Below are positions 1-36,387 of a stretch of 36,387 nt of DNA, in pieces. Location of the stretch: positions 1 to 36,387 of the forward strand of contig JAFUJY010000304.1 in NCBI GenBank assembly GCA_017467985.1, given 5' to 3'. The DNA comes from Bacillota bacterium (lineage in GTDB: Bacteria; Bacillota; Clostridia; Lachnospirales; Bianqueaceae). The notes below the pieces were generated by a model. The model was not told the origin of the DNA and made no database searches. It saw only the letters and a program-made list of their open reading frames with translations. Position numbers and translations under genes: made by a program. Each line of letters begins with the position of its first letter. Positions within the stretch are counted from its first letter, which is position 1.

Positions 1-1762
1 GGCTGCTCAGATCGCTTTCAACGACCGGAGCACCAACTTTAATATTTTTACCATAAGGAAAAGCAACCAGATCCTCCGCCGAAAGCCCTTCCAGAATCTC
101 GGTGTAGCTGCCCCACAGAGTCTTGCCGGTGACAACATACCGCTTTTCCAACAATCCATCCTCGCCCTGAACATACACATAGCTTCTGCCCTGTTCCGTC
201 CGCAGGAAGGGATTTTCCAGATATATACCATTTTGGCTGACACTGTCAGAATAAATCATGCTCACATAGCTGCCCGCCTGCAAGTCCGCACTTCCATCCA
301 CAAATACAGTAAAGGGATAATACGAAACATTGGGATTGCCCATACCGGAATAATATTCCTCCGTGCTGGGATAATCCCCAATAGCGGACACTGTACCGAT
401 ATAAACCATACCCGTATTCCAGTCATTGACCGTAACTTCCTGACCAATCACCAGATCCTCCCGATTCAGCTCGCTGATACTGCCCTCTACATAAAAACCG
501 CCGCCATCGGAAATCTTCAAAATGGGCTGCATAGTCATCTGGGCCTCTTCCTGGCTCAACACAGAAACCACTTCTCCATCGATTTGGGCATAGACCTTGC
601 CATCGCTAACCTCGGTCTGCATGATCTTATAATCAGCCTCTGCCATTTCCACCTGAAACTCCAGATCCTTGATCATTTTCTCCTGCTCACTGCGCATCTG
701 CGCAATCTGGGACGCAGTATAGCCGCTGCCATAATCGATCTCCGGAACCTCGGGCTCCTCAACTTCCACATCCGGCACCATATGATCCGGTACCGCTCCG
801 GCGTCAAAGAACTTAAAACTGTATATACCACTCTCCGGTTCGCGGATGATTTCCATTCCCTGCCATACCACGTTTTGTCCCAGAGACATATTGCTTTCAG
901 TCACCTTGATTACCACATAAAAGCGGTTCACTTCCAACTGTTCCGGTTCCTGAACAGGGGGTTCCTGGGAAGATTCTTCATCAGATGACTCTTCGGATGA
1001 TGATTCTTCCACGGAGGATTCTTCCGCCGACGACTCTTCTACTGACGACTCCTCCACCGATGATTCTTCCGCCGAGGACTCCTCACTCACCGTCTTAGGC
1101 TGAATTTGAGTGGACTCTTCTTTTACTGCATTTTCCAGATTATACTTTTGATATTCCTCTGCCTTAAGGCGAAGCACTTCCAACAACTCCAAATCCATCT
1201 GGGTATCACTATGCACCCAGCAGATCAGGGACAGTTCCGGAGTGCTGCCATCATACATTTTCTGAACAGAAAGCTGGTATTCGCCTGTCAACGGAATCCC
1301 CAAATTCACTTCCGGCGGGGTCTCCGGCTCCGTATATACCGGAATCACCATGGGCCTCATGCAATTGATTTCGTAGAGGCGATCCTCCGCATCCTCCAAC
1401 TGCAATTTTAATTTTTCTACTTTCAGCCGTTCCCTTTCCAGGGCCAGATCAGACAAAGTGGTATCCACCGTCATCAACACATCGCCTTTTTTCACCGTAT
1501 CACCCACGGAAACCAGAATCTCGGTCACCAACTGGGTCTCGGAAAGAAAAACAGTCTGAATTTTATCCGTGGTTACAGGGCCATAACTCTCCTGAGAATC
1601 ACCCCAGTACTCGGTCATACCAATATAATAGAAAGGATACACATTGACCGGCTCCACGCTCCGCTGGGTCATATAATACCAGGTGCCCAGACCGATGGAT
1701 GTGCACAGCACAATCACCACCAGGGAAATAATGATCCGTTTCCAAATACTTTTACGCTTCAT
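1..1762 (-). CDS. HlyD/membrane-fusion-family efflux adaptor-like protein, 3' end cut by window edge (absent from ORF track)
   Basis: Hand translation of the minus strand from ATG at 1762 stays open to position 2 (587 codons). It shows an N-terminal TM (MKRKSIWKRIIISLVVIVLCTSIGLGTWYY), a lipoyl-like hairpin (VSVGDTVKKGDVLMTVD), a coiled-coil and a beta-barrel segment (ISDGGGFYVEGSISELNREDLVIGQEVTV). The ATG overlaps the stop of the upstream ATPase gene by 11 nt. Confidence 0.75.
   Translation of the reverse strand, partial: MKRKSIWKRIIISLVVIVLCTSIGLGTWYYMTQRSVEPVNVYPFYYIGMTEYWGDSQESYGPVTTDKIQTVFLSETQLVTEILVSVGDTVKKGDVLMTVDTTLSDLALERERLKVEKLKLQLEDAEDRLYEINCMRPMVIPVYTEPETPPEVNLGIPLTGEYQLSVQKMYDGSTPELSLICWVHSDTQMDLELLEVLRLKAEEYQKYNLENAVKEESTQIQPKTVSEESSAEESSVEESSVEESSAEESSVEESSSEESSDEESSQEPPVQEPEQLEVNRFYVVIKVTESNMSLGQNVVWQGMEIIREPESGIYSFKFFDAGAVPDHMVPDVEVEEPEVPEIDYGSGYTASQIAQMRSEQEKMIKDLEFQVEMAEADYKIMQTEVSDGKVYAQIDGEVVSVLSQEEAQMTMQPILKISDGGGFYVEGSISELNREDLVIGQEVTVNDWNTGMVYIGTVSAIGDYPSTEEYYSGMGNPNVSYYPFTVFVDGSADLQAGSYVSMIYSDSVSQNGIYLENPFLRTEQGRSYVYVQGEDGLLEKRYVVTGKTLWGSYTEILEGLSAEDLVAFPYGKNIKVGAPVVESDLSS
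966..1088 (-). repeat. In-frame 15-nt tandem repeat (about 8 units) encoding an (E-E-S-S-x)n acidic/serine linker inside the adaptor-like CDS
   Basis: Minus strand reads GAAGAATCATCGGTG GAGGAGTCGTCAGTA GAAGAGTCGTCGGCG and so on, giving SEESSAEESSVEESSVEESSAEESSVEESSSEESSDEESS. Confidence 0.85.
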
Positions 1763-2456
1763 GATCATCATCTCCTTCCTGAACTGTATCCGTACGCAGT
1801 TCTCCATCCAGGATATGATAAATTTTATCTGCACAAGCGGCAATATTGGGCTCATGAGTAATCATAATAATGGTCATGCCCGCCTTATTCAAACTACGGA
1901 AGATGTCCATAATCTGATTCCCCGCCTTGGTATCCAGCGCACCGGTGGGCTCATCCGCCAGCAGCAGATCCGGATTGCCTGCGATGGCCCGGGCAATCGC
2001 CACTCGCTGACACTGTCCGCCGGAGAGCTGATTGGGCCGAAAATGCATTCTGTCTTCCAGCCCCACAGCCTTCAAGGCCTCTTCTGCCCGCTTTTTTCTC
2101 TGTTTCAAAGGCATGCCCGCATACAACAGCGGCAGCGCCACATTATCCAACGCGTCCATCTTGGGCAGCAAATGGAAATTCTGAAATACAAATCCAATAT
2201 GTTTATTACGAATGTCTGCAAGAGCATCGTCGGAAAGATTATCCAGATCCTTCCCATCCAGCTCATATTTGCCGGAGGTGGGTACGTCCAGACAGCCAAT
2301 CAGATTCATCAGCGTGGTTTTGCCTGAACCAGAGGGTCCCATAATCGCCAGATACTCGCCCTTTTCCACGGTCATGCTGATATTCTTCAGCACCCGCACC
2401 GGAACCTTACCCTGATAATACTCTTTGCAGATATCGGTCATTTTCAGGATCGACAA
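1752..2456 (-). CDS. ABC transporter ATP-binding protein, MacB/LolD-like
   Basis: Walker A GPSGSGKTT, signature LSGGQCQRVAIARA, Walker B LLLADEPTGALD. It abuts the upstream adaptor gene (stop at 2457, start at 2456). Confidence 0.93.
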   Translation of the reverse strand: MSILKMTDICKEYYQGKVPVRVLKNISMTVEKGEYLAIMGPSGSGKTTLMNLIGCLDVPTSGKYELDGKDLDNLSDDALADIRNKHIGFVFQNFHLLPKMDALDNVALPLLYAGMPLKQRKKRAEEALKAVGLEDRMHFRPNQLSGGQCQRVAIARAIAGNPDLLLADEPTGALDTKAGNQIMDIFRSLNKAGMTIIMITHEPNIAACADKIYHILDGELRTDTVQEGDDDHEA

Positions 2457-3614
2457 TTAGGCCACCTCACCTTCCGCGGCCGCCAAATTATGGGTGGTTG
2501 CCACACCTTCCTGACACAGTTCTCCATCTGGGAAAGCAATGTAGTCCTCTTCTGTCAGGCCGTCCAGAATCTCGTATGTATCCATGGCCATATTATACTC
2601 TCCCAAAAGCACCGTCCGCTTTTCCAGCTTATGGTCGTTTTCCGCCCACACGTAAGTACTGCCATCCTCATCATAGCATATGAAGGCGCTGCTGATGGAC
2701 ACACCGGTCGCTGCTTCTTCACCATTGTCCACTTCCATATACACATGCTGGCCCAGAATCAACCCTTCGGTGCTGTCCAATTCCACATAAAAGGGATACT
2801 TACTTGTGGAGGTCATTTCATCCACAACCTTACCATAATACATATCATAACCGTTGCCCTGGGAGGGATTCTCATAATCCACCAGTGTCACCGTCCCCAG
2901 CCAATACACACTCTCGTCCGTCCGAGAAACAATCTTCATGCGGGTGCCTTCCATAATGCCGCCACGCTGCAGCTCGCCAATGGTTCCCTGGATACGATAG
3001 GACCCAGCCTGCTGAATCACGATATACGCCAGAGGATTACCATAGTTGTCCGTTCCATTCTCATTTATGGACTGAATCCGCCCTGTTACCGGAGAATACA
3101 CAACCGCATTCTCCATAATGGACTCAGACTGGGCTACTGCATCCTCCTTGGCTGAAATATTCAGTTCTGCTTCTTTTAGTTCCACCTGCAGAGTCTGGAT
3201 CTGAATGGTATATTCCAGCTTGTCGTCGGAATCTGCATCCTCCCGATCCTCTTCCAAGTCCGCAATCTGCTCCTTATAGTTTTCAATCATAGCCCGCAGC
3301 TGATCAAGCTCCAACCGCTGTTTATCCAGCGTAAGCTGCAGCTGCTCCGTATCATAGGAAAACAGTTCCTGGCCCTCTGTCACATCATCACCGGCCTTCA
3401 CCAGCAACTCTCCCACAACCTTATCCACATCTTTGTGGACTTCTGCCACGTTTTCTGATACGACCATACCTGCGAAGCGATCTCCGGGTGCAATGCCGCC
3501 CAAATCCATCAGATCCGCCACGGACTGTACATACACCATACTTTCATCACTGCTGCATCCCGTCAGATTCAGCAGCAGGCATACCGCCAACACCAGTGCA
3601 AAAAACTTTTTCAT
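2457..3614 (-). CDS. Efflux adaptor (HlyD/MFP family) lipoprotein
   Basis: The track ORF runs to 3674, but MKKFFALVLAVCLLLNLTGCSS (lipobox LTGC) starts at 3614 behind AAGGGGGAA. It has coiled-coil repeats (LQLTLDKQRLELDQLRAMIENYKEQIADLEE) and a beta-barrel C-terminus. Confidence 0.85.
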   Translation of the reverse strand: MKKFFALVLAVCLLLNLTGCSSDESMVYVQSVADLMDLGGIAPGDRFAGMVVSENVAEVHKDVDKVVGELLVKAGDDVTEGQELFSYDTEQLQLTLDKQRLELDQLRAMIENYKEQIADLEEDREDADSDDKLEYTIQIQTLQVELKEAELNISAKEDAVAQSESIMENAVVYSPVTGRIQSINENGTDNYGNPLAYIVIQQAGSYRIQGTIGELQRGGIMEGTRMKIVSRTDESVYWLGTVTLVDYENPSQGNGYDMYYGKVVDEMTSTSKYPFYVELDSTEGLILGQHVYMEVDNGEEAATGVSISSAFICYDEDGSTYVWAENDHKLEKRTVLLGEYNMAMDTYEILDGLTEEDYIAFPDGELCQEGVATTHNLAAAEGEVA

Positions 3615-3782
3615 TTTCGTATTCCCCCTTCTAGCCCGGCAACACAAATTTAAACATATCCAGGCTTCTAACAATACAGTACGATTTCACGCGTCTGCGT
3701 TGCATCGTTTTAAAATTTTTCCCGTCCCCCTGTCCAGGATACTCTTATTGTAGTCTTTTTTCAGAAAAAATCAAGGGGATTC

Positions 3783-3811
3783 TTCACATGCAGCAAGATT
3801 TGTGCTATAAT
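3783..3811 (+). promoter_or_regulatory. Sigma-A type promoter for the patatin-like gene
   Basis: TTCACA (3783-3788), 17 nt spacer, TGcTATAAT (extended -10, TATAAT at 3806-3811). The RBS GAAAGGAGG precedes the ATG at 3844. Confidence 0.55.
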
Positions 3812-3843
3812 TATAGTATCTATCGAAAGGAGGATTTACTATC

Positions 3844-4752
3844 ATGAAAACTCATCCTCTTGGTCTTGTACTTTCCGGCGGCGGCGGCAAAGGTGCCTAT
3901 CAGATCGGTGCCTGGCGCGCCCTCATTGAAACGGGCTGGGACAGCCGTATTACTGCCGTTTCCGGCGCCTCTGTGGGCGCTTTGAATGCGGCTCTTATGG
4001 GCTGTACCGATTATGCCCAGGCTGAGCAGCTTTGGAAAAATATTACGCCTTTACAGTTTCTGGATATTGATCTTCCCCTGGAAGGAGACGGTATTTTTTC
4101 CCGAGAAGGACTGATTCAGCTGATCCGCGGCCATCTGGACCTGACCAAAATGGCCGCCTCTCCCCGGCGGATCTTTGCCAACACCACCCAGATTGACGGT
4201 GAAAATGACTACTGGGCCCGTTATTTTGAGCTGAATCATCAGTCCCCCGACCGCATACTCAAGATTTTGCTGGCATCCTCTGCTATCCCCGTGGCTTACC
4301 CTTCTGTCAATATTGACGGTACGCCCCACATGGACGGCGGTGTCATGGATAACCTGCCCGTCAAGCCCCTGTACGATATTGGCCTGCGCCACATGGTGGT
4401 GATTAATATTACTTCCGACGATGATCTGCTGATTCCCGCGGTATACCCGGGGACGGAGTTCGTGGAGGTGCGTCCCAGCCAGGATATCGGTCATCTTTTT
4501 GACGGTACGCTGGACTTCACCGCCCGGGGCGCCCGTTTTCGTATGGAGCTGGGTTATCGGAATACTCTGCGGACACTGCGGGCCTACGAATCCGGCCAGC
4601 TAGGCAAACCGGAGTATATGCGTAAGGCTGCCATCGACGCCCGTGCCGATTATGAGCAGATCCGTGTGGAGATGCTGCACGAGAACCTGAACAGCAATGT
4701 GAACCGGCACATGGACCAGTTTGATGCGATATTGAAGAAATATAATATATAA
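3844..4752 (+). CDS. Patatin-like phospholipase family protein
   Basis: Oxyanion motif LSGGGGKGAYQIG, nucleophile elbow GASVGALNA (GxSxG), catalytic Asp motif MDGGVMDNLP. Confidence 0.9.
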   Translation: MKTHPLGLVLSGGGGKGAYQIGAWRALIETGWDSRITAVSGASVGALNAALMGCTDYAQAEQLWKNITPLQFLDIDLPLEGDGIFSREGLIQLIRGHLDLTKMAASPRRIFANTTQIDGENDYWARYFELNHQSPDRILKILLASSAIPVAYPSVNIDGTPHMDGGVMDNLPVKPLYDIGLRHMVVINITSDDDLLIPAVYPGTEFVEVRPSQDIGHLFDGTLDFTARGARFRMELGYRNTLRTLRAYESGQLGKPEYMRKAAIDARADYEQIRVEMLHENLNSNVNRHMDQFDAILKKYNI

Positions 4753-4755
4753 TGT

Positions 4756-4797
4756 AAAAAGAGGAGACTGTAAATCACAATCTCCTCTTTCTTTTAG
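4756..4797. terminator. Bidirectional intrinsic terminator between convergent patatin and AAA ATPase genes
   Basis: A 10-bp stem AAAGAGGAGA (4758-4767) / TCTCCTCTTT (4781-4790) with a 13-nt loop. It has an A-run upstream and a T-rich tract downstream. Confidence 0.65.
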
Positions 4798-6017
4798 ATC
4801 ATCCAAATCGGCACAATGTAGTTATCCCGATCAATGGCCCCTAAGTCAGGTTTCATACAGATTATAGCTCCCTTGGAACGTGGCGTAGATGATTTGTCCA
4901 GCAGTTGAAATACTTTTATCAGTTCTGTCCCCGGATTCGACGTTTTCTTAATCTCAATTGGATTCAAGACTCCATCATGTTCCAGGACAATATCAATTTC
5001 CTTTGCATCTTTATCCCGATAATAATATATATACGGTTCTTTTCCACAGTTCAAATAAGTCTTTACAATTTCAGAAACCACATAGTTTTCTAAAACTGCA
5101 CCGTTCATCGCACCACTTTCCAAAGTCTGCGCACTACTCCATTTCGTCAAATAACAAACCAAACCGGTATCGTAAAAATATACTTTTGGTGTTTTCACAA
5201 GTCTCTTCAGCAAGTTGTTAGAATATGGATGGAGATAGAAAATAATCCCCAATGTCTCCAAAATTCCCAACCAATTCTTCACCTGAACCTGGCTGATATC
5301 AGCATCTCTTGCAATATCCGCTGCATTCAGCATCTGCCCGCATCTTGCAGCAACCGCCGTGATAAAATGCAAAAACTTCAACGAATCAATTGCATCAGAT
5401 AACTCTCTCACATCTCTCTCAATGTATGTGCTCAAATAACTGTTATAAAAAATCTGACTATTACTATTGACTCCACTTACAATTGCAGGCATCGATCCTT
5501 TGTAAATACGATTAAAAATCTCCCCTATATCCGCTTCTTTACGCCCCGCTTTTCTTAAAGATAATTTCTCCAAATCCACAGCAAAGGGTTCTGCGGCTCC
5601 GCCGTTAATCTCAGTTTGAGACAATGACGTCAAGGAGAGCAGCGCTACTCTACCCGCTAACGACTCCTGTACCCCTCTCATTAACTTAAAAACCTGTGAA
5701 CCAGTTAACCAAAATGCCCCCGCTTCATGGTATTTATCCACATATACCTTAATATAAGTAAATAACTCCGGCGCATATTGTACTTCATCTATTAAAATCG
5801 GCGGCTTATGCAGCTGCAAGAATAATTCCGGATCCTTCTTGGCAAGAGCTCTTTCATTTAAGTCATCCAGTGTCACATAGCTTCGATTTGTACCCTCCAT
5901 GAGCTTCTGAAGCATCGTTGTCTTTCCAACCTGTCTGGAACCAGTAACAAGAACCACCGGATATTCTTTTGTAACCTGACTTACCACATCTTCAAGGCTT
6001 CTCTTAATATAATTCAT
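4794..6017 (-). CDS. AAA-superfamily ATPase with C-terminal DUF4143-like region
   Basis: Walker A VLVTGSRQVGKTT and Walker B-like PILIDEVQ. I place the start at MNYIKR (6017), 5 nt behind GGAGG, rather than at the track start 6029. Confidence 0.8.
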   Translation of the reverse strand: MNYIKRSLEDVVSQVTKEYPVVLVTGSRQVGKTTMLQKLMEGTNRSYVTLDDLNERALAKKDPELFLQLHKPPILIDEVQYAPELFTYIKVYVDKYHEAGAFWLTGSQVFKLMRGVQESLAGRVALLSLTSLSQTEINGGAAEPFAVDLEKLSLRKAGRKEADIGEIFNRIYKGSMPAIVSGVNSNSQIFYNSYLSTYIERDVRELSDAIDSLKFLHFITAVAARCGQMLNAADIARDADISQVQVKNWLGILETLGIIFYLHPYSNNLLKRLVKTPKVYFYDTGLVCYLTKWSSAQTLESGAMNGAVLENYVVSEIVKTYLNCGKEPYIYYYRDKDAKEIDIVLEHDGVLNPIEIKKTSNPGTELIKVFQLLDKSSTPRSKGAIICMKPDLGAIDRDNYIVPIWMI

Positions 6018-6092
6018 AGCACCCTCCACTTTTCGCCAGTATATATTGATTCCAATGATATTATAACCGATTACAGCATAAAAATCAATCTA

Positions 6093-6135
6093 TTTTTCGG
6101 CTAAAATGTGTTCAGACAACATTTTAGCCGAAAAA
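6093..6135. repeat. 17-bp perfect inverted repeat (AT-rich palindrome) upstream of the AAA ATPase gene
   Basis: TTTTTCGGCTAAAATGT (6093-6109) / ACATTTTAGCCGAAAAA (6119-6135), with a 9-nt spacer. Confidence 0.8.
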
Positions 6136-6142
6136 TCCACAT

Positions 6143-6170
6143 AAAAAAGAGGCTGCTCGCCTCTTTTTAT
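6143..6170 (-). terminator. Intrinsic terminator of the Nudix-ArsC gene
   Basis: Minus strand reads TAAAAAGAGGC-GAGCA-GCCTCTTTTTT. The 6-bp GC-rich stem starts right after the stop codon (6167-6169) and is followed by a T6 run. Confidence 0.7.
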
Positions 6171-6886
6171 TTTTGAAACGTATATACATCCTTCCCCACC
6201 AGCACCCGATCCTTCAATACCAGAATCGGACGCTTGACCAGCATGCCATCGGAAGCCAACAACTGCAGCTGTTCGTCTTCGGACATGGTGGGGAGCTTGT
6301 CCTTCAGTGCCAGGGATTTATATAATAACCCACTGGTATTAAAGAACTTTTTCAGCGGCAGACCGCTGAGCTGCTGCCACGCTTTCAACTCTTCATAAGA
6401 AGGATTCGCTTCTTTGATGTGGCGGGACACATGGGCAATTCCCTGCTCATCCAGCCACTTTTTCGCCTTCTGGCATGTGCTGCAGGGCGGGTACTGGACA
6501 AATACTGCCAGTTCCTGCAGCTTTTGCAAGATTACTTCATCGGCGGGACAAAAATCGTACTCAGATACTTCAGCCGGACTCAGCCAGCGAATATCGTTGT
6601 GCTCCAGCATCTGGGGTTCCCCATCGGCGATGCAGGCGTTAAATAATGTCAGATGAACAGTCATATCCGGATATTCGTGGGTGACTTCCATGAAAACAGT
6701 GTCCGGAGCCACAGTTATCGCCAGTTCTTCCCGGCACTCCCGGATCAAAGCCTGTTCTTTGCTCTCACCTGGCTCCACCTTACCACCCACAAACTCCCAC
6801 AAAAGCCCTCGTGCCTTGTGGGCAGGACGCTGGCAGGCCAGGAACTTGCCTTCTTTCCAAATCAATGCTGCAACAACTTCAGTCAT
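6167..6886 (-). CDS. Fusion protein: N-terminal Nudix (MutT-like) hydrolase plus C-terminal ArsC/Spx-family (YffB-like) thioredoxin-fold domain
   Basis: Nudix box GGKVEPGESKEQALIRECREELAI. The C-terminal half carries CSTCQKAKKWLDEQGI ... LVKRPILV, typical of the ArsC/Spx family. Confidence 0.8.
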   Translation of the reverse strand: MTEVVAALIWKEGKFLACQRPAHKARGLLWEFVGGKVEPGESKEQALIRECREELAITVAPDTVFMEVTHEYPDMTVHLTLFNACIADGEPQMLEHNDIRWLSPAEVSEYDFCPADEVILQKLQELAVFVQYPPCSTCQKAKKWLDEQGIAHVSRHIKEANPSYEELKAWQQLSGLPLKKFFNTSGLLYKSLALKDKLPTMSEDEQLQLLASDGMLVKRPILVLKDRVLVGKDVYTFQK

Positions 6887-6913
6887 AGGGACATCTCTCC
6901 TCTCTTTTGTCTG

Positions 6914-6942
6914 ATTGTATCATGAAGTGTCCTTTGACGCAA
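6914..6942 (-). promoter_or_regulatory. Candidate sigma-A promoter for the Nudix-ArsC gene
   Basis: Minus strand reads TTGCGT (6942-6937), 17 nt spacer, TGaTACAAT (TACAAT at 6919-6914). Confidence 0.45.
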
Positions 6943-6950
6943 GCCTCTTT

Positions 6951-8246
6951 TTAGTCGTCGTACTCCACCAGCATGACTTCGTCGCAGTGCCAGCCGCCGG
7001 TGTGGGCACAATACGTCCCCTCATGCCAGTAAACCGGCAGATTATCCTGGGCATACATGGGTACGACCGGCCGCCAGATCTTAACATCCTTCTCCCCGGC
7101 AATCTTTTTTATTGTATGCTCCAACTGATAGGTCCGTCCCTTATCCAGGGACTGATAGCTCTCCAGCACCCGGTCCACGCCATCAAATCGGGCAATAAAG
7201 ATCCGATTGGTGGTGGCAGTATCCACCTGGAAGGTTAACCCAGCTTCGCCCACGCCATAATAATAGGCCATGCCGCCCACATAGGTCTGGGAACCGTCGA
7301 TCTGTGTGGCCGGGGACAAGAACTCGCCGCCCATGGCAATGGGTGCAGACAGCTGCCATACTCCGTCCCGATAAGTAGCACTATGGTACACAATGGTTTC
7401 CGGCTGATTTAACACAAAAGGCGTCAGACCCACCCGGTAAGGCAGGGTGGGAGATACTGCCAACAGACGCACTGTAGTCCCTTCCGGAGAATCATAGACG
7501 ATTGCCAAGTCTTCCAATTTTATCTGGTCACCCTCGTACAGATTGATTCCGGTCTTTTCCCCTTCCATGGTCAGCAAGTTGCCAGCGCAGTCAAAAATAC
7601 CGCTGCGGATGGTGTGGTCTTTGGAAATTCTGGGATGTCCGTACAAGGCAAAGAACCACTGTTCCCGTACACCCTTGGGTGTGGAAACCAACTGACGATG
7701 CACATCAAAATAAAACAATCCGCCGGCATCGGATACCAAAAACGTGGTCGGCTCACTCCAACTCGTTCCTTCATCCTTGGAATATCTGAACTCCCAGGTC
7801 ACGCTGTTCACCCGGCAAAACAGCCACAATTCTCCCCTGCTCACATTTTCTGATAGCTGGGCATAGGTTACGCTGCTGGAATATTCCAGCTTCTGCTCCG
7901 GTCCAAAGGAAAAAATATCATAGGGGCGCTGGGTCACTCGATAGGTCAGGGCATAATTTTCCGCATGCCCGGTGTAGGCCACAATAATGTGTCCACTCTC
8001 CATAATACAGATGGACGGTGAATTATGTTCATCCGAATAATTACAATTGAGTCGGCACAAACACACATCCCGGCTAGGTTCCCGGCTGCATTTAGCATCC
8101 AGCTCCTTCACATGGATTTCTCCCATGTCTGTGTAATAGGCAATGTAGGTCTTGCCGTTGGCACCCACCATGGCCTGCTCATGAATCCACCAGTCCGTAT
8201 TGGCCCGCTTAATGCGAAGTTCCCTTGCGTTATCTAAATTAATCAT
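6951..8246 (-). CDS. BNR/Asp-box repeat (BNR_4-like beta-propeller) protein, probably carbohydrate-active
   Basis: Asp-box SKDEGTSW and an HNSPSICIMESGHIIVAYTGH segment. No signal peptide is visible. The family assignment is by eye only. Confidence 0.5.
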   Translation of the reverse strand: MINLDNARELRIKRANTDWWIHEQAMVGANGKTYIAYYTDMGEIHVKELDAKCSREPSRDVCLCRLNCNYSDEHNSPSICIMESGHIIVAYTGHAENYALTYRVTQRPYDIFSFGPEQKLEYSSSVTYAQLSENVSRGELWLFCRVNSVTWEFRYSKDEGTSWSEPTTFLVSDAGGLFYFDVHRQLVSTPKGVREQWFFALYGHPRISKDHTIRSGIFDCAGNLLTMEGEKTGINLYEGDQIKLEDLAIVYDSPEGTTVRLLAVSPTLPYRVGLTPFVLNQPETIVYHSATYRDGVWQLSAPIAMGGEFLSPATQIDGSQTYVGGMAYYYGVGEAGLTFQVDTATTNRIFIARFDGVDRVLESYQSLDKGRTYQLEHTIKKIAGEKDVKIWRPVVPMYAQDNLPVYWHEGTYCAHTGGWHCDEVMLVEYDD

Positions 8247-8374
8247 TTAATTTACTCCTCCTGCATTTTTCTTAAATATACCACCTTCTATTTCCCATGC
8301 CAACCGAATAAATAGTCAAAAAGGGTTGATTTTCGAAACAAATATATATATGATATATTCATGGAGGTGTTCTT

Positions 8375-9157
8375 ATGTTTTACCAAAATCCTTATCAGTT
8401 ATTGGGTGTATATCATGTACACCGCAGTCCGGGCCATGCCACCGCCGCCAACCGCTCTCACACCGCTTTGGCTTTTATTCTTAGGGGTGAAAGTACCTAT
8501 CAATACAATCATAAAACCATGATTGCCCATGCCGGAGACTTGGTCTATGTGCCCGCCGGTCTGGATTATCATCAGCAATATTCTAATGAAGAACTGATCA
8601 TCATCCATCTGCGTGGTTTTACTCCGCCGGAATCAGACATTTGTATTGAGCATAACCTTCTCGAACTGACACCTCTTTTTCAAAACCTTTGCCACCAATG
8701 GGAATCGGGTGCTTTAGCCTATCATAATCGCTGCACAGCCCTTCTGTATACAATTTTTGAGCACTTGGAGAAACTTCACTCCACGGTGACCCCTATTCCC
8801 CCCGTTCTGGAGCCGGGAATGATCCTGCTGCAGCAAAACTTCCGTGATCCTTCCTTGACCATCCCCCAACTGGCCCAGCAGTGCCACATCAGTGAAGTCT
8901 ATTTTCGCCGCCTGTATCTGAAGCATTTTGGTAAAACACCTCACCAGGCCCTTTTAGAGATGCGTTTTGACTATGCCTGCAGCCTTCTGCGCTCCGGCTA
9001 TTATGAAATCAAACAAATCGCTGAGCTGGCAGGGTTTGCGGATGTAAAATATTTTCGCACCGCTTTTAAGAAACATTTTGGCATGACGCCGACTCAGTAT
9101 CTCTTGACAAATTCCATTCACGATGGTAGTATTTATGTACCAAATGGCTCTGAATAA
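8375..9157 (+). CDS. AraC-family transcriptional regulator (cupin sensor plus double HTH)
   Basis: The C-terminus (IPQLAQQCHISEVYFRRLYLKHFGKTP ... IAELAGFADVKYFRTAFKKHFGMTPTQY) is a classic AraC HTH pair. The RBS is GGAGGTG. Confidence 0.9.
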   Translation: MFYQNPYQLLGVYHVHRSPGHATAANRSHTALAFILRGESTYQYNHKTMIAHAGDLVYVPAGLDYHQQYSNEELIIIHLRGFTPPESDICIEHNLLELTPLFQNLCHQWESGALAYHNRCTALLYTIFEHLEKLHSTVTPIPPVLEPGMILLQQNFRDPSLTIPQLAQQCHISEVYFRRLYLKHFGKTPHQALLEMRFDYACSLLRSGYYEIKQIAELAGFADVKYFRTAFKKHFGMTPTQYLLTNSIHDGSIYVPNGSE

Positions 9158-9178
9158 TAACTCCACGGAGGTATAATT

Positions 9179-10249
9179 ATGACAGGAAAAGAACGTACGC
9201 TGCGTATTTTGGCACACCAGCCGGTGGACCGCATTGGTTTATTTGAACATTTCTGGGGCGACACCCACAAAGCTTGGGAGGCCGAAGGGCATGTCCAGGC
9301 CAATGAATCCTACGAGGATCACTTTGGTTTTGACATGCAGGAGTGCTGGCCCTTTAATCTGGTGGCCGATCTGGATTTTGAACGCACCGTTGTGGCCGAA
9401 ACCGCTGAAACCATCACTTACCTGGATGGCAATGGTGCAACACTGCGCCGCCACAAACTCCACGATGCCACTCCTGAACATGTGGATTTTAAGGTTCAGG
9501 AACGGGAAGACTGGGAAGAAATCAAGCCGCTGCTGACACCCGATCCTCGCCGCATTGATTTTGAAGCCTATCGTAAGGCAAAAAAGGCTGCTGCTGAGGC
9601 CGGCCGCTTCTTTATGTGGTCCGGTATCAATGTTTTTGAATGCATGCACCCTGTTTGCGGTCACGAAAACATGCTGGTGGGTATGGCTCTGGATCCGGAG
9701 TGGATTGCCGATATGGCCATGACCTATGCCAAGCTTACCGTTCAGCTCCAGGAAATGCTTTTTGAGCAGGAAGGTTACCCCGACGGACTGTGGTTTTATG
9801 AGGACATGGGCTACAAGGGACACCCCTTCATGTCCCCTGCCATGTACAAGGACCTGATTCAGCCTGCCCACAAGTATACAATGGACTATGCCAAGAGCAA
9901 AGGATTGCCGGTTATCATGCACTCCTGCGGTTTTGTTGAACCGCTGCTGCCCGGTATGATCGAGGCAGGTATTGATTGTCTGCAGGTTATCGAGGTCAAG
10001 GCCGGCATGGATCTGCTGAAGCTCCACAAGCTCTATGGCGATAAGATCTCTTTCATGGGCGGTATTGACATCCGCACCCTTTATACCAATGACAAGGCCA
10101 TCATTGATAAGGAACTGGAATCCAAAATTCCGCTGGTCAAGGAAGGTTTTGGTTATTTCCTGCACAGTGACCACTCCATCCCCAAGACGGTCAACTACGA
10201 GACCTATCGTTACTTCATTAAGCGAGGGTTAGAACTGGGAACATATTAA
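9179..10249 (+). CDS. Uroporphyrinogen-decarboxylase (URO-D)/MtaA-like family protein
   Basis: 356 aa with the N-terminus MTGKERTLRILAHQPVDRIG and C-terminal SCG ... IEAGIDCLQVIEVKAGMD, typical of URO-D-fold proteins. The RBS is GGAGG. Confidence 0.65.
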   Translation: MTGKERTLRILAHQPVDRIGLFEHFWGDTHKAWEAEGHVQANESYEDHFGFDMQECWPFNLVADLDFERTVVAETAETITYLDGNGATLRRHKLHDATPEHVDFKVQEREDWEEIKPLLTPDPRRIDFEAYRKAKKAAAEAGRFFMWSGINVFECMHPVCGHENMLVGMALDPEWIADMAMTYAKLTVQLQEMLFEQEGYPDGLWFYEDMGYKGHPFMSPAMYKDLIQPAHKYTMDYAKSKGLPVIMHSCGFVEPLLPGMIEAGIDCLQVIEVKAGMDLLKLHKLYGDKISFMGGIDIRTLYTNDKAIIDKELESKIPLVKEGFGYFLHSDHSIPKTVNYETYRYFIKRGLELGTY

Positions 10250-10290
10250 AAAAAATAGCGCCAGGCTCAGTAAAGAGTCTGGCGTTTTTT
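10248..10290. terminator. Bidirectional intrinsic terminator between the URO-D-like gene (+) and the serpin gene (-)
   Basis: A 10-bp stem CGCCAGGCTC (10259-10268) / GAGTCTGGCG (10275-10284) with one G-T pair. It is flanked by an A8 run and a T6 run. Confidence 0.8.
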
Positions 10291-10305
10291 ATCTGCGAAC
10301 CAATT

Positions 10306-11550
10306 TTAAGCTGTGGGATTCTGGCATACGCCAATGAACAAATCTACTCCATCCAGGCTGCGCACACCGAAGATGAAGGGACGATCCAGATCCATCTCAA
10401 TCATGTTCTGTTCCGAAGGTATCAGCGATGTCTTGGTTGCAACCGCAATTTCAGTATATGCAGCCGCTTCCAGGCCCTGCTCATCCCATTCGATATGGGT
10501 TTTCTGGGTCACATTACCAACATATACATCTGTTTCGGTCATCTTGGAGAAGTCGGCGCCGCGAGAACATGCAGTAGCCAGCTTACCGGCAACATACTCG
10601 CCCAATTCCAAACTACAATCCATGCTCACTTTGGGGACAGACCAATTTACCAGACCATTCTTAGCAGTACCACCTCGCAGCGCTTCATCAAAGACTCTTT
10701 GATTAGACAGCAAGTCCTCGACGGTCACACCCTCTGCAGGCAGAATGAAGAAGGCCTTGCCGGTTTCACCCAGGGACAGTTCTCCTCTCATCCAGCCATC
10801 TCCCATCCAAACCTTGGATTCTTCTGAACGATACATGAAATCGGCTGTGATCTGTTTGCCATCAGCCAAGGTAAACGTATCTTCACCGGACTTGGAAAAC
10901 TCACCCTTCCAGCCATCCTTAATCCAAACCGTATTCAAAATGCTCAAAAACTGGTTGGGATTGGGGTTATATTCATATTTCAGCTTGCCGCCGGTATTTT
11001 CGGATACCCACTGGCCCATGGCCTGACCGGTAGCTGCGTCATCAAAATCCACATTGAACAAAGATGTGTAAAAATGATCCTTCATGGTCCGCTGGTAGGA
11101 GCTTACAAAGCCCCCATCCTCCTGCAGCCACAGGGAGTTGGCAATCTGCAGTACGCTTTCCCCCTCGCGCCAGTATAACCGGCGATACAGATTGCCGCAT
11201 TCCTCTGCGAAGTTTTCCACACAGTCCATGCCCAAGAATGAAACGAACTCATCCCGGGTGGCGCCATTTGCTCCCTCTCCACACATGGCCAGCGCATAAA
11301 ACAGGCTAATGGGACTGTACAGGCTATTTCCTTCCCCTTGAGCCAACAGTTCCGCCGCCGTCTGAGAACTAAACTTCTCCAGATTCTCCAAGAATTCCGG
11401 GGACACTTCTGCATCCCAGTCTCTTCCTTCCGGATACACCGCCTCGGCCACCACCCGTGTGCCCAGGCCCACATTTTCTTCAATTGTATTGCAGCCCATG
11501 ATGCTTGCCAGCATGACTGCGAGCATTAACCAAATCATATACCTCTTCAT
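10306..11550 (-). CDS. Serpin-family protein, predicted lipoprotein
   Basis: Signal/lipobox MLAVMLASIMGCNT, serpin N-terminal motif YSPISLFYALAMCGEGANGATRDEF, hinge EQGLEAAAYTE and C-terminal DRPFIFGV ... LFIGVCQNP. Confidence 0.88.
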   Translation of the reverse strand: MKRYMIWLMLAVMLASIMGCNTIEENVGLGTRVVAEAVYPEGRDWDAEVSPEFLENLEKFSSQTAAELLAQGEGNSLYSPISLFYALAMCGEGANGATRDEFVSFLGMDCVENFAEECGNLYRRLYWREGESVLQIANSLWLQEDGGFVSSYQRTMKDHFYTSLFNVDFDDAATGQAMGQWVSENTGGKLKYEYNPNPNQFLSILNTVWIKDGWKGEFSKSGEDTFTLADGKQITADFMYRSEESKVWMGDGWMRGELSLGETGKAFFILPAEGVTVEDLLSNQRVFDEALRGGTAKNGLVNWSVPKVSMDCSLELGEYVAGKLATACSRGADFSKMTETDVYVGNVTQKTHIEWDEQGLEAAAYTEIAVATKTSLIPSEQNMIEMDLDRPFIFGVRSLDGVDLFIGVCQNPTA

Positions 11551-11563
11551 AATTTTCTCCCTC

Positions 11564-13015
11564 TTATTCTTTTGTCGGATCCATACAGGTTCCTATAAAT
11601 AATACATTGTCGTCATTGTCCAGGATTGCGTACAGGAAGGGACGGTTCAGGATCATGTCCACATGTCTTTCTGTTAACCCCTCTGTCTTATATGCAGTAT
11701 ACGCTGCTGCTTCTGTACCATTCTCATCAATTAGCAAGCGTATTTTTTGCGTGACACTGCTCAGCACCGCTCCCTCACTATTTTCTGCGATACTAGAATA
11801 ATCCGCATTATCTCCAAACGCAGTATCTGCGCCCATCTTTGCCAACACTTCCACCAGATCCATATATTCTTCACTGATGAACTTTGGAACTTTCCAATTT
11901 ACTATATGATTCGTTCCTTTAACTCCCTTAAAAATCTTGGTTAGTCTGGCAGGATCTTGTACAATCTCCTGCACACTGATTCCCTCATTGGGCAGAACAA
12001 AAACCATCTCTCCATCCATCAAAGATAATGTTGCTTTTGTATAATCATCCCCAACATATGCAGCCCCCATTTCCTCTCGCGTCATGAATGATGCCTGAAC
12101 CCTCTCTCCATTATCCAGAACGAACTCGTCCATGATCGTTGCTTCCTTTTTGAAAGCGAGCATCCATGGACTCTTATAATAAATTGTGTTTAACATTGCC
12201 AAATCCCCGTCAATGGGGCTATATTCCAACACTCCGTAAGTCTTTTCTGCAATCCATGCTCTCAATTGACCTATCATCTCTGCAGATGTCATTTTACCGG
12301 TGAAAACCTCTGCATTTAGGCGTGTTGTTATGATATCCTGAAAACTTGCATTCACTTCTCCATAGCTTTCGTCGATCCACATGGAATTGGCAATCGATAT
12401 CGTTGAAAACCGATTATTAATATTATGTTTCTCCAACAACCTTTCTGCCTTGATCAGCAAACTTTCCAAGCTTGACTCGCCCAGAATCGTCAACAGCTCT
12501 TGCTGAGTCTCCCCCTCTGCTCCTACTGCAGCCAATGTGAGTGCATAATACAGACTCATAGGACTATACAACTCATTGCCTTCAGACAAGACCATTGATG
12601 CAGAGAGATAGGTGAACTCATCCATTGTCCATGGCTCTCCCTTTTCCACCAATTCTGCTGTCTTTACATTGCTGCCGGAAGTCTGCTGATCATTCTCCGT
12701 CTTTGCGGATGTCATCTTAGATGACTCTTGTTCCTCGGCCGTCTCTACCTTCATGACCTCGCTGGTCTGAGTCACATCCGCCCTGGAATCCTCCAACAAC
12801 ATTTCTTCTTTTTTGGTTTCCAGACTTCCACCAAATAACCATCCTCCTGACTGCTCCCAGGCTATTAAACTGCCGCACATCAATACCAGGCATGCTGCCA
12901 ATCCCACAAACTGCCGCCATGGTGATCGGTGCCGGCGCACCGGAGCCTCGTCAGCTTCTTCGATAAACTGATCGTCCAGCAGCTCCAGTGCGTCTAACAG
13001 ATCTTGTTTCTTCAT
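11564..13015 (-). CDS. Membrane-anchored serpin: short cytoplasmic N-terminus, one TM, linker, extracytoplasmic serpin domain. It sits in the anti-sigma position.
   Basis: The N-terminus MKKQDLLDALELLDDQFIEEADE is followed by the TM FVGLAACLVLMCGSLIAW. The serpin domain shows YSPMSLYYALTLAAVGAEGETQQEL, hinge ENGTEAAAYTA and NRPFLYAI ... LFIGTCMDP. Its ATG overlaps the sigma gene stop (ATGA). Confidence 0.85.
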   Translation of the reverse strand: MKKQDLLDALELLDDQFIEEADEAPVRRHRSPWRQFVGLAACLVLMCGSLIAWEQSGGWLFGGSLETKKEEMLLEDSRADVTQTSEVMKVETAEEQESSKMTSAKTENDQQTSGSNVKTAELVEKGEPWTMDEFTYLSASMVLSEGNELYSPMSLYYALTLAAVGAEGETQQELLTILGESSLESLLIKAERLLEKHNINNRFSTISIANSMWIDESYGEVNASFQDIITTRLNAEVFTGKMTSAEMIGQLRAWIAEKTYGVLEYSPIDGDLAMLNTIYYKSPWMLAFKKEATIMDEFVLDNGERVQASFMTREEMGAAYVGDDYTKATLSLMDGEMVFVLPNEGISVQEIVQDPARLTKIFKGVKGTNHIVNWKVPKFISEEYMDLVEVLAKMGADTAFGDNADYSSIAENSEGAVLSSVTQKIRLLIDENGTEAAAYTAYKTEGLTERHVDMILNRPFLYAILDNDDNVLFIGTCMDPTKE

Positions 13016-13569
13016 ACCGAGTATCCCTCCTTCAGCAAAACATCCCTCAGCTTGTTACGCAGCCGGAAAAGCATGGATTTCACCTTACTCTGACTCATCC
13101 CAAAACTGCGGCTAAGCTGATCAATCGAATCAAAATACCAATAACGACGTACAAAGAGCTTACGCTGCTCTTCAGGTAACGTCCCCAAAAAATGATTAAT
13201 GTGCCCCGCCAATTCCTGTGCATCGTATGCGGACTCAGCAGTCTCCACTGCACACAGCGTTCCCTCTAATTCGTCCAGCGACACATCCGCCTCGCTGCAG
13301 CGCTTGGCAGCGTGATTGTACTCGCTGCGCTTGAGCGCCAAGTTGCGCACGATGCGCTTGATAAATGCAGACAAAATATTGGGGCGTTCCGGCGGAATCC
13401 GGTTCCACAGCGCCAAGTATGTATCGTTGAGACATTCCCGAATATCCTCTGGATCCTTGAGGATATTGCCCGCAACTTTCATACACATACCGCCATACCG
13501 GCTCTGAACCTCTGCGACCGCGTCTTCGCTTCGGCGCCAGAACAAATCGATGATCATCTGATCTTCCAT
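13012..13569 (-). CDS. ECF-type (group IV) sigma-70 family RNA polymerase sigma factor
   Basis: 185 aa. Region 2 is DTYLALWNRIPPERP and region 4 HTH is SIDQLSRSFGMSQSKVKSMLFRLRNKLR. The RBS is GGAAAGGAGGG. Confidence 0.9.
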   Translation of the reverse strand: MEDQMIIDLFWRRSEDAVAEVQSRYGGMCMKVAGNILKDPEDIRECLNDTYLALWNRIPPERPNILSAFIKRIVRNLALKRSEYNHAAKRCSEADVSLDELEGTLCAVETAESAYDAQELAGHINHFLGTLPEEQRKLFVRRYWYFDSIDQLSRSFGMSQSKVKSMLFRLRNKLRDVLLKEGYSV

Positions 13570-13623
13570 GCTTTCCCTCCTTTCCGGCCTTCACCTATAT
13601 AGTACGGTTTTCTTACCCTTGGT

Positions 13624-13664
13624 TGCAAAAAAACTGCAGAAAAATTTTCCTGCAGTTTTTTTGC
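13624..13664 (-). terminator. Intrinsic terminator ending the long minus-strand GH-MocR-AKR operon
   Basis: Minus strand reads AAAAAAACTGCAGGAAAATTTTTCTGCAGTTTTTTT, about a 9-bp stem followed by a T7 run, immediately after the stop at 13665-13667. Confidence 0.8.
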
Positions 13665-13835
13665 TTACATCTGATGTCTTACAATGGCATACTCATCATC
13701 TGATTGGAAATAGGGGCAGCCCTGATTGGACCCAGCCAGGAAGCGGGCCATTTCGTCTTCGTCCAGATTGATCATACAAGTATAATATCCGCCAAATTCG
13801 TCATAAACATAATGAGCACAATATTCGCACTGCAT
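13665..13835 (-). CDS. Small 56-aa four-cysteine protein (below the ORF-track size cutoff)
   Basis: MQCEYCAHYVYDEFGGYYTCMINLDEDEMARFLAGSNQGCPYFQSDDEYAIVRHQM has a CxxC ... C ... C pattern. The ATG lies 3 nt after the upstream stop (TAAACCATG) and is followed by the terminator. Confidence 0.6.
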   Translation of the reverse strand: MQCEYCAHYVYDEFGGYYTCMINLDEDEMARFLAGSNQGCPYFQSDDEYAIVRHQM

Positions 13836-13838
13836 GGT

Positions 13839-14483
13839 TTACGCCCCTTTCTTGGCTCGGCGTGTGGTTACATAATAGGTAAAGGCACCGCCGGCCACCA
13901 GTAATACAACCCAGAAAATACGGGTCTGCCATTCTTTTTCCGCAGCAGAAGGCCGCTCCTGGATCTCCGCAAAATAGATGCTGTCCACAATGGCCAGGGG
14001 ATCTGCCTCCTCAAGGGGCTCCTCTGCAGAGAAAGCCAATGTGTAGGCCTGACCGTTCATGGCCGTGTAAAACTGCAGACCATACTTTTTCGTACCATCC
14101 TCAGCCGTCTTCTCCCAGGTAAACTTCAGCCATTTTTCCTTTTCTTTGGTATAAAGAGCTCCGGTCACATTCTCGTAACCACCTTCGGTCAAAGTTTCCT
14201 TTAAAGAATCAATCAGCTCTTCACATTCTTCATCCTCGTAGAGGGCCAGGTTCCACTGATTCTCGCTCACTTTACCGCTTTGAGCTGTTAAAACCATCAT
14301 TACGCCCTGGGGACTCAGCGCTTTCATCACCAATCCCTCTTCATTTGCCAGGCGTTCCCAGCCATCGGGCAGGGTGATGGTGGCACGGATATTTCCCAGT
14401 ACAATGTCCTGGGCTGCCTGCACCGGTGCGCTCACCAGCAAGACCAGTGCCAAAATCATACTGATAATCTTAAATTTCTTCAT
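13839..14483 (-). CDS. Hypothetical exported protein with a C-terminal membrane anchor
   Basis: N-terminal signal MKKFKIISMILALVLLVSAPVQA and C-terminal TM IFWVVLLVAGGAFTYYV followed by basic residues. No recognisable catalytic motif. Confidence 0.6.
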   Translation of the reverse strand: MKKFKIISMILALVLLVSAPVQAAQDIVLGNIRATITLPDGWERLANEEGLVMKALSPQGVMMVLTAQSGKVSENQWNLALYEDEECEELIDSLKETLTEGGYENVTGALYTKEKEKWLKFTWEKTAEDGTKKYGLQFYTAMNGQAYTLAFSAEEPLEEADPLAIVDSIYFAEIQERPSAAEKEWQTRIFWVVLLVAGGAFTYYVTTRRAKKGA

Positions 14484-15498
14484 GATGCTCCTCGTAAAAC
14501 TGCAAATAGTCTTTTAAGTTTTCCTGTAAAAGCTCAGGGGTGTTCAGGTGATAAGGACAGCGGGACATACAGGCATTGCAGTGCAGACAATTCTCGATAT
14601 TCAGCATCTGTGCCTTAAACTCTTCGGTCATATACCGCTGATAGGGGCTGCGGCGCAGCAGCAGACTCATACGGGCCATGTTCTGGATATCGATATTGGC
14701 AGGACATGGCTTACAATATCCACAGCCACGGCAGAAGTTTCCTGCCAGTTCCTTACGGTCCTTCTCGATCAAAGCCTTCATGGCATCATCATAGGTCGGC
14801 GGATTCTTTTCCATTTCGATAAATTCCAACAGCTCACTCTCCCGCTGGATACCCCAAATGGGAACCACGTTATCAAACTGCTTGATAAAGGAAAATGTGG
14901 TGGCCGCATTGGTAATCAAGCCGCCGGACAAGCCCTTCATGGCGATAAATCCCACATCCATCTGCTTGGCCACATTGACCAACTCGATCTCCGCATCCGT
15001 AGCCAAAGAGGAGAAGGGGAACTGAATGGTATCGTATTTGCCGGATTTTACCGCCGTCATGGCCCGTTCCAAACTGTGGTTGGTGATACCAATATACCGA
15101 ACCCAGCCCTTTTTCTGGGCCTCCAGCATACCACCGTAAATACTGTCCGGATCCTCTGTATCCGGCAGCACATCCGGGTTGTGCAGCTGCAAAATGTCAA
15201 TATAGTCGGTCTTCATGCGCTCCAGACTCAGCTGTACCTGCTCCAGCAGGGTCTTTTTATCCTTAGCCGGGCTCTTGGTGGAAATGATAATGTCCTTACG
15301 AACATCGCTCAATCCCAGACCGATCTTTTCCTCACTATCAGAATAACCATGGGCAGTGTCAAAATAATTCATACCCAGCTCATAGGCCTGACGCAGAAGC
15401 TTAGCAGCCTCGACCTTACTCAGTCTCTGTACCGGCAGCGCTCCAAAGGAGGATGCTCCCACCATTAAATTTGTTCTTCCCAAACGGATTTTCTTCAT
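14470..15498 (-). CDS. Aldo/keto reductase with a C-terminal 4Fe-4S cluster-binding domain
   Basis: The likely start MKKIRLGRTNLMV at 15498 overlaps the MocR stop as TAATG. It has an AKR fold (DTAHGYSDSEE) and Cys clusters CRGCGYCKPCP and CLHCNACMSRCP. Confidence 0.85.
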   Translation of the reverse strand: MKKIRLGRTNLMVGASSFGALPVQRLSKVEAAKLLRQAYELGMNYFDTAHGYSDSEEKIGLGLSDVRKDIIISTKSPAKDKKTLLEQVQLSLERMKTDYIDILQLHNPDVLPDTEDPDSIYGGMLEAQKKGWVRYIGITNHSLERAMTAVKSGKYDTIQFPFSSLATDAEIELVNVAKQMDVGFIAMKGLSGGLITNAATTFSFIKQFDNVVPIWGIQRESELLEFIEMEKNPPTYDDAMKALIEKDRKELAGNFCRGCGYCKPCPANIDIQNMARMSLLLRRSPYQRYMTEEFKAQMLNIENCLHCNACMSRCPYHLNTPELLQENLKDYLQFYEEHHEEI

Positions 15499-16892
15499 TA
15501 TAATATTCCTTTCCATGCTTCCAACAACAAAGCCGCTGCATTTTTCAGCTGCTCCACATCATACGCTCCATAACCAACCAACAATCGGGGCGGCCCTTCA
15601 TAACTCCGTCCCTGGGCATAATATTCGGACAAACCGCGAATACGAACGCCTTTTTCTGCAGCCAGCCCTACCAGCTCCTGCTCACTGTGCAAGCTTTCCA
15701 CCTCCACCATAAAGTGCAGACCCGCATCCATGCCGATCAGGCGGATTCCGCTCACCTGCAATGCCCCTGCCAGTGCGTCCTGACGGCTGCGGTACAAGGT
15801 TTTCATCCGGTTCAAATGCCGCTCATAATACCCCTGCTCCATAAATCGCTGCAGGGTATACTGCTCAAAACTGGGCACCGAACAGGAATACCCCTGAAAC
15901 TTCTTCTGCCACTTAGCCAGCAAAGTCCTGGGCAGCACCATGTAACTAATACGCATGGACGGCGCCAGGCTCTTGGCGAAGGTATAAAAATATACCACAT
16001 GCTCCTGGTCACCCATGCCCTGCAAAGCCGGAACCGGCTTTCCTAAAAATCGAAACTCGCTGTCATAATCATCTTCCAGAATATACCGTTCCGGTTCTTC
16101 CTGGGCCCAGGCCAAAAGATGTTCCCGACGCCCGGCGGACAGCACCGCTCCCGCAGGAAACTGATGACTGGGGGTTACATGCACGATCTGAGCACCACTG
16201 GCTGACAGCTTAGACGTATCCAAGCCCTCTTCATCCACCGGAATATATTCCGGCGTGATGCCGTAATTGCTGAGAATCCGATTCACCCTGGGGTAGCCCG
16301 GTTCCTCCACCGCATAGTGTCGGTCCGTCCCCAGCAGCTGGATCAGCAAGCCAAATAAATACTCCGTTCCCGCGCCCACAACGATCTGGTCCGGCGCAGC
16401 CTCCACCCGGCGATAGGCGTATAGATATCGGCAAATGCTTTCCCGCAAGGAAAGTAGCCCTTGGGGATGACAGGACTGCAGCAGTTCCTGCCCCTGTTCG
16501 CTGAGTACATCCCGCATAAGCCGAGCCCACACGGTAAAAGGAAACTTTTCCGTATCTACGCCGGAGGTACGCAAGTCATACAAGAATTTCTTTTCCTCCG
16601 TCACTTTCTCCGGCCCGGTTGTCAACGGCTTTTTTCGTTCAAAGCTGCGTTCCGCTCGACGGACATAAAAGCCACTGCGCTCTTTGGATCGAATATACCC
16701 TTCCCCCAACAGCTGGTCATAGGCCATCTCCACCGTGCTGCGGCTCACCTTCAGATAGGATGCCAATGTCCGCTTGGATGGCAGCTTTTCGCCTTCTGCC
16801 ATCCGTCCGGACCGAATTTCTTCCTTTATATAGTCGTATAATTGCTCGTAGAGAGGTGTCTTACTCTCTCCATCCAGAATCGGCGTAATCAT
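15498..16892 (-). CDS. MocR/GabR-type regulator (GntR wHTH fused to a PLP aminotransferase-like domain)
   Basis: N-terminal LPSKRTLASYLKVSRSTVEMAYDQLLGEGYI, then a class-I aminotransferase-like body of about 350 aa containing YTFAKSLAPSMRISY. Confidence 0.88.
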   Translation of the reverse strand: MITPILDGESKTPLYEQLYDYIKEEIRSGRMAEGEKLPSKRTLASYLKVSRSTVEMAYDQLLGEGYIRSKERSGFYVRRAERSFERKKPLTTGPEKVTEEKKFLYDLRTSGVDTEKFPFTVWARLMRDVLSEQGQELLQSCHPQGLLSLRESICRYLYAYRRVEAAPDQIVVGAGTEYLFGLLIQLLGTDRHYAVEEPGYPRVNRILSNYGITPEYIPVDEEGLDTSKLSASGAQIVHVTPSHQFPAGAVLSAGRREHLLAWAQEEPERYILEDDYDSEFRFLGKPVPALQGMGDQEHVVYFYTFAKSLAPSMRISYMVLPRTLLAKWQKKFQGYSCSVPSFEQYTLQRFMEQGYYERHLNRMKTLYRSRQDALAGALQVSGIRLIGMDAGLHFMVEVESLHSEQELVGLAAEKGVRIRGLSEYYAQGRSYEGPPRLLVGYGAYDVEQLKNAAALLLEAWKGIL

Positions 16893-19252
16893 CTCTTTAA
16901 GATCACCGTCTGACTCAGATCCAAAACGCTGCCATTCACAAAGGCTTCTCCGTCATTTATCCGCAGGCCCTTCGCCCACTCCTCCGGCAAAAGAACCTGC
17001 ACCTTGGCAGGTCGCTCCGGATGGAAGATGATCTCCACTTCATGATCATCACGATTCCAGGACATCTCCACTTCACCCTGCATATAATGCAGACGGGTGT
17101 AACCCTTGCCCCAACGCTTGGGCAGCGCCGGCAAAAGCTTCACACACTCAGGCTGGGCAAAAAGCAGCATTTCCTGCATGGCGCCCACCACACCCAAAGA
17201 TGCATCCAGCTGAATGGGCGCGAAGGCTCCGTTTTGGGTAAATAGTGTCAGGCCCATACTTTTCCAGTCATTGTGCAGCGACAAGAAACTCTTGGTCAAA
17301 CATGCTCGGCACATCATATCCAAGCTGGCCAGAGCCGCCTCCGGTCGTTCAAAACGAGCATAAATGGATGCCATATGGGCCAATGACCATCCGGTCTGGG
17401 CTCCCAGTTCCCGCTTATCCACCGCCTTTTCAAACTGATCCGTCAATTCTGAAGGAGCCACGCCCTTAATGATTTCTCTTCCAGGGAACATGGGATAAAT
17501 ATGGGACAAATGACGATGGTTGTAGCGTTGGGTCAGACCCGGCCACTGCCACTCCTTCATATCTCCGTCATCTGTGGCTTCATATGCAGGCAGGTGTGCA
17601 ATGATCTCCTGCCAGGCTTCAATCTTCTCACCATATAATCCTGTCAGCTGGGCCGCCTCGCACAAATTGGTCAGCAGTTCTTTGATCACTGCAATATCCA
17701 TCGTAGAATTATAGGCTGACGGACAAGGATGAGCCAAATCCTCCCATTCTTCACTGGGCATCAGGCTCTTGGGTGTGTTTTCCGGCGAAACTGACGGATA
17801 AATCACATATGTGCCATCCTGACCCTTGACCAAATAGGCCTCGTAAAAGTCTGCAGCCTCTTTCATAAAGGGCATGATCTTTTCTTCCAGCAGCTTTTTA
17901 TCCCCGGTATACTGATAATAGCTGTAAAAATGCTGGGCCATCCAACCGGCACAGCCGATCCAGTTCATAATAACCGGTACGACCTGGTTGGGTATGGCAA
18001 CTCCGGGTGTGGTTCCCGCCGGCATATAGATCCCCGGCAGTTCAAACAACTTCCGAGCATTGTCCCGATACTGATCTAAGAATCCCAAATAATAATCAAT
18101 CAACGGTTCATACAACTGTGTCAAACCGCCGCCCAACACATGCCAGTAGATCATCTGGGTGTTTTCGTTGGCCATATTGTGGGGCCAGGCCATGGAATAA
18201 CGACCATGATAAATGCCATACAACGGGAAGGGCAATGCCCCGGGACGGGTTCCGCAAATCATCAGATACCGTCCGAACTTCCACAATTTATTCAACAGCA
18301 CATTGGGTGCTCCGTCATCAAAGGCTTCCTCCAGCAAATGCTCATTATATGCATCCACCAATTCCGGCTCTTCTTCCAATTTCAACTCCGCACTGCGATA
18401 CAAAGGCTCGTGAAGCTTACGATGCGCCTCCAACAGCTCATCATAGTTCTCCGTCACAGCTGCCAGTTCATTTTTTAACTGGGCAAAGCTCTGCTCACGA
18501 TCAAGACTCTTCACAAAGACCTTGACCAATACCATGACTTCATGACCGTCGGTTACATGCAGACCACCCTTACCATTGGGAGCAGCCTCACCAATGACCC
18601 GGGCTACTGCACCAAAATCCGTACCATCATCGTTGGTTCCTGCATAATAAATGTAAGCACCTTCGGAATGAACCTTCAAAGAATCCCCCAGTTCCTGGCG
18701 TTTTCTTTCCACGTCATCCTCACCGGTCTCATGGAGCGCCAGACGCACGGTCATATCCAGCGGCTTGGTCTCACACTGAATCTTCCAGACCACCACGTCT
18801 TTATCCCTGGAAACAAAGCCCCGACGGCACATGGGGTGTCCGTCATCCTTCCACTGGACTACAATCTCCCCCCGGTCCATATGCAGATATCGGCGATAAT
18901 GGGAAAAACCACCATATTGATTCAGCCCCAGGCGCAGCGCACATACCGGGAAGGGTGCTCCCAAAGCTGCCTTGTACCCTTGCGCCTTCACCTCATTGGT
19001 GATCACCCAGTTGGCATTCCACAAATCGCCCTCGTCCATCATCTTGCGAGTCCGCTCCAGCGCTCCATGCAGCTGAGGCACCTCGGTTTTCACCTGATGA
19101 TGCCACAAGGCCGAATGATTAATAATCACCGTCTCATCCGCCACATGACCATAAGCCAGCATAGCCACCTGGCCATTGCCTGACGGATAGGCTTCCCGCC
19201 ACAGGTCCCGGTACCAAGCCGCCGGGTATTTACTCATTAAAACATCGCTCAT
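16889..19252 (-). CDS. GH95-like glycoside hydrolase (alpha-L-fucosidase family)
   Basis: 787 aa. The N-terminus (WREAYPSGNGQVAMLAYG ... INHSALW) and overall size resemble GH95. There is a 4-nt overlap with the MocR gene. Confidence 0.7.
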   Translation of the reverse strand: MSDVLMSKYPAAWYRDLWREAYPSGNGQVAMLAYGHVADETVIINHSALWHHQVKTEVPQLHGALERTRKMMDEGDLWNANWVITNEVKAQGYKAALGAPFPVCALRLGLNQYGGFSHYRRYLHMDRGEIVVQWKDDGHPMCRRGFVSRDKDVVVWKIQCETKPLDMTVRLALHETGEDDVERKRQELGDSLKVHSEGAYIYYAGTNDDGTDFGAVARVIGEAAPNGKGGLHVTDGHEVMVLVKVFVKSLDREQSFAQLKNELAAVTENYDELLEAHRKLHEPLYRSAELKLEEEPELVDAYNEHLLEEAFDDGAPNVLLNKLWKFGRYLMICGTRPGALPFPLYGIYHGRYSMAWPHNMANENTQMIYWHVLGGGLTQLYEPLIDYYLGFLDQYRDNARKLFELPGIYMPAGTTPGVAIPNQVVPVIMNWIGCAGWMAQHFYSYYQYTGDKKLLEEKIMPFMKEAADFYEAYLVKGQDGTYVIYPSVSPENTPKSLMPSEEWEDLAHPCPSAYNSTMDIAVIKELLTNLCEAAQLTGLYGEKIEAWQEIIAHLPAYEATDDGDMKEWQWPGLTQRYNHRHLSHIYPMFPGREIIKGVAPSELTDQFEKAVDKRELGAQTGWSLAHMASIYARFERPEAALASLDMMCRACLTKSFLSLHNDWKSMGLTLFTQNGAFAPIQLDASLGVVGAMQEMLLFAQPECVKLLPALPKRWGKGYTRLHYMQGEVEMSWNRDDHEVEIIFHPERPAKVQVLLPEEWAKGLRINDGEAFVNGSVLDLSQTVILKR

Positions 19253-19253
19253 A

Positions 19254-21833
19254 TCACTTTACCCCTTTGATTACTACCGGTCCCAGCAAGCCCACCGGCT
19301 CCTGAGGCAGGGTCATGCCGAACCGATCCTGCTGACTCTGCTGATGTCCCAGCGTATTTACCACCACAATCTTCATGTCGTTCTCGCCCTGAACAAATAC
19401 ATCTCCGTCAATTATCAAAGTATAAGGAGGTGCTACTCGTACGCCCACGGATACGCCATTCACCCACACTTCTGCAGTTTCATATACATCGCCCAAGTCC
19501 ATGGCAATCGTCTTATACTTCTCCGTCATAATAACCGTTGTTTCATAAATCATGGTTCCGGAGAATTCCTGGTACTGATCCGCTGCAGCCAGGTTCACCA
19601 GTTCAGCTTCCTCTACCACACAAAGATCATCCTTACCCGCAGGCATTAACGTCAGCTGCCACTCTTTCAGTTCCGCAGCCACTTCAGCATTTCCGTCAAC
19701 CTCTGGTGCAAAGGCACCGTTCTGATCATTACACAGCACCAACGCCTGATAAGGAGTTAAAGTCAGCTTTACTTTATCTCCGTCAACTTCTGCGCGGCGC
19801 AGTACATTATCAAAGGCATCGTACCAGCAAACCTCTCCATTCATGGGCACCTTCACCCAGGTGTCAATTGCATTCACAGGATCCTCATTAAAGAACAAAA
19901 TCAGATCTCCGTCATTCTGTACATAATGATAATAACGCAGATAGGGCTGGGCACTATCACACTCAATCTCATACATTCCCTTGCCCTTCAGCTCCGGCAC
20001 AAGTTCTTCCAGACCAATCACGCAGCCCACCGGTTTCTCCGGCAGTACACTTTCTGCAATAGCCAAGGGCTGTACCACCTTAGGCTGCCCATCCACAAAG
20101 TATACCGGCACGCCACAGGCTGCCGCCTCTTCGCACCAATGATACATTCTTTCGCTGATGCATCCCCGGGCACTGATAATCAGCGCCTGCATCTTTTCTC
20201 CGCCCACCATAAAGGTGCCATCCTCTGCCCGGCAGGTCACCAGCACATCCTCCGGCACGATCTCGTAGTCGATCTGCGCCCTGTTCAGTTCCAGAGCCAC
20301 CTCTTCCAGGGGCTGAGAAGTCTTATAATCCATCCATTCCCCTTCAGCAGAATACAGCAGCGCCACCATGGGTACGTGACGACCATCGCTGATCAGGTGA
20401 CTCACACGATTCATATAATTCATCACATACTTAAAGTACGGATACTGAGGGTTATTGCCCCGGGCATAGAAATGGGGCGGACAATCCGGATCATGAAAAT
20501 CTTTCATGGTAAAAGCATGGGGCACATACCAGTTAATGCCCCGCACCAGCATATGATCCGTCAGCCACTTCATCATCTTCAAACCTTCGGACCAGCCATA
20601 GGCGCCAAAGATTTCGCACATGGTACGTCCCTTCTTCTTCGGATCCATATGACCCAAAGAACTGCCCATCTTCGCCAGAATATTATGGAACAACTTACCA
20701 TTGTAAAAGGCCTGTCCATCAATACGGTAAAACTCCGTATCCTCCAGACCGGGACGGATCTGCTGCAGTACCACGTCAATACCGGACATATCCTGTCCCC
20801 ACAAAGACCGGAAGAAGTGTGCCGGGCCATGCCCCAATCGGGCATGGGAACCATTGTCCTCGATAATATGTCCAATATATTCCACGCCGTGCTCACGGCA
20901 CCAGTCACCCAGCTGCTGAGAAAAGTTCACCTCGAACAGCTTACTTACATTATCCATATAAGAGAGGCGAGCCGCCGGGCTCATATCCTTAACCTCGTAC
21001 CAACAGGCGGTCAGTGCCAGCAAAAACTGAGGACCCCACTGCTCCTTTAAGTTTTCTTCCATTTCACCGCACCAGCTCAACGGCATGGCCAGATTCCCCA
21101 TTTGAGCGATTCCCGGCATGGACGCACCACCGCTGTTACCCATCTGAGGCTCATCGGAGAAAAAGCCCGCAATAGTCTTACCAAATTCATCCTTATAATG
21201 TTCCCAATGGGGCTCATAACAAATATCCAGCAGCAGACGCACTGTGGCACGATCAATCATATTTCCATGGGTCTGGCGATCACGGCCCTTATAGGTAGTC
21301 TTAATGATGACCACACTCCACAGCCCCTCCGGCGCATCCCAATACACCTTCTGACCCTGCACATGGTCGCTGATATCCACCAGATCCGCCATACTTTCTT
21401 TATTTTTGCGATCTCGGCGAGCTGCCACCACGCCCAGCAGTTTTTCTTCATCTTCTAATTTAATTACAAAGGAGGTTCCCTTCGTCGGGCCCACCACATC
21501 AATACAATAATGAACCACCAGCTGCTTGCGGGCCTGGGGGAACTCTGCCAAACGGCCATTCAAATACCCCGTCGGGAAATGAGCATCGTCCAGAATCCAC
21601 ACCTTCATGTCCCGCTTTTTCGCCTCGTCCAGAATAATGTCCATATCCTCCCACCACTTGGGGCCCACATACTCCGGATGGGGTCGGGACTCTACACACA
21701 CTGCACCAATCCCGGCCTCATGGATGCGCTTCATTCCCTCACGCAGGGTCGCCTCATCCTCACCATGCTGCCAGTAAAAGGGCAGAATATAATTACCATT
21801 TCTGTTTTCCAGCACTTCCTGAATCTTTCTCAT
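19254..21833 (-). CDS. Large glycoside-hydrolase-like protein (TIM-barrel N-terminal half, beta-sandwich/jelly-roll C-terminal half); family not assignable by eye
   Basis: 859 aa. It contains ILPFYWQHGEDEATLREGMKRIHEAGIGAVCVESRPHP, and the C-terminus (WVNGVSVGVRVAPPY) resembles a galactose-binding-like domain. Confidence 0.55.
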   Translation of the reverse strand: MRKIQEVLENRNGNYILPFYWQHGEDEATLREGMKRIHEAGIGAVCVESRPHPEYVGPKWWEDMDIILDEAKKRDMKVWILDDAHFPTGYLNGRLAEFPQARKQLVVHYCIDVVGPTKGTSFVIKLEDEEKLLGVVAARRDRKNKESMADLVDISDHVQGQKVYWDAPEGLWSVVIIKTTYKGRDRQTHGNMIDRATVRLLLDICYEPHWEHYKDEFGKTIAGFFSDEPQMGNSGGASMPGIAQMGNLAMPLSWCGEMEENLKEQWGPQFLLALTACWYEVKDMSPAARLSYMDNVSKLFEVNFSQQLGDWCREHGVEYIGHIIEDNGSHARLGHGPAHFFRSLWGQDMSGIDVVLQQIRPGLEDTEFYRIDGQAFYNGKLFHNILAKMGSSLGHMDPKKKGRTMCEIFGAYGWSEGLKMMKWLTDHMLVRGINWYVPHAFTMKDFHDPDCPPHFYARGNNPQYPYFKYVMNYMNRVSHLISDGRHVPMVALLYSAEGEWMDYKTSQPLEEVALELNRAQIDYEIVPEDVLVTCRAEDGTFMVGGEKMQALIISARGCISERMYHWCEEAAACGVPVYFVDGQPKVVQPLAIAESVLPEKPVGCVIGLEELVPELKGKGMYEIECDSAQPYLRYYHYVQNDGDLILFFNEDPVNAIDTWVKVPMNGEVCWYDAFDNVLRRAEVDGDKVKLTLTPYQALVLCNDQNGAFAPEVDGNAEVAAELKEWQLTLMPAGKDDLCVVEEAELVNLAAADQYQEFSGTMIYETTVIMTEKYKTIAMDLGDVYETAEVWVNGVSVGVRVAPPYTLIIDGDVFVQGENDMKIVVVNTLGHQQSQQDRFGMTLPQEPVGLLGPVVIKGVK

Positions 21834-21858
21834 GACAAATACCCCCTATATGTTTTCT

Positions 21859-21891
21859 AGGTCTTTGATGTTATTATATCATCAAAGACTT
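21859..21891. repeat. 10-bp perfect inverted repeat in the divergent GH / murT control region (candidate operator)
   Basis: GTCTTTGATG (21861-21870), 9 nt spacer, CATCAAAGAC (21880-21889). It lies 28 nt upstream of the GH start codon. Confidence 0.5.
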
Positions 21892-21929
21892 CATATTCCA
21901 ACTATTTTATTATGAATAATTTACTTTAC

Positions 21930-21958
21930 TTGCATATCCGTTCAGAATTTGATATAAT
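21930..21958 (+). promoter_or_regulatory. Sigma-A promoter for murT-gatD-like operon
   Basis: TTGCAT (21930-21935), 17 nt spacer, TGaTATAAT (TATAAT at 21953-21958). Confidence 0.6.
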
Positions 21959-21998
21959 AGGTGTACCTTAAAATACCCTGAAGAAAGGAATCCTACGA

Positions 21999-23366
21999 AT
22001 GAAAAGTATTCGTTTTTATCTTGCACTTTATGGTGCTAAGCTTTTTTCCAAAGCTTTGGTAATGCTGCACCGCAACGGTACCCACAATCCCGGTGTTCTG
22101 GCCATGAAGATCTGCCCTGATTTTCTGACACAGATGGACAAGCCCAAGACCATTATCGGTATCACCGGTACCAATGGCAAAACAACCACTGCCAACATGG
22201 TCAACGACATTCTCATTGAGAACGGTTTTGACCCGGTGAGTAACCGTACCGGCAGCAATATTCTGGGCGGTATTGCAACTACATTAATCAACACCCTGAA
22301 CTGGAAAGGACAGGTGGTGAAGGATCTGGTGGTTCTGGAACTGGATGAACGCAGTTCTCGCCTGATTTACCCCCATGTTCACCCCACCCTTCTGCTGGTC
22401 ACCAACCTGTTTCGCGACTCTTTCAAGCGCAACGCCCATTCTGAGTTTATTTTTGATATTCTTGACCAGCACATTCCCGCTTCCACCAAGCTGGTATTGA
22501 ACGGTGATGATCTGGTCAGCGCCCGTCTGGCCCCCAATAATGACCGTGTATATTTTGGTATCGAGCCTTTGGAACATGAGGATATGACCTCTGCCAACAT
22601 CATTCAGGATATGCCTTTGTGTCCCTACTGTGGCGCTCCCATGCAGTATGAGTTCCGCCGGTATCATCATATTGGCCGCGCCCATTGTACCCGCTGTGAC
22701 TTCGGTTCTCCTGAGCTGAACTATGCTGTGACCTCTATCAAGGATGGTCGTCTTCAGATGCGGATCGGCGACCAGGTTACCGATCTGAAAATGGTAGGTT
22801 CCTCCCACGATGCCTATAACCTGGCCAGCGCAGTTGCCCTGCTCAGCGAGTTTGGTCTGACGCCCATCCAGCTGCGGGCTTCCATCGAAAAGCTGCAGAT
22901 CCTCAAGAGCCGTTATATTGATCAAGTGATTGGCGGCAAGCGCGTGATTTCTACCCTGGCTAAGGGTCAAAACCCTGTGGCCTGTTCTCGAGTATTTGAT
23001 ACCATCCGTCAGACCCCCGGGCGCAAAGCCGTGGTACTGATGATCGACGACTTGGGCGATGCCGAGACCACCAGCGAAAACATCGCTTGGCTGTACGATA
23101 CCGATTTTGAATTCTTGGTGGATGATTCCATTATACAGATCATCTGCAGCGGTCTGCGTCGTCTGGACCATCAGGTTCGCCTGCTGGTTGGCGGTGCCGA
23201 TCCTTCCCGGATCACCTGTATCCCCGAAGAGGCTGATGCTGTCAACGCGATTCGCCTGGATGATGTAGACACAATTTTCCTGCTTCATGATGTTTATACC
23301 GCATACAAGGCCAGAACGGCCGATACGATCCTAAGAGCCCGTCTTGAAGAAAAGGAGGAGGCATAA
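21999..23366 (+). CDS. murT: MurT-like Mur-ligase family protein (lipid II isoglutaminyl synthase ligase-subunit homologue)
   Basis: ATP-binding loop ITGTNGKTTTANM, Cys4 ribbon CPYCGAPMQYEFRRYHHIGRAHCTRCDF and a C-terminal DUF1727-like region ending WLYDTDFE. Confidence 0.82.
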   Translation: MKSIRFYLALYGAKLFSKALVMLHRNGTHNPGVLAMKICPDFLTQMDKPKTIIGITGTNGKTTTANMVNDILIENGFDPVSNRTGSNILGGIATTLINTLNWKGQVVKDLVVLELDERSSRLIYPHVHPTLLLVTNLFRDSFKRNAHSEFIFDILDQHIPASTKLVLNGDDLVSARLAPNNDRVYFGIEPLEHEDMTSANIIQDMPLCPYCGAPMQYEFRRYHHIGRAHCTRCDFGSPELNYAVTSIKDGRLQMRIGDQVTDLKMVGSSHDAYNLASAVALLSEFGLTPIQLRASIEKLQILKSRYIDQVIGGKRVISTLAKGQNPVACSRVFDTIRQTPGRKAVVLMIDDLGDAETTSENIAWLYDTDFEFLVDDSIIQIICSGLRRLDHQVRLLVGGADPSRITCIPEEADAVNAIRLDDVDTIFLLHDVYTAYKARTADTILRARLEEKEEA

Positions 23367-23367
23367 A

Positions 23368-24084
23368 ATGATCATCGAAATCCTCTACCCCGAAATTTGT
23401 AATCTATTTGGCGACATCGGTAATATCCAATATCTGCAGCACTGTCTGCCGGATGCTGAGTTTGTTCCCACTACTTTTGGTACTGAACCTCTGTTTGCTA
23501 CCGAGACTCCGGACTTTATTTACATGGGAACCGCTTCTGAGAAGAACCAGGAGAAAATCATTGCTATGCTGTCTCCCTATCGTGTTCGCTTAAAAGAACT
23601 GCTGGAGACCGGCGTCCCCATGCTGTTCACCGGTAATGCCGGCGAAATTCTTTTTGACTATATCGAGAACTGGGATGGTCGCAAGATCCCCGGTTTGGGC
23701 ATCGTTCCCTTCACCGCTAAGCGCTCCCAGTATACCCGTTATAACGGATTGACTCTGGCCACCTTCCACGATCAGTTCGATACTCTGGGCTTCCGCAGTC
23801 AGTTCACCTACTGGTATGGTGATAACTCTTCCTGCCCCTTTGTATCCTGTAAAAAAGGAATCGGAATGAACCCCGAATCCTCTCTGGAAGGCATCCACCT
23901 GCACAATACCATCATTACCGCTCAATTGGGCCCCATCCTGGTGAACAACCCCAAGCTGACCCGACATGTGCTGGACTCCATGGGCGCGGTTGATGCCCCC
24001 GTGGCTTTTGAAAAGGAAATCCAGGCAGCTTATGATGTACGAATGCAGGAGTTCTTAAATCCGAAAATCAAGTTCTCTATATGA
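23368..24084 (+). CDS. gatD: GatD-like (CobB/CobQ-type glutamine amidotransferase fold) partner of MurT, apparently lacking the catalytic Cys/His
   Basis: The start MIIEILYPEICNLFGDIGNIQYL follows AAGGAGGAGG, one nt after the murT stop. It is collinear with my recollection of S. aureus GatD. It reads LFTGNAGE where LTICGGYQ is expected and AQLGP where YLHGP is expected. Confidence 0.7.
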   Translation: MIIEILYPEICNLFGDIGNIQYLQHCLPDAEFVPTTFGTEPLFATETPDFIYMGTASEKNQEKIIAMLSPYRVRLKELLETGVPMLFTGNAGEILFDYIENWDGRKIPGLGIVPFTAKRSQYTRYNGLTLATFHDQFDTLGFRSQFTYWYGDNSSCPFVSCKKGIGMNPESSLEGIHLHNTIITAQLGPILVNNPKLTRHVLDSMGAVDAPVAFEKEIQAAYDVRMQEFLNPKIKFSI

Positions 24085-24342
24085 TAAAGACTGGATTGAT
24101 TTTAGAAGGGGGCGCCATGCGGGGCCCTCTTTACCGCCGGTGTCATCGCTGTTTTCATGGAAAACGGCATTACTTTTGACGGTGCCATCGGCGTCTCCGC
24201 CGGTGATGTTTTTGTCATTCGTCCGGATGCTCCTCTGCCCGTGGGCCGCACTGAAAATGATCCCACCAAGCTTGTTACAGCCTATAGCCTTGGTCGTTTC
24301 GCAGCCCTCAGGCAGCTGGATGCTTTACATGCTTTTTTATAA
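24081..24342 (+). pseudogene. Decayed patatin-family gene (frameshift plus large internal deletion)
   Basis: The ATG overlaps the gatD stop (ATGA). It encodes MIKTGLILEGGAMRG, then an extra C in GGGGCCC shifts the frame. The other frame continues LFTAGVIAVFMENGITFDGAIGVSAG and jumps directly to a C-terminal-like tail (VIRPDAPLPVGRTENDP), for about 87 codons in total. Confidence 0.7.
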
Positions 24343-24359
24343 TTTTTCTCATAAAGCTG

Positions 24360-24388
24360 TTGACAAATCAAAAAACCGGCGTTATAAT
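24360..24388 (+). promoter_or_regulatory. Consensus sigma-A promoter of the metQNI leader
   Basis: TTGACA (24360-24365), exactly 17 nt spacer, TATAAT (24383-24388). Confidence 0.8.
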
Positions 24389-24421
24389 CAAGCCAACCTG
24401 TAAGGAAAGGAGAACACGATC

Positions 24422-24541
24422 ATGATTAAGAGCTATACCACAACCGCTATGATGATGATGGAGATGTACATGTGCCGCATGTGCATGTTTTTTGATGCTT
24501 CTTTATCCGATAAGTTCTCCATCATCGAGCCCACTGCTTGA
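24422..24541 (+). CDS. 39-codon Met/Cys-rich leader peptide (attenuator ORF)
   Basis: SD AAGGAAAGGAGA, then MIKSYTTTAMMMMEMYMCRMCMFFDASLSDKFSIIEPTA. Codons 10-22 contain 8 AUG and 2 UGC. Confidence 0.75.
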   Translation: MIKSYTTTAMMMMEMYMCRMCMFFDASLSDKFSIIEPTA

Positions 24542-24571
24542 TTGATTATCCTGGCAGATCACATTGCTTAG

Positions 24572-24610
24572 AACCGGAAGACTTCATCGGAGTCTTCCGG
24601 TTTCTTTATT
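24572..24610 (+). terminator. Attenuator terminator downstream of the Met-rich leader ORF
   Basis: A 12-bp perfect stem AACCGGAAGACT (24572-24583) / AGTCTTCCGGTT (24591-24602) with a 7-nt loop, followed by a TTTCTTTATT tail. Confidence 0.85.
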
Positions 24611-24654
24611 ATACAGGGTTACAATGCATACAAACCTTAGAAAGGACCTACATC

Positions 24655-24711
24655 ATGGGCATTTATTTCGAAAAACTTGTCCGAGAAAACTTCCGTTTCG
24701 GACGAATGTGA
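24655..24711 (+). CDS. Conserved 18-codon upstream ORF, copy A (MGIYFEKLVRENFRFGRM)
   Basis: SD AAAGGA lies 8 nt upstream and the ORF ends 58 nt before the metQ ATG. A paralogous copy sits at 27286-27354, with only synonymous differences in the 14-codon core. Confidence 0.7.
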   Translation: MGIYFEKLVRENFRFGRM

Positions 24712-24769
24712 ATCACTCCTCTCACCACTGCATTCATATATGACTAACACAAAAAAGGAGATTATTATC

Positions 24770-25615
24770 ATGAAAAAATTATTCGCATTCGTACTGACCA
24801 TTATTATTGCTCTGACTACTCTGGCCGGCTGCTCCGGTTCCGACAAAATCACCATCGCTATCCCCAACGACACCACCAATGAGGCTCGCGCCCTGCTGCT
24901 GTTGGAGGATCTGGGTTATATCACCCTAAAAGAGGGTGCAGGCATCACCGCCACCATTCTGGATATCGCCCAGAACCCTTACGACATCCAGTTTAAAGAA
25001 GTAGAAGCGGCACAGCTGCCCAATGTTCTGCAAGACGTGGACTTTGCTGTAATCAACTCCAACTATGCCATTGATGCCGGTCTCAACCCCACCAGTGATG
25101 CTCTGGGCATTGAAGGTTCTTCTTCTGCCTACAGTAATATCCTGGCCGTAAAGGAAGGCAATGAAGACTCTGATATTATCAAAGCTCTGGCCGCCGCGCT
25201 CAAGAGTCAGCAGGTGGCTGATTTCATCGCCTCCGAATATGACGGCGCCGTGGTTTCTGTTGTGGATGAACCCACCGACGGCTATGATCCCACTCTCGAC
25301 TACTCCGCTCTGGCAGGTCAGACCGTTACCGTTGCTGCCTCTCCCGCACCCCACGCCGAGATTCTGGCCATCGTTAAAGAAATCCTGGCCGCTAAGGACA
25401 TCACCCTGGACATCAAAGAATTCACAGACTATGTTCAGCCCAACAACGTGGTAGAAAGCGGCGAAATCGACGCCAACTACTTCCAGCACGCCCCCTATCT
25501 GGATGATTTCAATGCCCAGAATGGTACCCACATCGTCTCTGCTGCTGTCATTCACGTGGAGCCCCTGGGCATCTATGGCGGCAAGCAGACATCTCTGGAT
25601 GCAATTAAAAAGTAA
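24770..25615 (+). CDS. metQ: Methionine ABC transporter substrate-binding lipoprotein (MetQ/NlpA family)
   Basis: The true start MKKLFAFVLTIIIALTTLAGCSGS (lipobox LAGC) follows AAAAAGGAG. The track ORF start at 24677 is an upstream extension. The body is NlpA-like. Confidence 0.9.
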   Translation: MKKLFAFVLTIIIALTTLAGCSGSDKITIAIPNDTTNEARALLLLEDLGYITLKEGAGITATILDIAQNPYDIQFKEVEAAQLPNVLQDVDFAVINSNYAIDAGLNPTSDALGIEGSSSAYSNILAVKEGNEDSDIIKALAAALKSQQVADFIASEYDGAVVSVVDEPTDGYDPTLDYSALAGQTVTVAASPAPHAEILAIVKEILAAKDITLDIKEFTDYVQPNNVVESGEIDANYFQHAPYLDDFNAQNGTHIVSAAVIHVEPLGIYGGKQTSLDAIKK

Positions 25616-25623
25616 ATAAAGCA

Positions 25624-25661
25624 CAGCAGTCCGGCAGGATTTGAGTTCTGTCGGACTGCTG
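25624..25661 (+). other. Intercistronic stem-loop between metQ and metN (no U-tract)
   Basis: A 14-bp stem CAGCAGTCCGGCAG (25624-25637) / CTGTCGGACTGCTG (25648-25661) with one G-U pair and a 10-nt loop. It lies directly before the metN SD GGAGG. It resembles the mRNA-stabilising hairpins seen after binding-protein genes. Confidence 0.6.
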
Positions 25662-25672
25662 ATGGAGGAAAT

Positions 25673-26410
25673 ATGATTGAAATTAAGAACGTATTCAAAT
25701 CCTTTGATACTGCCGAAGGCACAGTAGAGGCATTAAAAAATGTATCCCTCTCCATCCCCGACGGCGACATCTTCGGAATCATCGGCATGAGCGGTGCCGG
25801 TAAAAGCACCCTGGTCCGATGTATTAACATGCTAGAACGACCGGACTCCGGCTCTGTTATTATTGATGGCCGCGACCTGACCACCCTCTCTGAGCTTCAG
25901 CTTCGCAGCATTCGACGGGAGGTCACCATGATTTTTCAGGGCTTTAACCTGCTTATGCAGCGTAACTGCCTGAAAAATGTATGCTTTCCCCTGGAACTTT
26001 CCGGTATGAAAAAAGCAGCAGCTACCCAGCGAGCCATGGAACTTCTGGACATTGTGGGTCTTAAGGACAAGGCCAAGGCCTATCCCGCCCAGCTTTCAGG
26101 TGGGCAGCAGCAGCGCGTAGCCATCGCCCGTGCCCTGGCCACCAACCCCAAGGTATTGCTGTGCGACGAAGCTACCAGTGCCCTGGACCCCAATACCACC
26201 AATTCCATTTTGGAACTCATCCGAAACATCAATCAACAACTGGGGATTACCGTCGTCATCATCACCCATCAAATGAGCGTGGTGGAAACCGTCTGCAAAC
26301 ACGTGGCCATTTTGGATGAAGGCCAGATTGTGGAGCAAGGTGACGTCACTGAAGTTTTCTCCCAACCCAAATCCGCCGCGGCCCGCCAGCTGTTGGCCCA
26401 TCGGAGGTAA
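25673..26410 (+). CDS. metN: Methionine ABC transporter ATP-binding protein, short form without a C-terminal NIL domain
   Basis: Walker A GMSGAGKST, signature LSGGQQQRVAIARAL, Walker B VLLCDEATSALD. The protein ends at 245 aa, right after the ABC core. Confidence 0.9.
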   Translation: MIEIKNVFKSFDTAEGTVEALKNVSLSIPDGDIFGIIGMSGAGKSTLVRCINMLERPDSGSVIIDGRDLTTLSELQLRSIRREVTMIFQGFNLLMQRNCLKNVCFPLELSGMKKAAATQRAMELLDIVGLKDKAKAYPAQLSGGQQQRVAIARALATNPKVLLCDEATSALDPNTTNSILELIRNINQQLGITVVIITHQMSVVETVCKHVAILDEGQIVEQGDVTEVFSQPKSAAARQLLAHRR

Positions 26411-26414
26411 TCCC

Positions 26415-27116
26415 ATGCTAGAAAAGTTATTTTCCAACGAAACCGTACAGGAAGCCCTGCAGGTGATCCAAACTCAATTCCCCCTTGCCATCTGGGAAAC
26501 CGTGTATGTCACCCTTCTTTCTTCTTTATTTGCTTTCATCATTGGCTTGCCCTTGGGCGTATTGCTGGTGGTAGGTGAAAAAGATGGTATCATGCCCCTG
26601 CCCACCTGGTTCATGCGCACACTTAACGTAATCATCAACCTTTTCCGTTCCATTCCCTTTTTAATTTTGATGATTCTCGTTTTTCCTTTGACCCGTTTTA
26701 TTGTAGGTACTGTAGTGGGAACCACCGCTACCATCGTCCCCCTGGTCATCGCCGCAGCTCCCTTTGTGGCCCGTCTAGCCGAAACCAGTCTGCGGGAACT
26801 GAACCCCAATATTATTGAAATGGCCCAGAGTATGGGCGCCTCTCCCCTGCAGATTATTATCAAAGTCATGATTCCTGAGAGCATTCCCTCTCTGATCTCC
26901 AACGCCACCACGGCCATCACCACCATTTTAGGCTACTCTGCCATGAGCGGTATCATCGGCGGCGGCGGTTTGGGCAACATTGCCATCAATTACGGTTATT
27001 ACCGTTACAAATATCTAATTATGCTAGCCGCAGTCATTCTTCTGATTTTGCTGGTACAATTATTCCAAAGCGTGGGGACCCGCCTGGCCACCCGCTCTGA
27101 CAAACGCTTGAAATAA
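26415..27116 (+). CDS. metI: Methionine ABC transporter permease
   Basis: The start MLEKLFSNE follows GGAGG, 4 nt after the metN stop (the track start at 26316 is an extension). It has multiple TM segments and an EAA-like loop MAQSMGASPLQIIIKVMIPES. Confidence 0.88.
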   Translation: MLEKLFSNETVQEALQVIQTQFPLAIWETVYVTLLSSLFAFIIGLPLGVLLVVGEKDGIMPLPTWFMRTLNVIINLFRSIPFLILMILVFPLTRFIVGTVVGTTATIVPLVIAAAPFVARLAETSLRELNPNIIEMAQSMGASPLQIIIKVMIPESIPSLISNATTAITTILGYSAMSGIIGGGGLGNIAINYGYYRYKYLIMLAAVILLILLVQLFQSVGTRLATRSDKRLK

Positions 27117-27164
27117 ACAAAAGGCTCACGACATACTTCGTTGAGTCGTCAATATCCATACATC

Positions 27165-27196
27165 TTGGTGTCGCTTTTGCGGCACCAATTTTTTTT
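27165..27196 (+). terminator. Intrinsic terminator of metQNI
   Basis: Stem TTGGTGTCGC (27165-27174) / GCGGCACCAA (27179-27188) with a TTTT loop, followed by a T8 run. Confidence 0.85.
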
Positions 27197-27205
27197 GAAA
27201 AAGCT

Positions 27206-27270
27206 AATAATTACCTTTTGACAAAGTAGGTAATTATTGGTATAATGCATTTACCTACTAAACAAGTAGG
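27206..27270. promoter_or_regulatory. Nested inverted repeats overlapping the metY promoter (candidate repressor operator, possibly for the operon-encoded Rrf2 protein)
   Basis: IR1 is AATAATTACCT (27206-27216) / AGGTAATTATT (27228-27238) and brackets the -35 box. IR2 is AGTAGGTAA (27225-27233) / TTACCTACT (27251-27259) and brackets the -10 box. A third AGTAGG (27265-27270) forms CCTACT-AAACA-AGTAGG. Confidence 0.6.
27218..27246 (+). promoter_or_regulatory. Consensus extended -10 sigma-A promoter of the metY-cysK-nifSU-rrf2 operon
   Basis: TTGACA (27218-27223), 17 nt spacer, TGgTATAAT (TATAAT at 27241-27246). Confidence 0.8.
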
Positions 27271-27285
27271 CATGGAGGTGTAGCA

Positions 27286-27354
27286 ATGGGAAAGGATTTT
27301 GAAAAGCTCGTCAGAGAGAATTTCCGCTTCGGTCGAATGTGTCGATGTAAATAA
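27286..27354 (+). CDS. Conserved 22-codon upstream ORF, copy B (MGKDFEKLVRENFRFGRMCRCK)
   Basis: SD GGAGG lies 7 nt upstream and the ORF ends 56 nt before the metY ATG. It is a paralogue of 24655-24711, and its tail adds Cys-Arg-Cys-Lys after the shared GRM. Confidence 0.7.
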   Translation: MGKDFEKLVRENFRFGRMCRCK

Positions 27355-27410
27355 AGGTTGAATCTTTGTACTGAAAATCTCACATTTATATACGAAAGGA
27401 ACGAATCATT

Positions 27411-28709
27411 ATGTCTAACAATTATAAATTCGAAACACTTCAGCTTCATGTAGGTCAAGAAGAGGCAGATCCCGCAACAGATGCACGCGCCGTGCCGATT
27501 TATGCTACCACATCTTACGTATTTCATGACTCTGCCCATGCGGCAGCCCGCTTTGGCCTGACTGATGCCGGTAATATCTATGGCAGACTTACCAACTCTA
27601 CGCAGGATGTATTTGAAAAGCGCATTGCAGCCCTTGAGGGTGGCGTTGGGGCGTTGGCTCTTGCTTCGGGTGCGGCAGCAATTACTTATGTATTACAGGC
27701 TCTCGGGCAGAACGGCGGACATATCGTAGCCCAAAAGACGATCTACGGCGGAAGCTATAATCTGCTCGCACATACCCTTCCTAACTTTGGTATCACCGCC
27801 AGTTTTGTCAACATCCACGACCTTGCTCAGGTGGAGGCGGCGATCAAGGAGAATACGAGAGCACTCTATATTGAAACCCTCGGCAACCCCAACAGTGACA
27901 TTCCTGACATCGATGCTCTTGCAGAGCTCGCTCATAAGTACGGTCTTCCCCTTGTGGTTGACAACACCTTTGGTACGCCCTATCTCATCCGCCCTATCGA
28001 GCACGGTGCAGATATCGTCGTTCACTCCGCAACCAAGTTTATCGGCGGTCACGGAACGACCCTCGGCGGCGTAATCGTTGACTCAGGTAAGTTTGATTGG
28101 GCAGCATCGGACAAATATCCCGCTATTGCCGCTCCTAATCCTTCCTACCACGGTATATCCTTCGTCAAGGCGGCGGGTGCGGCAGCATTTGTCACCTATA
28201 TCCGCGCGATCCTGCTTCGTGACACGGGCGCATCCATTTCTCCCTTTGCGGCCTTCCTACTTTTGCAGGGAACCGAAACCTTATCCCTCCGGTTGGAACG
28301 CCACGCAGAAAATACCAAAAAGGCAGTAGAATTCCTTACAAAGCATCCACAGGTTGAGAAGGTCAATCATCCCTCCCTTGCAGACCACCCCGACCATGCG
28401 CTTTACCAGCAATATTTCCCCAACGGCGGTGCTTCCATCTTCACCTTTGAAATCAAGGGTGGCCAGGCAGAGGCACATAAGTTTATTGATAACCTCAAGA
28501 TCTTTTCACTTCTCGCCAATGTTGCGGACGTCAAAAGTCTTGTAATTCACCCCGCAACCACCACACACAGCCAGCTCTCCGAACAGGAGCTTTTAGATCA
28601 GGGGATCAAGCCAAACACCATTCGTCTTTCCATCGGAACGGAACATATCGATGATATTATTGCCGATCTGGAAAGAGGATTTGAGGCGGTAAAGAGGGCA
28701 GAATCATGA
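27411..28709 (+). CDS. metY: O-acetylhomoserine sulfhydrylase / aminocarboxypropyltransferase (PLP, Cys/Met metabolism family)
   Basis: [17 protein letters not shown] ... [12 protein letters not shown], and the PLP-lysine motif [11 protein letters not shown]. 432 aa. Confidence 0.9.
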
Positions 28710-29638
28710 GCAGAATATATACATCCGCAGATGAATTGATTGGAAAAACTCCCCTTTTGGAACTCACACATATGGAAAAGACCCTTGGACTGAAGGCAAG
28801 AATCCTGGCAAAGCTGGAATATTTTAATCCTGCAGGATCTGTCAAGGACAGAATCGCCAAGGCGATGATCGAAGACGCGGAAGCCTCGAACAAGCTTACC
28901 CCGGGCTCGGTCATCATTGAACCTACCTCGGGTAATACCGGCATCGGACTTGCATCAGTTGCCACCGCTAGGGGATACCGTGTGATACTGATAATGCCCG
29001 AAACCATGTCAGTGGAGCGCAGACAGCTTATGAAAGCCTACGGTGCAGAGCTTGTGCTTACCGAGGGTGCGAAAGGAATGAAGGGCGCAATTGCCAAGGC
29101 CGAAGAACTGGCAGCAGAAATTCCCAACAGCTTCATTCCCGGTCAGTTTGTCAATCCTGCGAACCCCCGGGCCCATCGTGAAACCACAGGTCCTGAAATT
29201 TACGAGGATACTGATGGCGATGTGGATATTTTCGTTGCAGGTGTTGGCACAGGAGGTACGATCACAGGCGTTGGTGAATATCTGAAATCCAGAAAGCCCG
29301 ACATAGAGATCGTCGCCGTTGAGCCGGCAACCTCTGCAGTTCTATCCACAGGTGTTGCCGGAGCCCATAAGATTCAAGGTATTGGTGCAGGCTTTATTCC
29401 TGACGTACTGAATACCCAAATCTATAACGAGATCATCACCGTCCAAAACGAGGATGCTTTTGCCACGGGTAAACTGATTGGTAAGAGCGAAGGCATACTT
29501 GTGGGAATTTCCTCGGGCGCTGCGGCCTATGCGGCGATCGAGCTTGCCAAGCGTTCCGAAAATGAAGGAAAGACTATTGTTGTTCTGCTCCCCGACACGG
29601 GTGACAGATATTTATCCACACCGCTGTTTGCTGACTAA
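28706..29638 (+). CDS. cysK: Cysteine synthase A (O-acetylserine sulfhydrylase)
   Basis: [10 protein letters not shown] (PLP Lys), [10 protein letters not shown] and GTGGTITG. There is a 4-nt ATGA overlap with metY. Confidence 0.92.
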
Positions 29639-29643
29639 AAAGT

Positions 29644-29679
29644 AAGCTCCGATGGTCGTTACGGCGGCTATCGGAGCTT
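29644..29679 (+). other. Intercistronic hairpin between cysK and nifS
   Basis: A 10-bp perfect stem AAGCTCCGAT (29644-29653) / ATCGGAGCTT (29670-29679) with a 16-nt loop. The downstream U-tract (TTAT) is weak, so this could be a partial terminator or a processing/stability element. Confidence 0.5.
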
Positions 29680-29705
29680 TATGAATCATATGAGAGGAGA
29701 TATTT

Positions 29706-30896
29706 ATGAGAATATACGTAGACAACGCCGCCACCACAAAAATAAGTGAGGGGGCAATAAAAACAATGATACCATACATGAATGAAATATATGGTAACCC
29801 CTCAAGCCTTCACTGCGAAGGACAGAGGGCGAATGAAGCCCTTGCGAATGCCCGTGAACGCATTGCTAGGCTTCTGGGCTGCGAGCCAAGAGAGATCACC
29901 TTTACCTCGGGCGGCAGTGAAGCTGATAATCAAGCCATTCTCTCCGCCGCAAGACTTGGCGAGAGAAAAGGAAAAAAGCATATCGTATCCACTGCTTTTG
30001 AGCATCATGCCGTTCTGCACACCCTTGAAAAGCTGGAAAAGCAAGGCTTTGAGGTTACACTTCTTGACGTTCACGAAAATGGACTTGTAAGTGCTGAGCA
30101 GGTATACAATGCGATTCGTGAGGATACCTGCCTGGTGACTGTCATGTACGCCAACAACGAAATCGGTACGATTCAACCCATATCTGAGATTGGAGCAGTT
30201 TGTCACGAAAAAGGTGTAATCTTTCACACCGATGCGGTGCAAGCGGTGGGACATTTACATATCAATGTCCAGGAGCAGCATATCGATATGCTTTCTCTGT
30301 CTGCACACAAATTTCATGGCCCCAAAGGAATTGGTGTACTCTATGCAAGAAAAGGAATACCGCTGACCACTCTGATCGAGGGCGGTGCCCAAGAGAGAGG
30401 CAAGCGTGCCGGAACAGAAAACATCCCTGCAATCATGGGTATGGCCACCGCATTGGAGGAATCGTGCGCCAAGATCCACGAAAACACCCTCAAACTCACT
30501 GCCCTTCGTGACAAGCTGATTCTTGGCCTTTCTCAAATCCCCCATTCTGCCCTTAACGGAGATCATGAACACAGGCTGCCGTCCAATGTCAGCTTCTGCT
30601 TTGAAGGAATTGAAGGCGAATCACTCCTTCTGCTTCTTGACGACAAAGGAATCTGCGCTTCCTCAGGCTCGGCGTGTACTTCAGGCTCCCTCGACCCTAG
30701 CCACGTACTCCTCGCCATAGGCAGAGTACACGACGTTGCCCACGGCTCTTTGCGCCTATCCTTGTCAGAGGAAAATACCGAGGCCGAACTAGAATATATT
30801 CTCGAGTCTGTAAAAGAAGTTGTAGGATATCTTCGCAGTATCTCTCCCATTTGGAGAGACCTCTGCGAAGGCAAAAAGAATTTTATTTTGAAATGA
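29706..30896 (+). CDS. nifS: Cysteine desulfurase (NifS/IscS class)
   Basis: TSGGSEADN, PLP Lys in SAHKFHGPKGIG and the catalytic Cys loop SSGSACTSG. 396 aa. Confidence 0.92.
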   Translation: MRIYVDNAATTKISEGAIKTMIPYMNEIYGNPSSLHCEGQRANEALANARERIARLLGCEPREITFTSGGSEADNQAILSAARLGERKGKKHIVSTAFEHHAVLHTLEKLEKQGFEVTLLDVHENGLVSAEQVYNAIREDTCLVTVMYANNEIGTIQPISEIGAVCHEKGVIFHTDAVQAVGHLHINVQEQHIDMLSLSAHKFHGPKGIGVLYARKGIPLTTLIEGGAQERGKRAGTENIPAIMGMATALEESCAKIHENTLKLTALRDKLILGLSQIPHSALNGDHEHRLPSNVSFCFEGIEGESLLLLLDDKGICASSGSACTSGSLDPSHVLLAIGRVHDVAHGSLRLSLSEENTEAELEYILESVKEVVGYLRSISPIWRDLCEGKKNFILK

Positions 30897-30906
30897 GGTA
30901 TATAAA

Positions 30907-31351
30907 ATGGCATTATATAGTGAAAAAGTAATGGATCATTTCCCGCAACCCGAGAAACGTGGGGGTCATAGAAAACGCTGACGGTATCGGCGAGGTTGGC
31001 AATGCCAAATGCGGAGATATTATGAAGATATATCTAAAAATTGAAAACGATATTATCATCGATGTGAAATTTGAGACTTTCGGCTGCGGCTCTGCCATTG
31101 CTTCAAGCTCTATGGCAACCGAGCTAATCAAAGGCAAACCCGTGTCTGAGGCCCTTGCACTAACAAATAAAGCGGTGGTTGAAGCTCTCGACGGCCTGCC
31201 TGTCCACAAGCTTCACTGCTCCGTGCTTGCCGAAGAAGCCATCAAGGCGGCACTACAGGACTACTATGACAGAAACGGCATCGAATATGATCACGAAATG
31301 TCTTCCGATTGCCTATCTTGCGGACATTGTTGTTCCCAAAAACTTGAATAA
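30907..31351 (+). pseudogene. nifU: NifU/IscU-type Fe-S scaffold with an apparent +1 frameshift (extra C in the CCC run at 30942-30944); possibly a sequencing artefact
   Basis: ATG at 30907 gives MALYSEKVMDHF and then stops at 30979-30981. Removing one C restores HFRNPRNVGVIENADGIGEVGNAKCGD, which continues into the track ORF (30959-31351) with the conserved scaffold Cys residues. Confidence 0.7.
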
Positions 31352-31372
31352 CCTACCAACTTGTGGTATAAT
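31344..31372 (+). promoter_or_regulatory. Candidate internal promoter for the Rrf2 regulator gene
   Basis: TTGAAT (31344-31349), 17 nt spacer, TGgTATAAT (TATAAT at 31367-31372). It overlaps the nifU stop codon. Confidence 0.5.
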
Positions 31373-31401
31373 TAGAAAAACAATGCTTGAAGGAGTAAGT
31401 T

Positions 31402-31812
31402 ATGATCATATCAACAAGAGGAAGATACGCTCTGCGCGTAATGCTTGACCTTGCCGAGAACGGAGGCGACGACTATATCGCTATGAAAAAAATAGCCGAA
31501 AGACAAGGAATTTCACTCAAATATCTGGAACGCATTTTGCCCGTGCTGACACAAAATGAGATCATTGAGGGTGTTCAGGGCAAAGGCGGCGGTTATCGTT
31601 TGACACGTAAGCCCGAAGAATACAAGATTGGCGAAATTCTCCGCTTAACCGAGGGCGATCTTGCACCCGTATCCTGCCTTGAATGTGATGCCAAGCCCTG
31701 TGAAAGGAGCGGTGAGTGCCGCACGCTTCCTATGTGGACGAAGCTTCACGATATGATCGGAGATTATCTTGACAGTGTCACCCTTGCCGATCTTCTCTGT
31801 GGAAGGGCTTGA
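31402..31812 (+). CDS. Rrf2-family transcriptional regulator (CymR/IscR-like, three-Cys cluster ligands)
   Basis: MIISTRGRYALRVMLDLA, the wHTH ISLKYLERIL and GKGGGYRL, plus the Cys triad CLECDAKPCERSGEC. Confidence 0.9.
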   Translation: MIISTRGRYALRVMLDLAENGGDDYIAMKKIAERQGISLKYLERILPVLTQNEIIEGVQGKGGGYRLTRKPEEYKIGEILRLTEGDLAPVSCLECDAKPCERSGECRTLPMWTKLHDMIGDYLDSVTLADLLCGRA

Positions 31813-31818
31813 TCTTGC

Positions 31819-31860
31819 AGAAGAGGCTATGAAAAAATGAATTTTTTCATAGCCTCTTCT
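31819..31860. terminator. Bidirectional terminator / 20-bp palindrome between the rrf2 gene (+) and the GH2 gene (-)
   Basis: AGAAGAGGCTATGAAAAAAT (31819-31838) / ATTTTTTCATAGCCTCTTCT (31841-31860), a perfect complement. Confidence 0.75.
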
Positions 31861-31908
31861 TATTATATCTCAATTATTTCCCCAACCTTGACACCATATT
31901 TTTCCGCC

Positions 31909-34053
31909 TCACATGTTTAATATTTTTACCTCAGGCTCGTCCACTTTCTTCTTGCCCCGCAGCAGCAGTTCATATTCACTCACATCGTAACGGTCGGACT
32001 CCAGCCGCAGTATCAGCTTCTGGGTAACGGCCTCAGCCGGCAGCTGGATCTGGATCTTGTGTCCCCGCTTGTTGGTCTGAGCCGGCACCACACCGGTCTT
32101 CCAGTCCATCACATGCTCTTTCACACCATCTATAATGATATATACATGAATGGTATCTGACACTTCTACGGGCGCATCATTCAGCAGCCACAGCTCTGCT
32201 GAAAATACACTTCCCCCATCATATGCAAAAGTCTCCATGCGGGCACTGGGCAGTACCGGCCGCAGGGAACTTTGTACCGCATAATAGGCCGGACGGGGCT
32301 TGGCCGGGTATTCCAGCAGCATATTGCCCGCTGCGTTGATCCACGGCTCATTATAGCACCAGTTGATGGCCATGGAACAATGGGGCCACTGGCGTCTGGC
32401 CTCTTCGAAAATATGCTTATATCCCACACACTGGGTCCAATTGCTCTTCTCAATATAATCTTCCAGCGTCTCCTGGGGGCCAAAAATATCATCCAGGATG
32501 CCCTTGCAGAACCAGGATTCCTCCCCCCAGGCACCAAAGGCCATGTGGGACTGCCACACACCACCTGGTTTCGGATCATGCAAATCCGCCTCCGGAATGG
32601 CCAGCTTCAGCTGTTCCACATCCACAATGGCGGGCACGCCAAATTCCGTGTAGGCAGTATTGGAGGAACCGTTAAAGATCTCAAAACTATACCGTCCAGT
32701 GTCCACCTCATGGAAGTGATAATGTCCATGGGCCATGCCCATAATGGGTGATGTGGGAATAAAGGGCTTATCAAAGTCCATTTCATAACATAGCTTATTG
32801 AGCAGACGCAGGGCGTGGGACTGATCCGTCATCATGGACCAGTCATTAAACAGTTCATTACCGCCGCACCACAGCACGTGGCAAGCATGCTGGCGCACCC
32901 GCTTGATAATGGCCCGGGCCTCCTGCTCCAACACTGCCAGATAATGGGGGGTACCCACATAATTATTACATGCCAGGGGAAACTCCTGCCATACCATCAG
33001 ACCGTACTCATCGCACAGGTCAAAAAAGCTTTCCTTATTAATAATGGCTCCGCCCCAGCAGCGCAGAATATTCATATTCGCCCGCCGTGCCAGATCCAAT
33101 TGTTTTTCATAAGTCCCCCAGTCAATCTGACCGGTAAAAATCTCCGGCGTTACCCAGTTGGAACCCTTGGCAAAAATCCGGCGGCCATTTAACTCAATGG
33201 TGATGGGCGGATTACTGCGGCCCTTGGGAAATACCGACGGTTCATCCCAGGCTCCATCGTTCATCACCAATCTGACACGACGAAAACCAATCCGACCTCG
33301 GCGCATTTTACTATCGCTGTACACAGCCCACTGATACAAGTTCTGATGCCCCTGGCCATTACACCACCACAGCTTTACATTCTCCAGACGGATGACCCGC
33401 TCCGGGCCTCGATAAACCAGCAAACCATCAGGACCATACAGCTCCACTTCACATTCACCATCACAATCGATCTCAAAGCGAACCTCTGCCCCCTTCAAGT
33501 CCTCATCCAAGGTATAAAAGACTTCCGCATCCCGGATAAAACTTTCCTTACGGGTCTCGATGTAAGTCTCGTCCCACAGGCCGGATACCAGCAAACGGGG
33601 ATGCCAGTCCCACTCATAACCCACCGCAGGTTTGCAGCACTGGTCTGCCTGATCCCGGCACTCCGCTGCACCCTCCCGCTTGGGATGGGGATAAATGATC
33701 ACTTCTAACAAGTCGCCGTAGCTCAGCGCCTCTGTAATATCCACATCCACCGGTGTGAACATCCCCTCGTGATGGAGCAGAACTTTGCCATTCATGCACA
33801 CATCATACTCGTACTCAATCCCCTTGGTGACAAAATACACCCGTTCATTTTCATTAGCTTCACACTGTACACGGGTACTGTATACCCAAGTATCATCCTC
33901 CAACTGGCGAAACTTGGCCCAGCTATCCCCATAATTCACATCGCCCCAGCCCATAAATTGGGCATAATCCGCCTGAATATCACCGGGCACCGTTACCGGA
34001 AAACTTTCTTCATAGCCTACGCGCCGTCCCGTCCATTTTTGAGTAAAAATCAT
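31909..34053 (-). CDS. Glycoside hydrolase family 2 protein, beta-mannosidase-like
   Basis: 714 aa. NMNILRCWGGAIINKESFFDLCDEYGLMVWQEFPLACNNY matches the GH2 TIM-barrel catalytic-region pattern. Confidence 0.78.
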   Translation of the reverse strand: MIFTQKWTGRRVGYEESFPVTVPGDIQADYAQFMGWGDVNYGDSWAKFRQLEDDTWVYSTRVQCEANENERVYFVTKGIEYEYDVCMNGKVLLHHEGMFTPVDVDITEALSYGDLLEVIIYPHPKREGAAECRDQADQCCKPAVGYEWDWHPRLLVSGLWDETYIETRKESFIRDAEVFYTLDEDLKGAEVRFEIDCDGECEVELYGPDGLLVYRGPERVIRLENVKLWWCNGQGHQNLYQWAVYSDSKMRRGRIGFRRVRLVMNDGAWDEPSVFPKGRSNPPITIELNGRRIFAKGSNWVTPEIFTGQIDWGTYEKQLDLARRANMNILRCWGGAIINKESFFDLCDEYGLMVWQEFPLACNNYVGTPHYLAVLEQEARAIIKRVRQHACHVLWCGGNELFNDWSMMTDQSHALRLLNKLCYEMDFDKPFIPTSPIMGMAHGHYHFHEVDTGRYSFEIFNGSSNTAYTEFGVPAIVDVEQLKLAIPEADLHDPKPGGVWQSHMAFGAWGEESWFCKGILDDIFGPQETLEDYIEKSNWTQCVGYKHIFEEARRQWPHCSMAINWCYNEPWINAAGNMLLEYPAKPRPAYYAVQSSLRPVLPSARMETFAYDGGSVFSAELWLLNDAPVEVSDTIHVYIIIDGVKEHVMDWKTGVVPAQTNKRGHKIQIQLPAEAVTQKLILRLESDRYDVSEYELLLRGKKKVDEPEVKILNM

Positions 34054-34907
34054 AGTTCTGCCTCCTTCATCCGAATCATATGAAACACCTTTGCACGTAT
34101 CAAAGCGTCTTTCTTCCTATCTATAGAGTTCAACGCTAATGCAGTAAACAATACTGCCTCATATTCCATAATATAGACCAGCGCTTCTTTCTCATCCATT
34201 GACATAGGTATAATATATTCATATCCCATAATGACCTGTTTTACCACATCAAGCCACCCTTCCTGCAGAGGTATATACCCTTCACACAACAGCCGCACTA
34301 ACATATTGGTCAGGCTCTCCAGGCAAAGCCTTTTTTCTAAGTGAAAATAACTAACATATCCGGAGAATCGTTCCTCTTCAAATAAAAAGCTACCGACCCG
34401 CATCCGTTGATCCAGCATCTGTACCCGCAGCCCAGAAGTTTTTTCCCGCAAATTTGCAATCAGCCTGTTCCATTCTTGCTGCGAGATCAACGGCCACCCT
34501 TCCATTGCAAATACGAATTCCCAGATCATCAGCTGATCTGCCAAGCCATCGTCCCATATTCTCTCCTGGATCTCATGCTGCTTCAGCGCTTTGGTCACCT
34601 CTCCAATTCCACGGCCAAACATTCTGCCATTGAACCGGTCTACCTGTTGTACCGGCTCCCCCTTACACTTCCATGTCAATACATGCCCCTGTGGGTCATA
34701 TGCAGTTCCTTCTTTTGTACAGATTACTTTATCCACCGGTAAACCACACTTACTCATATCCTCCAGCATTTGGACTTCCTCTGCTGCCCACTTCACATTT
34801 TTATAGTCTCTTAGATCATAAACATCATCTATCATCCACCAGCCACGCTCTTTTTCCTTGATCTTTTTCGCCGAAATATCCCAAGCTGTAAGTATTTCAC
34901 GTACCAT
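34050..34907 (-). CDS. Hypothetical protein (285 aa), co-transcribed with the GH2 gene
   Basis: RBS AAAGGAG, and a 4-nt overlap with the GH2 start. No catalytic motif recognised by eye. Confidence 0.55.
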   Translation of the reverse strand: MVREILTAWDISAKKIKEKERGWWMIDDVYDLRDYKNVKWAAEEVQMLEDMSKCGLPVDKVICTKEGTAYDPQGHVLTWKCKGEPVQQVDRFNGRMFGRGIGEVTKALKQHEIQERIWDDGLADQLMIWEFVFAMEGWPLISQQEWNRLIANLREKTSGLRVQMLDQRMRVGSFLFEEERFSGYVSYFHLEKRLCLESLTNMLVRLLCEGYIPLQEGWLDVVKQVIMGYEYIIPMSMDEKEALVYIMEYEAVLFTALALNSIDRKKDALIRAKVFHMIRMKEAEL

Positions 34908-34937
34908 ATCTCACCGCTCCTTTGTCTCTTTTTCTTC

Positions 34938-34966
34938 ATTGTAGCATTTTGCCTTGTCGCTGTCAA
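34938..34966 (-). promoter_or_regulatory. Sigma-A promoter for the hypothetical-GH2 operon
   Basis: Minus strand reads TTGACA (34966-34961), 17 nt spacer, TGcTACAAT (TACAAT at 34943-34938). Confidence 0.65.
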
Positions 34967-34974
34967 TTGGGCAT

Positions 34975-35003
34975 AAAAAATTCCCCTCCTGGGAGGGGAA
35001 TTT
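34975..35003 (-). terminator. Intrinsic terminator of trpB
   Basis: Minus strand reads AAATTCCCCTCC-CA-GGAGGGGAATTTTTT, starting 3 nt after the trpB stop. Confidence 0.85.
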
Positions 35004-35006
35004 ACA

Positions 35007-36224
35007 TTACCGAATACCATATTTCTCAATGATATAATCCATGTCCTTGTCGCCACGGCCGGACAAGTTAATCAAAATAGAACCGCGGCCCATCTTCTTG
35101 GCCAGCTTCATACCATAGGCTACTGCGTGAGCACTCTCAATGGCAGGAATGATACCTTCCAAACGGGACAGGGTAAAGAATGCATCAATGGTCTCATCGT
35201 CAGAGATCACATCATATTTTACACGTCCCAAGTCATGCAGGAACGCATGCTCCGGACCGGAAGACGGATAATCCAGACCGCTGGCCACGGAATAAACCGG
35301 TGCCGGATCGCCATTTTCGTCCTTCAGCATAATACTGTTAAAACCATGCATAATGCCTTCTTCACCATACTGTAGACTGGCTGCATGGTCACCCAAAGCA
35401 GTACCACGGCCCAGAGGCTCAATTCCGTAGATGTCCACCGGATCATTCAAGAATCCACTGAAGATCCCCATGGCGTTGGAACCACCGCCCACACAGGCAA
35501 CCACTGCATCCGGCAGTTCACCGGTCATGCCAACAAACTGCTCCCGGGCTTCGATACCTACCACACTCTGGAAATCCCGCACCATCATGGGGAAGGGATG
35601 GGGACCCAGTACCGAACCGATACAATAAATACAATCTTTATATTCTCTGCAGTAGGCTGCAAATGCTGCATCCACTGCTTCTTTCAGCGTTGCCAAGCCT
35701 TCCTTTACCTCTACCACATTGGCACCCAGAATCTTCATGCGGGCTACATTGGGAGCCTGCTTTTTAATATCCACAGAACCCATGTAAATATCACATTCCA
35801 AACCGAAATATGCCGCTGCCGTTGCCAGAGCCACACCGTGCTGGCCTGCACCCGTCTCAGCAATAACTTTCTTCTTGCCCATATACTTGGCCAACAGAGC
35901 CTCACCCATGCAGTGATTCAGCTTGTGGGCGCCGGTATGGTTCAAATCCTCACGCTTTACATACAACTGCACATTGCCCAGCTTCCCGGACAATCTCTCC
36001 AGATGGGAAATGGGAGTGGGTCTGCCCTGGAACTCCCGACGAATACGGCGCAGCTCGCCAATAAACTTACTGGACTTACAAATGGTAAAATATGCCTCTG
36101 TGATCTCTTCCATGGCCTTGCGCAGATCATCCGAAACATAAGCTCCGCCATACTTTCCAAAATAACCGTTCTGATCCGGATAATGCTTAAAATAAGTGTC
36201 AAAATCGATACCGTTAAAATTCAT
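35007..36224 (-). CDS. trpB: Tryptophan synthase beta chain, stand-alone (no trpA or other trp genes adjacent in the window)
   Basis: [14 protein letters not shown] Lys in [14 protein letters not shown], and [28 protein letters not shown]. The RBS is AGGAGGA. Confidence 0.9.
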
Positions 36225-36233
36225 GATGAAGTC

Positions 36234-36350
36234 CTCCTATTTCCGGGGCCCGGCCCCAGTTTTTCTTGATTTCTTGGAGCCACGCTCCAGCTTTCCTTGA
36301 TTTCTTGGAGCCACGCTCCACATTTTTCTGATTTTCTGGGGCACGCCCCG
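36234..36350. repeat. Four GC-rich palindromes phased at about 31 nt in the trpB upstream region (two units identical over 25 nt)
   Basis: CTTGATTTCTTGGAGCCACGCTCCA occurs at 36265-36289 and again at 36296-36320. Degenerate flanking units are GGGGCCCGGCCCC (36245-36257) and GGGGCACGCCCC (36338-36349). Each is followed by a T-rich spacer on the + strand (A-rich in the trpB sense). Confidence 0.8.
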
Positions 36351-36387
36351 ACTTACATTAAGCCTCGCCATCGTTTGGTAAGTCACA

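Follow-up and report, generated by a model that had tools for sequence, protein, structure and literature searches.

On the minus strand of the 36,387-nucleotide stretch of DNA analysed here (the window), which derives from a Clostridia bacterium of the gut or rumen, three genes lie in a row with hairpins on both sides: a gene encoding an ECF sigma factor (13569..13012, 185 aa), a gene encoding a transmembrane (TM)-anchored serpin, serpin-1 (13015..11564, 483 aa), and a gene encoding a lipoprotein serpin, serpin-2 (11550..10306, 414 aa). We judge it somewhat probable that these genes constitute a single self-inducing, protease-responsive operon in which serpin-1 would act as an anti-sigma factor of the RsiV kind whose ectodomain is a serpin. 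Comparative sequence analysis further indicates that the N-terminus of serpin-1 is a widespread, unannotated sigma-partner module, and that it serves as a common signalling chassis on which many ectodomains, the serpin among them, are borne.

The arrangement of the genes was determined from the sequence and from a terminator scan. The sigma stop codon and the serpin-1 start codon overlap (the junction reads GTATGAAG, with ATGA at 13015..13012), as had been reported in an earlier reading made without database searches (the sequence-only reading), and the serpin-1 stop is separated from the serpin-2 start by 13 nt, with a GAGGGAG ribosome-binding site before the latter; neither the scan nor reading of the sequence revealed a terminator in this gap. 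Downstream, the operon is closed by a bidirectional intrinsic terminator called by the scan (10257..10286; 12-bp stem, 7 GC pairs), which has a T-run on the minus-strand side too and is common to the operon and a convergent URO-D-like gene (9179..10249). Upstream, a minus-strand hairpin with a T-run (CTGCAGGAAAATTTTTCTGCAGTTTTTTT, 13625..13664), read directly from the sequence, ends the DUF6472 gene; it went uncalled in the scan because its loop exceeds 8 nt, and Rfam returned only a sub-threshold palindrome-type match there, on both strands. As judged from its sequence, this hairpin sets the sigma operon apart transcriptionally from the DUF6472 gene.

A putative ECF-type operon promoter, TTTGCAACC-N15-CGTACTATATAGGTGAAGG, is located on the minus strand at 13588..13629. 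Autoregulatory promoters of ECF sigma factors combine an AAC-type -35 with a CGT-type -10 element, and the core TGCAAC-N15-CGTA fits both. Sequences lying upstream of 85 sigma loci yielded the family consensus ATGCAAC(C)-N15/16-cGnaGTATATAGGTGAArGG, to which the promoter of the window conforms, and the strict anchor is present in 28 of the 85 regions versus 1.6 expected from shuffles. When the whole window was scanned with the PWM, a single strong match (36.8 bits) was obtained, at this very position ahead of the sigma operon, the runner-up reaching 12.4 bits and the 99.99th percentile lying at 7.7. The predicted promoter is probably autoregulated by the sigma factor.

ECF (group IV) sigma factors contain sigma-2 and sigma-4 domains only, measure about 170-200 aa, and usually share a transcript with a cognate regulator, typically a membrane protein with one TM helix. 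By its sequence the 185-aa protein of the window is such a member of the sigma-70 family: its only Pfam domains are Sigma70_r2 (24-81) and Sigma70_r4_2 (127-174), and its TIGR02937 (sigma70-ECF) score of 63.4 bits exceeds the cutoff of 42.9. All of its matches to NCBIfam equivalogs (SigV, SigW, SigM etc.) fell far under the cutoffs, and a PDB search returned no sigma-factor match at E<=1e-3. The clade to which it belongs accounts for more than 590 matches among Clostridia species representatives; the sigma factor encoded at locus L010 is 57% identical to that of the window. Co-transcription with a cognate regulator is indicated by the ATGA overlap and by the presence of the module directly 3' of sigma relatives in some 75 of the 80 genomes or loci sampled, mostly with the same 4-nt overlap. 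Similarly, a reverse check beginning from two module-only matches (P0148 and P0154) found a 186-aa sigma factor upstream with the same overlap.

The segment of serpin-1 that would bind the sigma factor consists of cytoplasmic residues 1-32 (MKKQDLLDALELLDDQFIEEADEAPVRRHRSP; 12920..13015, minus strand), an acidic amphipathic helix-Gly-helix with a basic (K/R) stretch after it. AlphaFold predicts these cytoplasmic helices with moderate confidence (pLDDT 62-72), followed by a helix at residues 33-55 (12851..12919, minus strand) that comprises an interface motif, W-x-(K/R)-(W/F), present as WRQF in serpin-1, and the single TM helix. Within the latter lies a near-invariant Ala40-Ala41-Cys42 (12898..12890, minus strand), a candidate for both site-2 protease cleavage and degron function; across 219 module proteins A40 and A41 are each conserved in 99% and C42 in 84%, and eight positions of the amphipathic helix are likewise conserved in these 219 sequences. 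No clear signal-peptidase (AxA) site follows the TM helix. An HMM of the module matched at least 8,886 protein clusters at E<=1e-3, and almost all of the 150 listed matches began at residue 1. The module forms the N-terminus of very diverse ectodomains, thousands of them non-serpin and approximately 85% without a Pfam domain, and its relatives are annotated solely as 'hypothetical protein'. The placement of the serpin-1 N-terminus in the anti-sigma position, proposed in the sequence-only reading, is upheld by these data, but not as a peculiarity of serpins, the module being common to thousands of non-serpin proteins.

Class I anti-sigma domains (ASD/ZAS, RsiW-/RseA-like) are four-helix structures of approximately 80-90 residues, in many cases carrying an HxxxCxxC zinc motif. 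Serpin-1 was considered for this class and ruled out: it has 32 cytoplasmic residues, without a His/Cys motif and without a match to zf-HC2, RskA or any other anti-sigma family of Pfam or NCBIfam. The module has no match in either database and shows no detectable homology to validated anti-sigma domains. Such a lack of homology, together with the limited confidence of the cytoplasmic helices, would fit a segment that is a mere signal-anchor or sorting sequence without affinity for sigma, the sigma factor being regulated otherwise and transcribing the adjoining surface-protein genes. A plain anchor, however, would not call for the conservation, in at least 219 proteins, of eight positions in an acidic amphipathic helix and of an invariant Ala-Ala-Cys, nor for translational coupling strictly to a single sigma clade, nor for the observed co-divergence of module and sigma (Mantel r = 0.43; permutation maximum 0.11). 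Furthermore, a duplicated effector serpin at locus L098 has kept the basic stretch and the TM helix and lost the amphipathic helix; anchoring therefore does not need the helix, and we regard a purely anchoring role as improbable. The company that the module keeps is also informative. It precedes DUF4179, found in anti-sigma factors typical of Firmicutes, at L013, and at L082 the order is module, TM helix, RsgI_M and PepSY; the module thus takes the place of known anti-sigma N-domains. RsgI_M directly follows the TM helix in three partners of this sigma clade, and DUF4179 or the RsiV ectodomain DUF3298 occurs in a few module proteins. A putative anti-sigma role of residues 1-32 towards the cognate sigma factor is well supported by comparative genomics, through the indirect evidence of gene context, co-divergence and positional equivalence.

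Beyond the membrane, residues 56-126 of serpin-1 (12638..12850, minus strand) form a disordered, acidic, Ser/Thr-rich extracytoplasmic tether (15 D/E, 8 K/R, 17 S/T; pLDDT < 50, with 10-residue block means of 24-35 over residues 61-120), the length of which varies among homologues from 60 to 157 residues, counted from the TM end to a YSP motif. The ectodomain proper, an inhibitory-type serpin, occupies residues 127-483 (11567..12637, minus strand; Pfam Serpin 144-480, E 1.6e-56), and Pfam detected in it the serpin domain only, with no DUF4163, DUF3298 or DUF4179. The layout given by the sequence-only reading, namely a short cytoplasmic part, one TM helix, a linker and a full serpin domain, was accurate. 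The ectodomain is modelled (pLDDT about 90, with an exposed low-confidence loop at 435-448) in the native, stressed serpin fold with an exposed reactive-centre loop, and a fold comparison placed native miropin (5ncs) and native tengpin (2pee) at the top.

The inhibitory hinge consensus consists of Glu at P17, Gly at P15, Thr, Ser or Val at P14 and small residues at P12-P10. In serpin-1 the hinge and reactive-centre loop span residues 431-448 (11725..11672, minus strand); the hinge, ENGTEAAAYTA (residues 431-441), has Gly at P15, Thr at P14 and Ala-Ala-Ala at P12-P10, and the predicted P1 and P1' are Leu447 and Thr448, P1 being called here and in serpin-2 solely by the alpha-1-antitrypsin P17-to-P1 spacing rule. 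The pattern E-x-G-T-E-A-A-A-Y-T is conserved in the clade, in agreement with the earlier assignment of serpin-1 (E431-N-G-T-E-A-A-A) to the inhibitory type. Serpin-2 (Pfam Serpin 57-412, E 1.2e-53) bears its hinge and loop at residues 357-374 (10482..10429, minus strand), with the sequence EQGLEAAAYTE (E357-Q-G-L-E-A-A-A), an atypical Leu at P14 and a predicted P1 of Lys373. On these sequence features both serpins are of the inhibitory type. Non-inhibitory serpins with binding or chaperone-like roles do exist, and P9 is Tyr in both proteins instead of a small residue; that the anchored serpin is one of these and senses something besides proteases is nevertheless highly improbable, given the fit of its hinge, a loop of the canonical 17-residue P17-P1 length that is exposed in the model, and the inhibitory activity of its nearest solved relatives, tengpin and miropin.

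Lipoprotein signal peptides end in a lipobox of the pattern [LVI][ASTVIM][GAS]C, and residues 1-20 of serpin-2 (MKRYMIWLMLAVMLASIMGC; 11550..11491, minus strand) fit this description, IMGC occupying positions 17-20 with Cys at 20, which predicts a lipoprotein. These features of the second serpin, as well as its hinge and its position 13 nt downstream, had been recognized previously. Serpin-2 is a probable effector copy. Its orthologue at L010 (43% identity) is a lipoprotein too, and the pairing of a sensor serpin with a second serpin is seen in the window, at L010 and at L098 only; a second serpin downstream is not a general trait.

The association of serpins with sigma factors is not confined to this genome. 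A sigma gene followed by an anchored-serpin gene is found at no fewer than 13 distinct loci, 11 of which show the exact 4-nt overlap, and the recurrence of this adjacency amid unrelated neighbour genes argues that it exceeds chance. Module-borne serpins account for 15 of 120 serpin clusters, with at least 9 further genomic loci, the commonest N-terminal type of serpin matches being a lipobox signal peptide resembling that of serpin-2 (92 of the 120 clusters). Serpins constitute 10 of 77 ectodomains when sigma partners are considered and 5 of 73 when module proteins are. Conservation of the adjacency outside this genome, named in the sequence-only reading as a test of its proposal, was thus found in many Clostridia and in two ECF lineages.

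That the same module bears so many unrelated and mostly unknown ectodomains suggests a different reading of the fusion, in which serpin-1 is an anti-sigma factor and the serpin domain only cargo: a generic, family-wide signal such as envelope stress or a site-1 protease would switch the circuit, and the fusion would serve to couple surface-serpin production to that signal or to set its level by negative feedback. Consistent with this reading are the unconserved length of the tether, an anchored serpin (L047dn) in which the inhibitory hinge has degenerated and been lost, and locus L069, where the module protein bears no serpin and a lipoprotein serpin is encoded downstream of it; a serpin can therefore be an output without being a sensor. 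Set against it are the spread of anchored serpins over several sub-clades of this sigma family, their recruitment also by another ECF lineage, which is unrelated (24% identity only) and has partners with a different N-domain, retention in 24 of 25 anchored serpins of an inhibitory hinge and of a loop of full length, and the sensory role of the ectodomain in the validated relatives RsiV and RsgI. We consider the cargo reading rather unlikely.

The closest parallel to the protease-responsive operon that we favour is RsiV/sigma-V (ECF30) of Bacillus subtilis, Clostridioides difficile and Enterococcus faecalis, in which an ECF sigma factor is likewise co-transcribed with a single-pass anti-sigma factor encoded directly after it. 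RsiV, a validated anti-sigma factor, has about 36 cytoplasmic residues, its TM helix spanning residues 37-59; the earlier remark that the cytoplasmic part of serpin-1 is shorter than canonical anti-sigma domains is correct (32 residues), but it loses its force as an objection. The RsiV ectodomain is a receptor for lysozyme, and activation proceeds by regulated intramembrane proteolysis via RasP; the logic proposed here, an anti-sigma factor doubling as the receptor for a damaging enzyme of the host within a self-induced operon, is the same. RsiV-type activation begins with a ligand-gated site-1 cut by signal peptidase, with RasP acting next. The systems differ in that RsiV carries DUF4163 and DUF3298 in place of a serpin, a covalent suicide inhibitor; the N-terminal motif here is unlike that of RsiV, with no detectable homology between the two; serpin-1 lacks an evident signal-peptidase site; the sigma factor reaches no named NCBIfam equivalog; and the regulon observed in the window consists of the inhibitor itself, whereas that of sigma-V comprises cell-wall modification genes. 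RsgI/sigma-I of Bacillus and cellulolytic clostridia offers a second parallel, with modular single-pass anti-sigma factors, swappable sensor ectodomains, many paralogues per genome and the RsgI_M domain shared with the three partners noted above; by contrast, RsgI begins with RsgI_N and not the short module, serpin-1 lacks RsgI_M, and the sigma factor here is a canonical sigma-2/sigma-4 ECF protein. In the RseA/sigma-E system of E. coli, with DegS and RseP, proteolysis outside the cytoplasm begins the cascade, as proposed here, and RseP cuts RseA between Ala108 and Cys109 to expose an Ala-Ala C-terminal ClpXP degron, an Ala/Cys pair within the TM helix that resembles Ala-Ala-Cys; RseA, however, possesses a complete class I domain (about 90 residues) and no serpin, its sensor is the site-1 protease DegS, and the organism is Gram-negative. 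Lastly, the serpin of Bifidobacterium breve, also a gut bacterium, is induced by external proteases through an adjacent two-component system, a dedicated regulator beside the serpin gene as here; there a histidine kinase and response regulator control a separate serpin, whereas here one polypeptide would both sense and inhibit, acting with an ECF sigma factor. The stand-alone serpins tengpin, miropin and siropins, which include the closest solved structures, share the fold and the inhibitory hinge; none has been described as fused to a sigma-linked module or in a sigma operon, and a literature search found no description of either arrangement for any serpin.

In the proposed circuit, the acidic amphipathic N-terminus of serpin-1 would hold the sigma factor at the membrane while the ectodomain is displayed on the cell surface as a functional inhibitory-type serpin. 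Extracellular serine proteases would be the trigger, consuming or stripping the surface serpin either by covalent trapping at the reactive-centre loop or by cutting the disordered tether; attack on the reactive-centre loop and proteolytic removal of the ectodomain or its tether are equally plausible as triggers. The remaining stub would become a substrate for a site-2 protease, with cleavage at Ala-Ala-Cys, which would act as cleavage site and degron as in RseA; the motif is compatible with such a cut and does not prove one. Cytoplasmic degradation would then free the sigma factor, which would transcribe from 13629..13588 to yield more sigma, more sensor serpin and serpin-2, the last adding a different predicted P1 (Lys, as opposed to Leu in serpin-1). 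As the receptor would be a suicide inhibitor, output would match protease load. Site-2 proteases normally require a shortened ectodomain, and formation of a serpin-protease complex alone does not provide one, an observation that counts against the circuit. Also counting against it, the ectodomains on the module are mostly unknown, and the family-wide trigger may be generic and unrelated to proteases. The stronger proposition, that capture of a protease by the reactive-centre loop, or the stressed-to-relaxed switch, is itself the transmembrane signal, licensing intramembrane proteolysis of the anchor, and that the module represents a novel class of anti-sigma domain, minimal in size and very large in membership, is advanced tentatively, as possible though doubtful.

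If the circuit operates as proposed, gut and rumen Clostridia would possess a one-protein sensor-inhibitor that gauges protease load and answers with more inhibitor, candidate sources of the proteases being the host pancreas, neutrophils and other microbes. Should signalling through the reactive-centre loop or serpin conformation prove true, it would be the first case of a serpin as receptor in bacterial signal transduction, and bacterial serpins are already under study as modulators of intestinal proteolysis in IBD. Since the ligand class of a serpin is predictable, the serpin partner offers a tractable way into the module family, which, if the assignment is correct, wires dozens of uncharacterised surface ectodomains to dedicated ECF sigma factors in gut Clostridia through a module that current annotation misses.

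Three genes read from the minus strand of the window lie in tandem: a 185-aa sigma factor (13569..13012), a 483-aa membrane-anchored serpin, hereafter serpin-1 (13015..11564), and a 414-aa lipoprotein serpin, serpin-2 (11550..10306). The sigma factor carries the Pfam domains Sigma70_r2 and Sigma70_r4_2 and exceeds the cutoff of the NCBIfam ECF superfamily model TIGR02937 (63.4 versus 42.9 bits), while both serpins contain a full-length Pfam Serpin domain (E 1.6e-56 and 1.2e-53, respectively). Open reading frames and domain matches therefore agree with the sequence-only reading, which had proposed an ECF sigma factor followed by an anchored serpin and a second serpin; equally, the ATGA through which the sigma gene stop and the serpin-1 start were said to overlap can be read directly, and serpin-2 does begin 13 nt past serpin-1, with a GAGGGAG ribosome-binding site ahead of it. 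The upstream DUF6472 gene is closed by a hairpin and T-run, a bidirectional 12-bp terminator lies downstream of serpin-2, and neither a terminator scan nor reading of the sequence found a terminator inside the operon. An Rfam search of the operon found no RNA element, and the sigma factor had no sequence relative in the PDB at E<=1e-3. The identical three-gene locus is present in a second metagenome assembly, and the same gene order is found in a syntenic locus of a goat-omasum MAG (L010; 57% sigma identity). Upstream of the operon, the DUF6472 gene encodes a 56-aa Cys-rich protein (13665..13835, minus strand) and is accompanied by a gene for a 214-aa protein with a signal peptide and a C-terminal TM helix (13839..14483, minus strand); in L010 a 219-aa membrane protein and a GntR-aminotransferase gene are likewise upstream.

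An AlphaFold model of serpin-1 (28 homologues as input; mean pLDDT 75.7), together with the Pfam match, reproduces the predicted order of a short cytoplasmic part, one TM helix, a linker and a full serpin. Specifically, two short helices (residues 3-11 and 15-19) and a basic stretch without structure lead into the TM helix at 33-55. The tether beyond it (56-126), rich in acidic residues and Ser/Thr, is modelled as disordered, with pLDDT below 50 and block means of 24-35 over 61-120; the serpin body (127-483) is modelled confidently, at pLDDT about 90, and includes a flexible loop at 435-448. In structure it is closest to native miropin (5ncs) and native tengpin (2pee), and the same bacterial inhibitors are the closest PDB sequences. 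The inhibitory-type hinge noted previously holds up, as serpin-1 E431-N-G-T-E-A-A-A-Y-T matches the inhibitory pattern. If the loop is numbered as in alpha-1-antitrypsin, 17 residues from P17, the predicted P1 of serpin-1 is Leu447, with a P' side equal in length to that of alpha-1-antitrypsin; the same rule gives Lys373 as the predicted P1 of serpin-2, whose P' side would then be six residues longer.

By sequence comparison, the N-terminal segment of serpin-1 is a general module that is not peculiar to serpins. Among the N-termini of 120 related serpin clusters, 15 carry this module, comprising the cytoplasmic segment and TM helix; the lipobox type seen in serpin-2 accounts for 92, and other anchors for a few. 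An exhaustive HMMER scan of 1.84 billion representatives with a 57-position profile matched 8,886 clusters at E<=1e-3 and 337 at E<=1e-10; among the best 150 of the 8,886, which are proteins of 47-900 aa, nearly every match begins at residue 1. Conservation across 219 sequences reveals an initial Met-Lys, an acidic amphipathic segment with conserved hydrophobic residues at positions 6, 7, 10, 13, 17, 18 and 21 that also keeps Gly11, Asp14, Asp15, Glu20 and Ala21, a Lys/Arg run (27-30), Trp33-x-Lys35-Trp36, and a TM helix in which Ala40 (99%), Ala41 (99%) and Cys42 (84%) are conserved. No Pfam or NCBIfam model covering the segment was found, and the non-serpin module proteins are named "hypothetical protein" at NCBI. 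Two apparent oddities among the matches were discarded: cluster P0212, with the module at residues 131-172, is a chimeric ORF, and P0224 (681 aa), in which ten copies of a motif (…HEALLQALGEVEPEEVDEAQ…) match profile positions 2-23 and no TM helix is present, is probably an unrelated repeat protein that may match by chance through an acidic amphipathic helix.

The conservation of sigma-serpin adjacency, which the sequence-only reading had put forward as a check, extends well beyond close relatives. In unrelated neighbourhoods, four serpins sharing just 27-36% identity with serpin-1 are each preceded directly by a gene for a 185-186-aa sigma factor, again with a 4-nt overlap; these sigma factors are 36-44% identical to that of the window. 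When the sigma alignment was used as a query against one genome per species, more than 590 matches were obtained; nearly all of the 80 listed are labelled as Clostridia (Oscillospiraceae, Lachnospiraceae, Ruminococcus, Christensenellales), many of them being MAGs from gut or rumen. At approximately 75 of the 80 sigma loci fetched, the downstream ORF (111-750 aa, offset mostly -4) starts with the module. In the reverse direction, two non-serpin proteins (900 and 817 aa) picked by the module profile alone both proved to have a 186-aa sigma gene upstream with a 4-nt overlap. Furthermore, sigma distances correlate with distances over module residues 1-30 (Mantel r = 0.43, versus a maximum of 0.11 in 999 permutations). 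Chance adjacency of sigma factor and serpin can be rejected, since the pairing recurs at unrelated loci and across the sigma clade. Two sigma-module loci bear non-Clostridia labels (L073, Barnesiella intestinihominis; L030, Terriglobales), for which MAG contigs placed in the wrong bin are a likelier cause than real occurrence beyond Clostridia. At a further locus (L095, 2455..3947), a 154-aa ORF lacking a Pfam match, a 62-aa module-only ORF and a 253-aa partial serpin follow one another, probably because a sigma-serpin locus has decayed or suffered a frameshift, or else through a long-read assembly error.

Several characteristics indicate that the module probably acts as an anti-sigma domain. 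Firstly, at locus L013 it stands ahead of DUF4179, which occurs in Firmicute anti-sigma factors, and at L082 it leads into a TM helix, then RsgI_M and a set of four PepSY domains, an architecture like that of RsgI except that the module stands where RsgI has RsgI_N; these contexts place it in the slot of known anti-sigma N-terminal domains. Secondly, RsiV, whose TM helix lies at residues 37-59, provides a validated precedent for so short a cytoplasmic part. Thirdly, the invariant Ala-Ala-Cys of the TM helix appears to resemble the site at which RseP cuts RseA (Ala108/Cys109), exposing a ClpXP degron. Additionally, at L098 (161..4419), where a sigma gene, a module-serpin (481 aa) and a HAD-type hydrolase gene are followed by a second anchored serpin (P0088), the duplicated serpin still has the basic stretch and the TM helix, but the conserved module helix has been lost and replaced; anchoring thus does without that helix, a sign that it serves some other purpose.

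The module carries a wide range of ectodomains, including serpin, PepSY, RsgI_M, DUF4179, DUF3298, beta-propeller, BNR, LRR and Ig-like domains, and about 85% of module ectodomains have no Pfam domain. Serpin is the commonest recognisable one (10/77 and 5/73), in samples both biased towards serpin-linked queries. Sigma factors linked to serpins form at least three groups, along with some singletons; the nearest sigma relatives of the singletons pair with non-serpin partners, which suggests domain shuffling. Serpins of clusters P0032 and P0029 have a different cytoplasmic N-terminus of about 60 residues and an overlapping upstream sigma gene; as that sigma factor is only 24% identical to the window's, two ECF lineages have recruited serpins to the position after the sigma gene. 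At loci L096 (2433..4722) and L100 (2451..4470), the gene for a sigma factor of a different ECF clade (193-199 aa, about 24% identical to the window's) overlaps by 32 nt a serpin gene whose product begins with a distinct cytoplasmic part of about 60 residues and a TM helix. This forms a second, independent sigma-serpin pairing; an ISL3 transposase gene adjoins the L096 pair.

Such diversity favours the main rival explanation, namely that the serpin is mere cargo on a generically triggered chassis. So too does locus L069 (4001..6478), in which a sigma gene is followed by a 211-aa module protein lacking a serpin domain and a separate lipoprotein serpin, and which resembles the same system in unfused form, the serpin being encoded as one of its outputs. 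Bearing on whether the anchored serpins work as inhibitors, alignment of 25 module-anchored serpins reveals an inhibitory hinge and full loop in 24, with hypervariable P4-P4' residues; P0093 is among those whose hinge is intact. The exception is found at L047, where module-serpins lie at 2221..3858 and 4558..6123 with a sigma gene (4001..4561) ahead of the second: this downstream serpin has lost the inhibitory hinge (…AFGVSGREFLNVP…) and could be either a copy in decay or a sensor that does not inhibit. We commit to the reading of serpin-1 as an RsiV-like receptor anti-sigma factor whose ectodomain would be a working serpin.

A conserved element, ATGCAAC(C)-N15/16-cGnaGTATATAGGTGAArGG, lies upstream of the sigma genes and reads as an AAC/CGT promoter of ECF type, in which the block downstream is conserved to an unusual degree. 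A plain AAC-N14-17-CGT expression is weakly enriched (16/85 loci versus about 6), and a usable model was obtained by anchoring on the conserved TATAGGTGA block, the strict anchor occurring at 28/85 loci versus 1.6 in shuffles. A PWM scan of the 36-kb window returned one strong copy (13629..13588, minus strand; 36.8 bits, next best 12.4), directly 5' of the sigma ribosome-binding site, so that the sigma-serpin-serpin operon is the sole predicted sigma target in the window. The block TATATAGGTGAA(A/G)GG (13588..13606, minus strand), directly 3' of the CGT-type -10, outdoes both -35 and -10 in conservation among the upstream regions of the window and L010-L089; it has no Rfam match, and could serve as an extended -10, transcription start region or leader element. 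A second-tier match, GATGCAAC-N15-CGTACT (3665..3706, minus strand; 12.1 bits), sits just upstream of ORF 3674..2457, whose counterpart in L090 belongs to a YknX-like efflux/ABC transporter operon. As its -35 and -10 cores match, this site could be a promoter for the window's or another ECF sigma factor; the downstream TATAGGTGAA block does not match.

Each part of the operon is of a known kind: the ECF sigma factor, the single-pass anti-sigma factor and the serpin of inhibitory type. Full-text literature searches linking serpins with anti-sigma factors, ECF, sigma factors, intramembrane proteolysis or genomic context brought up no relevant work, serpins are unmentioned in the ECF reclassification paper, and sigma factors are unmentioned in gut-serpin reviews; neither the joining of serpin and anti-sigma factor nor the extent of the unannotated module family appears to have been described. 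A functional precedent exists in Bifidobacterium breve, in which proteases induce serpin expression via an adjacent two-component system. The sequences show the order of the genes, their domains and conservation, the promoter motif and a hinge of inhibitory type; we infer that the module binds the sigma factor and that regulated proteolysis, triggered by external proteases, relieves it. External serine proteases would use up or strip the surface serpin, the trigger being either attack on the loop or clipping of the tether. A long disordered tether as universal bait was rejected: tethers among module serpins range from almost none (about 10 residues) to about 100 residues, so that a long one is dispensable. 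A site-2 protease would then cleave the stub at Ala-Ala-Cys, and degradation of the cytoplasmic remnant would free the sigma factor to transcribe its own operon, yielding more sensor serpin together with lipoprotein serpin-2, the predicted specificity of which differs from that of serpin-1.

Follow-up and report, generated by a model that had tools for sequence, protein, structure and literature searches.

A probable two-stage, ribosome-read methionine and cysteine sensor in the leader of a clostridial metQNI operon

RESULTS

The metQNI locus and its leader ORF

The window, by which we mean the whole stretch of DNA analyzed, comprises 36,387 nt (positions 1-36,387 of the forward strand of contig JAFUJY010000304.1, assembly GCA_017467985.1). 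Its source is a Bacillota bacterium, with the GTDB lineage given as Bacteria; Bacillota; Clostridia; Lachnospirales; Bianqueaceae. Two sulfur amino acid operons lie near one another on the same strand, each behind a leader, and the genes after the second, paralogous leader encode an OAH sulfhydrylase and CysK. All evidence presented here is computational, without transcript ends, ribosome footprints, or reporter data. The genes and the second leader are as follows.

24770-27116, + strand: metQNI, the operon proposed to be regulated
24770-25615, + strand: metQ (PF03180 and MetQ/NlpA NCBIfam matches)
25673-26410, + strand: metN (ABC_tran; no NIL domain)
26412-27116, + strand: metI (BPD_transp_1)
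27218-27354, + strand: metY-cysK leader (12/12 promoter at 27218-27246, 5' hairpin at 27254-27271)
27286-27354, + strand: paralogous uORF before metY-cysK, MGKDFEKLVRENFRFGRMCRCK

The metY-cysK leader has no Met-rich ORF and no terminator. The metQNI leader begins with a promoter and a short, Met-rich ORF.

24360-24388, + strand: sigma-70-type promoter (TTGACA 24360-24365, 17-nt spacer, TATAAT 24383-24388; 12/12 consensus)
24402-24415, + strand: SD region of the leader ORF, AAGGAAAGGAGAAC (GGAG 24409-24412, 9 nt 5' of the ATG at 24422)
24422-24541, + strand: leader ORF of 39 codons, MIKSYTTTAMMMMEMYMCRMCMFFDASLSDKFSIIEPTA
24449-24487, + strand: regulatory codon block, codons 10-22 (8 AUG and 2 UGC in 13 codons)

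These elements include features expected of a leader-peptide attenuator, namely, an SD and start of its own just 3' of the promoter and a cluster of cognate codons. Chance can be excluded for the Met run: with Met at a frequency of 3.1% in the window, 13 codons would contain 8 or more Met with a probability of only ~9e-10, and a scan of all six frames found no other such Met-dense block in the window. The 226-nt leader folds at -77 kcal/mol, with a z score of -4.9 versus dinucleotide shuffles.

Two further observations concern promoters. Many related leaders carry an inverted repeat, ACCUAC-N5-GUAGG, directly 3' of the -10 box, in an operator-like position. A candidate second promoter between the terminator and the second uORF described below (TACAAT, 24621-24626) was rejected; it has no acceptable -35 and is absent from the promoter scan.

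Three mutually exclusive helices end in an intrinsic terminator

The rest of the leader, up to the end of the terminator, can be described as a set of alternative pairings.

24454-24464, + strand: segment 1, GAUGAUGGAGA (Met/Glu codons; 5' strand of the putative anti-antiterminator)
24464-24486, + strand: internal Met-Cys-Met codon hairpin, AUGUACAUGUG...CAUGUGCAU (-13.0 kcal/mol; present in the RNAalifold consensus)
24506-24526, + strand: segment 2, UCCGAUAAGUUCUCCAUCAUC (partners: segment 1, segment 3, or the leader SD)
24534-24557, + strand: weak hairpin CUGC...GCAG, whose loop contains the stop codon of the leader ORF (24539-24541)
24571-24613, + strand: intrinsic terminator (arms 24571-24585 and 24589-24603, U-rich tail)

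Helix 1:2 joins 24454-24464 to its perfect 11-bp complement at 24516-24526 (UCUCCAUCAUC; duplex energy, -19.1 kcal/mol). Helix 2:3 pairs 24506-24520 with 24576-24591 through 14 pairs, one of them G-U, with one bulge and one C-A mismatch (-17.1 kcal/mol). The terminator has a 15-bp stem and a 3-nt loop (-23.1 kcal/mol), and 24576-24591 within it serves also as antiterminator segment 3. Computationally, the mutual exclusivity of these helices is shown. Segment 2 has yet another partner, as its GUUCUCC is complementary to the leader's own SD (GGAGAAC; -12.2 kcal/mol), a pairing that competes with the antiterminator in equilibrium folds.

We performed constrained folds that modelled RNA emerged to 24593 with ribosome footprints masked. 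The antiterminator is the MFE structure with a ribosome stalled at Met22 and also when a ribosome on the Met run is joined by a second one at the start site. A ribosome that covers segment 2 prevents the antiterminator from forming. In equilibrium folds with the Met run alone masked, no antiterminator appeared and segment 2 paired with the leader SD. A Met-run stall thus does not by itself release segment 2 from the SD in these folds, and the attenuation model consequently needs either kinetics or a second initiating ribosome.

These results bear on an earlier, sequence-only reading of the leader, most of which held. Its perfect TTGACA-17-TATAAT promoter and strong SD were confirmed (12/12; GGAG at 24409-24412), as were its 39-codon ORF with 8 AUG and 2 UGC in codons 10-22, its segment 1 made of the Met codons themselves and perfectly paired over 11 bp with segment 2, and its antiterminator pairing of 24506-24520 with 24576-24591. 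Its 12-bp terminator (24572-24583/24591-24602) held only in part, being real but with a longer stem of 15 bp, and its U tract, UUUCUUUAUU, is present with a trivial offset, starting at 24601, inside the last stem pairs. Constrained folding supports the antiterminator conditionally, for a stall at Met22 or with a second ribosome at the start. The pairing of segment 2 with the leader SD had been overlooked.

The Met-rich leader is conserved before Met and Cys genes

We retrieved eight distinct metQ-orthologue leaders through the MetQ protein alone, independently of leader sequence, and seven of the eight carry the Met-rich ORF and terminator module. The Met-codon ORF also occurs in 32 metagenome loci and, among the 130 places located by way of the second uORF, in 45. 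One close metQ orthologue, L007, lacks the attenuator entirely and has the uORF alone. Carriers include Oscillospiraceae, Lachnospiraceae, Acutalibacteraceae, Christensenella, and Anaerovoracaceae, and every Met-rich leader sits immediately 5' of same-strand Met/Cys genes, such as metQNI or metY.

A protein search led by a 44-aa homologue yielded a leader peptide family of 265 protein clusters (38-69 aa) with the consensus MKK..T.MMMEMCMW.C.MCMTFCA.[LI]SD.[FL]S and means of 6.7 Met and 4.3 Cys codons per leader. Any source name among these clusters is "hypothetical protein," and no Pfam family matched. Length and non-Met residues vary freely. In locus L163, there are no Cys codons and the nucleotide context differs, yet 9 Met codons remain, which argues that the Met codons themselves are conserved and not merely a sequence. 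In the divergent loci L163, L162, and L129, the context has changed and the Met run, the frame, and a stop just before the terminator are retained. Separately, we observed that the leader ORF is annotated as a gene in public assemblies.

At the nucleotide level, 33 aligned leaders are highly conserved over ~240 nt. The SD and ATG start are conserved across this set, and AAAGGAGAAC, in the SD region, is almost invariant. In the family, UCCGAU and UCUCC of segment 2 are also nearly invariant as nucleotides. The Ser codon is fixed as UCC and the Asp codon as GAU, which points to RNA-level constraint on segment 2. The terminator loop contains the invariant AUCGGA, which the terminator does not require at that position.

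Covariation is shown for both the terminator and the antiterminator. Over the 33 leaders, the terminator has 87% of cells paired and 9 pairs with compensatory double changes, a score that 0 of 500 shuffles reached. The family antiterminator, whose register is shifted one base from that of the window, has 92.5% of cells paired, versus 30-65% in slid controls, and 3 compensatory pairs (examples are UCCGGC:GUCGGA and UUCGAU:AUCGAA); again, 0 of 500 shuffles reached its covariation score. When the window's own 2:3 register is applied to the family, pairing in the second half of the helix reaches only 69%. The family equivalent of the stop-codon hairpin, CCGCC-N9-GGCGG, is 79.6% paired, with AU:9 and CG:9 at one pair (0 of 500 shuffles).

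Helix 1:2 is less well supported. MAFFT misplaced the extra AUG of the window by one codon, making a column test of the exact helix invalid, and we assessed it instead by per-sequence duplex energies and by a helix defined on locus L003. It is 77.6% paired in the family versus 40-52% when slid, its covariation is not above shuffles, and only ~17 of 31 leaders have a 1:2 duplex energy better than that of shuffles (z ≤ -1.5). The comparison of relatives as a whole shows the Met run conserved, helices 2:3 and 3:4 covarying, and helix 1:2 conserved without significant covariation; it supports, without experiment, the earlier interpretation of the leader as a ribosome-mediated attenuator keyed to Met and Cys codons.

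One alternative is that the product of the 39-codon ORF is a functional Met/Cys-rich small peptide, for instance one with a metal-binding or redox function, and that the hairpin merely terminates a small gene. In its favor, the gene is called in public assemblies, its family numbers 265 clusters (38-69 aa), and motifs rich in Met and Cys are able to bind Cu(I). Against it, the ORF is always directly upstream of same-strand Met/Cys genes, UCC, GAU, and UCUCC are fixed in its C-terminal half despite synonymous options, that half is complementary to both the Met run and the terminator, and the peptide varies freely in length and non-Met residues without any Pfam match. We consider this alternative very unlikely.

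No known riboswitch or T-box covers the leader

An Rfam 15 scan of the whole window found no family at gathering score, neither a SAM riboswitch of any class (SAM-I/S-box, SAM-II to SAM-VI, SAM/SAH) nor the T-box family RF00230, and relaxing the threshold to E ≤ 10 over 24300-24800 gave nothing meaningful. The leaders of 12 related loci were likewise without any Rfam match. The same scan detected a genuine T-box in locus L043 at 3317-3569 (93.3 bits), and the Met leader of that locus (5283-5518) had no match, though the scan had found the T-box elsewhere in it. The by-eye judgment that neither a SAM element nor a T-box lies over the window's leader was upheld.

It could still be argued that the leader is an unrecognized ligand- or factor-binding RNA, for instance a SAM/Met riboswitch or an element bound by a protein, acting through this terminator and antiterminator, with the Met-rich ORF incidental. 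This rival is favored by the high nucleotide conservation over ~240 nt and by the Met-Cys-Met and stop-codon hairpins, which are readable as aptamer elements. Moreover, Met genes in Firmicutes are usually under S-box riboswitch or Met T-box control. Speaking against it are the absence of any Rfam family even at E ≤ 10, a conserved core built from AUG/UGC codons in frame with a start that is itself conserved, as is its SD, the retention of Met run, frame, and stop near the terminator in L163, L162, and L129 despite their changed context, and the fact that the Met codons themselves form segment 1. Such an RNA is, in our judgment, very improbable here.

A second, conserved uORF separates the terminator from metQ

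Between the terminator and metQ lies a further conserved uORF, which the sequence-only reading had overlooked.

24655-24711, + strand: second uORF of 18 codons, MGIYFEKLVRENFRFGRM
24703-24705 and 24706-24708, + strand: Arg17 CGA and Met18 AUG of this uORF, the putative sensor pair
24716-24723, + strand: CUCCUCUC, a possible anti-SD just 3' of the uORF stop
24755-24761, + strand: metQ SD, AAGGAGA

The uORF follows the pattern M-x3-FEKLVR[A/E]NFRFGR-M. Between it and its paralogue in the window there are 8 changes in codons 5-18, all synonymous (P ~1.5e-6), and selection at the peptide level is shown computationally. The pattern has at least 120 genome hits, versus ~0.07 expected by chance. As these hits were ascertained with a pattern fixing 11 residues, we looked to features outside it: Met18 is present in 112 of 115 uORFs, CGA at Arg17 in 112 of 115 (versus 8.5% genome usage), and Phe5 in 111 of 115. 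A small hairpin within the FRFG codons (CGN...NCG) was considered and rejected; by eye, the third positions do not covary.

The uORF almost always precedes Met/Cys genes. MetY (88) and MetQ (21) are the genes found 3' of it, along with CysK, MetN, NifS, MetF-MetH, and a sulfate transporter, and at 85 of 130 places it occurs without the Met-rich leader. Mediterraneibacter agrestimuris DSM 111629, the sole cultured genome in the hit set, has this form with the uORF alone. About one-quarter of the uORFs end right after Met18, mostly with UGA, and most go on with Cys codons, again after CGA. Those ending GRC precede sulfate-uptake genes, a finding that rests on only two closely related loci. In L129, a common human-gut variant, the Met-rich module occurs with a quite different second uORF, which encodes an unrelated peptide yet keeps CGA-AUG-UGU. 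A stall site at CGA-AUG is inferred only from the near-invariance of this pair and the Cys-for-Met swap before sulfate-uptake genes.

Sequestration of the main-gene SD is also shown computationally. Across 74 leaders, this SD is paired with a median probability of 0.90, which falls to 0.42 with the stalled-ribosome footprint (uORF nt 34-66) masked and to 0.40 with the uORF shuffled. Its partner is uORF codons 10-18 (median fraction, 0.98), so that an RBS-sequestering helix with one strand inside the stalled-ribosome footprint is present across the 74 leaders. In the window, the effect is only moderate: the metQ SD is paired with a probability of 0.71, falling to 0.39 with the stalled ribosome masked, and the metY leader goes from 0.35-0.67 to 0.22-0.27. 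The anti-SD arrangement after the uORF stop recurs in L017, L078, and L129.

The wide distribution of this uORF raises the possibility that control resides mainly in it and/or in a repressor near the promoter, with the Met-rich ORF and terminator an accessory or a constitutive damper that does not sense Met. The uORF does stand alone at the window's metY-cysK, at 85 of 130 places, and before the L007 metQ orthologue, and the ACCUAC-N5-GUAGG inverted repeat lies just after the -10 box in many leaders. Nonetheless, a conserved antiterminator overlapping the ORF and an extreme Met enrichment would be purposeless in a constitutive terminator, and the L129 gut variant combines the module with a second uORF of quite another kind. 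We regard this explanation as unlikely.

A different alternative, which we also think unlikely, is that the second uORF senses free Met or SAM through its nascent peptide in the tunnel, in the manner of TnaC or SpeFL, and not tRNA charging. The 13-residue FEKLVRxNFRFGR is kept at the peptide level with synonymous variation, and about one-quarter of the uORFs stop after Met18, mostly with UGA, as in TnaC. On the other hand, the codon after GR becomes Cys before sulfate-uptake genes, most uORFs continue into Cys codons after CGA, and L129 keeps CGA-AUG-UGU with an unrelated peptide. Ligand arrest would also switch the genes on at abundant Met, the wrong sign for uptake or biosynthesis if the stall opens the SD.

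Proposed two-stage mechanism

The reading we prefer, which is likely and has no experimental evidence behind it, is that the metQNI leader is a two-stage, ribosome-read sensor of Met (and Cys), a transcription attenuator followed by a translational attenuator.

Stage 1 (24360-24613) would attenuate transcription through a leader peptide in the classical way. With Met-tRNA and Cys-tRNA in ample supply, the ribosome would cross the codon block and segment 2 while the polymerase makes segments 3 and 4; with the ribosome over segment 2, the 15-bp terminator would form and transcription would end before metQ. After the ribosome departs, segment 2 would be kept by segment 1 or the leader SD. If charged tRNA-Met or tRNA-Cys ran short, the ribosome would stall on the AUG/UGC block, that is, on segment 1, and segment 2 (UCCGAU...UCUCC) would be freed to pair with segment 3 (GGAAGA...AUCGGA). 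Segment 3 comprises the terminator 5' arm, the loop, and the first bases of the 3' arm, and its pairing with segment 2 would block the terminator and allow read-through. Ribosome stalling upon Met/Cys limitation and the direction of regulation are inferences only, as is a read-through that responds to cognate charged tRNA and requires leader translation.

Stage 2 (24655-24769) would act on read-through transcripts. The 3' half of the 18-codon uORF and the sequence just downstream are predicted to pair with the main-gene SD. A ribosome with the rare CGA in its P site and AUG in its A site would hold this helix open, and metQ would be translated. Any role of the conserved nascent peptide or of the CGA codon is inferred. 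Counting against this stage is its reliance on one sensor codon, an unusually weak means of detecting starvation.

DISCUSSION

Leader-peptide attenuation is a known class of mechanism; we found no published description of the Met/Cys specificity or the tandem second uORF. Like the trp, his, leu, thr, ilvGMEDA, and pheA attenuators of Proteobacteria, the window's leader has a promoter-proximal short ORF with a cognate codon run within segment 1 and mutually exclusive 2:3 and 3:4 helices, together with a putative 1:2 anti-antiterminator, ending in an intrinsic terminator. Helix energies of -19, -17, and -23 kcal/mol are in the range of the classical trp leader. Unlike those systems, it occurs in Clostridia and is keyed to Met with Cys, a specificity we did not find in the literature searched. 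It also differs in that its ORF traverses segment 2 and stops ~30 nt before the terminator and in having a conserved stop-codon hairpin, the possible pairing of segment 2 with the leader's own SD, and a tandem second uORF, a putative sensor.

Full-text literature searches, which also covered the peptide sequences themselves, returned no description of a Met-specific leader attenuator or uORF, though attenuation itself is textbook knowledge. The nearest published items were mycobacterial poly-Cys sORFs and a Bacillus His leader. The His leader peptide, found before hisS/hisZ paralogues in Bacilli, is a "regular" Firmicutes attenuator that replaces a T-box (Naville & Gautheret 2010, PMC2965389); it involves another amino acid, other genes, and another clade, bears no sequence relationship to the leader described here, and has no second uORF described. 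In mycobacteria, a ribosome stalled on a poly-Cys leaderless sORF blocks an RBS-sequestering helix (Canestrari et al., bioRxiv 10.1101/834739), and actinobacterial cys operons have Cys-codon leader ORFs (PMC1262725). These systems, too, sense sulfur amino acid supply through ribosomes on a short upstream ORF, and the mycobacterial RBS-helix mechanism is, by analogy, the one proposed for the FEKLVR...GRM uORF. They rely on Cys-codon tracts, are leaderless, and have no conserved peptide, whereas in the window stage 1 uses a terminator and stage 2 would read one AUG, alone or with 1-2 UGY, 3' of a conserved 13-residue peptide and a fixed CGA.

S-box (SAM-I) riboswitches and Met T-boxes share the targets (metQNI, metY, cysK, metF/metH), the leader position, and the terminator/antiterminator readout; they sense with a SAM aptamer or by pairing to uncharged tRNA rather than with a translated ORF. 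The ermC/ermB and cat/cmlA leaders resemble the proposed stage 2 in that a stalled ribosome on a leader ORF unmasks a downstream SD and the nascent peptide sometimes matters. Their signal is a ribosome-bound antibiotic, whereas here it is likely to be Met/Cys-tRNA supply, and the peptides are unrelated.

The Met-rich leader probably stands in for the S-box or T-box in a large, mostly uncultured part of the gut microbiota. A bolder reading, which we find slightly harder to accept than to doubt, is that gut Clostridia possess a Met/Cys "ribulon" of ribosome-controlled sulfur amino acid operons in place of SAM riboswitches and T-boxes. At the center of this ribulon would be a single-codon amino acid sensor of a new type, an 18-codon uORF whose conserved nascent FEKLVRxNFRFGR and rare P-site CGA make one A-site codon rate limiting (AUG before Met genes, UGU before sulfate uptake), the pause opening the SD helix; the Met/Cys attenuator would be an optional first stage.

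The tandem of a many-codon attenuator and a single CGA-AUG uORF offers a compact natural system for studying single-hungry-codon sensing, and it poses the question of whether nascent-peptide and codon-pair effects cooperate in sensing. The element is now annotated as "hypothetical protein" or left unannotated, and annotators could use the leader as a marker of the Met/Cys regulon in gut metagenomes. A DNA signature for the Met-rich leader can be given as ATGGAGATGTGCATG-N9-15-ATGTGCA.

A Met-codon leader precedes metQNI

Direct reading of positions 24200-24800, together with consensus scans, gave the leader features that are listed here with the neighboring genes.

24360-24388, +, sigma-70-type promoter: TTGACA (from 24360), 17-nt spacer, TATAAT (to 24388); score 12/12
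24409-24412, +, leader SD GGAG, 9 nt 5' of the ATG at 24422
24422-24541, +, leader ORF of 39 codons, translated as MIKSYTTTAMMMMEMYMCRMCMFFDASLSDKFSIIEPTA
24454-24464 with 24516-24526, +, helix 1:2, GAUGAUGGAGA with UCUCCAUCAUC, perfectly complementary
24571-24585 with 24589-24603, +, terminator stem, 15 pairs and a 3-nt loop (scan)
24655-24711, +, second uORF of 18 codons, MGIYFEKLVRENFRFGRM then stop, between terminator and metQ
24770-25615, +, metQ, MetQ/NlpA-family lipoprotein (PF03180)
25673-26410, +, metN, ABC ATPase
26412-27116, +, metI, permease
27286-27354, +, paralogous uORF, MGKDFEKLVRENFRFGRMCRCK then stop, 5' of metY-cysK and behind another 12/12 promoter
27411-28709, +, metY, O-acetylhomoserine sulfhydrylase
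28706-29638, +, cysK, CysK

What the sequence-only reading had described was borne out: the TTGACA-17-TATAAT promoter, the 39-codon ORF with 8 AUG and 2 UGC in codons 10 to 22, the perfect helix 1:2 (anti-antiterminator) and, exactly, the antiterminator 2:3 (24506-24520 with 24576-24591). The terminator (3:4) was correctly placed, but its stem is somewhat longer, at 15 pairs versus the claimed 12, and the second uORF had been left out altogether. Duplex energies in the window are -19.1 (1:2), -17.1 (2:3) and -23.1 (3:4) kcal/mol. The leader is not explained by chance: its fold of -77 kcal/mol has z = -4.9 versus shuffles, given the window's Met frequency, P for 8 Met in 13 codons is ~ 9e-10, and none of the window's six frames contains a second comparable Met stretch.

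MetQ homologues of ~80% identity are encoded in MAGs of Oscillospiraceae and Clostridia. The window MetN (25673-26410) is 245 aa long without a C-terminal NIL domain; the orthologue at the related locus L001 has 338 aa, with ABC_tran plus NIL. In E. coli MetN, methionine exerts its inhibition through the NIL domain. The stretch immediately before the promoter (24081-24342) contains two short ORFs that overlap and seem to be what is left of a single degraded gene; one, starting MIKTGLILEGGAMRG, resembles a patatin-like N terminus, and the other has a DUF6363 match (E 3e-11).

The leader is neither a SAM riboswitch nor a T-box

The sequence-only reading had named constrained folding, an Rfam scan, and an alignment of orthologous leaders for AUG-run conservation and covariation as its computational checks, and each was run. 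A known riboswitch or T-box covering the leader would have refuted it. An Rfam 15 scan of the whole window returned zero matches at gathering score, and at E<=10 the region 24300-24800 gave only meaningless matches, such as plant miRNA and snoRNA. The Met leaders of 12 related loci were likewise without any match. The same scan detected a bona fide T-box at L043 3317-3569 (93.3 bits), and therefore the method works. The leader element is neither an S-box, another SAM riboswitch, nor a T-box. In L043, ~2 kb separates this upstream T-box from the Met leader, and thus genomes with the Met-leader system also use T-boxes for other genes.

The Met-rich leader is conserved

Contigs of eight MetQ homologues were picked by protein identity only, and the sample is therefore unbiased as to the leader. 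Eight distinct metQ leaders resulted, window included, and seven of these keep the AUG run in a Met-rich ORF followed by a terminator; the module is absent from the metQ orthologue locus L007. Leader peptides at related loci include MKKITAMMMEMCMCGRMCMAFHTPISDMFSETEM (L001), MTKLAFSVAMMTEMCMLTCCMCMAFRAFISDMFSVLMAKRISA (L005), MKQQPVAMMMEMYMRCCMCMAFRASVSGRFSISKKLQCAA (L161) and MKKAKKLYAAQEMKMAMMMYMRAMGMRMRFDAQISDRSSSSSKELETA (L163). The last has zero Cys codons and retains nine Met codons amid different surrounding nucleotides, indicating that the Met codons are what is conserved.

A profile built from 23 leader peptides recovered 265 clusters of 38-69 aa, none with a Pfam domain and all, where a source name is given, called 'hypothetical protein'. 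On average, a leader of the family has 6.7 Met and 4.3 Cys codons. A leader-derived nucleotide pattern matched 32 metagenome loci, most of them a human-gut variant, MKRFVSSSMMMEMCMPMCMCMFSCAHNSHLLSQNA plus terminator, 5' of metQNI. The human gut metagenome locus L129 (1411-1674) carries this common variant, with Met-rich ORF and terminator kept.

Antiterminator and terminator covary across the family

We examined the helices in an alignment of 33 leaders (A1), on which RNAalifold recovers the terminator and a Met-Cys-Met hairpin. Covariation was counted per sequence, not per evolutionary event.

Conservation of the leader helices in A1 (helix; cells paired; slid controls; compensatory pairs; shuffles reaching the covariation score)
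Terminator (3:4); 87%; 36-57%; 9; 0/500
Antiterminator, window register; 79%; 35-61%; 6; 0/500
Antiterminator, family register (6 + 5 bp); 92.5%; 30-65%; 3; 0/500
Helix 1:2; 77.6%; 40-52%; 9, not above shuffles; 129/500

Helices 3:4 and 2:3 thus exceed shuffles, whereas 1:2 is paired without covariation above shuffles, because both of its strands are nearly invariant. Most relatives have a much longer helix 1:2 than the window does (AUGAUGGAGAUGUGCAUGUGG with UCCGAUGUACUCUCCAU, -15 to -26 kcal/mol). The first helix of the window-register antiterminator, UCCGAU:AUCGGA, is 94% paired, with compensatory changes to UCCGGC:GUCGGA (L033, L041, L068) and UUCGAU:AUCGAA (L109). Its AUCGGA strand spans the terminator loop and the start of the 3' arm, and is nearly invariant though the terminator itself imposes no constraint there; segment 2 encodes Ser, Asp and Ser with the fixed codons UCC, GAU and UCC. 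A hairpin with the leader stop in its loop (window 24534-24557; A1 columns 213-217 with 227-231) is also conserved and covaries (family form CCGCC-N9-GGCGG, one pair being AU:9 and CG:9); the window copy is weak. We infer that the loop which the antiterminator closes would be shorter with this hairpin in place; the hairpin may act as a pause site or draw segments 2 and 3 closer to each other.

Constrained folds of the window leader, with RNA emerged to 24593, gave the antiterminator as MFE when a ribosome was stalled at Met22, or when one sat on the Met run and a second at the start region. A ribosome over segment 2 prevents it. With the Met run alone masked the antiterminator does not form; segment 2 (GUUCUCC, 24514-24520) instead prefers the leader's own SD (GGAGAAC, 24409-24415; -12.2 kcal/mol), a third partner that the sequence-only reading had overlooked. 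Both motifs are nearly invariant in the family, and through their pairing the initiation of leader translation may be linked to the switch. Once the full terminator is present it always wins thermodynamically (-61.0 versus -43.1 kcal/mol), and therefore the switch must be kinetic. The classical trp leader switch is likewise kinetic.

Taken together, the element likely acts as a leader-peptide attenuator of the trp/his/leu type, as had been proposed. The support is comparative and wholly computational, with stalling and the response to Met/Cys supply inferred. The testable defining features are in place, with weaker support for helix 1:2, which is present in the window but whose covariation across the family does not rise above shuffles. 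Relative to known attenuators, the Met/Cys specificity appears new, and the leader occurs in a clade whose control of such genes is usually ascribed to riboswitches and T-boxes.

A second uORF accompanies Met/Cys genes

The second uORF reads M-x3-FEKLVR[A/E]NFRFGR-M and then either stops or continues into a tail rich in Cys. It is present in 8/8 of the unbiased metQ leaders, with conservative replacements in L163 (FEKLLRANYRFGRM). Between the two window copies there are 8 differences in codons 5-18, 8/8 synonymous (P ~ 1.5e-6); the window's metY-cysK leader has neither Met-rich ORF nor terminator. A degenerate DNA pattern for E[KE]LVRxNFRFGR, with ~0.07 chance matches expected in 596 Gb, matched at least 120 loci, almost always 5' of Met/Cys genes. 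Since the pattern fixes 11 residues, their conservation there is by construction; independent support comes from the unbiased metQ sample, features outside the pattern and the excess over chance.

Genes 3' of the uORF (gene; places)
MetY; 88
MetQ; 21
CysK; 1
MetN; 1
Not assigned in first pass; 8
None within locus; 11

On inspection, the eight unassigned places held a sulfate transporter (2), NifS, NifU-MetF-MetH, a sulfonate-type transporter, or MetY/MetQ missed earlier. Nearly all pattern loci are gut Clostridia MAGs, with one cultured strain, Mediterraneibacter agrestimuris. The uORF also occurs on contigs binned to Spirochaetaceae/Treponema (L021, L044, L046), Paludibacteraceae (L066) and Succinatimonas (L105), possibly through horizontal transfer or mis-binning.

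Outside the search pattern, 115 unique uORFs (L001-L128) share a start codon 4 codons 5' of Phe5, Phe5 itself (111/115) and Met18 (112/115), the putative sensor codon. Arg17 is CGA in 112/115, directly 5' of this near-invariant AUG (window 24703-24708 and 27334-27339), although only 8.5% of the Arg codons in the window's genes are CGA. UGY (72) or UGA (28) occupies codon 19, and in the common tail M-C-R-C the second Arg, ahead of a Cys codon, is likewise mostly CGA. Two uORFs end GRC-stop rather than GRM-stop, making the sensor codon Cys (L030 4411-4468; L127, minus strand, MKEFFEKLVRANFRFGRC then stop), and both precede a sulfate ABC transporter operon, sbp-cysT-cysW (NCBIfam). This possible association with sulfate uptake rests on two related loci.

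The uORF may control access to the downstream SD

In most metY leaders the main SD region, CGAAAGGAAAU, is complementary to the N-F-R-F-G codons, AAUUUCCGUUUCG. Across 74 unique leaders the SD core is paired with a median probability of 0.90, its partner being uORF codons 10-18 (median fraction 0.98). Pairing drops to 0.42 when uORF nt 34-66, which a ribosome with its P site on CGA and its A site on AUG would cover, are masked, and to 0.40 when the uORF is shuffled. GGAG-type SDs (window metQ, L017, L078, L129) instead have a CUCCU-type anti-SD just after the uORF stop, and the unmasking effect is only moderate in the window's own two leaders.

In the proposed mechanism, a ribosome stalled in this position would block the SD-sequestering helix, the logic described for mycobacterial poly-Cys sORFs (bioRxiv 10.1101/834739); the second uORF differs in that its peptide is conserved and it has just one sensor codon. 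Because the partner strand can covary freely, pairing cannot account for the fixed CGA at Arg17. An inference that we have not demonstrated is that P-site CGA delays decoding of the sensor codon; CGA-AUG may be an inhibitory codon pair that sensitizes it. The literature searched describes neither a leader peptide specific for Met nor the second-uORF peptide; the second sensor uORF, to which the Met leader is coupled in tandem, also appears undescribed.

In L129 the second uORF peptide is unrelated (MKKLYRLYTTGWRMCPPGTDR then stop), yet CGA-AUG-UGU is present, followed by CCUCC. The leader transcript has an inverted repeat, ACCUAC-N5-GUAGG(U), at its 5' end, directly after the -10 box (window 27254-27271). 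It recurs at the same position in many loci (e.g., L066, L108, L036, L050), overlapping the uORF's AGGU ribosome-binding site, and could be a 5' stabilizing hairpin, a mask of that site or a DNA operator.

Follow-up and report, generated by a model that had tools for sequence, protein, structure and literature searches.

The window analyzed here, a 36,387-nt stretch of DNA from a Bacillota bacterium of the Lachnospirales (contig JAFUJY010000304.1), carries two sulfur amino-acid operons on its forward strand, metQ-metN-metI and metY-cysK-nifS, and the leader of each contains a short upstream open reading frame, called here uORF A and uORF B, respectively. The metQ leader and operon have the following features.

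24360-24388, + strand: 12/12 promoter driving the Met/Cys-rich attenuator
24422-24541, + strand: Met/Cys-rich leader ORF (containing MMMMEMYMCRMCM); the whole attenuator context is 24422-24603
24571-24603, + strand: intrinsic terminator after the Met/Cys-rich leader ORF
24640-24646, + strand: Shine-Dalgarno-like GAAAGGA of uORF A, 9 nt upstream of it
24655-24711, + strand: uORF A, 18 codons, MGIYFEKLVRENFRFGRM-stop, in the metQ-metN-metI leader; a family member by pattern scan
24688-24710, + strand: uORF A 3' half (Asn12 to Met18 plus TG); in relatives, the strand pairing with the downstream Shine-Dalgarno (SD) region
24716-24720, + strand: CTCCT, possible alternative anti-SD, 5 nt past the uORF A stop; complement of AGGAG in the metQ SD
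24755-24760, + strand: metQ SD, AAGGAG; the metQ ATG is at 24770
24770-25615, + strand: metQ (NlpA/MetQ lipoprotein), Pfam PF03180
25673-26410, + strand: ABC ATPase after metQ, Pfam PF00005
26316-27116, + strand: permease after the ABC ATPase, Pfam PF00528

As read from the sequence, uORF A begins with ATG at 24655 and ends with TGA at 24709-24711. It lies downstream of the Met/Cys-rich attenuator, on a common transcript; the leader at 24422-24603 looks, by its sequence, like a classical leader-peptide transcription attenuator. TACAAT is kept upstream of uORF A, without a good −35 element. When the metQ product was compared with the NCBIfam MetQ/NlpA models it fell under their curated cutoffs (157 bits versus 228.85 for TIGR00363 and 156.7 versus 374 for PRK11063). 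The metY leader and operon are arranged as follows.

27214-27230, + strand: second palindrome, CCTT-N9-TAGG, one mismatch, spanning the −35 box of the uORF B promoter
27218-27246, + strand: uORF B-metY promoter, TTGACA-17-TATAAT with TG extension; sigma-70, 12/12 matches
27254-27270, + strand: CCTA-N9-TAGG palindrome, probable transcription-factor operator, directly after the −10 box
27274-27280, + strand: SD of uORF B, GGAGGTG, 5 nt upstream of it
27286-27354, + strand: uORF B, 22 codons, MGKDFEKLVRENFRFGRMCRCK-stop, in the metY-cysK-nifS leader
27319-27341, + strand: uORF B 3' half (Asn12 to Met18 plus TG), 5' strands of predicted helices P1 and P2; duplex −13.7 kcal/mol
27381-27387, + strand: CACATTT box, 3' strand of P2, complement of GAATGTG at 27335-27341
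27393-27403, + strand: CGAAAGGAACG, metY SD region and 3' strand of P1
27411-28709, + strand: metY (O-acetylhomoserine sulfhydrylase), NCBIfam TIGR01326, over cutoff
28706-29638, + strand: cysK, NCBIfam TIGR01139, over cutoff
29706-30896, + strand: NifS-type cysteine desulfurase, NCBIfam TIGR03402, over cutoff

The uORF B start (ATG at 27286) and stop (TAA at 27352-27354) were again read from the sequence. The two uORFs differ in their potential regulatory codons: Met18 is the sole Met or Cys codon of this kind in uORF A, which has no Cys codons, and uORF B has the Met codon plus two Cys codons, as Cys-Arg-Cys. The first-pass annotation had noted that the flanks of the two copies resemble each other, and this similarity is real. 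Its upstream part is a −10 element, TATAATGCAT (27241-27250) being the −10 box of the 12/12 sigma-70 promoter of uORF B, and its part downstream of uORF B is the P2-strand box, since CACATTT belongs to the TCTCACATTT block found there and is complementary to the end of uORF B, GAATGTG.

The relationship between the two copies was likewise as first described: the mini-ORFs lie at 24655 and 27286, and their 42-nt core, FEKLVRENFRFGRM, has eight DNA differences, all eight synonymous, seven at third codon positions and one CGA/AGA. Because just 21% of the possible single substitutions in this 14-codon core are synonymous, such an outcome has a probability of about 4e-6. A back-translated core pattern allowing up to three mismatches matched the window exactly twice, at uORF A and uORF B, when dinucleotide shuffles expect 0. 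The local hairpin GUCCGA/UCGGAC, proposed for copy A, can form there; as a feature of the family it was rejected, because Arg10 is AGA in 79 of 111 matches listed and most relatives therefore cannot form it.

To define the wider family we carried out two pattern scans. Scan 1, with a degenerate pattern for RENFRFGRM in species genomes, found at least 119 loci, at least 115 of them with an in-frame ATG and FEKL[VL] upstream. Four (L010, L016, L019, and L080) were chance matches, being non-Clostridia without FEKL upstream; about two had been expected by a rough estimate from the information content of the pattern. Scan 2, with a degenerate pattern for FEKLxRENF in metagenomes, added at least 81 further family members; about a third of its matches were unrelated long proteins and were left out. 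A search for diverged copies across all loci with nhmmer yielded one convincing extra member (L006, MNRFFLRLLRANFRFGRCM*). Conservation of the peptide in other genomes, on which the first-pass annotation had staked its reading, was thus found in abundance. The consensus is M-x-x-[YF]-F-E-K-L-[VL]-R-E-N-F-R-[FNY]-G-[RVL]-M, after which comes either a stop or a short tail rich in Cys. Among the matches listed, the named records were nearly all Clostridia (Lachnospiraceae, Oscillospiraceae, Ruminococcus, Mogibacterium, and similar), and an SD-like motif preceded the uORF start in 151 of 167 members. The suggested attachment to sulfur amino-acid genes was borne out by the downstream genes listed: MetY in about 90 of 117, and otherwise MetQ-like lipoproteins, CysK, a recurrent MtaA/URO-D-like methyltransferase, a relative of cystathionine gamma-synthase/lyase, and a LanC-like protein. 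Genomes among these matches often had several copies before different operons, as does the window; one cultured carrier is Mediterraneibacter agrestimuris DSM 111629 (locus L046).

We found no earlier description of the family. NCBIfam (E up to 10) and Pfam (up to 0.01) gave no family matching three of its peptides, and searches of the published literature by peptide string and topic found no description of the leader peptide; the uORF motifs of Brewer et al. 2021, considered as a match, are different elements. The uORF had no gene call in the source contigs. In public data the peptide has been called as a protein in 103 clusters, none of them with a Pfam domain covering the peptide; unrelated domains (PF00160 and PF01053) occur in two, and where a name is attached, as it is in two clusters, it is 'hypothetical protein'. 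The initial impression that this was no described leader therefore agrees with Rfam, Pfam, NCBIfam, and the literature, and the window mini-ORFs are members of a large, apparently undescribed leader-peptide family of gut Clostridia.

Codons that the scan patterns had left free showed that selection acts on the peptide. Among the scan 1 matches listed, Phe5 was kept in 102 of 111 and Leu8 in 107 of 111, the latter with all six Leu codons in use, and position 9 was V, L, I, or A without exception. Among those listed for scan 2, Arg14 occurred in 58 of 59 (six codons), Gly16 in all 59 (four codons), and Met18 in all 59, and ATG lay exactly four codons ahead of Phe5 in 56 of 59. Entropy along the uORF alignment was 3-periodic. 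Over the listed family members pS was 0.78 versus a pN of 0.27, and 0.73 versus 0.19; that is, synonymous sites were saturated while pN was low. The family thus shows the purifying selection on the nascent chain that is expected of arrest peptides, and, as in leader peptides, a short ORF equipped with a ribosome-binding site and start codon of its own lies in an operon leader and has pathway amino-acid codons at a regulatory position (Met18 and the Cys tails). Residues past Met18 were 24.5% Cys, mostly at +1, +3, and +4, among the scan 2 matches listed (for Cys in the MetY ORFs listed, only 73 codons were counted). A quarter of the RFGRM-type members listed end in Met-stop, like copy A. By hand classification of the matches listed, this ending was found in 9 of 19 MetQ-type and 19 of 84 MetY-type uORFs (Fisher P = 0.044), which is only suggestive of a more frequent lack of the Cys tail in the MetQ type.

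The same data bear on the idea that this is a structured non-coding RNA such as a riboswitch, with an incidental reading frame. Conserved blocks and nested complementarity to the SD region would fit such an RNA; the ATG and SD at fixed distance, the 3-periodic variation, the six Leu codons, and the low pN do not, and we regard it as scarcely credible. Rfam covariance models, including SAM-I to SAM-VI, the SMK box, and the T-box, gave no match in the window at gathering score, and relaxing E to 10 over 24200-27500 gave two sub-threshold miRNA matches only; 18 related loci likewise had no SAM or T-box match in Rfam.

The first-pass annotation had concluded that the peptide, and not an RNA fold, is conserved. 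The first half of this statement holds, as the free halves of the patterns are conserved as amino acids across varied codons; the second half goes too far, since across the family the 3' half of the uORF is complementary to the SD region of the gene downstream. Among the matches listed, codons 12 to 18 and the following UG complement the spacer box and downstream SD region in most metY-type relatives. When leaders were folded one by one, AAYUUCC(G)UUUCGG paired with CGAAAGGAA, and GAAUGUG with CACAUUY, recurrently, and the ACATT box was kept within an otherwise variable spacer. Assessed as a named structure with slid-partner and shuffled controls, P1/P2 had 83% of its cells paired, versus 44-52% with a slid partner, and a duplex z of −2.57 versus dinucleotide-shuffled uORF halves. 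The SD lay inside the predicted duplex in 70 of 80 leaders, and the fraction of SD nucleotides paired to the uORF 3' half was 0.65 versus 0.08 after that half was shuffled. In masked folding, a ribosome footprint with Arg17 in the P site and Met18 in the A site lowered the SD-paired fraction from 0.73 to 0.41; with the footprint at codon 5 it was 0.74.

Two nucleotide constraints that the peptide is unable to explain are plausibly due to this SD pairing. Arg17 was encoded by CGA in 109 of 111 scan 1 matches listed, and the UG after the Met codon was kept among the matches listed whether it was read as part of a stop, a Cys, or a Trp codon. Because the 3' half is complementary to the SD region, peptide and RNA are both constrained, the uORF serving as the anti-SD strand. 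Rare CGA before the Met codon was also considered as a universal slow-decoding device and rejected, as codon 17 of the RNGxM subfamily is Val (GTC in 30 of 32) or Arg (CGA 17, CGG 2, CGC 2, CGT 1, and AGG 1) among the scan 2 matches listed. Codon choice at positions 16 and 17 is nonetheless strongly biased.

The pairing was not uniform. A C.A mismatch weakens P1 in copy B, and its minimum free energy fold has P2 and the top of P1 but leaves AAGGAA, the core, without a partner. Folding of copy A allowed just GAATG/CATTC (24731-24735) and a partial P1, and the metQ SD paired elsewhere in the minimum free energy fold; in the ribosome-masked fold it paired with CTCCT at 24716-24720, which might thus be an alternative anti-SD of metQ. 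MetQ-type leaders used other pairing registers. The output module is therefore not the same throughout, since long structured spacers occur in many RNGVM-type relatives, one locus with a terminator-like hairpin and another without. Masked folding gave no sign of a terminator/antiterminator switch in RNGVM-type leaders; at loci L124 and L137 the hairpin stayed intact when masked. The cognate SD duplex was only about 3 kcal/mol better (median) than duplexes with other ribosome-binding regions of the same loci. Covariation for P1/P2 was weak, with three pairs showing double changes, the shuffle control not exceeded, and the uORF side nearly invariant; a covarying structured-RNA model that would better account for the conservation was thus not found, and the near lack of covariation counts further against a non-coding RNA. 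RNAalifold gave no consensus structure for the 72-sequence leader alignment because the spacer is too gappy.

These observations are consistent with a cis-acting translated leader peptide at which a ribosome pausing at the Met or Cys codons would unmask the downstream ribosome-binding site, a reading to which we give somewhat better than even chances. The ribosome-binding site would be held in a long-range helix whose opposite strand is the uORF 3' half. Fast translation of the uORF and termination would let the helix re-form, keeping the gene off. A ribosome lingering with codon 17 in the P site and the Met (or a later Cys) codon in the A site would cover the anti-SD strand, which would free the SD and allow the gene to be translated. 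The simplest cause of lingering would be scarce Met-tRNA or Cys-tRNA, and the conserved 13-residue nascent chain in the exit tunnel (residues 5 to 17, up to the Met codon) may prolong or condition the pause, in the fashion of an arrest peptide. The analysis itself shows selection on the peptide, its link to sulfur genes, and complementarity to the SD region across the family; that the uORF is translated, that ribosomes pause on it, what triggers the pause, and which way the switch works are inferred. For a pure hungry-codon mechanism, a single Met codon and no Cys, as in copy A, is a thin sensor.

Transcription control could offer another account. The CCTA-N9-TAGG palindrome, a probable transcription-factor operator by its sequence and probably one for a repressor, showed about 200-fold enrichment in the 130 nt ahead of the family uORFs listed, always with a spacing of 9; such operators flanked the promoter in 90 of 162 loci listed, and about 20 of the loci listed had a separate Met/Cys-rich attenuator upstream of the uORF. 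Regulation might then reside in the factor and, in copy A, in the upstream attenuator, the uORF being a plain hungry-codon or constitutive helix-opening device whose peptide has no role in the tunnel and is conserved through RNA pairing and initiation context. The overlap of the 3' half with the anti-SD strand and the nucleotide constraint at codon 17 and at the UG would agree with this. However, codons 5 to 11 (FEKLVRE) lie outside the conserved metY-type helices and their amino acids are kept with up to six synonymous codons, four codons are used for Gly16 and six for Arg14, and selection for Leu across CTN and TTR is impossible by RNA pairing. We consider this account improbable.

The closest mechanistic analogue is the poly-Cys sORF attenuator of mycobacteria, in which ribosome pausing on sORFs before cysteine and sulfur operons relieves SD sequestration; these sORFs are leaderless, are recognized solely by stretches of 2-3 or more Cys codons in a row, and are considered to have independent origins (10.1101/834739). 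In both systems a short ORF lies upstream of sulfur operons, one kind serves several operons, and the mycobacterial mode is translational rather than transcriptional attenuation. In contrast, the Clostridial uORFs have their own SD, few and often no Cys codons, an invariant Met codon, and about 13 further residues, homologous among families of Clostridia and maintained there by purifying selection; the window uORFs show neither the leaderless start nor the two or more consecutive Cys codons that define the mycobacterial elements. In classical leaders such as trpL, hisL, pheL, and thrL only the regulatory codons are conserved, and terminator and antiterminator hairpins are formed. The window uORFs resemble them as translated leaders with pathway codons, in which the position of the ribosome sets the mRNA fold, and differ in having a single Met and 0-2 Cys codons, a conserved non-regulatory peptide, and no terminator in the interval from either uORF to its gene (metQ for uORF A, metY for uORF B). 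In ErmCL-ermC, MifM-yidC2, and SecM-secA a stalled ribosome melts a hairpin hiding the downstream SD, by way of a conserved nascent chain of 10-20 residues; the Clostridial uORFs would act alike if they stall as we suppose, whereas those systems respond to antibiotics or protein export instead of amino-acid supply and have no sequence similarity to them.

Arrest peptides that sense metabolites include TnaC (Trp), SpeFL (ornithine), and the MTO1 region of plant CGS1 (SAM), the last being the only nascent-peptide sensor known to act in methionine biosynthesis. There, as is proposed here, a conserved peptide controls genes of a related pathway, without homology; CGS1 differs in that its peptide is part of the main coding region of a eukaryotic mRNA, whose decay it triggers. 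By analogy with these, FEKLVRENFRxGxM and the tunnel might bind a small molecule (methionine, SAM, homocysteine, O-acetylserine/O-acetylhomoserine, or sulfide) and stall at Met18 or the stop independently of tRNA charging. Conservation is strong at more than 12 residues outside the regulatory codons, the N-terminal part has a constant length, and Met18 is invariant among the matches listed; the Met-stop quarter of the RFGRM type has no Cys codon to go hungry; and one peptide joined to different downstream RNA modules is what would be expected with ribosome and peptide as the sensor. Against this, if stalling frees the SD, an end-product ligand such as Met or SAM would switch biosynthesis genes in the wrong direction, the Cys-rich tails are most simply read as hungry codons, and no known arrest motif in NCBIfam or Pfam was matched. 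Overall we think it rather unlikely. A broader version, which we advance only tentatively, as less likely than not, is that FEKLVRENFR-x-G-x-M is a true sensory arrest peptide that reads the sulfur amino-acid state of the cell, either because it renders decoding of the single Met (and Cys) codon extremely sensitive to the supply of charged tRNA or because it binds a sulfur metabolite, and is plugged into varied RNA output modules. One kind of module would sequester the SD, in several registers, and another would be a terminator-like hairpin, in parallel to a riboswitch aptamer with its expression platforms.

The peptide might instead act in trans, as an amphipathic small protein of 18-25 residues on an enzyme, transporter, or sulfur regulator, its leader position merely giving co-expression. 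It is under purifying selection, its consensus alternates charged and hydrophobic residues with a helical period, metal binding or persulfide formation is conceivable for its Cys clusters, and the 103 clusters exist in public data as proteins. But among the matches listed it always lay directly upstream of, and co-oriented with, a sulfur-metabolism gene, often in several copies per genome, and lacked the tail in a quarter of the RFGRM type; moreover, the ORF is interwoven with the SD-sequestering helix. We judge a function in trans very improbable.

The usual met and cys regulators in Firmicutes are the S-box (SAM-I), SAM-III (SMK box), and Met/Cys T-box elements. The Clostridial uORFs would govern the same regulon (metY, metQ, and cysK), and the SMK box also sequesters the SD; unlike these elements, theirs is a translated ORF with no Rfam match. 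Many gut and rumen Clostridia appear to control Met and Cys genes by a translated conserved leader peptide, not by an S-box or T-box, with the leader peptide layered over what is probably the operator of a repressor and, in some operons, also over a Met/Cys-rich attenuator of classical type. The family also flags members of the sulfur regulon that are hard to annotate, for example the MtaA/URO-D-like methyltransferase, and illustrates how functional ORFs of fewer than 25 codons are overlooked by gene callers. If action in the tunnel is true, the family would add a new sulfur amino-acid sensor to the few regulatory nascent chains and would supply a compact genetic element (about 120 nt) with which Met/Cys-responsive expression could be engineered in Clostridia; if the sensory reading is true, it would be a bacterial counterpart of plant CGS1 that replaces S-box and T-box control in many gut Clostridia.

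Two mini-ORFs, uORF A (copy A) preceding metQ-metN-metI and uORF B (copy B) preceding metY-cysK-nifS, lie on the following transcripts:

24360-24388, perfect sigma-70 promoter at the start of the transcript carrying uORF A
24422-24541, Met/Cys-rich leader ORF (containing MMMMEMYMCRMCM) preceding uORF A on the same transcript, with its terminator at 24571-24603
24655-24711, + strand, uORF A, product MGIYFEKLVRENFRFGRM-stop, with an SD-like GAAAGGA 9 nt 5' of the ATG
27218-27246, perfect sigma-70 promoter; uORF B is the first ORF on its transcript
27286-27354, + strand, uORF B, product MGKDFEKLVRENFRFGRMCRCK-stop, with the SD GGAGGTG 5 nt 5' of the ATG

uORF A is placed between the intrinsic terminator (24571-24603) and metQ (ATG 24770), and uORF B is 57 nt 5' of metY (ATG 27411); no terminator-like site was found in either interval. 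By Pfam and NCBIfam, the genes 3' of uORF A encode a MetQ/NlpA lipoprotein, an ABC ATPase and a permease, and those 3' of uORF B encode O-acetylhomoserine sulfhydrylase (TIGR01326), CysK (TIGR01139) and a NifS cysteine desulfurase. The 42-nt cores of the two uORFs differ at 8 positions and all 8 differences are synonymous; since just 27 of 126 conceivable one-nucleotide changes in the core are silent, the chance of this is ~4e-6. When the core was back-translated as a pattern it matched the window twice, at uORF A and uORF B, where shuffles expect no match, and nhmmer found no third copy in the window. Copy A, before the methionine transporter, ends in Met-stop, and copy B, before metY-cysK, ends in Met-Cys-Arg-Cys-Lys. 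On the − strand, mechanical ORFs spanning 24637-24879 (80 aa) and 27258-27539 (93 aa) overlap the uORFs and the metQ and metY starts; they are very likely not genes, because the synonymous pattern runs in the + frame.

Beyond the window, genomes, one for each species, were scanned with degenerate DNA encoding RENFRFGRM (scan 1), and metagenome contigs with the complementary pattern FEKLxRENF (scan 2). Scan 1 gave at least 119 loci, with about 2 expected by chance as estimated from the information content of the pattern. Among the matches listed, at least 115 had an in-frame ATG followed by x-x-[YFL]-F-E-K-L-[VL] upstream and a stop or short Cys-rich tail downstream, and record titles were nearly all Clostridia, including Lachnospiraceae, Oscillospiraceae, Ruminococcus, Faecalibacterium, Acetatifactor, Kineothrix, Dysosmobacter, Mogibacterium, [Eubacterium] saphenum and the cultured Mediterraneibacter agrestimuris DSM 111629. 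Scan 2 gave at least 120 loci, of which at least 81 were family members and the remainder unrelated long proteins; its C-terminal variants were RFGRM, RYGRM, RNGRM, RNGVM, RNGLM, RNGCM and CFGRM, with tails resembling CLCCLC, RLCC or CCCC. The paired uORFs with purely synonymous core differences, reported in the first-pass annotation, were confirmed, the peptide family extended to these at least 115 and at least 81 relatives, and the peptide was found upstream of met/cys genes across Clostridia, where that annotation had proposed to look. One genome (locus L006, 1507-1544, − strand) carries a diverged second copy, MNRFFLRLLRANFRFGRCM-stop, with Glu11 replaced by Ala and Cys-Met in place of Met, which shows that the terminal sulfur codons are permutable.

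As each pattern leaves one half of the peptide free, conservation in that half is not subject to ascertainment bias (residues numbered from Met1). Among the scan 1 matches listed, Phe5 was kept in 102/111, Glu6 and Lys7 each in 80/111, and Leu8 in 107/111 using all six Leu codons (CTC 41, CTT 39, TTA 9, CTG 8, TTG 6, CTA 4); position 9 was V 62, L 43, I 5 and A 1, written with twelve codons. Among the scan 2 matches listed, Arg14 was kept in 58/59 (six codons), Gly16 in 59/59 (four codons) and Met18 in 59/59, positions 15 and 17 were variable, and the ATG lay exactly four codons 5' of Phe5 in 56/59. Entropy per nucleotide was 3-periodic along the uORF. Nei-Gojobori proportions were pS 0.78 versus pN 0.27 for codons 5-9 and pS 0.73 versus pN 0.19 for codons 14-18; synonymous sites are saturated, whereas replacement sites are not. 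Selection at the peptide level, as first proposed, was confirmed by this amino acid conservation of the free halves and by pS greatly exceeding pN. The proposal that the leader had no previous description also stood: NCBIfam and Pfam gave no match to the peptide, 103 clusters in a 5.8-billion-protein collection carried no Pfam domain for it and few names, these being "hypothetical protein", and peptide-string and topic searches across 8.3 million papers found no description. The uORF is absent from the gene calls of the source contigs.

In scan 1 (among matches listed) the uORF was followed by a MetY-like gene in ~90 of 117 instances, by the gene of a MetQ-like lipoprotein in ~20 and by cysK once. 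Among the scan 2 matches listed the next gene was again mostly MetY, with a 328-aa MtaA/URO-D-like methyltransferase in seven, a cystathionine gamma-synthase/lyase relative in one and a LanC-like (lanthionine synthetase C-like) protein in one (L234). A protein of ~328 aa takes the place of MetY at L134, L136, L170, L172, L210, L220, L227 and L121. Its similarity to the MtaA/CmuA/URO-D methyltransferases is distant (34-45 bits, far under family cutoffs); judging by its position in the sulfur regulon, it may serve in making methionine or in transferring methyl groups to a thiol. The claimed cis-regulatory setting at sulfur amino-acid operons was borne out by the MetY, MetQ and CysK genes downstream, and from this association the uORF family marks a sulfur amino-acid regulon.

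The residue following invariant Met18 in scan 1 was Cys in 56, stop in 29, Trp in 9 and Arg in 7, and Cys recurred at +3 (among matches listed). In scan 2, tails were 24.5% Cys with peaks at +1, +3 and +4 among the matches listed; for comparison, Cys codons numbered just 73 across the MetY ORFs that were counted. The Met-stop ending occurred in 9/19 before MetQ versus 19/84 before MetY among the matches listed (P = 0.044), only a hint that it is somewhat commoner before MetQ. Strong synonymous bias was seen just before Met18 at codons 16-17 (window 24700-24705 and 27331-27336) and in relatives. Among the matches listed, Arg17 was CGA in 109/111 of the RFGRM type and 17/23 of the RNGRM type (subfamilies named by residues 14-18), Val17 was GTC in 30/32 and Gly16 was mostly GGA, compared with 4.5% of Arg, 17% of Val and 23% of Gly codons, respectively, in neighbouring MetY ORFs. 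The UG after AUG was kept whether read as TGA, TGY or TGG.

The first-pass annotation had excluded an RNA fold, and here it did not hold: in metY-type leaders the uORF 3' half is predicted to pair with the SD region. When folded singly, these leaders gave a recurrent nested long-range helix:

P1, AAYUUCC(G)UUUCGG (codons 12-16) with (A)CGAAAGGAA(RU), the metY SD region
P2, (C)GAAUGUG (codons 17-18 plus UG) with CACAUUY, a box within an otherwise variable spacer

In a 72-sequence alignment, 83% of cells paired in the P1/P2 register versus 44-52% with the partners slid by 1-3 columns. For individual leaders, duplex energy had a mean z of -2.57 relative to dinucleotide-shuffled uORF halves; the SD lay inside the duplex in 70/80 leaders, and the uORF 3' half was the MFE partner of 65% of SD nucleotides versus 8% after that half was shuffled. 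Masked folding with a 29-nt ribosome footprint, Arg17 in the P site, lowered SD pairing from 0.73 to 0.41; with the footprint at codon 5 it stayed at 0.74. The cognate duplex was only modestly favored over those with other ribosome-binding regions from the same loci (median -15.5 versus -12.4 kcal/mol, P = 3e-4). Covariation in P1/P2 was weak, with double changes in three pairs only and the shuffle control not exceeded, because the uORF strand hardly varies; RNAalifold gave no consensus structure for the gappy 72-sequence leader alignment. This pairing layer plausibly explains the constraints on Arg17 CGA and the UG after AUG beyond the peptide level, and P2 explains the codon 16-17 bias only in part. 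In copy B, P2 is possible, as is P1 if a single C.A mismatch is allowed (duplex -13.7 kcal/mol); in its MFE structure the AAGGAA core is unpaired. In MetQ-type leaders AGGAG pairs elsewhere on the uORF, often with CUCCUC of the Leu8-Leu9 codons; in copy A, GAAUG/CAUUC is possible and the SD pairs with UAUUUC or with CUCCU right past the stop (24716-24720).

Other structures were seen in particular subfamilies. RNGVM-type leaders share a long structured uORF-metY spacer (L155 at ~100-190; L237, L197, L150, L218, L157, L151, L101) with two GC-rich hairpins, ..AGGAGAG-GGUAGSGCGCAACGAAGUGCGNCCGU-R-GGGGAGACUUCCCC-U-rich. The second hairpin of L155 is terminator-like (GGGGAGACUUCCCC plus U-rich tail), and another relative of this type lacks one; Rfam matched no family in L101, the locus with this spacer that the scan covered. 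At L121, L127 and L209 a hairpin, UAG-RCUGAAAGUYCUUUAGYC-U, begins at the stop codon of the RNGRM-type uORF, with compensatory changes between loci (GACUGAAAG../..CUUUAGUC versus GGCUGAAAG../..CUUUAGCC). Rfam gave no match at gathering score in the whole window, and relaxing E to 10 in 24200-27500 brought up no relevant hit.

About 20 loci carry a second, distinct leader-peptide family 5' of the uORF, among them copy A (24422-24603) and L004, L013, L018, L027, L042, L048, L054, L085, L090, L095, L097, L099 and others. It is an ORF of 32-65 aa with the Met/Cys-rich core ..T-x-MMMEMCMWTC-x-MCM..FSD-x-FS.., followed in the window and the loci inspected by a strong terminator (..GUCUUCCGGUUU), and it resembles a classical Met/Cys transcription attenuator that precedes the uORF in series. 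A 17-bp palindrome, CCTA-N9-TAGG, its spacer always 9, occurs at 27214-27230 (one mismatch) and 27254-27270. It was present within 130 nt 5' of the uORF in 90/162 loci, at a density there of 6.3 per kb versus 0.03 per kb elsewhere, and had two preferred sites, one spanning the -35 box (ACCTATTGACAnnGTAGGT) and one directly 3' of the -10 box; a sulfur-regulon repressor probably uses it as operator. The palindrome at the second of these sites would double as a 5'-terminal RNA hairpin, and copy A retains just a decayed half-site. At L063, an ORF ~240 nt past the uORF resembles by eye an Rrf2-family (CymR/IscR-like) regulator, a possible candidate for the factor that binds the operator.

The uORF is most economically read as acting by ribosome-mediated translational attenuation. 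The uORF would be translated, and when Met-tRNA (and Cys-tRNA where coded) is plentiful the ribosome would terminate and the uORF strand re-pair with the SD region; when these are scarce, the ribosome would wait at codons 17-19, covering the anti-SD strand, so that the downstream gene would be initiated. Hungry codons alone leave unexplained both the fixed N-terminal length and why ~13 other residues are under purifying selection, and we therefore infer that the nascent chain, which may sense either a metabolite or the supply of charged tRNA, helps the pause in the manner of an arrest peptide. The closest mechanistic precedent for attenuation of this kind is the mycobacterial polycysteine leaderless sORF, where paused ribosomes block a structure sequestering the ribosome-binding site that serves the next gene (10.1101/834739). 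ErmCL, MifM and SecM likewise combine a conserved peptide with SD unmasking. The trpL-type leaders have the idea of regulatory codons in common but require a terminator, which is absent at the window uORFs. In Actinobacteria, candidate Cys leader peptides are defined solely by Cys runs (PMC1262725), the only criterion for the mycobacterial leaders as well. We rate the uORF family as leader-peptide attenuation with an arrest-peptide-like, homologous, putative Met/Cys sensor peptide, and the polarity of the proposed switch fits both genes for biosynthesis and uptake and the tandem arrangement with the Met/Cys-rich classical attenuator at about 20 loci, copy A among them.

Follow-up and report, generated by a model that had tools for sequence, protein, structure and literature searches.

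A conserved 18-residue leader-peptide family ahead of methionine and cysteine genes in Clostridia probably acts by translational attenuation

The closest analogues of the leader family described here are the polycysteine short ORFs (sORFs) of mycobacteria and the leaders of cat and erm genes. In the cat-86, cmlA and ermC leaders, the downstream SD is hidden in a hairpin whose 5′ arm is the 3′ part of the leader ORF, and this hairpin is opened when a ribosome stalls at one particular leader codon. Textbooks present the methionine and cysteine genes of Firmicutes as controlled by SAM riboswitches, T-boxes and CymR-type repressors and, to our knowledge, a conserved leader peptide has so far been no part of that picture. 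In plants, the MTO1 region of CGS1 undergoes SAM-induced nascent-peptide arrest within the main ORF, which leads to mRNA decay. In mycobacteria, ribosomes stalled on polycysteine sORFs block structures that sequester the ribosome-binding site (Canestrari et al., bioRxiv 10.1101/834739). Arrest at a stop codon is the mode of TnaC, SpeFL and PepNL (PMC8429421; PMC11890864). In the case of E. coli PepNL, a short nascent peptide arrests at UGA by blocking RF2, and arrest is relieved by an aminoacyl-tRNA that is near-cognate to UGA, Trp-tRNA (PMC11890864).

We analyzed a 36,387-nt stretch of DNA from a Bacillota bacterium (contig JAFUJY010000304.1; hereafter, the window), in which the initial annotation had described two copies of a short uORF, each ahead of genes for sulfur amino acid supply. 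Both uORFs exist as described, at 24655-24711 (copy A) and 27286-27354 (copy B), and the genes assigned downstream are also right: metQ-metN-metI follow copy A, and copy B is followed by metY-cysK-nifS-nifU and a gene for an Rrf2 regulator. Only these two sites in the window, and none in 100 shuffles, matched a degenerate pattern for EKLVRENFRFGRM. The copies differ at 7 synonymous sites among 13 shared core codons, including CGA versus AGA. The further statement that the C-terminal tail is the sole difference between the peptides held in part, as the tail does differ, but residues 3 and 4 also differ (I-Y versus K-D). The features of the metQ locus are as follows:

24360-24388, + strand, consensus promoter driving the first-tier leader ORF and terminator
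24422-24541, + strand, Met/Cys-rich leader ORF of the first tier, MIKSYTTTAMMMMEMYMCRMCMFFDASLSDKFSIIEPTA
24571-24603, + strand, intrinsic terminator of the first tier
24640-24646, + strand, SD-like GAAAGGA of copy A, 8 nt 5′ of the ATG, read from the sequence
24655-24711, + strand, uORF copy A, 18 codons plus UGA, MGIYFEKLVRENFRFGRM, the fixed 18-residue core without a tail
24716-24720, + strand, CUCCU, the candidate anti-SD, located 5 nt past the stop codon of copy A and paired with AGGAG in the predicted fold
24755-24772, + strand, metQ SD AAGGAG (24755-24760) and start codon (24770-24772)
24770-27116, + strand, metQ-metN-metI, methionine ABC importer, with the metQ start at 24770

At metQ, the uORF is stacked behind a separate leader (24422-24603; z = -5.3) that contains nine internal Met codons and two Cys codons plus the terminator. 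This two-tier arrangement, proposed from the window, recurs among homologues, with a homologous leader ORF and terminator in 17-19 of the 94 distinct family loci described below. The CUCCU at 24716-24720 and the AGGAG at 24756-24760 that had been suggested to pair are both present and are paired on folding, and CUCCU falls within the expected footprint of a ribosome holding M18 in the P site. Modeled SD accessibility rises from 0.33 in the free mRNA to 0.66 with a ribosome at M18. Sequestration of this SD is weak, however, with a diverse ensemble and a fold no better than those of shuffled sequences (z = -0.24). The spacer between copy A and metQ (24712-24769) is 58 nt long, and its first 44 nt (24712-24755) are C-rich and G-poor as had been noted, with 14 C and 2 G. 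At the metY operon, the features are:

27211-27233 and 27251-27273, + strand, two 7-9-7 palindromes of the form TTACCTA-N9-TAGGTAA at the copy B promoter, O1 and O2
27218-27223 and 27241-27246, + strand, -35 and -10 elements of the copy B promoter, within 27211-27273
27274-27279, + strand, SD GGAGGU of copy B, read from the sequence
27286-27354, + strand, uORF copy B, 22 codons plus UAA, MGKDFEKLVRENFRFGRMCRCK, a family member
27322-27341, + strand, 5′ arm of the predicted SD-sequestering hairpin, within the uORF: UUCC (27322-27325), UUCG (27328-27331) and GAAUGUG (27335-27341)
27381-27401, + strand, 3′ arm of the predicted hairpin: CACAUUU (27381-27387), CGAA (27393-27396) and GGAA of the metY SD (27398-27401)
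27411-31812, + strand, metY-cysK-nifS-nifU-rrf2 operon, with the metY start at 27411 and the same gene order in homologous loci
31819-31860, + strand, terminator after this operon

O1 and O2 are probably operators for a repressor, which may be the Rrf2 regulator. The 5′ arm of the hairpin covers codons F13 to C19, the MFE structure is the same as the centroid, and placing a ribosome at M18 in the model takes the accessibility of the metY SD from 0.49 to 0.84. Folding predicts the same architecture in most metY-type homologues. The spacer (27355-27410) is 56 nt long and is not C-rich.

No family in Rfam, Pfam-A or NCBIfam accounted for these elements. Rfam gave no matches at the gathering threshold in the whole window, S-box/SAM, T-box and known leaders included, and at E ≤ 10 the region 24300-27450 gave nothing relevant, only two chance miRNA matches with E of about 4-5. 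Four family peptides and the upstream leader peptide matched no Pfam-A or NCBIfam family at E ≤ 10. A collection of 15 billion proteins contained two of ten family peptides, both nameless. No description of the family was found by a full-text literature search with the motif string and keywords, and the small-protein survey by Sberro et al. does not list the motif in its supplements.

A genome scan of Clostridia for ENFRFGRM identified 97 short uORFs (94 distinct), and an independent metagenome scan anchored on FEKLVREN identified 38 distinct uORFs. The family thereby numbers about 130 distinct sequences, spread over about a hundred Clostridia genomes and metagenomes. Hosts include many Lachnospiraceae, Oscillospiraceae, Ruminococcaceae and their relatives, which are major gut taxa, and one cultured carrier is Mediterraneibacter agrestimuris DSM 111629. 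The genes that lie 3′ of the uORFs are mostly metY (66) and metQ (17), with cysK, nifU, rrf2, URO-D-family and LanC-like genes also represented. The core has a fixed length of 18 residues, with the pattern M-x3-F-x2-L-[VLI]-R-E-N-F-R-[FNY]-G-[RVLI]-M. In the genome scan, the start codon lies 17-18 codons 5′ of M18 in every uORF, and 87 of the 94 are preceded by an SD-like motif 4 nt or more in length.

Fourteen consecutive positions, F5 to M18, are conserved as amino acids, a pattern that fits the conservation expected of ribosome arrest peptides. Positions outside the search pattern are retained despite synonymous variation: R10 is present in 94/94 and L8 in 92/94 uORFs, the latter through six Leu codons. 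All six Arg codons occur at both R10 and R14 and all four Gly codons at G16, and synonymous sites in codons 5-11 vary freely. In the metagenome set, F13, G16 and M18 are invariant and R14 is kept in 37 of 38 uORFs via five codons. Since the Arg, Leu and Gly codons vary synonymously, the peptide itself is under selection. There is also constraint on nucleotides, as R17 is CGA in 92/94 uORFs and codon 19 is UGN in 77/93, and some of the conservation seen in codons 12-19 may stem from the RNA rather than the peptide.

The 3′ half of the uORF, codons 12-19, shows complementarity to the SD region of the next gene and to a CACAUU box immediately 5′ of that SD. Cognate arms pair more stably than non-cognate arms (-14.8 versus -11.9 kcal/mol; permutation p ≤ 1e-4, uncorrected for phylogeny), an advantage also seen within metY alone and within metQ alone, whereas reversing one arm as a control left a difference of only 0.4 kcal/mol. 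The spacer complement to CGAAUGUGN is longer than in shuffled spacers (6.0 versus 5.2 nt, p = 1.7e-6), the third base of codon N12 is associated with position SD+3 (Fisher p = 0.012), and the uORF:SD hairpin recurs in the MFE folds of homologues. In metY leaders, the dominant SD partners lie within -18 to +15 nt of M18 in 79%, and median modeled SD accessibility is 0.15 in free mRNA, 0.60 with the ribosome at M18 and 0.20 with the ribosome at codon 8. In metQ-type leaders, including copy A, SD sequestration is weak (median accessibility 0.39 in free mRNA) and the predicted SD partner is mostly codons 4-9, beyond the footprint of a ribosome at M18. Disomes over codons 4-13 would account for these leaders.

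MAFFT with RNAalifold gave no consensus structure for 71 leaders; loop length varies and there are at least three registers (the UUC-CGN, UUU-CGU and UUC-AGR classes). In a gap-free pseudo-alignment at fixed register, pairing was 79.9%, against at most 60.5% in slid registers, but the covariation score was reached by 83 of 500 shuffles and is not significant. Since covariation was not significant, we rely on the duplex test of cognate against non-cognate arms and its reversed-arm control. We regard the uORF:SD helix as conserved with limited covariation. The folding models favor SD unmasking, one of the outputs that had been proposed, through the conserved helix, the individual folds and the modeled rise in accessibility at M18. 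The footprint of a ribosome stalled in the leader would coincide with sequence that pairs with the downstream SD, as translational attenuation predicts, although weakly so in metQ-type leaders such as copy A.

We consider it somewhat probable, at roughly 0.55, that both uORFs belong to a cis-acting leader-peptide family that uses translational attenuation to control the next gene (metY, metQ or, in occasional cases, cysK or nifU). A pausing ribosome probably switches these genes on when sulfur amino acids are scarce. In the free mRNA, the hairpin would hide the downstream SD; a ribosome lingering when M18 is at or close to the P site would melt it, allowing a 30S subunit to load. The ribosome might linger there until Cys-tRNA arrives (codons 19-21), or Met-tRNA (codon 18, which is invariant), or RF2 (UGA). 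It follows that expression would increase as sulfur amino acids, read out as charged tRNAs, become short. The invariant nascent chain, F5...L8-x-R10-E-N-F-R-x-G-x-M18, would span the distance from the peptidyl-transferase center to the tunnel constriction and may slow the ribosome there, such that one Met and one to three Cys codons suffice as a sensor. From sequence, we infer uORF translation, the pause site and the signal alike, and the conserved core may serve as a pause sensitizer or as a ligand sensor. One Met codon alone makes a poor sensor, which counts against translational attenuation.

If the tail is read as a sensor, does it also name the product of the operon? The initial annotation had proposed that it does, with the tail spelling the amino acids that the downstream genes supply (Met-stop for the importer, Met-Cys-Arg-Cys for methionine, cysteine and Fe-S biosynthesis) and thus being tuned to each operon. 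The two copies in the window agree with this proposal, and Met and Cys codons at the uORF end are indeed a genuine family feature, since M18 is invariant and the tails are enriched in Cys, which makes up 94 of 259 (36%) of the first five tail residues and is encoded by both UGU and UGC. After M18 comes either a stop or a Cys-rich tail, with tails ranging from 0 to 34 residues; 28 of the 94 uORFs are tail-less, 26 of them ending in UGA. However, when tail composition was compared with gene function across homologues, a check the annotation had itself suggested, tails did not follow function at the metY-versus-metQ level. Among the 94 distinct homologues, 43 metY leaders are Cys-tailed and 23 are not, against 9 and 8 for metQ (Fisher p = 0.41). 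The nine Cys-tailed metQ leaders, of 17, end in CRC, C, RCFC and other tails, and 18 tail-less copies precede metY, eight of them metY-cysK. A weak association does exist within metY operons, in that 28/30 operons behind a Cys-tailed uORF contain cysK, against 9/15 behind one without, but this value (p = 0.011) is uncorrected for relatedness and several of the tail-less cases are near-identical. By this survey of homologous sequences, operon-specific tuning is largely refuted and we regard it as very unlikely; the tail is instead, it seems, a general Cys-sensing add-on and no label for the operon's product. Selenocysteine insertion or read-through at UGA was rejected because the frame beyond UGA is not conserved as an extension and UGA is followed directly by UAA in some members, as a tandem stop. 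A RiPP precursor with a Cys-rich tail was also rejected, as 30% of members are tail-less and the neighboring genes are metabolic rather than maturases.

Since the tail-less members (28/94) have no Cys codon, sensing of tRNA-Cys is not the whole story. The rival we take most seriously, though we think it distinctly less probable than translational attenuation, is an arrest peptide like TnaC or SpeFL, in which nascent chain and tunnel would together bind a free molecule reporting sulfur status, arrest at M18 or codon 19 would unmask the SD and the Cys tail would be an optional second input. Conservation of F5-M18 as amino acids at fixed peptide length is typical of arrest peptides and unlike classical leaders, the tail-less UGA members look functional without a hungry Cys codon, and one core has varied outputs (mostly the SD helix, with terminator-like hairpins in some long leaders), as expected of a sensor module. 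Against this, the ligand cannot be inferred from sequence, sensing of tRNA explains the strong Cys enrichment of tails more simply, no resemblance to TnaC or SpeFL is evident on inspection and the family has no common rut-like spacer. Since stalling would turn expression on, a ligand would have to report sulfur shortage, which leaves fewer candidates. Examples of molecules that might report sulfur status are O-acetylserine, O-acetylhomoserine, Cys, Met, homocysteine and SAM.

Other explanations fit less well. A released product of 18-22 residues could act in trans on a protein such as the Rrf2 repressor, MetY or MetNIQ, its upstream position serving co-expression. Conservation of amino acids and consistent co-location with one regulon would agree with this, but it is very unlikely given that there are several copies per genome, each directly 5′ of another operon (as in the window), that the C-terminus varies freely from 0 to 34 residues, that every coding sequence pairs with the SD of its own downstream gene and that spacers are held to roughly 45-62 nt. 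We give still less credence to Rho-dependent attenuation, in which a ribosome arrested at the uORF end would mask a rut site in a C-rich spacer, as in tnaC. The initial annotation had listed Rho among the possible outputs, and the copy A spacer, with its 14 C and 2 G in 44 nt, would suit it, but this composition is peculiar to copy A: that of copy B is not C-rich, family spacers are A-rich (A 42%, C 18%, G 15%, T 24%) with C roughly equal to G, and most leave merely about 45-62 nt before the next translated ORF. On spacer composition and length, we rejected a rut site as a property of the family. A scan of both spacers in the window found no intrinsic terminator, in line with the original reading, and among 74 short-spacer homologues a terminator-like hairpin occurs in only one; the long-spacer minority (145-168 nt) does carry such hairpins. 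Least probable of all, in our view, is an element of RNA only, riboswitch-like or protein-binding, whose reading frame is incidental. The constraints on R17 and codon 19 and the conserved hairpin with the SD would be expected of such an element, but the use of every Arg codon for R10 and R14, of six Leu codons for L8 and of four Gly codons for G16, the free synonymous variation in codons 5-11, the start codon and SD at fixed distance and the lack of a relevant Rfam match even at E ≤ 10 all speak against it.

Gene callers are blind to this peptide family, which lies ahead of metY, metQ, cysK and nifU in major gut taxa. If the core does modulate the ribosome, it would be a new sequence class among the few natural arrest peptides, and would offer a compact system for testing how a nascent chain cooperates with one to three hungry codons. 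In practical terms, the family provides an annotation rule for a sulfur regulon of gut Clostridia and a candidate Cys/Met-responsive expression switch. We also raise, as a bolder and rather doubtful possibility, that the 18-residue chain is a new small-molecule-sensing or aminoacyl-tRNA-gated arrest peptide for sulfur amino acid metabolism. Arrest would occur at M18 with UGN in the A site and would be released by Cys-tRNA (at UGU/UGC, perhaps near-cognate at UGA, as in PepNL) or set by a free sulfur-status metabolite, and one module would drive SD-helix or terminator outputs across gut Clostridia.

How does the family compare with described leaders? Classical attenuators such as trpL and hisL, and uORFC-8-2, which has Cys codons and lies 5′ of cysS (PMC8632094), likewise place regulatory codons in a short leader ORF, and the first-tier element at 24422-24603 resembles a classical attenuator of the trpL/hisL type. 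Unlike these, the 18-codon uORFs have no terminator or antiterminator, contain one Met codon and 0-2 Cys codons and strongly conserve their non-regulatory residues. With TnaC and SpeFL, the family shares a conserved nascent chain of tunnel length and, presumably, action at or beside the stop codon, and some TnaC/SpeFL homologues stall at a sense codon rather than at stop, which recalls the presence or absence of a tail here. However, TnaC and SpeFL work through Rho-dependent termination over long spacers, respond to Trp or ornithine and control catabolic or decarboxylase operons, whereas here there is a spacer of about 57 nt (56-58 nt in the window; C 18% and G 15% in the family) and an SD helix. 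PepNL, which has 14 residues, is unrelated in sequence, but its logic could explain why UGA and UGY are interchangeable at codon 19 of these putative arrest peptides. As in plant CGS1 MTO1, a nascent peptide would control a committed enzyme of methionine synthesis; the plant system is eukaryotic and turns expression off, while the geometry here implies that a stall turns it on.

Like the mycobacterial polycysteine sORFs (the Cys "ribulon"), the family places a short ORF with Cys codons 5′ of cysteine and sulfur genes and makes one sensor common to several operons. The mycobacterial sORFs are leaderless and consist of a polycysteine tract alone, with no conserved peptide, whereas here a fixed 18-residue core precedes the Cys codons, which form C-x-C or CC(C) in many members (the window has one CRCK tail and one copy with none). 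Unlike those sORFs, the Clostridia uORFs have their own SD and 5′ UTR, and 30% are without any Cys codon. In the predicted use of the 3′ part of the leader ORF to hide the downstream SD, and in doing so with no terminator, the family is like the cat-86, cmlA and ermC leaders, to which it has no sequence similarity. Those leaders respond to ribosome-bound antibiotics and control resistance genes, whereas here the genes are for biosynthesis and uptake and the presumed signal is amino acid supply.

Both short reading frames that the initial annotation had placed before sulfur amino-acid operons are present, and coordinates and sequence agree. Copy A precedes metQNI and copy B precedes metY-cysK-nifS-nifU-rrf2.

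The two uORFs and their downstream genes
24655-24711, + strand: uORF copy A, ATG GGC ATT TAT TTC GAA AAA CTT GTC CGA GAA AAC TTC CGT TTC GGA CGA ATG TGA, product MGIYFEKLVRENFRFGRM
24770-25615, + strand: metQ (NCBIfam), 58 nt 3′ of copy A, followed by metN and metI
27286-27354, + strand: uORF copy B, product MGKDFEKLVRENFRFGRMCRCK, UAA stop
27411-28709, + strand: metY (NCBIfam), 56 nt 3′ of copy B, followed by cysK, nifS and nifU
31402-31812, + strand: Rrf2-family regulator (NCBIfam), at the end of the copy B operon

These copies are the sole matches in the window to a degenerate back-translation of EKLVRENFRFGRM (0 matches in 100 shuffles). Since their shared core carries seven synonymous differences, including a CGA/AGA arginine switch, the pair already indicates selection on the peptide. 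A genome scan (one genome per species; query GARAAYTTYMGNTTYGGNMGNATG, ENFRFGRM) matched at least 120 loci, and short ORFs of the same design occur at 97 loci, 94 of them distinct, among the matches listed. Carriers include Lachnospiraceae, Oscillospiraceae, Ruminococcaceae, Faecalibacterium, Acetatifactor, Mediterraneibacter, Mogibacterium and other Clostridia. The peptide begins with M and three or four variable residues, followed by F-x-x-L-[VLI]-R-E-N-F-R-F-G-R-M. The distance from the start codon to the last core residue, M18, is fixed, and an SD-like motif lies 5′ of the uORF in 87/94 of the matches listed. Among these same matches, position 10 is Arg in 94/94 (all six codons in use) and position 8 is Leu in 92/94 (six codons in use), both outside the search pattern, and R14 likewise draws on all six Arg codons. 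As residues outside the search pattern are kept and synonymous sites are free, selection acts on the peptide.

A second, independent scan of metagenomes, anchored on codons 5–12 (FEKLVREN), returned 38 distinct uORFs, all of which share F13, G16 and M18; 37 have Arg at position 14, while position 15 admits F, N or Y, and position 17 R, V, L or I. The metagenomes also uncovered a sister subfamily with the core motif FRNG[VR]M, whose tails include CLCCCLC, RSFCLC and CCCCGR. Members of the form M-x3-FEKLVRENFRNG[VRLI]M (homologous loci L125-L236, e.g., L126, L127 and L176) have longer, very Cys-rich tails and leaders of 50–250 nt. The uORF leaders matched no Rfam family and the peptides none in Pfam or NCBIfam; two of ten members looked up in a collection of 15 billion proteins have entries, both unnamed, and full-text literature searches for the motif and related keywords found no published description. 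The conserved leader-peptide element is real and widespread before sulfur amino-acid genes of Clostridia and, as far as we can find, appears new to the literature.

The initial annotation proposed that the codons after M18 (the tail, from codon 19) track the function of the downstream operon. We classed the first downstream gene of each locus by BLASTP against the window proteins, and the proposal was not supported across homologues (Fisher p = 0.41).

Tail class by first downstream gene, among the matches listed
metY: 43 with a Cys-containing tail, 23 with no Cys in the tail or no tail
metQ: 9 with a Cys-containing tail, 8 with no Cys in the tail or no tail

Among the matches listed, nine lineages have a Cys-tailed uORF (CRC, C, RCFC, WRCHTD and others) before the Met importer, and eighteen have a tail-less one before metY. 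The usual operon order is metY-cysK-(nifS-nifU)-rrf2; cysK is found in 28/30 metY operons with a Cys tail versus 9/15 without (p = 0.011, with kinship ignored and several close relatives included), and eight metY-cysK operons follow a tail-less uORF. The match seen in the window is not a family rule, and the link to operon content is at most a weak tendency. What generalizes is that Cys codons follow an invariant Met codon, regardless of the downstream gene. After M18 comes a stop codon or a variable tail. Among the matches listed, Cys makes up 94/259 (36%) of the first five tail residues, most commonly at C19 and, above all, C21, encoded by both UGU and UGC; codon 19 is UGN in 77/93 (UGU 26, UGA 26, UGC 19, UGG 6), and UGA is the stop in 26/28 tail-less members. 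A selenocysteine or read-through product is unlikely, because no conserved in-frame extension beyond UGA was found among family members.

The metY-type leaders also share a complementarity between uORF and SD. Their SD region, strongly conserved as ACGAAAGGAA(A/G)U, is the reverse complement of codons 12–16 (AAY UUC CGN UUC G), and a CACAUU(C/U) box 5–15 nt 5′ of it is the reverse complement of codons 17–19 (CGA AUG UG). MFE folds of individual leaders repeatedly give the same single long hairpin; for copy B the centroid equals the MFE structure.

Pairing in the copy B MFE fold
27322-27325 with 27398-27401: UUCC with GGAA (metY SD)
27328-27331 with 27393-27396: UUCG with CGAA
27335-27341 with 27381-27387: GAAUGUG with CACAUUU

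Arms from the same locus pair at −14.8 kcal/mol versus −11.9 for arms from other loci (permutation p ≤ 1e-4, kinship ignored), an advantage that holds for metY alone (p ≤ 1e-4) and metQ alone (p = 0.0014), kinship again ignored; with reversed arms the difference is merely 0.4 kcal/mol. Some synonymous codons follow the partner base: AAC at N12 occurs with GGAAGU and AAU with GGAAAU (p = 0.012), UUU and UUC at F15 with AAAACG and GAAACG, respectively, and AGA at R14 with AUCUGAAAGG. The complement to CGAAUGUGN is longer in spacers than in shuffled spacers (p = 1.7e-6). These findings, all with kinship ignored, indicate that the arms evolved together. A single fixed register pairs at 79.9% versus at most 60.5% for slid registers. 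In this register the helix shows conservation but not covariation, as its covariation score is reached in 83/500 shuffles; RNAalifold on a plain MAFFT alignment returned no structure.

The helix accounts for part of the codon bias at R17, which is CGA in 92/94 FRFGRM members among the matches listed (24703-24705 and 27334-27336 in the window) and pairs with CACAUUCG. At the other arginines the preference differs: AGA predominates at Arg10, and every one of the six codons occurs at Arg14. Slow decoding of CGA could be an alternative reason for this choice. The helix also explains why codon 19 starts with UG, and UGA is the sole stop codon that preserves the pairing.

For metY leaders, the dominant partner of the SD guanines falls −18 to +15 nt from the first base of M18 in 79% of cases, roughly the span that would be covered by a ribosome with M18 in the P site. 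We modeled accessibility by blocking the ribosome span in a partition-function calculation.

Predicted median probability that the SD of metY leaders is unpaired
Free mRNA: 0.15
Ribosome at L8: 0.20
Ribosome at N12: 0.75
Ribosome at M18: 0.60

With the ribosome at M18, modeled accessibility rises from 0.49 to 0.84 for copy B and from 0.33 to 0.66 for copy A. In the same model, the SD of metQ-type leaders is less sequestered (0.39 free), and its predicted partner is usually codons 8–9 (CUCCUC) or 4–5, outside a ribosome at M18. The copy A ensemble is diverse and its fold no better than shuffles (z = −0.24); its best local SD partner is the CUCCU shortly 3′ of the stop, which a terminating ribosome would be expected to cover and which the initial annotation had correctly noted as part of a CUCCU/AGGAG pair.

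No terminator follows either uORF, as originally described: a scan of the 58- and 56-nt spacers was empty, and 1/74 short-spacer homologues has a terminator-like hairpin. The C-rich, G-poor stretch 3′ of copy A is also present. The suggested Rho-dependent output is not borne out by the family: its short spacers are rich in A and contain about as much C as G.

Further control elements lie upstream. At most metY loci, including copy B, a consensus sigma-70 promoter is framed by two 7-9-7 palindromes (TTACCTA-N9-TAGGTAA), and at metQ a separate first tier precedes copy A.

Elements upstream of the uORFs
24360-24388, + strand: consensus promoter of the first tier
24422-24541, + strand: Met/Cys-rich leader ORF, MIKSYTTTAMMMMEMYMCRMCMFFD..., 39 codons with 9 internal Met and 2 Cys
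24571-24603, + strand: 15-bp first-tier terminator
27211-27233: palindrome TTACCTT-N9-TAGGTAA, over the −35
27218-27223 and 27241-27246, + strand: −35 and extended −10 of the copy B promoter, 12/12 consensus
27251-27273: palindrome TTACCTA-N9-TAGGCAT, at the transcript start

The palindromes probably serve as operators for the Rrf2 regulator (31402-31812), whose gene lies within the operon in most homologues. The first-tier region (24360-24610) folds with z = −5.3. The two-tier arrangement proposed for metQ recurs: a Met/Cys-rich leader ORF (motif ..MMMEMCMWTC.MCM..SDVFS..) and a strong terminator lie 5′ of the uORF in 17–19 of 94 loci among the matches listed, before metY as well as metQ. Farther 5′ of the metQ leader (21999-24084) are murT- and gatD-like genes (lipid II isoglutaminyl synthase subunits), which appear unconnected to the sulfur regulon.

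Several genomes carry the uORF directly after the metI stop and before metQ (L013, L023, L048, L068, L075, L077, L085 and L107), so that it belongs to a polycistronic metNI-uORF-metQ message and is not part of a 5′ leader. At L076, the uORF is followed by an SD and the first metY codons, and the next intact gene is rrf2; this locus looks like a deletion remnant that retained its leader. Family uORFs also precede genes for a URO-D-family protein, possibly a methyltransferase, and a LanC-like protein (L132/L125 and L208/L226), and the regulon may reach beyond metY, metQ, cysK and nifU.

What does the conserved core do? To our knowledge, non-regulatory residues of classical leader peptides are not conserved, whereas here fourteen consecutive residues are conserved, about the distance from the peptidyl-transferase center to the uL4/uL22 constriction in the exit tunnel. 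Total length is fixed, and 30% of members among the matches listed lack a Cys codon altogether. On one reading, the core would act like TnaC, SpeFL or PepNL, arresting the ribosome in response to a ligand or by blocking RF2. Some long-leader relatives have GC-rich terminator-like hairpins (e.g., GGGGGACUUUUCCCCC-UUUU in L126 and its relatives), and in others the SD region of metY is paired with the Cys-codon tail itself; one peptide thus feeds different outputs, which counts for a modular sensor. A new arrest or sensor peptide is the less likely reading, though a realistic one. We favor the explanation, which keeps the "sensitiser" of the initial annotation, that the nascent core would slow the ribosome enough for a handful of hungry codons to suffice. 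If, as we infer, the uORF is translated and the ribosome pauses at its end, the pause could come from a wait for Cys-tRNA (codons 19–21), Met-tRNA (invariant codon 18) or RF2 (UGA). Such a dwell would open the hairpin and allow translation of the downstream gene, so that stalling would mean ON, a polarity that suits genes for biosynthesis and uptake under shortage.

We classify the element as probable leader-peptide translational attenuation with an SD-sequestering helix; taken together, its anatomy resembles that of translational attenuators of the cat/cmlA/ermC type. The closest relatives in logic are the polycysteine sORFs of mycobacteria, in which ribosomes stalled at Cys codons block a structure that sequesters the RBS (bioRxiv 10.1101/834739).
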